The translations under genes and the position numbers were made by a program. From Candidatus Nanosynbacter sp. BB002 (GTDB taxonomy: Bacteria; Patescibacteriota; Saccharimonadia; Saccharimonadales; Saccharimonadaceae): DNA of 32,000 nt. Positions 1 through 32,000 of the stretch are shown piece by piece; within the stretch, counting starts at the first letter, position 1, and each line of letters begins with the position of its first letter. The stretch covers positions 330,001 through 362,000 of the forward strand of contig NZ_CP146064.1 in NCBI RefSeq assembly GCF_037013405.1. The letters are read 5' to 3'. The notes beneath the pieces are model-generated. The model was not told the DNA's origin. It did not search any database and worked only from the letters and a program-made list of their open reading frames with translations.

Positions 1-930
1 CTGGGATGTGATAGTCGCACTGTCTGTCCACGGACCGGGGTCCGTGGGGTCAACGTGGAGATAGAACTCCACGCGTGCCTTCTCACCCTCGTTTAGAGTG
101 AGTTTCATCGTCAATACAGTGGAGGAGCACTCCATTGTATCGACTGTCGTGCGATGAGTGTATAGGGGTCTACCCCATACACTCGCTTCTCTGTAAGTTC
201 CTGCTTGCGACAGCACGGTGTTGCTGTCGCAAGAGAAAACTTGGCCCTGAGACGTGAGTTCATCCCTCAGGATGAACTCTTGGGCGTCCGTGGTAGCGGT
301 CGGGGTTACTAACGTAACCTCGACCAATGAGGGGTCATTCGGGTGAACGACACCCCATTTCGAGGCTCCAGGCCCGGGCTGGCTGCAGCCCGGACACTCC
401 CCCACGTGGATCTCAGTCCGGCGGGTTTGACCGCCGATCTCCCACAGGAGGTCCCGGGTTTCCCCGGGAACGAGCGTGTCGTCAATGTCGACGCGCCACC
501 AGCCATACGCCTCGAAGGCGTAATGGTTGGCCACCTCAACGGCATCGGTCAGTGTGATACTGACCTTACCGCCTTTGTAGACGGCGTGAGCGATAATCTC
601 GCCATTTTCGGTGGCGAGATTGATGGGGGTACCGTAATCCCCCAGTTCCGCCGGTGGTGTGAAGGTGATGCTATCACCTTCACAATGACCCTCCTCGAGG
701 GCCAAGCCAAACCCGAATTCCACGGACTTGTAGGCCGCGAAATCTTTACCGTCCATGGTGCGGATGTACTCCGCGCTGATTTCCCCCGCCGAGATCGGCC
801 GGGGAGTGCACGACGACGTTGCTGCCGTCGTGTCGGGGCTCTCGGGGACAGCAGCTGCCACCCCCGAGAACCCGAAGACCATAGCTAGCAGCGCAAACAG
901 CGCTGCTAGCCCACGTTTCTTCATGGGCAT
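1..930 (-). CDS. Secreted Cna/MSCRAMM-like surface adhesin, N-terminal 310 codons (gene runs off the left edge)
   Basis: The minus-strand frame is open from 930 to 1, checked triplet by triplet with no tta/cta/tca on the plus strand. ATG at 930 has AGGAG 7 nt upstream. The N-terminus MPMKKRGLAALFALLAMVFGFSGVAAAVPE looks like a signal peptide. GDSITFTPPAELGDYGTPINLATENGEIIAHAVYKGGKVSITLTDAVE resembles the ligand-binding A region of collagen-binding adhesins. GC is about 60-65% by eye. Confidence 0.6.
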   Translation of the reverse strand, partial: MPMKKRGLAALFALLAMVFGFSGVAAAVPESPDTTAATSSCTPRPISAGEISAEYIRTMDGKDFAAYKSVEFGFGLALEEGHCEGDSITFTPPAELGDYGTPINLATENGEIIAHAVYKGGKVSITLTDAVEVANHYAFEAYGWWRVDIDDTLVPGETRDLLWEIGGQTRRTEIHVGECPGCSQPGPGASKWGVVHPNDPSLVEVTLVTPTATTDAQEFILRDELTSQGQVFSCDSNTVLSQAGTYREASVWGRPLYTHRTTVDTMECSSTVLTMKLTLNEGEKARVEFYLHVDPTDPGPWTDSATITSQ

Positions 931-1059
931 GGGAAATCTCCTATGATAGGGAGTTGGAATGGATACAGATGTTAAAGTACATTTCGGTTCGCGTCCAGCT
1001 GGGCTGGAACAGCGAATCAAAAATGACTCTAGCACATCCGTATCCCACTGGGCTTTACT

Positions 1060-1068
1060 ATTCTAGCA
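1060..1068 (-). promoter_or_regulatory. Extended -10 element TGCTAGAAT upstream of the adhesin gene
   Basis: The reverse complement of attctagca reads TGcTAGAAT, the same style as other promoters in the window. It would give a ~125-nt 5' UTR. Confidence 0.3.
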
Positions 1069-1123
1069 TAAAATACAGAAAAATGCAATACTCCCACGGC
1101 TATCTCGGCGACGTCACCCCAGT

Positions 1124-1151
1124 AAAAATCCCGCCATGATCGGCGGGATTT
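1124..1151 (-). terminator. Rho-independent terminator downstream of rplA
   Basis: Stem aaatcccgcc / ggcgggattt with a 6-nt loop. On the minus strand it is followed by a T run (ggcgggatttttac). Confidence 0.7.
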
Positions 1152-1180
1152 GATGGGTTAAACTGCGAGATTAACTATGT

Positions 1181-2152
1181 CTAGAGGTTGTTTTCAACTT
1201 TGATACTAGGACCCATGGTAGTAGTCACGGCAACACTTTTGACGTAGGCGCCTTTGAGGCTGCTTGGTTTTTGGGCGTTTAGGCTGCTCAAAAATGCGCG
1301 GGCGTTGTCTTGTAGTTTTTCTGTACCAAACGACACCTTACCGACGCTCAAGTGAACGATGGCTTGTTTGTCGACACGGTACTCCACCTTACCAGCTTTG
1401 GCTTCGGTGACGGCAGTCGCCACGTCTGTTGCTACGGTGCCAGACTTTGGATTTGGCATCAAACCACGTGGACCGAGCAAGCGAGCGTATTTACCAAGTT
1501 TTGGCATGTACTGTGGCGTTGCTACCAAGATGTCAAAGTTCAGCTCTTCTTTGTCCAGCTGCTTCAAGAACTCTTCATCACCAATGATGTCGGCGCCAGC
1601 CTTTTTGGCAGCGGCGTGCTCTTCTTCTGGTGCAAATACTGCGACGCGTACCTCTTTACCGGTACCGTGAGGCAGTGACACGGTTGAGCGAATGTTCTGG
1701 TCTGCCTGGCGTGGGTCAACACCGAGCCGAACGTGCAGCTCCACTGATGCGTCAAATTTGACTGGACTGGTCTCGGTCGCCAGCTTCAAAGCTTCTTCCA
1801 GGGTGTACACTTTGTCTTTCTCGATCTTTTTGGCAGCTTCTTGGTATTTTTTGCCGCGGCGCTCTAGGCGTGGTCGGGTGACTGGCTTTGGACCTTTTTT
1901 GATGTGTGCTTCAGCGTCTTCGTCTTGCGGAGTGGTGTCGCCTGCTTCTTTGCGAGCTTCCTTCTCTGCTTTAGCTTCAGCTTCGTCCAAAGCTTTTTGG
2001 CTGCGCTTGCCTGCTTTGGCGACGTGTGCTTCGCGAACTTCGTGTTTTTCAGCGCCGGCAATGGCAGCCTCGATTTCAGCGATGGTGTTTTTTTCGCTGA
2101 CTTCTAGGTTTAGTTCTGCTGCTTTTTCCAGCAATTCGGCTTTTTTGGCCAT
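1181..2152 (-). CDS. rplA: 50S ribosomal protein L1 with a ~95-aa N-terminal extension
   Basis: The C-terminal ~225 aa are canonical L1 (FDASVELHVRLGVDPRQADQNIR, LLGPRGLMPNPKSGTV). The preferred start is MAKKAELL at 2152, which has GAAAGGA upstream. The track ORF extends in frame to 2215. Confidence 0.9.
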   Translation of the reverse strand: MAKKAELLEKAAELNLEVSEKNTIAEIEAAIAGAEKHEVREAHVAKAGKRSQKALDEAEAKAEKEARKEAGDTTPQDEDAEAHIKKGPKPVTRPRLERRGKKYQEAAKKIEKDKVYTLEEALKLATETSPVKFDASVELHVRLGVDPRQADQNIRSTVSLPHGTGKEVRVAVFAPEEEHAAAKKAGADIIGDEEFLKQLDKEELNFDILVATPQYMPKLGKYARLLGPRGLMPNPKSGTVATDVATAVTEAKAGKVEYRVDKQAIVHLSVGKVSFGTEKLQDNARAFLSSLNAQKPSSLKGAYVKSVAVTTTMGPSIKVENNL

Positions 2153-2233
2153 GAGTGATATCCTTTCTGTGGTACAATCGGTGCTCGGTTTTTCCCGAGG
2201 TTCACCTCCCAGCATTGATTATTATTCCGGTTG

Positions 2234-2242
2234 ATTATATCA
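2234..2242 (-). promoter_or_regulatory. Extended -10 TGATATAAT, candidate dedicated rplA promoter
   Basis: The reverse complement of attatatca is TGaTATAAT. It predicts a ~75-nt leader containing the hairpin ctcgg-gaaaaa-ccgag (2184-2199) and a GGGAG motif. Confidence 0.45.
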
Positions 2243-2258
2243 GTTTTGGTGACTGTTT

Positions 2259-3452
2259 TCAATGAGGCTCGTGTGTCGAACGCCGAAAGGCTGTGACGAA
2301 GGTGTTGTTAGGTACCACAAACAGGTTTGCCTGTGAGCTGTCGTCTATCGGGACGAGTCGTAGCCCAAATCGCCACTGTCCGGATATCTCCTCACAGTGC
2401 AGTTCTGGCTTGGCATTGATAGTAAGGTCGTCAAACATCTCCTGCCATTCACCGTCGTTGTCAGTGTAGAATATCCCGTCAATATGAAACTCACCTGGCT
2501 CAAGCATATGTTCCGTCAAAAAATTCTCATCAGCCATGAGCTGGGCACATAGCTCTGAGGCCTCGGCTTGCATTAGTTTAGTGACGCGTTCAGCTGAGAT
2601 GTTGCGCTGACTCAAATCAGTGACGCGATCGTTAAGTAGATATTCGGTGGCCTGGATTGACTGACTACGCCATTCGTCCTGAAAAGTCGCCAGGTAGTCA
2701 ACTGACTGGTCGTCGTTTTTTTGTTCAGGGTAGATGAGGTCGATATCTGCTAGCTGATCAAACGGTACGATGGTCTTTGTTGCACCGTGAGTCATTTCGA
2801 TATGAAGTTTGGGCAGCAGTTTGGCTTCCCCGTCTTCTAAAACGACTGGCACAAATACAGCGAGCTTGTCAGCGATGATTGGCTCGGTTTGTTTAAAAAT
2901 ATTCACAATGGCTTGACAATGCTCTGAGTCGGCAAGCAGCTCATCAAACTTCCTGGTAGCTCTTTCGGTGAGTCGTTGTATGATGAGTTGCTGTTGTTCG
3001 GGATCAAGCTTGTTGAATGATTTCCTCGACAAAACTCGGTTGACTAGTCCACCGGTATCATAAACCAGTTCGGCGTAGTCCGACGGCTCTTCTGGCTCTT
3101 GTTGACGAATCTCCATGATGTGAGATACATCCAAGCGGTCGCCGTTATCGAGCGCCAAGCGTACCGTGCGTTCGCCCAGCTCTGAACTGACCTCAAACCG
3201 TGCGACTGCTTCTGAGAACTGTTCAACACCTAAGGTAGGCTCGCCGTCACTGTTGTTGTGAGAGGTTATGGCGGTGATGTCGACCGGCTTGCTTAGTAAC
3301 TCGGGAGTGAATAGTTGGTTGTTCAGGGTTGTCTGCAATGTCTCATCTGGTAGGTCTAGCGTCGCTTCCCTGTTGTAGGCCATATCCATCAGGCCGTCCA
3401 GAACAATTGGTCGCTTTTGGGGACTAGGAAACGGTGCTTCACTCATGTACAT
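2259..3452 (-). CDS. Hypothetical acidic cytoplasmic protein (about 395 aa)
   Basis: Long ORF with protein-like composition, many D/E residues, and no TM segment or signal peptide. I recognise no family. Promoter geometry makes the ATG at 3446 an alternative leaderless start. Confidence 0.6.
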   Translation of the reverse strand: MYMSEAPFPSPQKRPIVLDGLMDMAYNREATLDLPDETLQTTLNNQLFTPELLSKPVDITAITSHNNSDGEPTLGVEQFSEAVARFEVSSELGERTVRLALDNGDRLDVSHIMEIRQQEPEEPSDYAELVYDTGGLVNRVLSRKSFNKLDPEQQQLIIQRLTERATRKFDELLADSEHCQAIVNIFKQTEPIIADKLAVFVPVVLEDGEAKLLPKLHIEMTHGATKTIVPFDQLADIDLIYPEQKNDDQSVDYLATFQDEWRSQSIQATEYLLNDRVTDLSQRNISAERVTKLMQAEASELCAQLMADENFLTEHMLEPGEFHIDGIFYTDNDGEWQEMFDDLTINAKPELHCEEISGQWRFGLRLVPIDDSSQANLFVVPNNTFVTAFRRSTHEPH

Positions 3453-3454
3453 AT

Positions 3455-3463
3455 ATTATACCA
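3455..3463 (-). promoter_or_regulatory. Extended -10 TGGTATAAT abutting the start of the 2259-3452 gene
   Basis: The minus strand reads tggtataat-at-ATG-tac-ATG. The second ATG (3446) lies 8 nt after the hexamer. Confidence 0.5.
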
Positions 3464-3530
3464 GTGAATTGCAGAAAAATCAATAGCAGTGAGTGCATTT
3501 CATGGAATATTTGCGTATTTAGCAACAATA

Positions 3531-3539
3531 TGATAGTAT
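3531..3539 (+). promoter_or_regulatory. Extended -10 TGATAGTAT upstream of the 3551 gene
   Basis: TGaTAGTAT lies 11 nt before ATG 3551. It is divergent from the 3455-3463 promoter. Confidence 0.35.
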
Positions 3540-3550
3540 TTGTAATTACT

Positions 3551-4084
3551 ATGGAACGCAAGAAGAACAGTAATCTTACACCTGGTGGGCACGATGAAAC
3601 AACTATTAGCGCGACCTTTGATGACATTATGGCGAGAGCAAGCATAACTGGCGAAGACGTGGCTGCTGTTCCCGAGAAGTGCCGAGACTGTCCAGTGCTA
3701 AAGCACAATCTAGGAGAGATAGCTTGTATACGCAAAGAAGTGCAAGAAGGTCTGAGCGCGGATCCTGAAGAGCTAAAGAAACGTTTACTGATGATGAGAG
3801 AGGCAGGTCATGAGGCTTTGGTGCCGTTAACAGATGACCAGATAGATCAAATAGCCGCTAGTGCTACAAGCCATCAGCAAAGAGAGGCTTTAGAAATATT
3901 AAACAACTTTGACCAGCAATCGGGTAGACTACAGGATGATGTAGATCGTCTTACTGGCCACTGTGCGGGACCTCTTAAGATGCGTGGTTCGCGGGATGGC
4001 AAGACGGTGACAGTAACGAGCTGCATGTCGGGTATAATAGCCCATTCAGGTAAGACAGGATTTGCCGACGTACACTACAGTTAG
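3551..4084 (+). CDS. Hypothetical protein with CxxC and additional Cys/His (177 aa)
   Basis: The ORF starts at MERKKNS. The upstream part of the track ORF looks like non-coding AT-rich sequence. It contains CRDC plus GHC and TSC further on. No family recognised. Confidence 0.5.
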   Translation: MERKKNSNLTPGGHDETTISATFDDIMARASITGEDVAAVPEKCRDCPVLKHNLGEIACIRKEVQEGLSADPEELKKRLLMMREAGHEALVPLTDDQIDQIAASATSHQQREALEILNNFDQQSGRLQDDVDRLTGHCAGPLKMRGSRDGKTVTVTSCMSGIIAHSGKTGFADVHYS

Positions 4085-5410
<1,326 letters not shown>

Positions 5411-5416
5411 GACGGA

Positions 5417-5968
5417 CTAAGCGCGAATAGTGACGATGTCGCCAGCTTGCAACTTGATGATGCGTGACGCGACTGCAGTTGTTACTTCTCCGCCGTCGAC
5501 ATAGACACTCACCATATCACCGAAGTAATTGATGGCTTCGGTGATATTTTTGGCTGGTGGCATGCCAGCTGGGTTGGCGCTGGGTGCCAACAAGGGGCCG
5601 GTTTGGTTGATGAGACGTGCTAAATTGCCGGTGACCAGTCGAAAAGCTAGTGTGCCGTTTTGGTGGGTGGTGTGCAAAAAAGCGTTGCTGGCTGGTACAA
5701 TGATGCTGGTCGGTCGCTCGGCATTCAGCTGTAGGTAGTGCTGACGTCGAGTAGCAGTTAAACCCGGGATGTCGGAGATGTCAGCGACCAGGATGATGCA
5801 GGATTCGTTAGCTGGACGATGTTTAGCGCGATACAGGCGCTCCATGGCACAGTGGTTAGTCGCGGCAGCAACGATGCCGTAGATGGTGTCGGTTCTGAGG
5901 ACGACCAATTTGGCACTAGTGAGTGCCTCTGACACACGGGGGTCGGATATGGTATTTGTGATGAGCAT
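5417..5968 (-). CDS. tsaC: L-threonylcarbamoyladenylate synthase, YrdC/TsaC family
   Basis: 183 aa, the size of a YrdC domain. Contains TDTIYGI and APSANPAG-type motifs. Confidence 0.8.
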   Translation of the reverse strand: MLITNTISDPRVSEALTSAKLVVLRTDTIYGIVAAATNHCAMERLYRAKHRPANESCIILVADISDIPGLTATRRQHYLQLNAERPTSIIVPASNAFLHTTHQNGTLAFRLVTGNLARLINQTGPLLAPSANPAGMPPAKNITEAINYFGDMVSVYVDGGEVTTAVASRIIKLQAGDIVTIRA

Positions 5969-5985
5969 TGAATTATTTCGTTAGA

Positions 5986-6273
5986 TTAGCCACCAAGATT
6001 TTCGATGATAGTTTGCAAAAAGCCTCTGGGGGCTGGCGGTGGTGTTTGGTCTGGCTCTTGGGTCGATGATGTTTGCTCAGCTGAAGGTGTTGCGGTAGGT
6101 TCGGTGTTGATGTGAATAGAATTAGCAGCGGTATCGGCCGCTTCCTTCAGTATGATCGCTGGCGGAATAAACAAAGCAGAGGTAATGGCTACTGCACCGA
6201 CAACGGATTTGATGGTGTCTTTGAGTCCTCTTTCGTTCTCTGTTGATAGCTTTGCAAATTCTGCCAGATCCAT
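5986..6273 (-). CDS. Small single-pass membrane protein with a Pro/Thr-rich tail
   Basis: One hydrophobic helix (VVGAVAITSALFIPPAIIL). The start at 6273 is chosen because TGATATAAT lies exactly 6 nt upstream. The track start is 6279. Confidence 0.45.
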   Translation of the reverse strand: MDLAEFAKLSTENERGLKDTIKSVVGAVAITSALFIPPAIILKEAADTAANSIHINTEPTATPSAEQTSSTQEPDQTPPPAPRGFLQTIIENLGG

Positions 6274-6279
6274 ACCCAT

Positions 6280-6288
6280 ATTATATCA
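6280..6288 (-). promoter_or_regulatory. Extended -10 TGATATAAT for the small membrane protein gene
   Basis: The minus strand reads tgatataat-atgggt-ATG, a 6-nt spacer to ATG 6273. Confidence 0.5.
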
Positions 6289-6303
6289 TATTTGGTTATA
6301 ATG

Positions 6304-6337
6304 TACAATTACTCCCGCCTGAGCGAGAGTAATTGTA
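6304..6337 (-). terminator. Perfect 11-bp stem hairpin downstream of rplK
   Basis: tacaattactc / gagtaattgta with a 12-nt loop. There is no clear U tract, so terminator function is uncertain. Confidence 0.4.
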
Positions 6338-6355
6338 GTTGACGCGAGAAACTGA

Positions 6356-6781
6356 TTAGTCAGTAACTTCAACACCCATGCTGCGAGCAGTGCCGGCGAT
6401 GATTTTGACGGCGCCGTCTGTGTCGATGGCGTTGAGCTGATCTTTTTTGACTTCAGCGATTTCTTCCAGCTGAGCGCGGGTAATTTTACCAACCTTGTCG
6501 GTATGTGGTTTGCCGCTACCCTTTTGGATGCCAGCTTTTTCGCGGATCATATCGTCCACTGGCTGACCCAATGATTTCCATGCGAAAGTGCGGTCTTCAA
6601 ACACCTGAATGTGTACAATAACGTCTTTACCCATCAGATCTTTGGTGGCGTCGTTAAATGGATTGATAAAGTCCATCATGTTTAGTCCCCACTGACCCAA
6701 GGTTGAACCAACTGGAGGCCCAGCGGTAGCGCGACCAGCTGGAATACGTAGTTTTAGATTTCCAATGACTTTCTTTGCCAT
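6356..6781 (-). CDS. rplK: 50S ribosomal protein L11
   Basis: MAKKVIGNLKLRIPAGRATAGPPVGSTLGQWGLNMMDF is canonical L11. The start at 6781 has AAAGGG upstream. Confidence 0.95.
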   Translation of the reverse strand: MAKKVIGNLKLRIPAGRATAGPPVGSTLGQWGLNMMDFINPFNDATKDLMGKDVIVHIQVFEDRTFAWKSLGQPVDDMIREKAGIQKGSGKPHTDKVGKITRAQLEEIAEVKKDQLNAIDTDGAVKIIAGTARSMGVEVTD

Positions 6782-6854
6782 GATGATAAACCCTTTCAAA
6801 ATTAGTTGAAGCGTATTGAAAGTGTGCGTAACATAGGTATTATACAAAAAAGTG

Positions 6855-6863
6855 TGGTATAAT
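6855..6863 (+). promoter_or_regulatory. Extended -10 TGGTATAAT, leaderless promoter of the 6870 gene
   Basis: TGgTATAAT is followed by a 6-nt spacer (tcaagc) and then ATG 6870. It lies back to back with a minus-strand TATAAT at 6839-6844 that serves rplK. Confidence 0.55.
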
Positions 6864-6869
6864 TCAAGC

Positions 6870-7421
6870 ATGAACGTGCGAGGCCCGCTCCCGATTAAGC
6901 GCATCATTAACGCGTTTGGTGCGGTGGGCTACACATTGCTCTTGTTTGTTTATGCGATCATCTCTTTGTCCGCTGTAGTGTGGCTGATGCGTCGCGGTAA
7001 GTTCTTTGGACTGTCAGTGAATTTGCGCACCGCAGAACCATTGATGCAGACAGTGCCGACAGAGCCAGAGCCGTTGACGGCTCAGCTGTTGAGTGCTGCG
7101 TTGGGGATTGCCACGGCGTTGGTGCTGGTCATCACCCTTACGGCTCTCACCTATTGGCTAGGGCGCGGCGGTTCGCGGATGTTGAAGCGGTCAGTGCGGT
7201 TTTGTCAGTGTCCCGTTACGTTGGTGACGTTGCTGGTGGGTAAGGTGCTGGCTTGCGGTGTGGCAACGGTGCCGGTTTTGTTGGCTGGTATTTTACAGAT
7301 GGGTAATCTGTGGGTGGTGATCATTTTGTTGGGATTTATCACCGTGGCGTTGATCATCTTTCTGCTGCAGCACTATCTGGCATACACCAGTGAAGTCGTG
7401 CAAGCTAAAGACGTTTGGTAG
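6870..7421 (+). CDS. Integral membrane protein (about 4-5 TM helices)
   Basis: Repeated hydrophobic stretches (GYTLLLFVYAIISLSAVVWL, ALGIATALVLVITLTALTYWL, VVIILLGFITVALIIFLL). No family recognised. Confidence 0.6.
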   Translation: MNVRGPLPIKRIINAFGAVGYTLLLFVYAIISLSAVVWLMRRGKFFGLSVNLRTAEPLMQTVPTEPEPLTAQLLSAALGIATALVLVITLTALTYWLGRGGSRMLKRSVRFCQCPVTLVTLLVGKVLACGVATVPVLLAGILQMGNLWVVIILLGFITVALIIFLLQHYLAYTSEVVQAKDVW

Positions 7422-7437
7422 CTTGATGCGCGATGTA

Positions 7438-8274
7438 TTATTTTTTGCGTGACAGAAAGTGCGTGATGACATTGCCGGTAACGATGCCAGCTGCCACGCC
7501 GCCAGCGATAGTCAAGGCTTTGACGGCTTCTTTGCCAATTTCTGAGAGCATCAACATGCGAGCTATTTTGGGGTCTTTGATTTCAAGGCTGGTTGGAATT
7601 TCAGGTGGAGGAGTGTCGTCCTTTGGCGTCTGTGCTTCTTTTGATACGGTAGGTATGCTGTCGTATGTGGAATTTATCATATTAGCCTGGTGTTGCCCCA
7701 GGGATATTGCAAAATTGGCAGCAAAATAAGCAGGCATACGTGAGGGGTCTTCTTCACACTCTTCCACGGACTCCTCGTACAGTTGGTTTACATGTAGTTT
7801 AGCTTGCGCTGGTATGTCTGCTTGCTTTTCTGGAATACTGTCTGGAGCGATGGCATGTGCTGCAGCCATAACCGCCTGTCTATCGCTTTCCATCAGATCG
7901 GCAAACCAAGTGAGCAAAGATTCCTTTTGCTTTGGCGTTGTCGGTAAGTCTTGTAAATAATGGGTGGCGAGTTCTCGTAATGCTGGGAGATACTGCATAT
8001 TTAATAAGGTGCTGGACTTATTTAGAACACGCTGTTGCTCATCAATAGTCTGGTTGGCAGATAGTCTTTCGAAGGTTGTGATTAAACTATTTATGGCAGC
8101 TAGATGTTTACGGGAGGCATCTGCTAACTCATTGCCATCAGGCTCACCTAGTGCTTCTAGCCATTCTTCTGAGGCTTTGGTAGCCTCCTGGGCAGTGTCG
8201 TCACCGGGCTGTACAATATTTTCGTTATTATTGGAGTTATCATCACTGGGTTGTGGCATTTCTAGTGTGCTCAT
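7438..8274 (-). CDS. Hypothetical acidic protein with a C-terminal membrane anchor
   Basis: 278-aa ORF with GGAGAGG upstream. The only hydrophobic segment is at the extreme C-terminus (ALTIAGGVAAGIVTGNVITHF). It lies downstream of nusG on the same strand. Confidence 0.55.
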   Translation of the reverse strand: MSTLEMPQPSDDNSNNNENIVQPGDDTAQEATKASEEWLEALGEPDGNELADASRKHLAAINSLITTFERLSANQTIDEQQRVLNKSSTLLNMQYLPALRELATHYLQDLPTTPKQKESLLTWFADLMESDRQAVMAAAHAIAPDSIPEKQADIPAQAKLHVNQLYEESVEECEEDPSRMPAYFAANFAISLGQHQANMINSTYDSIPTVSKEAQTPKDDTPPPEIPTSLEIKDPKIARMLMLSEIGKEAVKALTIAGGVAAGIVTGNVITHFLSRKK

Positions 8275-8333
8275 GGTAAAACCTCTCCACCCTTTTGATA
8301 ATAATGATAAATTTGCCTGTCTGGTCCCGCGCG

Positions 8334-8879
8334 TTAGACCTTTTTCACCTGCAAAGCGTCAAGTTCAACTGGAGTGTCACGTCCAAACATGCTGACCATG
8401 ACGCGGATTTTGCCTTTGATTGGGTCGATTTCGGCGATCGCACCGTCAAAGCCTTTGAACGGACCATCGGTGATGGAAACAACTTCGCCCTCTGAGAAGT
8501 CAATCTGGTGCTTTGGCTCTTCGACGCCCATGCGCTTTTTGATTTTGGCAATTTCTTTGTCAGAAACTGGTGTTGGCGTAGTGTCGGCACCGACAAATCC
8601 AGTCACGCCAGGCGTGTTGCGGATGATGTACCAGGTTTCATCAGTTAGGTTCATTTCTACTAAAACGTAGCCTTGGAAGATCTTGGCCTCAACGACTTTG
8701 CGTTTGCCGTTTTTGATTTGGATTTGTTTTTCTTTTGGGACCATGACGTCGAAAATTTTGTCTGCCATGTCAACACCGTTGATGCGCTGACGAATGGATT
8801 CTGCTACTTTTTCTTCGTAGCCAGAATAGGTGTGAATAGCGTACCACTGACGGGTTGAGTCGTAACGATTATTTGCCAT
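8334..8879 (-). CDS. nusG: Transcription termination/antitermination factor NusG
   Basis: WYAIHTYSGYEEKV NGN domain and a C-terminal KOW (GEVVSITDGPFKGFDGAIAEID). AAGGAG Shine-Dalgarno sequence. Confidence 0.95.
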   Translation of the reverse strand: MANNRYDSTRQWYAIHTYSGYEEKVAESIRQRINGVDMADKIFDVMVPKEKQIQIKNGKRKVVEAKIFQGYVLVEMNLTDETWYIIRNTPGVTGFVGADTTPTPVSDKEIAKIKKRMGVEEPKHQIDFSEGEVVSITDGPFKGFDGAIAEIDPIKGKIRVMVSMFGRDTPVELDALQVKKV

Positions 8880-8897
8880 AAAAAACTCCTTTTACCT

Positions 8898-9224
8898 TTA
8901 TTTCAAAATTTGCTCAAAGACCCAGTTAAATCCAGCGTCAAGTAATAAAATCAATGTGGTAAGCAGTAAAGTAAAGCCAATCACGGTGCCAGTCATGATC
9001 CAAGTGTTGGCGCGGGTTGGCCAACGAACTAGCTTCAGCTCGGCCCACGCTCCCTTGAAATAACCAACAAATGAGTCGCGCATGCCTGAATCTGCTTCAG
9101 TCTTTTGAATAGCGCGTGCTGGTTTGGTGGTTGATTTCTTTTTGACGGTTTTTTTAGGGGAATCATCCGTTGCCTTGATGCGGCGTACGGTAGTTTTCCC
9201 TGTCTGCTTACCCTTTTCTGCCAT
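8898..9224 (-). CDS. secE: Preprotein translocase subunit SecE with a Lys-rich N-terminal extension
   Basis: ELKLVRWPTRANT motif followed by a single TM helix. It sits immediately upstream of nusG. Confidence 0.85.
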   Translation of the reverse strand: MAEKGKQTGKTTVRRIKATDDSPKKTVKKKSTTKPARAIQKTEADSGMRDSFVGYFKGAWAELKLVRWPTRANTWIMTGTVIGFTLLLTTLILLLDAGFNWVFEQILK

Positions 9225-9239
9225 GTGTTTCTCCCAAAT

Positions 9240-9263
9240 TAAAAAGTCTGTTTTTCACAGACT
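9240..9263 (-). terminator. Rho-independent terminator after the histidine kinase gene
   Basis: Stem agtctgt / acagact with a 5-nt loop, followed on the minus strand by TTTTT. Confidence 0.6.
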
Positions 9264-9314
9264 GTCAAGTATAGCTTAGCACAAAAAATGCATGCATTGC
9301 AAGTTTGAGCGGTA

Positions 9315-10526
9315 TTATCGCTTTTTGGCGGGCTTTGCCGGTGGCAGGCTGAAGCTGAAGGTTGATCCGTGATTGAGACGACTTTCCAGTTTGATGGTGC
9401 AGCCGAGCTTGCGGGCTAGCTTGGCCGCCACGTAGAGCCCTAGTCCAGTACCACTGGTTTCGCGCGTGCGGTAATCTTCGGCGCGGAAGAAGCGATCGAA
9501 AATCTTTTTCTGATCACTGCGCCCGATGCCGATGCCGGTGTCCTTGACGCCAAAGTAGACTTTGCCAGCGCTGCGCTTCATGATGAGGGTGACTGAGCCT
9601 TTTTGGGTGTATTTGATGGCGTTGGTGATGAAATTTTGCAATAATTCTTCAAGATATAGCCGAGACACATTGACATTGCCGACGCCTGCTCTAACGTCTA
9701 GGTTGAACGCCAATTTCTTTTCTGTTGCTTGCGGTTCGTATTCGTGGCGAAGCTTTTCAGCCAGTTCAGTGACGTTGATGAGCTCTGATTCATCAGCAAT
9801 ACCACGCTCCGCGCGAGACAGCGTGCTGAGGTCGTTGACGATGCGTGCCAGGAACATGATTTGTTTGTGGGCTTCGGCAAGCGAATCGTCTAATTTGTCA
9901 GTCATACCGCGGTGCATCATGAGCTGAACGTTGGAGAGCGATGCCTCGGCGATGGTGATGGGAGTGCGTAGTTCGTGGCTGATCACACTGATGAATTCAT
10001 CGCGCTCTTCTTCTAGACTTTTGACTCGCGTGATGTCGCGCAAAATGAGGACGTAGCCGTCCGAAGTGAGTGTGTCGCTGCCGCCCTGTACCGGCGCGAA
10101 AGTAGCTGACAGCCGCACGCGGTCACCGCCCTCAAGGGGCATGATGATGTCGTCGCGGGTACGAATGGCTGGCGATTTTCGCAACTCTTTGAATACAGGA
10201 ACTGGCTGTTTGTCGTTGGTTTCAAAATTTAATAACTCATCAATGTGTACGCCTTGGATGCTGGCGTTGGTGTCAAGTAGACTCAAAGCGGCGGCGTTGT
10301 AGAGGCCGATGATGCCGTGGGCATCCATGCTGATGATGGCGTCGGTGAGGTTGTTCACTAGTGTCAATACGCGGTCGCGTTCCAGCCGTTCACGGGAGCG
10401 ACTACGTCGTAGCTCTTGGCGTGACTGGTGTCGTCCACGATAGGCGATGACGACGACTGCTAGAAACATCAGCCATGATATGACAAGTAAAATAATGATG
10501 GCATAGATAAGATTCCCTCCCTGCAT
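9315..10526 (-). CDS. Membrane-anchored PAS sensor histidine kinase
   Basis: N-terminal TM helix, a PAS-like region, the H box SHELRTPIT, and a HATPase_c domain with N and G boxes (NAIKYT, DTGIGI, GTGLGL). Confidence 0.9.
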   Translation of the reverse strand: MQGGNLIYAIIILLVISWLMFLAVVVIAYRGRHQSRQELRRSRSRERLERDRVLTLVNNLTDAIISMDAHGIIGLYNAAALSLLDTNASIQGVHIDELLNFETNDKQPVPVFKELRKSPAIRTRDDIIMPLEGGDRVRLSATFAPVQGGSDTLTSDGYVLILRDITRVKSLEEERDEFISVISHELRTPITIAEASLSNVQLMMHRGMTDKLDDSLAEAHKQIMFLARIVNDLSTLSRAERGIADESELINVTELAEKLRHEYEPQATEKKLAFNLDVRAGVGNVNVSRLYLEELLQNFITNAIKYTQKGSVTLIMKRSAGKVYFGVKDTGIGIGRSDQKKIFDRFFRAEDYRTRETSGTGLGLYVAAKLARKLGCTIKLESRLNHGSTFSFSLPPAKPAKKR

Positions 10527-10533
10527 ATGTACC

Positions 10534-10542
10534 AGTATACCA
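10534..10542 (-). promoter_or_regulatory. Extended -10 TGGTATACT, leaderless promoter of the kinase gene
   Basis: The minus strand reads tggtatact-ggtacat-ATG, a 7-nt spacer to ATG 10526. Confidence 0.55.
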
Positions 10543-10548
10543 TAAGCA

Positions 10549-11235
10549 TTATACGTGTGGGGTGTATTTTTTCAGGGCGTCGCGGTGTCGTTTATAGTGC
10601 GGGTCGATGGCGGCGACCTCATGCCAAAATGCTTGCGAATGATTCATCTGGCGCGTGTGGCATAGTTCGTGGATGAGAACGTAGTCCAATAGTTCAAACG
10701 GTAGATTCATGAGGGCGATATTTAGACTGATAGTACCGTTTGAGGAACAACTGCCCCAGCGACTGGACGAGTGTGTGAGTCGAGTTTTGTCGTAATGAAA
10801 GCCGTGTTGCTCTGCTAAGAATTTGAGGCGGCGTGGCAGATAGCTTTTGGCTTCTTTGCGTAGGGCTTTGACGACATGGTCACGAATGGATTGTTGAAAC
10901 ATGGGGTCGGTGAAATCTTGCTCGTCCGTTACACTGACGATAATGGTGGTTCTGACGGTTTTGATAGCGGGTGCTCCCTGCTCCACTAGTAGGTTGTGAC
11001 TTTTACCAATTTGTTGAGGTGTACCGTATGGAAAATCACCTTGCTGTTCGGTGATGAGTTGGTGGATGCTGCGGCGTGACTGTTTGACGAGGAGTTTGGC
11101 GGAAGCTAGCGGTGCGTGAAGCGGCATGGTGATACGAATACGACCGTTTGGTGCGATACGCAAACTGACGCGACTGGCTAATGCGCGCCTGGTGACAGTG
11201 ATCTCGCCAAATTCAGAATCAGTGATGGTTGGCAT
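10549..11235 (-). CDS. YgjP-like (DUF45) zinc metallopeptidase
   Basis: RWGSCSSNGTISLN and the HExxH-type motif IHELCHTRQMNHSQAFW. GGAGGG Shine-Dalgarno sequence. Confidence 0.85.
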   Translation of the reverse strand: MPTITDSEFGEITVTRRALASRVSLRIAPNGRIRITMPLHAPLASAKLLVKQSRRSIHQLITEQQGDFPYGTPQQIGKSHNLLVEQGAPAIKTVRTTIIVSVTDEQDFTDPMFQQSIRDHVVKALRKEAKSYLPRRLKFLAEQHGFHYDKTRLTHSSSRWGSCSSNGTISLNIALMNLPFELLDYVLIHELCHTRQMNHSQAFWHEVAAIDPHYKRHRDALKKYTPHV

Positions 11236-11247
11236 CGAACCCTCCGT

Positions 11248-11802
11248 CTACTGTACGCGAACGCGCCCGCCAATTGACCGTGGCTGAGTACGTATAGAAG
11301 CAGCTGGACGGGTGGCGTCGCTGAGTTTTTTCAAAAGCGTCTTTGCCTGCGTATTGTAAGTGTGGCGGCCACTGATGACCATGTAAGGCTCGCTAGCGTG
11401 TGGTGGTGAGAAAGTTCGTAATTTCTGTTCGAACAGTGCTTCATCGCCGTTGTGTGAACGGAGCCATCTAGCTCTGGACATGGCAGGATCAGTCTGCACC
11501 CACACAAACAATGGCTTAAATCCAGCCTCACGAGCGACTTTGGCGATGTCGGAACGCCAAGCACGCTTTTCGGTGTTGCCGTCGAAAATGATTGTCTGTC
11601 TTGGCTTGAGTAACTCTCGAAGTAAGTCAACCGCAGTCTTGTGAATGAGCGCGTCATCACTCGACAATTCACGCAGCGTGTCACTGCTTAACATTGGCGC
11701 ATTGAACATTTTGGCAAATTCAGTCGCAAACTGTGTTTTTCCCGCCCCCGGTGCGCCGACCATGATAATCAAGTGCGGCGAAGATAACTGCAATGGTTTC
11801 AT
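11248..11802 (-). CDS. P-loop kinase (AAA_33 / zeta-toxin-like fold)
   Basis: Walker A motif MVGAPGAGKT near the N-terminus. Small size (184 aa). The start at 11802 is fixed by promoter geometry. Confidence 0.7.
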   Translation of the reverse strand: MKPLQLSSPHLIIMVGAPGAGKTQFATEFAKMFNAPMLSSDTLRELSSDDALIHKTAVDLLRELLKPRQTIIFDGNTEKRAWRSDIAKVAREAGFKPLFVWVQTDPAMSRARWLRSHNGDEALFEQKLRTFSPPHASEPYMVISGRHTYNTQAKTLLKKLSDATRPAASIRTQPRSIGGRVRVQ

Positions 11803-11808
11803 GAAATC

Positions 11809-11817
11809 AGTATACCA
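11809..11817 (-). promoter_or_regulatory. Extended -10 TGGTATACT, leaderless promoter of the P-loop kinase operon
   Basis: The minus strand reads tggtatact-gatttc-ATG, a 6-nt spacer. Confidence 0.55.
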
Positions 11818-11878
11818 CACGCCTGGTGAGAAAAAAACAGAGGGAAAACCTCTGCTATTTTATGGCTCTACGGCTCTA

Positions 11879-11954
11879 TGGCAGGGGAGACAGGACTCGA
11901 ACCTGCGACACCCGGTTTTGGAGACCGGTGCTCTACCAACTGAGCTACTCCCCT
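11879..11954 (-). tRNA. tRNA-Trp (anticodon CCA), 3' CCA encoded
   Basis: Folded manually into a cloverleaf. Acceptor aggggag/ctcccct, anticodon stem ccggt/accgg, loop cuCCAaa, T loop ttcgagt. Confidence 0.95.
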
Positions 11955-12071
11955 GTGTCTTGGCGTTATTTTACATGATTTTTCCGTCCTCGGCAACTCA
12001 TTTTGGGTGATTTGAGGAGGCTATCTGACAGGTCGCTGCGTGAAATACTCCTGAAAAACCGTGAAAAACTA

Positions 12072-12100
12072 TTGAAAAAACATAAGCATCGTTTTATGAT
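12072..12100 (+). promoter_or_regulatory. Sigma-70-like promoter TTGAAA-17-TATGAT upstream of the glycosyltransferase gene
   Basis: Hexamers at 12072-12077 and 12095-12100. ATG 12112 lies 11 nt after the -10 box, so the leader is very short. Confidence 0.4.
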
Positions 12101-12111
12101 AAATAGTAGGT

Positions 12112-13323
12112 ATGAAAATATTGATGCTTGGGTGGGAATTACCTCCGCATAATAGCGGAGGGTTAGGCGTCGCATGTTATCAGATGTCACGGGCACTAGC
12201 TGACTGTGGTGTGGATATTGATTTTGTTGTGCCCTACTCCGCTGAGCATCCGAATATTGATTTCATGAATGTGCACGCAGCGACGCACTTGGAAGCCTCA
12301 AAAGATGGCTTTGGTGCCTATGATGATTTGGGCACTTCGGACAAGCAAGCGCATGATTGCGGGCTGGGCGGTATGCGGGCGGTGCAGCGACGATATAACT
12401 GCTTTGTGAAAGAATTTGTCAAACAGCATCCTCCAGATGCTATTCACGCTCACGACTGGTTAACCATGGAAGCGGGCATCATCGCTAAACAGCAGTGTAA
12501 TGCGCCGTTGATCGTGCATGTGCATGCGACCGAATTTGACCGTTCTGGTGAGAATGAAGGCAATCCATTGGTACATGAAATCGAGCAGCAAGGGTTGTTG
12601 ATGGCTGACCGAATCATCGCCGTGAGCCACATCACCAAAGATATCATTGTCAAGAATTATCATATTCCACCAGAGAAAATCGAAGTTGTCTACAATGCCA
12701 TTGACCTGGATGAACTGCCACCACACGAATACGACCAAGGCACCTATCAATACTTGGAAGACCTGAAAAAAGAAGGCTATATCATCGTTGGCGCATTGAC
12801 CAGGTTGACAGTGCAAAAAGGTTTGACCTATCTGATTCGGGCGGTGGCTGAGGCCATAAAGCAGCATCAGAAAATTGCGTTACTGCTGAGTGGTAGTGGC
12901 GAGCAGCGCGACGAACTGGTTGCTTTGGCAGCGCACCTGGGCATTAGTGACAAAGTGGTCTTTACGGGTTTTGTGCGCGGTCGGCAGTGGCGCGATGCCT
13001 ATCATCTGATCGACGTATTTGTCATGAGTTCAGTGTCAGAACCGTTTGGACTGACGGCGTTAGAAGCGGCGCATCATGACACAGCACTACTCATCAGTCG
13101 CCAGTCTGGCGTCGGCGAAGTGCTGCACAACATTTTACGATTTGACTATTGGGATACTAACAAATTGGCACGACAAATTGTCATGCTGGCGCGCTCGCCT
13201 GCTCTTTTGAAAATTCTCAAGGAGGATGTGAAAACAGAATATGCCCAACTGTCCTGGCATGACGCGGCTCAGCATTGTTTGAAATTGTACGAGCAGGCTC
13301 GAATAAAAGGCGGTGGTGCATGA
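12112..13323 (+). CDS. Glycogen-synthase-like glycosyltransferase (GT4/GT5 fold)
   Basis: N-terminal MKILMLGWELPPHNSGGLGVACY motif and an E-x7-E motif (SEPFGLTALEAA). Confidence 0.85.
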   Translation: MKILMLGWELPPHNSGGLGVACYQMSRALADCGVDIDFVVPYSAEHPNIDFMNVHAATHLEASKDGFGAYDDLGTSDKQAHDCGLGGMRAVQRRYNCFVKEFVKQHPPDAIHAHDWLTMEAGIIAKQQCNAPLIVHVHATEFDRSGENEGNPLVHEIEQQGLLMADRIIAVSHITKDIIVKNYHIPPEKIEVVYNAIDLDELPPHEYDQGTYQYLEDLKKEGYIIVGALTRLTVQKGLTYLIRAVAEAIKQHQKIALLLSGSGEQRDELVALAAHLGISDKVVFTGFVRGRQWRDAYHLIDVFVMSSVSEPFGLTALEAAHHDTALLISRQSGVGEVLHNILRFDYWDTNKLARQIVMLARSPALLKILKEDVKTEYAQLSWHDAAQHCLKLYEQARIKGGGA

Positions 13324-14516
13324 GCCGTCCAGCGATTACCCTGTACTTGCACGCCCACCAGCCATGGCGCGTTCGCAGTTATGGTGCACTCGATACAGCA
13401 AATCGTCATGATTATTTCAGTGGTGACGGCGACCAGGATAATAAAGAGATTTTTCTGAAAGTAGCCAACAAATCGTACCGACCGATGAACGCACTGCTGG
13501 AAAAGTTGTTACATGAACATCCAGGGTTTTGTTTGTCACTGAGTCTGTCTGGAGTATTTTTGGAGCAAGCTGAGCAGTTTGCGCCAGATGTGATTGAGAG
13601 TTTTCAGCGACTCGTGAAAACAGGACGCGTGGAGCTACTGGCTAGTCCTTATCATCACAGCCTGGCCTTTTTCTACGATCAGTCTGAATTTGAGAAACAA
13701 GTTGCTCTCCATGCTGAGAAAATCAAGCGACTATTTGGTGTCTCGCCTAGAGTGTTGGCAAACACTGAGTTGGCATACAATGATGAGCTTGGGGCCTGGG
13801 CGGAAGCACACGGGTATGACGGTGTGCTGGCTGAAGGCTGGGACAAAGTGCTGGGTTGGCGCAGCCCAAATTATGTCTATCAACCAAAAGGCGCCACGCA
13901 CACAAGGTTACTCCTAAAGAACTATCGCTTGAGTGACGACATTGCCTTTCGGTTCAGCAACAAAAAGTGGAGTGGCTGGCCACTGACGGCTGAAACCTAC
14001 AGTTCATGGCTTACAGCATCGGGCGGCCCATTGGTCAATTTGTTCATGGACTATGAAACGTTTGGCGAACACCAGTGGAAAGAACACGGTATTTTCACCT
14101 TCTTTGAGCGGTTTGTTGGGAAATGGATAACAGCTGGCGGTCAGTTTAATACGGTGTCGCAAGCTCTATCGAACGCACCAGTCGGAGAGATCAGTATGCC
14201 AGAGACGGTGACTTGGGCTGACAGCGAGAGAGATTTGACGGCTTGGAATGGCAATGCTTTGCAACAAGAAGCTCTGCGCTATGTGTATCAGCTGGCGCCG
14301 CGAGTACTGGCGTCTGGTGATTCTCAATTGATCAGCGATTGGCGTAATTTGCAAACCTCTGATCATTACTACTACATGTGCACCAAGTGGTCGTCTGATG
14401 GCGATGTTCACGCCTATTTCAGCCCGTATAGCTCACCATATGAAGCTTCGTTGTATGTGATGAATGCCTTGCGGGATATCTATTGGCGCTCGAGGCATGC
14501 TCGCCCAATAACATAA
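13320..14516 (+). CDS. Glycoside hydrolase family 57 (alpha-glucan-active enzyme)
   Basis: LHAHQPWRV, ANTELAYN and DYETFGEHQW regions are typical of GH57. The start ATG overlaps the upstream stop (ATGA at 13320-13323). Confidence 0.85.
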   Translation: MSRPAITLYLHAHQPWRVRSYGALDTANRHDYFSGDGDQDNKEIFLKVANKSYRPMNALLEKLLHEHPGFCLSLSLSGVFLEQAEQFAPDVIESFQRLVKTGRVELLASPYHHSLAFFYDQSEFEKQVALHAEKIKRLFGVSPRVLANTELAYNDELGAWAEAHGYDGVLAEGWDKVLGWRSPNYVYQPKGATHTRLLLKNYRLSDDIAFRFSNKKWSGWPLTAETYSSWLTASGGPLVNLFMDYETFGEHQWKEHGIFTFFERFVGKWITAGGQFNTVSQALSNAPVGEISMPETVTWADSERDLTAWNGNALQQEALRYVYQLAPRVLASGDSQLISDWRNLQTSDHYYYMCTKWSSDGDVHAYFSPYSSPYEASLYVMNALRDIYWRSRHARPIT

Positions 14517-14544
14517 AACCCACGGTTATATACGTGGGTTTTTA
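14515..14544. terminator. Bidirectional terminator between the GH57 gene and rpmG
   Basis: aaaacccacg / cgtgggtttt stem with A/T runs on both sides. It lies between convergent genes. Confidence 0.7.
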
Positions 14545-14564
14545 ATGATATGCGCGATAAGAAA

Positions 14565-14783
14565 CTAGCTTTTACGAGCTTTAACTTCGTTGCGACCAAG
14601 ATTTTTCTTGGTTTCGGTATAGGTTGCGTGCTCGCGAGCAATTGGGTCGTATTTACGCAGCGTCAACCTACCTTGACCTTTGGTAGTGCGGTTCTGTGTA
14701 TTGATTGTCGTGTAGTAAGTTCGGTGCTTGCTTTTGTTGCTCACCAAAGCGATCAACTTGCGTTTCGTATTCTTCTTTGCCAT
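14565..14783 (-). CDS. rpmG: 50S ribosomal protein L33 (Cys-less form, C-terminal extension)
   Basis: The pattern KLIALVSNKSKHRTYYTTINTQN...LTLRKYDPIAREHATYTETK matches L33. It has no Cys residues. At 72 aa it is longer than the usual ~50-55 aa. Confidence 0.85.
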   Translation of the reverse strand: MAKKNTKRKLIALVSNKSKHRTYYTTINTQNRTTKGQGRLTLRKYDPIAREHATYTETKKNLGRNEVKARKS

Positions 14784-14958
14784 AGTTTCCCTTTAACAAT
14801 TTGTACTTAAACTTCGATTATACAATATAACAGATTATGCAAATTAGTTCAAGCAATTATCAAATGTTCATTCATTGTGCTTCTGTAAAATATATGATAC
14901 GGTAGTAATAGTAAGATATAACGCATCAGGTGGAGATGATGCAGTAAGGAGTGAGGGT

Positions 14959-16536
14959 ATGGCTAGACAGTCGTGGAAAATATATGTAGCTCGCTTGAAG
15001 CAAGCAGTGACGACATCAAAACAGGCAACCGTAAAACATTTGGGCATCGGTATGATGGTGATGGCTATGGTGCTGCAGTCGGTAGTCTTCTTCCAGGATT
15101 ATGCGCAAGCCGCATCAGACGACATGATCCAAGGCGGTGTCGGCAGCAAAGAAGCAATTTTGGCGCATTATGACAAAAATACCAACAATTTCCGCGACGT
15201 ACTAACCTATAACGGTATCACTAGAGCAGAATTGGCGAATATTTCTAGCACCAAGGTGCGTTATGAGGTTGACTCTTCTGCTCAGTCATGGGGTTGGACT
15301 TCACGGTTTTCTGAAGCTCAGGGTCAAAAAGCCCACACGGTTGCCGGACGTACCATTTACTCCCGTCCGCAGAAGTTATGGGACAGTAGTTGGTACATGG
15401 GTTGGGAAGGTAGTTCGGCCACCCGAGGCAAATTCCGCATCATGTCTTCTTGTGGTAACTTGTTGACCTATAGCGTACCGCAGGCTGTTCCAGTGACGCC
15501 AACGCCACAACCAAAGCCAACACCGCAGCCGCAACCGCAACCAGTTGCCACTTGTGACAACCTGACTATTACTCAACTGTCACGCAATCGCTACCATATG
15601 AGTGCTAAAGCATCAGCTAAAAATGGTGCCACCATCCAGTCAATCCACATCAGGGTGTATGACCCATCAGGCAAACTTGTCGACGCTGGTGGTGTAGCTG
15701 GCGATCAGACTGGTATGGGTGTTGAACTCAAGACGCCGGGTACATACAAAGTTCAAGCAACAGCAGTTACCAGTATCGGTGAAGTAACCAGTCCTAACTG
15801 TGCCGGCAGCTTTACCATCACTGAGGAAAACAAACCAGAAGAACCAAAGCCGTCAGTCAGCATCACAAAAACAGTTAACAAACAAGAACATGTCAAAGTG
15901 GCAGTCAACAGTGATTTCACCTATGAAATTACCGTTAAAAACACTGGCAAAACAGATCTGAAAGATGTTGTCGTCAGTGACACTGCACCAAAAGAAGTGA
16001 CGCTGTCAAACAGCAGTGCTGGTAAGATTGATGGCGGTAAGTGGACGCACACCATCGCTAACTTGCCTGCTGGTCAATCACAAACATTCTCTTTGGCGGC
16101 TAAGTACGCGAAGTTCGTTGAGGGCAAGCACAAGAACACTGTTTGTGTCGACACGCCGACCATCACTGGCTCTCCAGATGCTTGTGATGATGCGACAACC
16201 GAAACGTACACAGTAACGACACCTCCAGCAAATCCACCAACTCAACCAACACCAACACCACCAACTGAGCCAAATAAGCCAACGCAGCCGACACCTACGC
16301 CATCAGTACCGAATGAGCCGAATAAGCCGACACCGACTGAGCCGACTACACCACCAACTACCAATCAAACCACGCCTCCTGCTGCCACGCCGCAGCCACA
16401 GCCAACTCCTACCGCGCCAACCACTAAGGAATTGCCTCTCACTGGTACTCTGAACACCGCTAGCGGCATCTTGGGGCTTGGCGGACTGGTGAGCGTAACG
16501 TGCGCTTATGTGATGAGCCGTCGCAGCTTGCGCTAA
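14959..16536 (+). CDS. Sortase-anchored (LPLTG) cell-surface protein with Ig-like/DUF11-like domains and Pro/Thr stalks
   Basis: The start at MARQSW has AAGGAG upstream. It has a signal/anchor helix. The segment VSITKTVNKQEHVKVAVNSDFTYEITVKNTGKTDLKDVVVSD is DUF11/CARDB-like. LPLTG at 16432-16446 is followed by a hydrophobic helix and an RRSLR tail. Confidence 0.8.
   Translation: MARQSWKIYVARLKQAVTTSKQATVKHLGIGMMVMAMVLQSVVFFQDYAQAASDDMIQGGVGSKEAILAHYDKNTNNFRDVLTYNGITRAELANISSTKVRYEVDSSAQSWGWTSRFSEAQGQKAHTVAGRTIYSRPQKLWDSSWYMGWEGSSATRGKFRIMSSCGNLLTYSVPQAVPVTPTPQPKPTPQPQPQPVATCDNLTITQLSRNRYHMSAKASAKNGATIQSIHIRVYDPSGKLVDAGGVAGDQTGMGVELKTPGTYKVQATAVTSIGEVTSPNCAGSFTITEENKPEEPKPSVSITKTVNKQEHVKVAVNSDFTYEITVKNTGKTDLKDVVVSDTAPKEVTLSNSSAGKIDGGKWTHTIANLPAGQSQTFSLAAKYAKFVEGKHKNTVCVDTPTITGSPDACDDATTETYTVTTPPANPPTQPTPTPPTEPNKPTQPTPTPSVPNEPNKPTPTEPTTPPTTNQTTPPAATPQPQPTPTAPTTKELPLTGTLNTASGILGLGGLVSVTCAYVMSRRSLR
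16216..16425 (+). repeat. Coding Pro/Thr-rich low-complexity stalk with imperfect EPNKPT-TPTP repeats
   Basis: PPANPPTQPTPTPPTEPNKPTQPTPTPSVPNEPNKPTPTEPTTPPTT...PQPQPTPTAPTT. A shorter PT/PQ tract lies at 15491-15546. Confidence 0.7.
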
Positions 16537-16562
16537 TCTGCAAATAACAAATAACTACGATA

Positions 16563-16592
16563 AAATCCGCGCCACAGAACCGGCGCGGATTT
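16563..16592. terminator. Bidirectional terminator between the surface-protein gene and yajQ
   Basis: aaatccgcgcc / ggcgcggattt stem flanked by A and T runs. It lies between convergent genes. Confidence 0.75.
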
Positions 16593-16611
16593 ATTGTTGG
16601 TGGGCGAACAG

Positions 16612-17106
16612 TTACCGATAGTTACCAAAGCTTAGTGGAAAATCAAAATCTGCTTGATTGAGCGTCGTCATGACGGATTGCAGTTCATCTTTGCTGTTTG
16701 AGGTGCAGCGCACGCTGTCGCCTTGAATCTGGGTTTTTACCTTGGGGTGTGCTTCTTTCAGGAGCTTGGTAATCTTTTTGGCGTTTTCTTGGCTGAGGCC
16801 GTCTTTGAACGGCACATCTTGCCAGGCGCGCATATTGGCGGCATTGTGCGCCCCGCCAAGGTCGAGCACCTTGCTGGTCATGTTGCGTTTGGCGAGCTGC
16901 CGACCGATCATATCAATGATTGATTGCACCTGAAATTCATCTGCGCCGATGACCTTAAAGCCCTTTTTATCTGGCAGCCACTCGACATCAGCTGGCGTCC
17001 CCTTAAAATCAAAGCGGTTGGCAATTTCCCGCACGACTAACTGATGAACGTTATTCATCTCTGGCTTATTAAACGTACTTTCTATATCAAAACTAAATTG
17101 AGCCAT
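16612..17106 (-). CDS. yajQ: YajQ-family nucleotide-binding protein (UPF0234)
   Basis: The MAQFSFDIES...NRFDFKG N-terminus and the 164-aa length are typical of YajQ. AGGAGG Shine-Dalgarno sequence, with TGCTATAAT further upstream. Confidence 0.85.
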   Translation of the reverse strand: MAQFSFDIESTFNKPEMNNVHQLVVREIANRFDFKGTPADVEWLPDKKGFKVIGADEFQVQSIIDMIGRQLAKRNMTSKVLDLGGAHNAANMRAWQDVPFKDGLSQENAKKITKLLKEAHPKVKTQIQGDSVRCTSNSKDELQSVMTTLNQADFDFPLSFGNYR

Positions 17107-17157
17107 AATTCCTCCTGGTAATTATTATAGCAAACGCTTTTCACTGAGAGGATAATT

Positions 17158-17166
17158 TGGTATAAT
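17158..17166 (+). promoter_or_regulatory. Extended -10 TGGTATAAT upstream of tRNA-Thr(GGU)
   Basis: TGgTATAAT lies 16 nt before the mature tRNA 5' end. Confidence 0.5.
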
Positions 17167-17182
17167 CAGCTGTGAGTATGAC

Positions 17183-17258
17183 GCCGCGATAGCTCAGTTG
17201 GTAGAGCGCATCCATGGTAAGGATGAGGTCTCGGGTTCAAGCCCCGATCGTGGCTCCA
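17183..17258 (+). tRNA. tRNA-Thr (anticodon GGT), 3' CCA encoded
   Basis: Cloverleaf with acceptor gccgcga/tcgtggc, anticodon stem catcc/ggatg, loop atGGTaa and T loop ttcaagc. Confidence 0.95.
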
Positions 17259-17270
17259 TGTTGATTTTGT

Positions 17271-17299
17271 AAAAAGGCCGCTGTATGAGCGACCTTTTT
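17271..17299. terminator. Hairpin terminator between tRNA-Thr and the convergent small gene
   Basis: aaaaaggccgc / gcgaccttttt stem with one mismatch, flanked by A and T runs. Confidence 0.5.
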
Positions 17300-17318
17300 G
17301 TTTGTAACTTGTACGAGC

Positions 17319-17603
17319 TTATTTTTTGCTTCGTTTGGTTGTCTTTTTGGCTTCGTGCTTTGGTAAGATTGGCGCGATGAATGCGTCCAGTAGTGCCCAG
17401 ACGATGCCGTTGAAGATGTATACGACAGCGGTAAAGGCAGCGATGATCATGAGTACGCGTCCGAAGTCGCTGTTTAACAGAGACAGAAAGCCTGCTACGA
17501 CTGCCAGTGAGATGATGATCAGGAAATACGCCTGTTGTAGTTTGGTGCGCTGGTTTTTGTTGCTATTCCATTCGGTTAAGAATTGTTTGAATAATAAGAA
17601 CAT
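17319..17603 (-). CDS. Small two-TM membrane protein
   Basis: 94 aa with two hydrophobic helices and a Lys-rich tail. The ATG lies exactly 6 nt after an extended -10 box. Confidence 0.5.
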   Translation of the reverse strand: MFLLFKQFLTEWNSNKNQRTKLQQAYFLIIISLAVVAGFLSLLNSDFGRVLMIIAAFTAVVYIFNGIVWALLDAFIAPILPKHEAKKTTKRSKK

Positions 17604-17609
17604 GACTAG

Positions 17610-17618
17610 ATTATAGCA
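17610..17618 (-). promoter_or_regulatory. Extended -10 TGCTATAAT, leaderless promoter of the 17319-17603 gene
   Basis: The minus strand reads tgctataat-ctagtc-ATG. Confidence 0.55.
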
Positions 17619-17706
17619 TGTATATTGTATTTAGTCAATGGATAGAGGTCTACTTGACGGAATTATGGGCAATCAAAAACCGCCTCTTGATGAGCCGGTG
17701 TTTGAT

Positions 17707-17791
17707 TGGTACCGGAAGTAGGACTCGAACCTACGAAGCCTTACGGCGGGAGATTTACAGTCTCCTGTGATTGCCACTACACGATTCCGGC
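17707..17791 (-). tRNA. tRNA-Tyr (anticodon GTA), long variable arm, 3' CCA encoded
   Basis: Acceptor gccggaa/ttccggt with G1-U72, anticodon stem ggaga/tctcc, loop ctGTAaa, 14-nt variable arm. Total length 85 nt. Confidence 0.93.
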
Positions 17792-17798
17792 GTGTGTT

Positions 17799-17875
17799 TG
17801 GAGCCGCTTCTCGGGCTCGAACCGAGGACCTACGGTTTACAAAACCGTTGCTCTAGCCAGCTGAGCTAAAGCGGC
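17799..17875 (-). tRNA. tRNA-Thr (anticodon TGT), 3' CCA encoded
   Basis: Acceptor gccgctt/aagcggc, anticodon stem acggt/accgt, loop ttTGTaa, T loop ttcgagc. Confidence 0.95.
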
Positions 17876-17913
17876 ACTGCTGTGATTATAGCAAAAAAAA
17901 ATAGGCTAAGCAA

Positions 17914-18582
17914 CTACATTACCAACTTTTTGGGCTGTTTTGGCTGACGGCGCTGACGCGGTACGGTGCCGTGGCTATCAGGTACCAACATGGCGGCAGC
18001 TTTTTTGCGCAACCCAGAGGCTAACTCTGCTTGCCCGTTGTTGTCATACGCCTCAGCCAGGACGGTGAGCGTCTGTGGAATTGGGTCAAGTTCAACTGCT
18101 TTTTCCAGTGCAGCGATCATCTTTTTGCCATTACCCATTTTCTCTTGGACCTTGGCGTAGGCGATGTAGCGCGCCGCCAAATCGTCCTCCATCTCTAGGG
18201 CTTGCTCAAAAGCCAATGCTGCCTTGGGATAATTCTTTGTTTCATAATAAATCAAGCCGACATTGTGCAGGCTAGAGGCGCTTGGTTCCAAACTCTGAGC
18301 GATTTCAAAACACTCGATGGCGTCTTTGTAGGCCTGCTGCTTGGCATACAAAATGCCCAAGCGGTTATAAGCGGTGGCGTTTTTCTCGTCGACACGCAAA
18401 ATCGTCAACAGCGCCTTCTCTGCCCTGAGATATTTGTTGTCGCGAATGGATTCTTGCGCAATAGCCCACAACTGATCTAATTTTTCAGAAATCTTGGCTG
18501 GAAAATCTGCAGAATTTTCTTCGGAAGGTTTGTAGGTGATCGCCCAAATGATAATTGCTAAAATGAATATCAAACTTAACAT
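17914..18582 (-). CDS. Membrane-anchored tetratricopeptide (TPR) repeat protein
   Basis: N-terminal TM helix followed by several TPR-like repeats (AYNRLGILYAKQQAYKDAIECFEIAQSLEP, etc.). Confidence 0.8.
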   Translation of the reverse strand: MLSLIFILAIIIWAITYKPSEENSADFPAKISEKLDQLWAIAQESIRDNKYLRAEKALLTILRVDEKNATAYNRLGILYAKQQAYKDAIECFEIAQSLEPSASSLHNVGLIYYETKNYPKAALAFEQALEMEDDLAARYIAYAKVQEKMGNGKKMIAALEKAVELDPIPQTLTVLAEAYDNNGQAELASGLRKKAAAMLVPDSHGTVPRQRRQPKQPKKLVM

Positions 18583-18592
18583 ATCTGCTTAA

Positions 18593-19408
18593 TTATAGCA
18601 CAATTCTCAATAAAGCGAGGCGTGTATTGCCATTTGCTAGGAGAGACTTCTCTGCTTGTAGTACTTTTTGGAGTAATTGATGCATGGCTGGCGGCTGGGT
18701 GGCGTGTTTTAGCTGGAAATGGATGAAGCGTAGGAGAATGTCAATGAGCTGCAGGGCGCTTGCTCGGTCGGTGTAGCGCAGGGCGCATTTCAGGGACGCG
18801 TAGGAGCTGGGATGTTCCAAAATGTGCTTGGCGTCAGCGGCGATGACTTGGCGCTCTGCCAGTTTCGTGGCGTCGTGGCTCAGTTCGGCGATGAGGAGCG
18901 GCAATCCAGCGGCGAGAAATGCTATTTGGCGCTTTTCTTGAGGCGTTAGGTTGGTATTTTCTAACAAGTTAGCGTCTTGGCTGGCGGTAGTGCGGTGGAG
19001 CGTCAGCTGCTGGCAGCGGGACTGGATGGTTGGGAGGAGGTCTGTGCTGGCAGTGGTGATCAAGAGAAAATGAGTGTTAGGGTTTGGCTCTTCAAGTGTT
19101 TTGAGCAGTGCGTTTTGTGCGGACTCGGTCATGAGGTTTGCCGGGTTGATGACGACAACGCGGCGGGCAGAGCTGTAGGTGCGTAGCATGGCCGTTAGGT
19201 CGCGGATTTGTTCGGTCGAGATGGTGTTTTTCTGCGGGAGCGGGTTGACGGTGAGGACGTCTGACTTGCAGTGATGTGCCAGGTGGCGGGCTACCCCTGC
19301 TCCGTCTAGGCCGGGTTCGGCAATGATCATCAATGATTGCGGCAAATGGTTTGCTAATTGCTCAACTGTGGCTTGGTCGTTGGTGGAGATGAGAGGCGTC
19401 TGACTCAT
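18593..19408 (-). CDS. holB: DNA polymerase III delta-prime subunit
   Basis: NALLKTLEEP and LPTIQSRC motifs with a degenerate Walker A. The start ATG overlaps the rluD stop (ATGA at 19405-19408). Confidence 0.8.
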   Translation of the reverse strand: MSQTPLISTNDQATVEQLANHLPQSLMIIAEPGLDGAGVARHLAHHCKSDVLTVNPLPQKNTISTEQIRDLTAMLRTYSSARRVVVINPANLMTESAQNALLKTLEEPNPNTHFLLITTASTDLLPTIQSRCQQLTLHRTTASQDANLLENTNLTPQEKRQIAFLAAGLPLLIAELSHDATKLAERQVIAADAKHILEHPSSYASLKCALRYTDRASALQLIDILLRFIHFQLKHATQPPAMHQLLQKVLQAEKSLLANGNTRLALLRIVL

Positions 19409-20577
19409 TGATCGTTTGGCTCTTTTATGTTTTGGGCGCAATTAGGAAATAGTTCGGTAAATACACTAGGAATAGCCGCTTCAAAGGTTTTTCGTTCACC
19501 TGATGGTAGCGTGATTTCCAGTTTGTGGGCGTGGAGCATCAGGCGGCTGGCGTTTGGTTTACCGTAGACGCGGTCACCGAGAATTGGTGTATTTAGGTGC
19601 GCCATATGGACGCGGAGTTGATGGGTGCGGCCGGTGGTGGGTTTGAGTTCAATGAGCGCCTGGTTATCAGTTGCTGTCAGTACGCGGTAGGTTGTTTGGG
19701 CGGGCTTGCCGTTCGGGTCGACGCGGAAGGTGCTGGGTGCGGCTGGGCTGCGACCAATCGGTAGGTCGATCTTTGCGGCGCTTAATTTTGGTACGCCGTC
19801 GGTCACTGCGAGGTAAGTTTTTTTGGTGGTGCGCTGGGCGAATTGCTTTTGTAGATGGGCGGCAGCGTCAGGATTTTTAGCGATAATCAGTATGCCTGAA
19901 GTGTCGCGGTCGAGTCGGTGGACGATGCCTGGCCGGTCGGTGTCCGAGGCAAACGAAGTCTTGGGACGAATAATTTCCGCTACCGTCGGCTCGGTCGATA
20001 GTCCACCTTTGGCGTGAGTCAGGAGTCCGCTTGGCTTGTTCACTACCATCACGTCATCATCTTCGTACAGTATCGGCAGTTCTGCACTGGCCTGCTCCTG
20101 CTCTGGTAGCTTGACGGCGATCTCGTCAGTCTCGTCGACCTCAAACTTTGGCGCTGTCACCACGCACTGGTTGACCGACACGTAGCCGGCTTTGATGTAT
20201 TTTTGCCAGAGGCTGCGCGAAATTGACGGATCAAATGCCGTGGACAAGTGGACGTCTAGGCGCTGCTTGGTCGGTACAATTCGAAACATCATGACAAACT
20301 TGCCCTGAAACGGTGTCTCGGTGAAGCTCGAGTCAAGCGGATTTGGCAACATCTCAGCGTTGGCAGGCCTATCAAGCCATAATTCGTCAATTGATTCCTC
20401 GTCAACGATCGAGCCGTACAGCACGGCGAAATGCTGCTTATTCAAAATAAATTCCGCTACGATGTGCGACTCGTCCGTCTGAATCTTCAGGTGGCGCAAG
20501 GCCTTGACGGGCGTGTTGTCGTCTGCCAGCTGGTACAATCTGGCGATCTTGAGGACGGTGCGCGGCGAAATTTTCAC
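19405..20577 (-). CDS. rluD: RluD-family 23S rRNA pseudouridine synthase with a ~100-aa N-terminal extension
   Basis: An S4-like segment begins near residue 105. Catalytic motif HRLDRDTSGILIIAKN. GTG start. Confidence 0.88.
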   Translation of the reverse strand: MKISPRTVLKIARLYQLADDNTPVKALRHLKIQTDESHIVAEFILNKQHFAVLYGSIVDEESIDELWLDRPANAEMLPNPLDSSFTETPFQGKFVMMFRIVPTKQRLDVHLSTAFDPSISRSLWQKYIKAGYVSVNQCVVTAPKFEVDETDEIAVKLPEQEQASAELPILYEDDDVMVVNKPSGLLTHAKGGLSTEPTVAEIIRPKTSFASDTDRPGIVHRLDRDTSGILIIAKNPDAAAHLQKQFAQRTTKKTYLAVTDGVPKLSAAKIDLPIGRSPAAPSTFRVDPNGKPAQTTYRVLTATDNQALIELKPTTGRTHQLRVHMAHLNTPILGDRVYGKPNASRLMLHAHKLEITLPSGERKTFEAAIPSVFTELFPNCAQNIKEPNDQ

Positions 20578-20587
20578 GCGAGCGTTC

Positions 20588-21634
20588 CTATCTCCGTAGC
20601 CCCACGGCTGTTTGGACGCGGTGCAAAGTTTCGTTAGCGACGAGGTTCATATCGTGCTCGCTGGATTCCAGCTTACTTTCAATTGCCTGCTCGTCAACTG
20701 CCGCCAGGTGCGCTTGGAAATTCGCCAAGAATTCCGCTACTTCATCGGCCACGATTCGCTTGAAATCTCCGTAGCGCTCCATGCCGGCGTATTCGCTAAT
20801 GGTCTGCTCCAAGCTGACGTCTCGTCCAGCGTCCTGGCGCACCAACGTCAAGATCTCTAGTAGATTAGCAATGCCCGGCTGGTTGTCGCGGTCGTACTGC
20901 ACCTTGCCTAGTGAGTCGGTGGTGGCACTCATGATTTTTTTGTGTGCTATCTGCGGCTCGTCGCCGAGGAAAATGATGCCCTTGCCGCTGTCGTTGGATT
21001 TGCTCATCTTTTTGGTCGGGTTCATCAGATCTTTAATCCTCAGGCCTTGGTCGTTGCCGAAGAATTGATGCTGCTGGGCGACTGGTTTGGGTACGACGAA
21101 CAGATTGCCAAATTTGCGGTTCATCCGCTCGGCAATGTCGCGGGTAAATTCTAGGTGCTGCGTCTGGTCGTCGCCAACTGGCACGTAGGTGGCGCCGTAG
21201 AGCAAGATGTCGGCGGCCATCAGGACTGGGTAGTTGAACAGGCCGACGGAAATCTGGTCACCGTGAAGCTTGTCGGATTTATCCTTAAACTGCGTCATCC
21301 GGCTCATCTCGCCAAACCCGGTGAAGCAGTCCAAAATCCACGCCAGCTCGCTGTGGGCTGGGACGCGACTTTGGCGGTACAGATGAATGGCTGGATTATC
21401 TAGCGGCAGCCCCGCGGCGGTATAAATCCGGGCGTTGTTGAGAATGCTGTCGTACAGTTTACTGTGGTCGATTGGCGTGGTGAAGCTATGTAGATCGGGG
21501 ATGAACAGATTGATATCAAAATCGGCCGAGCGGCGCTTCGCCATGTCGACAATCGGCAAAATGGCACCAAAATAATTGCCAATGTGAATATCGTTGTTGG
21601 CGCGCACGCCAGTGAGGATGACGGGTTTACTCAT
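20588..21634 (-). CDS. trpS: Tryptophan--tRNA ligase
   Basis: HIGH-type motif (IHIGNYFG), KMSKS, class Ic length. The start MSKPVILTG is fixed by promoter geometry. Confidence 0.95.
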   Translation of the reverse strand: MSKPVILTGVRANNDIHIGNYFGAILPIVDMAKRRSADFDINLFIPDLHSFTTPIDHSKLYDSILNNARIYTAAGLPLDNPAIHLYRQSRVPAHSELAWILDCFTGFGEMSRMTQFKDKSDKLHGDQISVGLFNYPVLMAADILLYGATYVPVGDDQTQHLEFTRDIAERMNRKFGNLFVVPKPVAQQHQFFGNDQGLRIKDLMNPTKKMSKSNDSGKGIIFLGDEPQIAHKKIMSATTDSLGKVQYDRDNQPGIANLLEILTLVRQDAGRDVSLEQTISEYAGMERYGDFKRIVADEVAEFLANFQAHLAAVDEQAIESKLESSEHDMNLVANETLHRVQTAVGLRR

Positions 21635-21640
21635 AGTCCT

Positions 21641-21649
21641 ATTATACCA
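21641..21649 (-). promoter_or_regulatory. Extended -10 TGGTATAAT, leaderless trpS promoter embedded in the end of the upstream gene
   Basis: The minus strand reads tggtataat-aggact-ATG, a 6-nt spacer. The hexamer overlaps the stop codon of the methyltransferase gene. Confidence 0.55.
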
Positions 21650-22610
21650 TTGATTCGGCGAGAGGTGCTTTACGAAATGCCGCAACAAAAAACGCCTCGG
21701 TCAAGGGGCCTGGCATCAGACGCAAGCACTCGCCTAAGTCATGCGTCAGGTCACGGTCGTTCCAGGACTGGACGGCGGGAACGCGATTTGGCAGCGGTGC
21801 GATGTCGATCGGTATGGGCTCAGCGTCAGGCTGACGGCGCAGCAACCAATCGACGACTGCTTCGTTCTCTTCTGGCGCCATGGTACAGGTACTGTAAACA
21901 AGTGTGCCGCCAGGTTTTAGCAGGCGCCAAGCTTCGAGGATGAGGCGCTTTTGTAGATCACTCAGTCTCCGGATATGCGCCACCGACCAGCTGTCAAACA
22001 ACGAGACGTCACGAGCGTTCAGGCTCATCAGCCCCTCGCCGGAACACGGAGCGTCGAGAAGGATTTTGTCAAAGGCCTCCAGCTGACGGCGGGAAATATG
22101 CCGAGCATCGGCTAGTGTGAACTCGGCCGGGGCGTTGAGCCGTTTGAGGTTGGCCTGGAGTTTCATCAGGCGCGGCTTGGAATTGTCATTGCACACCAGG
22201 TCGGCTTGACCAGCGGACATGGCTTGTATATGGCTGGATTTACCGCCGGGTGCAGCGCACAGGTCGAGGACGCGTTCACCCGCCGCAGGTGCAAGCGCTA
22301 ACACTGGTAGCCAGCTGGCGGCATTTTGGATGTAGCCACGTCCGCTGTCAGCCAGCTGCTGATAATCAGCGAGGTGCTCGGAGATAATTTCATAGCCATC
22401 CGGACACCAGGCAACCTGGCGGCTCAGCAATTCGGGGGCAACTTCCCCATCGACCAGCGGATTGAGGCGAAAACTCTGGGTGCGGGTTTGTGCTAGTTTC
22501 GCCTCGACCTCGGCGCGAGGTAGACCGCTCCACTTGCTAGTGCGATTGATCCAGAGCTCACGCTTTCTCTGGCGCTCCTGAACTGAGTCTTTACGCTTGG
22601 CCATAATCAT
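21642..22610 (-). CDS. RsmB/RsmF-like RNA cytosine-C5 methyltransferase (NOL1/NOP2/Sun family)
   Basis: SAM motif DLCAAPGGKS and the catalytic Cys motifs DAPCSGEG and STCT. Start at 22610 or 22604. The gene overlaps the end of the hydrolase gene. Confidence 0.85.
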   Translation of the reverse strand: MIMAKRKDSVQERQRKRELWINRTSKWSGLPRAEVEAKLAQTRTQSFRLNPLVDGEVAPELLSRQVAWCPDGYEIISEHLADYQQLADSGRGYIQNAASWLPVLALAPAAGERVLDLCAAPGGKSSHIQAMSAGQADLVCNDNSKPRLMKLQANLKRLNAPAEFTLADARHISRRQLEAFDKILLDAPCSGEGLMSLNARDVSLFDSWSVAHIRRLSDLQKRLILEAWRLLKPGGTLVYSTCTMAPEENEAVVDWLLRRQPDAEPIPIDIAPLPNRVPAVQSWNDRDLTHDLGECLRLMPGPLTEAFFVAAFRKAPLAESMV

Positions 22611-23412
22611 CCCCGGTGACGTGCCGATTAATGGCCTGGACGACAAATTGACCGTAGCGTCTGTCAATTTCATGACTTGCTAAGATTTTGGTGACGGCGA
22701 TGTGCTTTTGTTTTGCTAATTTTCGTAAGTTTTTATTGATGATGACTGGGTCGAATTGCCCGTAAAATATTTCGACTGGTATGGTCAATTCGGCAATTTC
22801 CGTCAGCGCTTTTTGGTTGACGATGGCCGCGTCTAAGGTGTCGAGAAAGATTTGTAAGTTTGACTCATCGACGAGAAAGCCAGGGTTGAATAATTTATAT
22901 TTCTTGGCAAAATCACTGGCGATTACCTTGCCGAGGGCTGGTTTATCAATGATTTTTTGGTATAGTGCGCGCAGTTGGCGTTCAGCCAAACGATCCTTGC
23001 CCTGTTGGTGATACAGCGGTGGGCTGCACAGGATGAGCGAATCGATCAATGAAGGATAATATCGGGCAGTGTGCACCGCCACGAGTGCCCCTAAGCTATG
23101 GCCAACCAAGATGATTCGTCCATCGACTTTCTGCTGCGCCAAGGTTGCGACTAGTGAATCAACCTGCGTTTTGACGTCATAGGTCTTCCAGTGCGGTCGC
23201 GGCGAATTGCCAAAACCCAGTAAGTCAATCGCCAGTACGCGAGTAGTTTTATCAATCCTACGGCGCCCTACGACTCGCTGCCACATCGCCGATGAACTTC
23301 CAATGCCATGAATTAAGACCACTGTAGCGCGAGGGTGTTTCGGCGCTTGAAAATCATGAACGTATAGTTTATACGGGACACGCAGCCAGCGATGGATAAG
23401 TCGGTCAAACAT
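22591..23412 (-). CDS. Alpha/beta-fold hydrolase
   Basis: HGIGSS oxyanion region and nucleophile elbow GHSLGA. 273 aa. Confidence 0.8.
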   Translation of the reverse strand: MFDRLIHRWLRVPYKLYVHDFQAPKHPRATVVLIHGIGSSSAMWQRVVGRRRIDKTTRVLAIDLLGFGNSPRPHWKTYDVKTQVDSLVATLAQQKVDGRIILVGHSLGALVAVHTARYYPSLIDSLILCSPPLYHQQGKDRLAERQLRALYQKIIDKPALGKVIASDFAKKYKLFNPGFLVDESNLQIFLDTLDAAIVNQKALTEIAELTIPVEIFYGQFDPVIINKNLRKLAKQKHIAVTKILASHEIDRRYGQFVVQAINRHVTGDDYGQA

Positions 23413-23418
23413 TATATC

Positions 23419-23424
23419 AGTATA
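23419..23424 (-). promoter_or_regulatory. -10 box TATACT 6 nt upstream of the hydrolase ATG
   Basis: The minus strand reads tagtatact-gatata-ATG. There is no TG extension. Confidence 0.4.
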
Positions 23425-23484
23425 CTATGAAAATACCCCGCCTGTACATGACGGAGTATTTTCGAGAATTGGTCTCTCCTCTGT

Positions 23485-23883
23485 TTAACGCTTGGAGAAT
23501 TGTTCGCGCTTGCGGGCAGAACGCAGACCGTATTTCTTGCGCTCTTTTTCGCGTGGGTCACGCTTGAGCAGCTCAGCCTTTTTCAAGACCGGGCGCAGAT
23601 CAGCGTGAGCAGCCGTCAATGCTTTGGCGATGCCAAGCTTGATGGCGTCAACTTGACCAGCGAGACCACCACCTTTGACCAAGATGGTAACATCGTATTC
23701 CTTTTGCTTGCTGACGACAGCTAGTGGGTCGGTTACTTCGGCGAGCAAGGTTTTGTTGCCATCCAAGTACTCAGCGGCTGCTTTGCCGTTGATGGTGATG
23801 GTACCTTTGCCAGGAAGCAAGCGAACACTTGCTGAGGCGCTTTTGCGTCGTCCCAAGCCGTAGAAATAGGTATCAGTAGCCAT
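23485..23883 (-). CDS. rpsI: 30S ribosomal protein S9
   Basis: YGLGRRKSASASVRL...GGGLAGQ...KKYGLRSARKREQFSKR is canonical S9. Confidence 0.95.
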   Translation of the reverse strand: MATDTYFYGLGRRKSASASVRLLPGKGTITINGKAAAEYLDGNKTLLAEVTDPLAVVSKQKEYDVTILVKGGGLAGQVDAIKLGIAKALTAAHADLRPVLKKAELLKRDPREKERKKYGLRSARKREQFSKR

Positions 23884-23884
23884 A

Positions 23885-24316
23885 TTACTTTACCTCAACT
23901 TTCTCTGGGGTTTGTGCTGTGTGAGCATGTTCGCTGCCGGCAAATACGCGCAGGCGCTTGAGGCGTTCTGCTTGCAATTTGTTCTTTGGCAACATACCTT
24001 TGACAGCTTCTTCAATAATTCGCTCTGGGTGGCGTTCACGCATTTCTTTGAACTGCGTTTCTTTGATACCGCCCGGGAAACCACTGTGACGGTAGTAGTA
24101 CTTGTCAGTTTCCTTGTAGCCAGTAACGACGGTGTTTGCAGCGTTGATAACCACGACGTAGTCGCCACCATCAACGTGCGGTGTATAGGTTGGCTTGTAT
24201 TTACCAGTCAAGTGCTTGGCGATTTCAGTTGCCAAACGACCGAGTGGTAACTCGCTTGCGTCAAACAATACCCAGCGGCGAGAAACGTCAGATGGTTTTT
24301 GTGAATACGTCTTCAT
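23885..24316 (-). CDS. rplM: 50S ribosomal protein L13
   Basis: MKTYSQKPSDVSRRWVLFDA...HTPHVDGGDYVVVINA is canonical L13. The track ORF's N-terminal extension is rejected. Confidence 0.95.
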   Translation of the reverse strand: MKTYSQKPSDVSRRWVLFDASELPLGRLATEIAKHLTGKYKPTYTPHVDGGDYVVVINAANTVVTGYKETDKYYYRHSGFPGGIKETQFKEMRERHPERIIEEAVKGMLPKNKLQAERLKRLRVFAGSEHAHTAQTPEKVEVK

Positions 24317-24317
24317 C

Positions 24318-24704
24318 TTATTTCTCCTCCTTTGGCATTGGTTTGATGTCGTCGACAAACTCGATGATTGCCATTTGCGCGCCGTCGCCAACACGTAGGC
24401 GGGTGCGCTCAACGCGAACGTGTCCACTGGTGCGGCCGCCGAGTTGTGGGGCAATTTCATCAACGAGCTTGTAAGCAGCAGCGCGGGTGCTGAGTGCTGC
24501 GATCACCTGGCGGCGGCTGGCTAGATCGCCCTTCTTCGCCTTGGTGATGATTTTTTCAATGTGGCGCTTCAGCTCTTTGGCTTTCGGCAAGGTGGTCTCG
24601 ATTTTGCCGTGCTCAACCAGGCTGGTTGCCAGACCCTTGAGCAAGGCTCGCCGTTGATCACGCTCACGGCCGAACTTGCGCCCTTGATATCCGTGTCTAT
24701 GCAT
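24318..24704 (-). CDS. rplQ: 50S ribosomal protein L17
   Basis: MHRHGYQGRKFGRERDQRRALLKGLATSLVEHGKIETT is canonical L17. Confidence 0.95.
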   Translation of the reverse strand: MHRHGYQGRKFGRERDQRRALLKGLATSLVEHGKIETTLPKAKELKRHIEKIITKAKKGDLASRRQVIAALSTRAAAYKLVDEIAPQLGGRTSGHVRVERTRLRVGDGAQMAIIEFVDDIKPMPKEEK

Positions 24705-24706
24705 AG

Positions 24707-25627
24707 TTAAAACTCCAACTCCGCCATCTTGTCGCGTACTTCATCCAGCGCCTTTGAGCCAAAGCCTTTCAATTCTCGCAAATCTTGCTCGGTCAAAGTC
24801 ACCAGGTCGCGAATCGTGCGGATTTCATTGTTAATCAGCGCGTTCGTCGTGCGGGCGCTTAGGTTTAATTCTTCGATGGATGTGTCCAATTCAGCCTCAC
24901 TGTCTTCAGTGGTTGTACCAAGTGCAGGTGCACTCACGACAGTGGTGCTACCAGCCAAGGCTGTGTATTGATTGACCAAAATAGCTGCAGCCTCTTCAAA
25001 TGCCTCACGTGGCGTCATGGTGCCGTCAGTCTCAATCGTCATGGTCAATTTGTCCAGGTCAGTTTCGTCACCAACACGAGTTGGGTCAACCTTGTAACGC
25101 ACGCGCAAAACTGGAGTAAAGACTGCGTCTAGAGCGATCATGTCTGAGTGCAGACGTGATTCGCTGGAGTCTTCAATCGTCTGGTAACCGCGACCAGCTT
25201 CTGCCACCAAGTCCATGATGACCGTTTTCTTTGGATCATCAACGGTAGCGATGATGTGGTCTGGGTTAACAACTTCTACTTCGCCGTTTGCTTGGATATC
25301 GCCAGCGGTGATAACACCACCAGTTTTCTCCAGACGCAACTCAACTGGCTCGTCAGTGTGAACGCGGAGTCGCACACCCTTCAAGTTCAGCATGATGTCA
25401 ACGACATCTTCTTTGATACCCTCGACGGTGGTAAACTCGTGTGTCGCACCCTCGATGCGGAAGGCGACGATTGCGCCACCGCGGATGCTTGAAAGCAAGA
25501 CGCGGCGCATTGAGTTACCCAACGTGTTGCCGTAGCCTGAGTGGAGCGGTTCAATCAGAAAGGTTGCACTGGTGTCAGAAACATCTTCGATGCTTGCCAG
25601 AGCTGGATTATAAATTGCTTTTGCCAT
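24707..25627 (-). CDS. rpoA: DNA-directed RNA polymerase alpha subunit
   Basis: An N-terminal dimerisation domain (GYGNTLGNSMRRVLLSS) and a C-terminal domain (LNLSARTTNALINNEIRTIRDL). Confidence 0.95.
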   Translation of the reverse strand: MAKAIYNPALASIEDVSDTSATFLIEPLHSGYGNTLGNSMRRVLLSSIRGGAIVAFRIEGATHEFTTVEGIKEDVVDIMLNLKGVRLRVHTDEPVELRLEKTGGVITAGDIQANGEVEVVNPDHIIATVDDPKKTVIMDLVAEAGRGYQTIEDSSESRLHSDMIALDAVFTPVLRVRYKVDPTRVGDETDLDKLTMTIETDGTMTPREAFEEAAAILVNQYTALAGSTTVVSAPALGTTTEDSEAELDTSIEELNLSARTTNALINNEIRTIRDLVTLTEQDLRELKGFGSKALDEVRDKMAELEF

Positions 25628-25647
25628 ACTTTTCCCTAACCCTTCTT

Positions 25648-26268
25648 TTATCGTGAGTAAAACTCAACAATTAATTGCTCGTTGATATCAGCTTCTGCTT
25701 CTTCACGCTTTGGCTGTCCAGTGATCTCAATTTTCAATTTCTTGACATCACTCTTCATCCAGCTGAGCGGACCTTGAATTGAGTTGCTGACAACGTCGTC
25801 GATGTGCGTAAAGTATACTGACTTGGTACTCTTTGGACGTACTTCGATCACATCGCCTGCTTTGACGCGAATTGATGGAATATCAACACGACGACCGTTT
25901 AGTAGGAAGTGACCGTGTCCAACCAACTGGCGAGCAGCGCGGCGACTGGTTGCAAAACCAGCACGGTACACAACGTTGTCCAGGCGGCGTTCCAGCAGCT
26001 TCAACAGGTTCTCGCCTGCCAGACCTTCTTGGGCGCGTGTGGCCTCGTCCATCAGCCGAGCAAATTGCTTTTCAACCAAACCGTACAAGCGGCGAACTTT
26101 TTGCTTTTCGCGCAGCTGTGTAGCGTACAGACTTGGTTTGTTGTGTCGGCTGTGTGCGTGCTGACCTGGGATGCCAGATTTTCGTGCCAAAACTTTATGT
26201 GCTTTTGGATGAAGCGCATAACCTTCGCGGCGGCTTTGCTTGACAATCGGTGAATTATCTCGTGCCAT
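25648..26268 (-). CDS. rpsD: 30S ribosomal protein S4
   Basis: MARDNSPIVKQSRREG, YGLVEKQF, and the S4 domain RLDNVVYRAGFATSRRAARQLV. Confidence 0.95.
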   Translation of the reverse strand: MARDNSPIVKQSRREGYALHPKAHKVLARKSGIPGQHAHSRHNKPSLYATQLREKQKVRRLYGLVEKQFARLMDEATRAQEGLAGENLLKLLERRLDNVVYRAGFATSRRAARQLVGHGHFLLNGRRVDIPSIRVKAGDVIEVRPKSTKSVYFTHIDDVVSNSIQGPLSWMKSDVKKLKIEITGQPKREEAEADINEQLIVEFYSR

Positions 26269-26270
26269 AA

Positions 26271-26660
26271 TTATGCCCTCCGTGCCTTTCGTGGACGAAC
26301 ACCGCCGTGAGGCACGCCAGTTACGTCCTTAATGCTTTCTACTGAGATGTCGAAAGCGCCAACCGCACGAATAGCGGCGTCACGGCCCAAACCGACACCT
26401 TTGACGAAAACGTCAACTGATTTCAAACCATACTGCGTTTTCGCAGCTTCAGCAGCTTTTTCAGCAGCAACCTGTGAAGCATAGGCGGTGCCTTTTTTGC
26501 TACCACGGAAACCACATGCACCAGCTGATGAAGCGGTCAACACGTTACCCTTCTTGTCAGAAAAGGTAACGATGGTATTGTTAAATGTTGCTTGAATATG
26601 CAGCTGACCAGCTGGGACTGATCGGCGCTGCTTCTTCTTGGTAGATTTTGCGTCTGCCAT
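26271..26660 (-). CDS. rpsK: 30S ribosomal protein S11
   Basis: HIQATFNNTIVTFSD...GSKKGTAYA...DVTGVPHGGVRPRKARR is canonical S11. Confidence 0.95.
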   Translation of the reverse strand: MADAKSTKKKQRRSVPAGQLHIQATFNNTIVTFSDKKGNVLTASSAGACGFRGSKKGTAYASQVAAEKAAEAAKTQYGLKSVDVFVKGVGLGRDAAIRAVGAFDISVESIKDVTGVPHGGVRPRKARRA

Positions 26661-26675
26661 TTCTTAGTCCTTTCT

Positions 26676-27062
26676 TTAGGTCTTACTTGCTGCTTTTGGT
26701 TGTGTACCGCCCACGGCGATGGCGCGACCCTTGCGAGTTCGTGCATTCGTACGAGTCCGCTGTCCGCGTGTCGGCAGTCCTGCTTTGTGGCGAAGACCGC
26801 GATAGGCGTTGATATCCTTCAAGCGCTTAATGTTGTTAGTTACCAAGCGCTGGAGATCACCTTCGACGGTGTATTCGCTGTCGATAATTTCGCGAATCTT
26901 GTTTTCTTCAGCCTCGGTGAGATCTTTCACCCGAGTGGTCGGCTCAATCTTAGCCGCCGCAAGGATGCTCGAAGCGTGCTTTGGCCCAATCCCATAAATA
27001 TAGGTGAGCGCGATTTGCACTTGCTTCTCTGTTGGGATAACTACCCCAGCAATTCGAGCCAT
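26676..27062 (-). CDS. rpsM: 30S ribosomal protein S13
   Basis: [26 protein letters not shown]...[25 protein letters not shown] is canonical S13. Confidence 0.95.
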
Positions 27063-27064
27063 GC

Positions 27065-27205
27065 TTAACCCTGCCTTTGCTTATTCTTAGGTTTTTTCTT
27101 GTTGATGACGCGCAGTCTGGCGATACGCTTGCCCTTTTTACGGCCAACGCGGCGCACGAGTACGTCATCGGGACTGATTTTTCTAACACTTGCACGAACT
27201 TTCAT
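27065..27205 (-). CDS. rpmJ: 50S ribosomal protein L36, Cys-less variant (46 aa; below the ORF-track size cutoff)
   Basis: My manual translation is [46 protein letters not shown]. The L36 termini are conserved (MKVRASV...KQRQG). GGGAGA Shine-Dalgarno sequence. It occupies the canonical slot between infA and rpsM. Confidence 0.8.
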
Positions 27206-27259
27206 AAAGTGCGTAAATCTCCCTTCCCGAGTAAACCCGAGATTAACGTTAATATTTGA

Positions 27260-27505
27260 CTAGCGACCCTGGTGAGGTCGGTCGTCGCGTAGGCGGAAGC
27301 TGATTCGTCCCTTTGTCAGATCGTAAGGGGTCATCTCAACTTCAACCTTATCACCAGGCACCAGGCGAATATAGTGCTTGCGCATTCGTCCTGAAATGTG
27401 CGCGATGATACTATGGCCATTCTCCAGTTCCACCTTAAATTGAGTATTAGGCAGTGCTTCCACTACCTTACCGATCATTTTGATGACTTCCTTTTGACTC
27501 GCCAT
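27260..27505 (-). CDS. infA: Translation initiation factor IF-1 (short C-terminal extension)
   Basis: [57 protein letters not shown] is canonical IF-1. Confidence 0.95.
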
Positions 27506-27520
27506 AAGTTACAGTTGTCA

Positions 27521-27549
27521 ATTATACAGCACGCAGCGCAGTTTGGCAA
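27521..27549 (-). promoter_or_regulatory. infA promoter TTGCCA-17-TATAAT
   Basis: -35 at 27544-27549 and -10 at 27521-27526, read on the minus strand. It lies in mid-GC backbone DNA 12 nt outside the left island repeat. Confidence 0.5.
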
Positions 27550-27561
27550 GAGGTATTTTCG

Positions 27562-27596
27562 TAAATTTATGTGCTATATGTATTATCTCACAACAT
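27562..27596 (+). repeat. Left island junction: repeat A (17 nt, 27562-27578) fused to repeat B (21 nt, 27576-27596)
   Basis: A is taaatttatgtgctata and B is atatgtattatctcacaacat. Both recur identically, in direct orientation but swapped order, at 30518-30562. Confidence 0.85.
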
Positions 27597-27700
27597 TTCT
27601 TAGAATAGACTTTTTAAGTTTTTTTATATCATTTCTACAAGTTTGTAAATTGCTATTTATAAATTATAATATTGTAAACTTCAACCTATTTTTTAAAATT

Positions 27701-29929
27701 CTATTTAACTTTAAAAAATTTCAATCTTAAAGCATTACCCAAAACAGATACTGAACTAAATGACATTGCAAAAGCCGCTATCATCGGATCCAATTTTGGT
27801 CCATTGAAAAATGCATAAAATATTCCAGCGGCAAATGGTATTCCAAGTACGTTATAAAAGAATGCCCAAAATAGATTTTCCTTTATATTTGTGATTGTTG
27901 CTTTACTTAATGCTATTGAACCCGCAACATCTCTCAAATCGTTTCTAATTAAGACGATATCAGCGGATTCTATAGCAACATCCGTTCCATTTCCTATCGC
28001 AATTCCAACGTTTGCTTGAGCAAGTGCTGGTGAATCGTTAATTCCGTCTCCAACCATTGCAACAAATTCATCTTTTTCCTGAAGTTCCTTTACTTTTTGA
28101 GATTTCTGATAAGGCAGCACTTCTGAAATTACATCATCTATTCCCACTTGTTTTGCGATAAATTTGGCAGTTTTTTCGTTATCCCCAGTTAGCATTACTG
28201 TCTTGATTCCCATTTTTTTCAGTTTTTCTATAGCTTCCTTGCTTGTTTCCTTGATAACGTCTGCAACTGCAACAAGTCCCGCCAATTCGTTATCAATCGA
28301 AATGTACATTGGCGTTTTTCCTTCATTCAACAAAATATCATAATCTTTTTGAGAAATTTCCACATTGATTTTTCGATTTTCCATCAATTTTCTATTTCCA
28401 ATTTGAACTTCCTTGCCTTCAAATGTTGCACGAATACCGTAACCTGGCATTGCCCTAAATTTTTCATACGGCTTAATTTCAATATTTTTCTCTTTTGCTT
28501 TGTTTACGATTGCTTCTGCCAATAGATGCTCTGAATCATTTTCCACACTTGCAGCAATTTTTAACAATTCATTTTCATTATATTTCCCATAAGCAATCAA
28601 ATTAGTAAGTATAGGTTTTCCTTTCGTAATCGTACCAGTCTTGTCAAATACAACTGTTTTTATTTTGTATGCTGTTTCAAGAGCTTCCCCGCTTTTTATA
28701 ATAATACCGTTTTCAGCCCCTTTTCCAGTCCCAACCATTATTGATGTAGGTGTTGCAAGTCCCAATGCACACGGACACGCAATTACAAGTACAGCGATGA
28801 AAAACGACACTGCAGTAACCAATCCACTTCCACTTAGAAACCAAGCAGTTCCTGTAATTATCGCAATCCCAATAACAATCGGCACAAAATATGCTGACAC
28901 AATGTCTGCCATTCGAGAAATCGGAGCCTTTGACCCCTGTGCCTCCTCAACCAGCTTTATAATTTGTGACAAAACTGTATTTTTACCAATTTCAGTCGCC
29001 TCAAATCTGATACTTCCATTTTTATTTATACTTCCGCCAACAACCTTATCTCCAACTTTTTTGCTTACTGGCAAACTTTCTCCTGTCAACATTGACTCAT
29101 CAACAGAAGTCGCCCCTTCCACAATTCTTCCATCCACCGCAATTTTTTCTCCCGGCTTCACAATAACAATATCTCCAACTTTCAAGTTTCCAATCAGAAC
29201 TTCCTTTTCCGCTCCATTTTCAATAATTTTAGCCTTTTTAGGTTGAAGTCCGATAAGTTTTTTTATTGCCGATGAAGTTTGACCTTTTGTTTTTGCCTCC
29301 AGCAGTTTTCCAAACAAGATTAACGTAATAATTGCACCAGCCGACTCATAATATAAATCCATATGTGCTTCAGGGTCTACAATTACAATTCCAAAAGTTG
29401 CGTAAATTCCATAGAGTACCGCCGCCGTTGACCCAATAGCAATTAATGAATCCATTGTTGGAGATTTTCTTACTAAATTTTTAAATCCATGTGAAAAAAA
29501 ATCTCTCCCAGCATAAATAATAGGCAAAGTCAACACAAACTGTGCCAACGCAAAATTAAGCGGATTTACCTTAGGATTCAAAAATTCAGGAAGTACTGCC
29601 CCAAGCATATGCCCCATCGAAATATACAAAAGTGGAACAACAAAAATAACTGCTAAAATTAATCGATTTTTCAAACTTGTTATTTTTTCTTGATAAAGTT
29701 CCACCTTTTTATCTTCTGTCATATCCTCAGCCAGTCCATACCCAGCCGACTCCACTATTTCCCTAATTTTATCAAAATTGTACTTCTTCTCATCATATTC
29801 AATATTCAATTTTTCAGTTGCAAAATTAACTGAAGCGTTAATATCATTATTTTTATTAAGTGCCTTTTCCACAGTATTGGCACAAGATGCACAGCTCATT
29901 CCAGTTACTGTATAGTTTTTTTCTGCCAT
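27701..29929 (-). CDS. copA: Copper(I)-translocating P1B-type ATPase CopA
   Basis: One N-terminal HMA domain (GMSCASC), the TGES actuator motif, the CPC transmembrane motif ([11 protein letters not shown]), the DKTGT phosphorylation site and [10 protein letters not shown]. The start at MAEKNY has GGAGG 8 nt upstream. Confidence 0.95.
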
Positions 29930-29962
29930 AATCTTTTCCTCCTTCATTTAGCACACTATATC

Positions 29963-30430
29963 TTAAATATGCTTATGTCCGCTATGTTCGCAATTACACT
30001 GCCCCTCCACACAATCACACAAAACTTCTCCCATAGCCGTTTTCCTCTTTTCCTCAACAGCCTTTAAAATCAAATCCAAGTCGTCAAAACTCAGTTCACT
30101 GTTCTCAATAACTTTCCCTATCATTTCTCCAACTTTCGTTTTACAAATTTTATCAAAAGTTCCTAATATATAACTGTTAGCAACTTCCTTTTCTGTAAAA
30201 TCTGTCGAATAAATATACTTGTTCCCAATTTCCTTCTTTTTCAAAATATTCTTTTTCAGCAGCCGATTCAACAGCGCCTTTATTGTAGCCTGTTTCCAGT
30301 TCATTTTCTCACAAAGCACCTCTGCCACAAACTTGCTCGTAACTTCGCTATTTGCCCACACAACTCGCATTACTTCCCATTCTGCATCGGTTATATGCTG
30401 TTTTTTATCGATTCTGCAATTTTCTTTCAC
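29963..30430 (-). CDS. copY: CopY/TcrY-type copper-responsive repressor (BlaI/MecI winged-helix family)
   Basis: The N-terminal winged helix (ITDAEWEVMRVVW...ATIKALLNRLLKK) is BlaI-like. The C-terminal CDCVEGQCNC fits the CxCx4CxC Cu/Zn site of CopY. GTG start 7 nt after AAGGAGG. Confidence 0.88.
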   Translation of the reverse strand: MKENCRIDKKQHITDAEWEVMRVVWANSEVTSKFVAEVLCEKMNWKQATIKALLNRLLKKNILKKKEIGNKYIYSTDFTEKEVANSYILGTFDKICKTKVGEMIGKVIENSELSFDDLDLILKAVEEKRKTAMGEVLCDCVEGQCNCEHSGHKHI

Positions 30431-30450
30431 ATTCTTACCTCCTTTAATGT

Positions 30451-30493
30451 TTACGTTTGTAATCTTTTTACATTATATAGTTTACAACAGTAA
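30451..30493 (-). promoter_or_regulatory. copY-copA promoter with two degenerate cop-box operators flanking a TATAAT -10
   Basis: On the minus strand, TACTGTTGTA lies within 30482-30493 and TACAAACGTA within 30451-30462. Each has one mismatch to TACAnnTGTA. They bracket the TATAAT at 30472-30477. Confidence 0.6.
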
Positions 30494-30517
30494 TCGTTTT
30501 TTGTATAGTCTTGTCAC

Positions 30518-30562
30518 ATATGTATTATCTCACAACATATTTCCATAAATTTATGTGCTATA
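30518..30562 (+). repeat. Right island junction: repeat B (30518-30538), 7-nt spacer, repeat A (30546-30562)
   Basis: Exact copies of the 21-nt and 17-nt segments found at 27562-27596. Confidence 0.85.
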
Positions 30563-30564
30563 CT
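30556..30564 (+). promoter_or_regulatory. Extended -10 TGCTATACT for the 30595 gene, partly inside repeat A
   Basis: This is the backbone-style TGnTATAMT box. AAGGA Shine-Dalgarno sequence at 30585-30589. ATG at 30595. Confidence 0.4.
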
Positions 30565-30594
30565 TGAGCTATCAAATTTAACATAAGGATTTTT

Positions 30595-31176
30595 ATGGCA
30601 AGTACGAAAAATCGAACAAACTCTCAAACAAAAAAATCACAAGTTGAGCTGCTGGTGCCCGTTTTGATTGGTGTGATAGCAGTGTTGATGCTGATTGTTG
30701 GTTGTTTGGTGTGGAAATTGAACTGTCAATCACCACACAAACCATACGCAGCGACGGAAAAGATTGGCAGCGGCTTCGTGAGTTTGGGCTCATTGGGCTT
30801 TCGTTTTGAGGGAAATAAGGCGATCGCTCGGCACGACGCGTCCGTAAAAGAAATTCGTGAGTTTCTGAAAAAAGAAAATGAGCGATCAGGTTGCAAAGAT
30901 AACAATGGTGCGGTCAGCGTGATTGCGTATTCTCAAGACGAAAAACAATTACTATTAGGCTTTGGTTGTGGCAACACGCTCGCGCGGATGTTTGCAGTAA
31001 AGAAAGACGATGGTTGGAAAGCAATTTCACCAACAAATCAGTTTAACTTGTTTGAGGTTCCAAGCTGTAAAATGACTGATGAAAATAATATCAGCAAGGA
31101 AATCGCACCGGTTTGCCAGAATGAAAGTCGCGCTGCAGAGAATGCTCCCCTGACTTATTCTTACAGAGTACGTTAG
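30595..31176 (+). CDS. Hypothetical single-pass membrane protein with a Cys-containing extracytoplasmic domain
   Basis: 193-aa ORF with a basic N-terminus, one TM helix (LLVPVLIGVIAVLMLIVGCLVW) and 6 Cys residues after the helix. No family recognised. Confidence 0.6.
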   Translation: MASTKNRTNSQTKKSQVELLVPVLIGVIAVLMLIVGCLVWKLNCQSPHKPYAATEKIGSGFVSLGSLGFRFEGNKAIARHDASVKEIREFLKKENERSGCKDNNGAVSVIAYSQDEKQLLLGFGCGNTLARMFAVKKDDGWKAISPTNQFNLFEVPSCKMTDENNISKEIAPVCQNESRAAENAPLTYSYRVR

Positions 31177-31195
31177 TCTCGGTATTGTACCAAAT

Positions 31196-31222
31196 AAAAA
31201 TCCCCGTTTCGTGCGGGGATTT
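31196..31222. terminator. Bidirectional terminator between the 30595 gene and secY
   Basis: aaaaatccccg / cggggattt stem with a 7-nt loop. It lies between convergent genes. Confidence 0.75.
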
Positions 31223-31228
31223 AGTGTA

Positions 31229-32000
31229 TTATTTTTTGCGGAGCAATCGCCGTTTTTTTGGTTTATCGCTTGCCAAATCGTCGGCATCAAAGTCATCGTA
31301 GGTTACCATCAGTGCGCGCGAGCTGATTTGGCGGATGGATTCGAGCGCTACGGAGACGATAATCAAGATACCGGTACCACCGATTGATAAGCGAGTGCCG
31401 GTCAGCCCCGTGATGTGATAGATCAGATATTCAGCGACGAACGGCAAGATGGCGACCACGCCAAGTGCCAATGAGCCGAACAAGACCAAACGGTTGACGG
31501 TGCGGCGGAGGTATTCTTCGGTTTGCTTGCCTGGGCGAATGCCTTCAATGAAGCCGCCCTGTTTTTGCAAGCCTTCGGAGATTTCGGTGGCGTCAAAGCT
31601 AAAGCCAGTGTAGAAGTATGTGAAAGCGATGACTAAGATGAAGTACAGGACAGGATAGATGAAGGCTTCAGCGGTGCTGCCGGTAAAGCTGCCTGGGTTT
31701 GGTGCTTGGAACCAGGTGATCAGTGTGTTTGCTAGTGATTGCAACCCTTCGTTATCAGAGGCTTTCATGATTTGACCGATGAACTGTGGCAGACTCAAGA
31801 AAGCCACGGCGAAAATGACCGGGATCACACCAGCGGCGATTAGTTTGACTGGCAGGATGCTTTTGATGCCGCCGTAGTTACTGTTACCGTGGACACGCTT
31901 GGCGTAGTTGATAGTGATAACACGCTGTGCTTCGTTGATCTTCACGAGGAAGTACAGGACGATTAACATCATGAGCAAGAGGAAGAATACTATCCAGAAC
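31229..32000 (-). CDS. secY: Preprotein translocase SecY, C-terminal part (gene continues past the right edge)
   Basis: SecY C-terminal TM segments are present (GGFIEGIRPGKQTEEYL, GGTGILIIVSVALE). The frame is still open at 32000. The tail is unusually charged (DDFDADDLASDKPKKRRLLRKK). Confidence 0.9.
   Translation of the reverse strand, partial: FWIVFFLLLMMLIVLYFLVKINEAQRVITINYAKRVHGNSNYGGIKSILPVKLIAAGVIPVIFAVAFLSLPQFIGQIMKASDNEGLQSLANTLITWFQAPNPGSFTGSTAEAFIYPVLYFILVIAFTYFYTGFSFDATEISEGLQKQGGFIEGIRPGKQTEEYLRRTVNRLVLFGSLALGVVAILPFVAEYLIYHITGLTGTRLSIGGTGILIIVSVALESIRQISSRALMVTYDDFDADDLASDKPKKRRLLRKK

Follow-up and report, generated by a model that had tools for sequence, protein, structure and literature searches.

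A long-resident, probably wall-anchored adhesin in the gap between ribosomal protein operons of Saccharibacteria, with a probable ancient entry from Actinobacteria

Related systems and the Saccharibacterial adhesin

Among the closest described systems are the staphylococcal Sdr/Clf MSCRAMMs (SdrC, SdrD, SdrE, SdrG, ClfA/B, Bbp and FnBPA). These proteins carry a signal peptide, tandem Ig-like N2-N3 domains with a TYTFTDYVD motif, a low-complexity stalk, and a C-terminal sortase signal that is followed by a membrane span and a basic tail. The adhesin described here has the same components by prediction, including a putative counterpart of the TYTFTDYVD motif, and its two domains match the N2-N3 regions with Foldseek E-values of about 1e-13 over about 310-330 aligned columns. 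The two groups nevertheless differ in a number of ways. Sequence identity is only 12-16%. The adhesin has six invariant cysteines, including a CPxC motif, where the staphylococcal A domains have essentially none; its stalk is rich in Pro and Thr rather than built of Ser-Asp repeats or B repeats; its sorting motif is LAxTG instead of LPxTG; and it lacks an N1 region. Lastly, it is encoded by a Patescibacterium, while the MSCRAMMs belong to a Firmicute.

Closer relatives in sequence are two Big_8 proteins of Janibacter alkaliphilus (P0183 and P0133, 'SDR-like Ig domain-containing'), which are about 40% identical to the adhesin (E 1e-47 to 1e-107). They share its GHCAGD, TLTDYVE and CPxC motifs, its overall architecture and a Thr/Pro-rich stalk. 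In contrast to the Saccharibacterial gene, the Janibacter copies have the GC content of their genome (0.71 against 0.72), lie in different genomic contexts, and have VVQTDG with a membrane span at the C-terminus in place of LAxTG.

Two further systems resemble the locus in part. The LAxTG substrates of class E sortases, such as GspA of Actinomyces oris and the chaplins of Streptomyces, have the same motif, hydrophobic span and basic tail, although their passenger domains are unrelated; by analogy with GspA, the Pro/Thr-rich region of the adhesin could be glycosylated. The pneumococcal capsule locus (dexB-aliA) likewise combines near-identical flanks with deeply diverged, mosaic alleles that are exchanged by homologous recombination in the flanks, but it is a gene cassette, whereas the adhesin locus is a single gene.

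A description of this adhesin family in Saccharibacteria was sought in the literature and none was found. We give a probability of about 70% to the reading that it is a long-resident, wall-anchored adhesin of one Saccharibacteria clade, which most likely entered once from Actinobacteria in the distant past and now exists as old, recombining alleles.

The adhesin gene and its product

The DNA analysed (the window) is a stretch of 32,000 nt. Its backbone was identified as Saccharibacteria, which is an episymbiont lineage, as the original prediction had supposed it might be. At its left edge the minus strand carries an uninterrupted 310-codon frame, which runs from position 930 to position 1 and off the edge. 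The same prediction had reported this frame and its absence from the ORF track, and both points were confirmed; at this edge the track lists only a spurious antisense ORF (343..888). Contig L001, which is identical to the window over 12,152 nt, contains the full gene (L001:11223-12662). The complete protein has 479 aa, and the features of the part within the window are as follows.

1..930, minus strand: adhesin gene, first 310 of 479 codons (open frame and contig L001)
847..930, minus strand: Sec signal peptide, residues 1-28 (read from the sequence)
391..813, minus strand: first Ig-like domain (N2-like), approximately residues 40-180 (Pfam, HMMER alignment to SdrE, AlphaFold, Foldseek)
385..396, minus strand: invariant CPGC (CxxC) motif at the domain junction, two of the six cysteines that are invariant across the family (alignments)
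1..378, minus strand: N3-like second domain of the Ig type, truncated at the window edge so that residues 185-310 of about 325 are included (model strands, Foldseek)

To the left of the window, contig L001 encodes the end of the second domain, a Pro/Thr stalk of about 110 residues, and, as had been proposed as something to look for there, a putative C-terminal sorting signal, namely LAHTG, a 21-residue hydrophobic membrane span and an RRRR tail. The LAxTG motif is invariant in 29-44 homologues. The NCBIfam LPXTG-anchor model (TIGR01167) does not match the adhesin at E<=0.1, although it does match the relative P0130, and a search of NCBIfam with the adhesin protein returned no family.

The signal peptide noted in the original prediction is confirmed and is of the Sec type. 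It has a KKR n-region, a hydrophobic core and an AAA cleavage motif (MPMKKRGLAALFALLAMVFGFSGVAAA, with VPE after the cleavage point), and it is kept in 29 aligned homologues. Confidence of the AlphaFold model is low in this segment, as expected for a leader that is cleaved.

The first Ig-like domain includes a Pfam Big_8 match (PF17961; residues 69-157, window 460-726) that scores 25.2 bits against a gathering cut-off of 22.9, and many homologues also have a precomputed match to this family. The domain contains the invariant motif GHCxGDS and the sequence ITLTDAVE, the putative counterpart of the MSCRAMM TYTFTDYVD motif. HMMER aligned KVSITLTDAVEV with ITYTFTDYVDK of SdrE, within a sequence match that is weak, and actinobacterial relatives have TLTDYVETH. 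The second domain is slightly more variable than the first when variability is compared by region, and the alignment shows a conserved ESGGGASYLL segment after it, which is a putative latch strand for a mechanism of the dock-lock-latch kind.

The AlphaFold model has a pLDDT of 81-93 in the first domain and above 80 over residues 40-325. It contains 20 strands in two blocks, with those of the second domain at E190-E320. The best 50 PDB matches found by Foldseek are all two-domain adhesin regions of the N2N3 type, each with probability 1.0, and come from SdrC/D/E/G, Bbp, ClfA/B, FnBPA, Cna, Cnm, Srr and Als. E-values reach down to 3e-13, and the alignments span 300-330 columns of the N2N3 regions. 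A differing angle between the domains and the disordered regions of the model keep the TM-scores at a modest 0.40-0.48 on the target. Together with the Big_8 and SdrE matches, this two-domain fold bears out the MSCRAMM-like binding region of the original prediction. The Collagen_bind and Cna_B models that it named do not apply, as neither matched in Pfam at E<=1, and Cna is just one of many fold neighbours (2f6a, Foldseek E 2e-12). A thioester-domain or lipoprotein reading was also considered, and was dropped because the fold is N2N3-like and a lipobox is absent.

Probable anchoring at the cell surface

As a rival to display as a monomer on the wall, the protein could belong to a pilus assembled by sortase, either as one of its subunits or as the adhesin at its tip. 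Actinobacterial pilins, too, can have Ig-like domains, conserved cysteines and sortase signals. However, pilins have LPxTG motifs, and LAxTG is of the housekeeping-sortase type. No pilus-specific sortase or partner pilin gene adjoins the adhesin at any locus, the fold matches are N2N3 adhesin modules rather than pilin backbones, and monomeric adhesins typically have a long disordered stalk such as this one. Although disulfide machinery has been linked to pilus assembly (PMC6744442), a pilus protein is an improbable identity for this product.

As a monomeric, wall-anchored adhesin, the protein would be exported by Sec, and its six cysteines would probably be oxidised outside the cell. A housekeeping sortase of the class E type would then probably cleave LAHTG, to judge from the motif, and link the adhesin to peptidoglycan. 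The stalk would hold the two N-terminal Ig-like domains away from the wall, and a peptide or glycan ligand would probably be clamped between these domains. The leading candidate for this ligand would be the surface of the actinobacterial host cell, with a mammalian matrix or immune protein as the alternative, and the adhesin is a putative attachment factor.

Another protein encoded in the same window, with DUF11 and a terminal LPLTG, is also a predicted sortase substrate. A regular-expression search for the sortase motif TLxTC gave no match in 400 kb of loci, which all represent the same neighbourhood and thus have little bearing on the genome. A sortase and a class E sortase are annotated in cultured S. 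epibionticum ML1 (Table S1, PMC10633639), and an enrichment of sortase and of the MdbA/VKOR disulfide machinery has been described for CPR genomes (PMC6744442).

A fixed site between ribosomal protein operons

On its 5' side, the adhesin gene is separated from rplA by a short region with a GC content of 0.466, below that of the gene. The elements of this region, and rplA itself, are as follows.

938..953, minus strand: Shine-Dalgarno region, GGAG at 941..938, 7 nt before the ATG (sequence, fold)
961..1045, minus strand: 85-nt stem-loop of the 5' leader, beginning some 8 nt past the likely start of transcription (MFE, conservation)
1060..1088, minus strand: adhesin promoter, -35 TTGCAT (1088..1083), 17-nt spacer, extended -10 TGcTAGAAT (1068..1060) (sequence)
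1121..1151, minus strand: intrinsic terminator of rplA, AAATCCCGCC-GATCAT-GGCGGGATTT then TTTAC (sequence)
1181..2152, minus strand: rplA, ribosomal protein L1, 323 aa, the conserved upstream anchor (TIGR01169, 313 bits)

The lower GC, the TGnTAnAAT-style -10 and the abutting rplA terminator (hairpin 1151..1121) all agree with what had been described for this flank. Both subclades of the clade have kept the terminator, the promoter and the leader. The terminator is kept in 17 of 17 aligned loci, and was not called by the scan because its T-run overlaps the stem. The promoter is nearly invariant in 17 loci, the distant subclade included; the consensus scan missed it because the -35 matches at only 3 of 6 positions. 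The leader stem-loop has an MFE of -47.2 kcal/mol (z=-6.9 against shuffles) and is kept in 12 loci of both subclades, with compensatory changes at three pairs. Rfam holds no family for it. In the predicted fold the Shine-Dalgarno GGAG and a CUCC upstream of it form the stem of a small hairpin, and TAGGAGAT or AAAGGAT is kept there across loci.

The rplA product, which has a Lys/Ala/Glu-rich N-terminal extension of about 100 aa, is 97-99% identical across the clade. Beyond the adhesin gene, the L10 leader (RF00557) is followed by rplJ and rplL. The order rplA-adhesin-rplJ occurs in 25 of the 25 species-level Saccharibacteria MAGs recovered, and in 13 further contigs, by a scan with family-specific peptide patterns that returns only genomes carrying a homologue. 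The adhesin gene thus has a fixed place between two ribosomal operons, rplKA and rplJL. Not every member of the phylum has it there, since published Tn-seq tables of S. epibionticum list tmk-dcd-folA-thyA and an integrase fragment between rplA and rplJ, with the adhesin absent.

A shift in composition near the start codon of a gene at the window edge might also arise if the end of a high-GC contig had been joined to a Saccharibacteria contig, and the original prediction had raised such a chimera while favouring a genuine junction. The edge itself is arbitrary, as the source contig continues, and rplJ-rplL lie on the far side of the adhesin gene. The junction and its conserved intergenic sequence recur in independent samples and assemblers, including contigs of 330-760 kb, and with more than 25 independent assemblies a lack of spanning reads is very unlikely. 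The junction is consequently taken to be genuine, and the chance that it is an artefact is negligible.

Old alleles within conserved flanks

Within the clade, the flanking genes are 97-100% identical, while adhesin alleles are 63-97% identical. At the nucleotide level the flanks show 90-100% identity against 50-79% for the adhesin gene, which has mosaic blocks. The difference is also seen in synonymous divergence (dS about 1.0 for the adhesin, 0.20-0.37 for the flanks) and in dN/dS (0.21 against 0.006-0.04). Gene-wide positive selection was rejected because dN/dS is 0.21. After its entry, the adhesin most likely diversified into old allelic lineages that are reshuffled by recombination between ultra-conserved flanks.

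Base and codon composition

Positions 1-930 have a GC content of 0.590, against 0.50 for the backbone. This is less extreme than first described: 60-nt lines range from 0.47 to 0.73, and just 5 of 16 reach 0.63, rather than all falling at 63-73%. Backbone genes were measured at 0.44-0.58, where 45-55% had been given for housekeeping genes, and a 930-nt stretch that starts at 21692 and consists of such genes has the same GC of 0.590. About four of the nine excess GC points result from amino-acid composition, and the remainder from codon choice. GC3 of the fragment is 0.684, where 0.541 is expected (z about 2.2), and one housekeeping gene in the window has the same GC3 excess.

Comparison of codon usage, as had been suggested, nevertheless sets the gene apart, and its composition counts as atypical, with GC at 0.59-0.63 against 0.50. 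Seventeen of its 19 proline codons are CCC or CCG, while CCA makes up 50% in the backbone (chi-square p=6e-9), and GC3 of the Pro/Thr stalk is 0.77 against 0.36 in the comparable stalk of a native LPxTG protein from the same window. The offset recurs in every locus, with a GC of 0.58-0.65 for the adhesin gene and 0.44-0.50 for the flanks; it tracks the backbone, and in every genome the gene lies 10-15 points above its flanks. Both the raised GC and the CCG/CCC bias are stable throughout the Saccharibacterial branch.

The cross-phylum acquisition of the original prediction could be read as a recent import, in which a high-GC Actinobacterium, for instance the current host, would have donated the gene, and the raised GC would be a donor signature that has not yet ameliorated. 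The gene is indeed richer in GC than its flanks, its proline bias resembles that of actinobacterial homologues, and the family is shared with Actinobacteria. However, each of the 25 species-level genomes recovered, from two subclades, has a homologue with the same GC offset at this site, a finding of the kind that the prediction itself had named as refuting its view, and the alleles have a synonymous divergence of about 1. No mobility gene, integrase or tRNA was found among the neighbours at the borders of the gene, and a search for flanking repeats or target-site duplications around it found none. Similarly, tblastn against plasmid and phage collections returned no homologues, so no vector was identified. 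In addition, identity to the closest actinobacterial match is no more than about 40%, and all sequences in a mid-GC context fall into a single clade. A recent acquisition is therefore highly improbable.

Because synonymous sites are saturated, GC cannot be a simple relic, and it is unlikely that the present composition is an un-ameliorated trace of the donor. A continuing force, such as GC-biased gene conversion at a recombination hot spot, would more probably maintain it.

Origin of the family

The family is small: among 1.84 billion proteins, only 54 representative clusters match the adhesin. About 40 of these look actinobacterial by amino-acid make-up: the distant members are poor in Lys and rich in Ala, Thr and Gly, and have LAxTG or LPxTG motifs. 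Two distant members were checked at the DNA level, and both sit in DNA of 0.70-0.72 GC; one of them is Janibacter alkaliphilus, whose two paralogues are in tandem.

In a neighbour-joining tree, midpoint-rooted and with most of its distant tips labelled by amino-acid composition alone, the mid-GC clade has a bootstrap of 100, and its union with the Janibacter group 99. The nearest outgroups, P0130 and P0136, are on short mid-GC contigs with uninformative neighbours, and the node at which the mid-GC clade joins the tree has high-GC lineages to either side. Monophyly of this clade and its sister position to the Janibacter group favour one ancient transfer from Actinobacteria to Saccharibacteria. 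A cross-phylum transfer is the best reading of these sequence relationships, and it would be ancient, since it came before two subclades diverged that now share only 77% identity in enolase.

Alternatively, no transfer into Saccharibacteria may have occurred, if the family was ancestral to both phyla or moved to Actinobacteria, and if GC was raised by amino-acid composition and local forces (gene conversion or selection on codons). The tree is in effect unrooted, and a root on the stem of the mid-GC clade would leave the direction of transfer either way. Amino-acid composition accounts for nearly half of the GC excess, a housekeeping gene shares the GC3 excess, and saturation, as noted, speaks against GC as a simple relic. 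Against this, the peptide-pattern scan recovered Saccharibacterial members only from the 25-genome clade and a few further mid-GC contigs, most clusters look actinobacterial, and high-GC lineages flank the critical node. LAxTG signals and cysteine-rich secreted proteins are, moreover, hallmarks of Actinobacteria. A history without such a transfer is hence rather unlikely, although it deserves more weight than a recent import.

With ancient actinobacterial entry as the preferred reading, the proposed cross-phylum acquisition stands in part: the family is shared with high-GC Actinobacteria such as Janibacter, but the event was not recent. The same applies to the suggestion that the adhesin came from the host lineage. 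It does have actinobacterial relatives, but the nearest one identified, Janibacter, is not known as an oral host genus.

Implications for host attachment

One tentative interpretation, which we regard as possible but doubtful, is that the locus is a determinant of host range. A module captured long ago from Actinobacteria, the phylum of the hosts of Saccharibacteria, would be held as old, balanced alleles, swapped between near-identical genomes by recombination in the ribosomal gene flanks, and these alleles would set which host strains can be attached to, or would evade host or immune recognition. If so, GC-biased gene conversion at a recombination hot spot would have produced the abnormal GC and codon usage as a side effect, and adhesin expression would be controlled by the 85-nt leader hairpin, as a new element that regulates or stabilises.

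Type IV pili and unnamed 'additional close-proximity adhesins' have been implicated in host attachment by Saccharibacteria (PMC11623550, PMC10633639). For the recognition and retention of particular actinobacterial hosts by these and other Patescibacteria, the locus is a specific candidate that can be put to the test: a two-domain adhesin with a predicted wall anchor, fixed in position but highly variable in sequence between genomes that are otherwise nearly identical, from a family that otherwise looks mainly actinobacterial. Genetic tools exist for the phylum, so deletion and allele-swap tests are feasible. The locus also calls for caution when transfer is inferred from composition, as one gene can keep an offset of 10-15 GC points throughout a lineage, and such an offset need not mark a recent import or a mis-assembly.

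Reading frame and composition

The first 310 of the 479 codons of the adhesin gene lie at window positions 930..1 on the minus strand. This frame is unbroken and open at the left edge, as was originally predicted, and because it runs past that edge it is missing from the ORF listing, where the one entry over the region (343..888) is antisense and spurious. GC content is 0.590 over positions 1-930, 0.466 over the 5' flank (931-1151), and 0.500 over the backbone (1152-27600). The original prediction put the individual 60-nt lines at 63-73% GC; five of the 16 reach that level and the others are lower (range 0.47-0.73). A GC content of 0.590 is also attained by a 930-nt stretch of housekeeping genes beginning at 21692.

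The expected composition was obtained by recoding the adhesin amino-acid sequence with the window's own codon usage. For the fragment, this gives GC 0.540 and GC3 0.541, against observed values of 0.590 and 0.684, so about 4 of the 9 points of excess GC are due to amino-acid make-up and about 5 to codon choice. An equal GC3 excess occurs in a tRNA-synthetase gene at 20588-21688, which leaves the GC3 of the fragment at z ~2.2. Proline is encoded by CCC or CCG at 17 of 19 positions in the fragment, whereas the backbone uses CCA for 50% (p=6e-9). The Pro/Thr stalk of the adhesin is also strongly biased (GC3 0.77, CCG at 29 of 37 prolines). A composition control is provided by a second predicted sortase substrate, whose stalk is just as rich in Pro/Thr:

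14875-16536, plus strand: DUF11 domain, Pro/Thr stalk, KELPLTG, hydrophobic span, RRSLR

This protein is useful as a control because its GC (0.50) and codon usage are backbone-like, with a stalk GC3 of 0.36 and CCA at 15 of 27 prolines. The codon bias of the adhesin gene is therefore real, and the initial observation on this region was true but overstated.

Architecture and fold

The complete gene was found on L001, a 79-kb contig retrieved through an exact look-up of the adjoining L1 protein, which equals the window over 12,152 nt without difference and extends further left. The 479-aa product comprises, from N- to C-terminus, a Sec signal, a folded region of ~300 aa, a Pro/Thr-rich stretch of ~110 aa, LAHTG, a 21-residue hydrophobic span, and EARRRRSSREE. 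The fragment exceeds the Pfam Big_8 threshold and, judged by sequence, belongs to that family. SdrE aligns to it weakly, with ITLTDAVE opposite the MSCRAMM TYTFTDYVD motif. In an AlphaFold model built with 44 homologues, residues 40-325 have pLDDT above 80 and form two β-sandwich blocks. Every one of the best 50 PDB neighbours of this model is the two-domain ligand-binding region of a surface adhesin, including SdrC/D/E/G, Bbp, ClfA/B, FnBPA, Cna, Cnm, Srr1/2, and fungal Als, with E-values down to 3e-13 over 300-330 columns. Of the proposed Cna/MSCRAMM-like character, the MSCRAMM fold was borne out, but Pfam gave no Cna/Collagen_bind membership by sequence. The predicted mode of action of the protein is MSCRAMM-like.

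Unlike staphylococcal MSCRAMMs, the adhesin has six invariant cysteines (with a CPxC motif where the domains join), a Pro/Thr stalk, and an LAxTG instead of an LPxTG signal. LAxTG is the signal type of the housekeeping class E sortases of Actinobacteria. The NCBIfam LPXTG-anchor model is below threshold on the adhesin and above it on one relative.

A conserved locus

The gene is bordered by the following features:

1151..1121, minus strand: rplA terminator, upstream border of the adhesin gene
1088..1060, minus strand: the adhesin's own promoter, TTGCAT-17-TGcTAGAAT
1045..961, minus strand: 85-nt hairpin (-47.2 kcal/mol, z=-6.9) in a 5' leader of ~120 nt
7 nt upstream of the adhesin ATG: Shine-Dalgarno GGAG
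L001:12821-12959: L10 leader RNA (RF00557), then rplJ-rplL, on the far side of the adhesin and outside the window

Terminator, promoter, and leader are kept across 17 loci, including the distant subclade. The near-perfect hairpin is conserved in both subclades, with compensatory changes at three base pairs, and a search of the leader against Rfam matched no family. The hairpin may serve to stabilise the mRNA or have a regulatory role. A direct repeat of 18 nt (89% identical) has one copy just past the adhesin stop codon (L001:12662-12679) and another within the L10 leader (L001:12877-12894). It may be left over from a partial leader duplication; the copies are wrongly positioned for a target-site duplication.

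The junction between this GC-rich gene and its surroundings had been read as a candidate for either a cross-phylum acquisition or a chimeric assembly. A scan with one genome per species recovered 25 loci, all from Candidatus Saccharibacteria, and every sufficiently long one has the order rplK ... eno ... rplA - adhesin - rplJ - rplL. The order is identical in additional independent assemblies (ENA, JGI, Logan), on contigs of up to 760 kb, which makes a chimera very unlikely. Recent acquisition also fails to account for the data, since the gene occupies the same site with raised GC in all recovered loci (0.58-0.65, against flanks of 0.44-0.50), and a search of the locus for mobility genes, tRNA, and flanking repeats found none. 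Such raised GC in the relatives is an outcome that the original prediction had itself named as refuting it. Adhesin GC moreover follows the backbone, rising from ~0.59 to ~0.64 as backbone GC goes from 0.44 to 0.49. No homologues were found in plasmid and phage searches.

The adhesin gene is not phylum-wide in Saccharibacteria. S. epibionticum ML1 has tmk-dcd-folA-thyA and an integrase fragment between rplA and rplJ (Table S1/S2, PMC10633639), and this gap therefore carries different cargo in different lineages. Comparison of the region between the rplKA and rplJL operons (L001:10973-13021, which includes the adhesin; SEML1_0408-0414, with a thymidylate-synthesis cluster and the integrase fragment) suggests a recurrent insertion site.

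Family distribution and origin

When 1.84 billion cluster representatives were searched exhaustively with HMMER, only 54 relatives emerged. Outside the Saccharibacterial branch, these proteins contain little Lys and much Ala, Thr, and Gly, and carry LAxTG or LPxTG. The DNA context of two distant cases was examined: Janibacter alkaliphilus has two tandem paralogues of GC 0.71 in surroundings of 0.72, and the other relative lies on a contig of GC 0.70-0.71. The Janibacter paralogues (L028:6307-9461) have neither LPxTG nor LAxTG; their C-termini consist of VVQTDG, a membrane span, and RRH, perhaps an alternative signal for sorting or retention. The nearest outgroups, P0130 (51% identity) and P0136, are on short contigs with gene GC 0.60-0.62 and flanks of 0.44-0.51; their GC offset is like that of the adhesin, yet they occupy different genomic sites.

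A tree of the two Ig-like domains (N2N3), limited by its neighbour-joining method, its rooting, and the inferred taxonomy of most tips, groups all mid-GC-context sequences together (bootstrap 100) and joins this clade to the Janibacter group (bootstrap 99), with other high-GC-type sequences outside. A single ancient transfer from Actinobacteria to Saccharibacteria is the most economical reading.

Allelic diversity

In the main subclade (14 loci), protein identity is 97-100% for rplA, rplJ, and enolase and 63-97% for the adhesin. Nucleotide identity falls from 90-100% in both flanks to 50-79% within the gene, but some genomes share internal blocks of 97-100%, and the alleles are therefore mosaic. 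Median dS is ~1.0 for the adhesin and 0.20-0.37 for the flanks, and dN/dS is 0.21 and 0.006-0.04, respectively; adhesin alleles thus predate the genomes in which they now occur and are swapped by recombination. Variation is found throughout both domains, the second being slightly more variable. The dN/dS value rules out gene-wide positive selection. The saturation of synonymous sites makes a passive relic an unlikely explanation for the GC3 excess; a plausible hypothesis is that it arises from GC-biased gene conversion at a recombination hot spot.

Within the coding region, at window 195-242 (L001:11911-11958), an inverted repeat of 21 nt with 81% complementarity and a loop of 6 nt overlaps a segment where indels separate allele groups (SCDSNTVLSQAG vs CPAPA--GQAG).

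Other features of the window

Ribosomal protein L1 (1181-2152, minus strand) has a Lys/Ala/Glu-rich N-terminal extension of ~100 residues that is kept in the clade, its L1 domain beginning near residue 100 of 323. The similarly extended S. epibionticum gene tolerates transposon insertions and is classed as non-essential (Table S1, PMC10633639). Adjoining rplA, a 397-aa acidic protein (2259-3452, minus strand) has no signal peptide and no match in Pfam or NCBIfam. It is unusually variable (70-96% identity, against 97-100% for neighbours; dN/dS ~0.18), although its dS, in contrast to that of the adhesin, is backbone-like.

Between secY and the infA-rpsM-rpsK-rpoA block, positions 27600-30600 form a low-GC island (GC 0.35 vs 0.50). 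This island departs further from the backbone composition than the adhesin does and may have been imported from a lineage with low GC. It contains:

27701..29947, minus strand: CopA-like heavy-metal P-type ATPase, 748 aa (HMA, E1-E2 ATPase, and HAD domains)
29963..30430, minus strand: CopY/Penicillinase_R-type repressor

A possible role in attachment

Architecture, fold class, conserved motifs, locus structure, and patterns of distribution and diversity are directly established for the adhesin. The protein would be exported by Sec, and its cysteines are probably folded oxidatively; MdbA/VKOR is enriched in CPR genomes (PMC6744442). A sortase might then cut at LAHTG and anchor the protein to the wall; the window also encodes a second predicted substrate, the DUF11 protein with its terminal LPLTG. 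No sortase gene was found in the sequences of the adhesin neighbourhood loci; the S. epibionticum annotation includes a sortase and a class E sortase (PMC10633639). Ligand would be caught between the two domains, and the adhesin may thereby contribute to attachment to a bacterial host or to mammalian surfaces.

A literature search turned up no description of the family in Saccharibacteria, and published work invokes unnamed additional adhesins beyond type IV pili (PMC11623550, PMC10633639). The adhesin is a testable candidate for host attachment and specificity.
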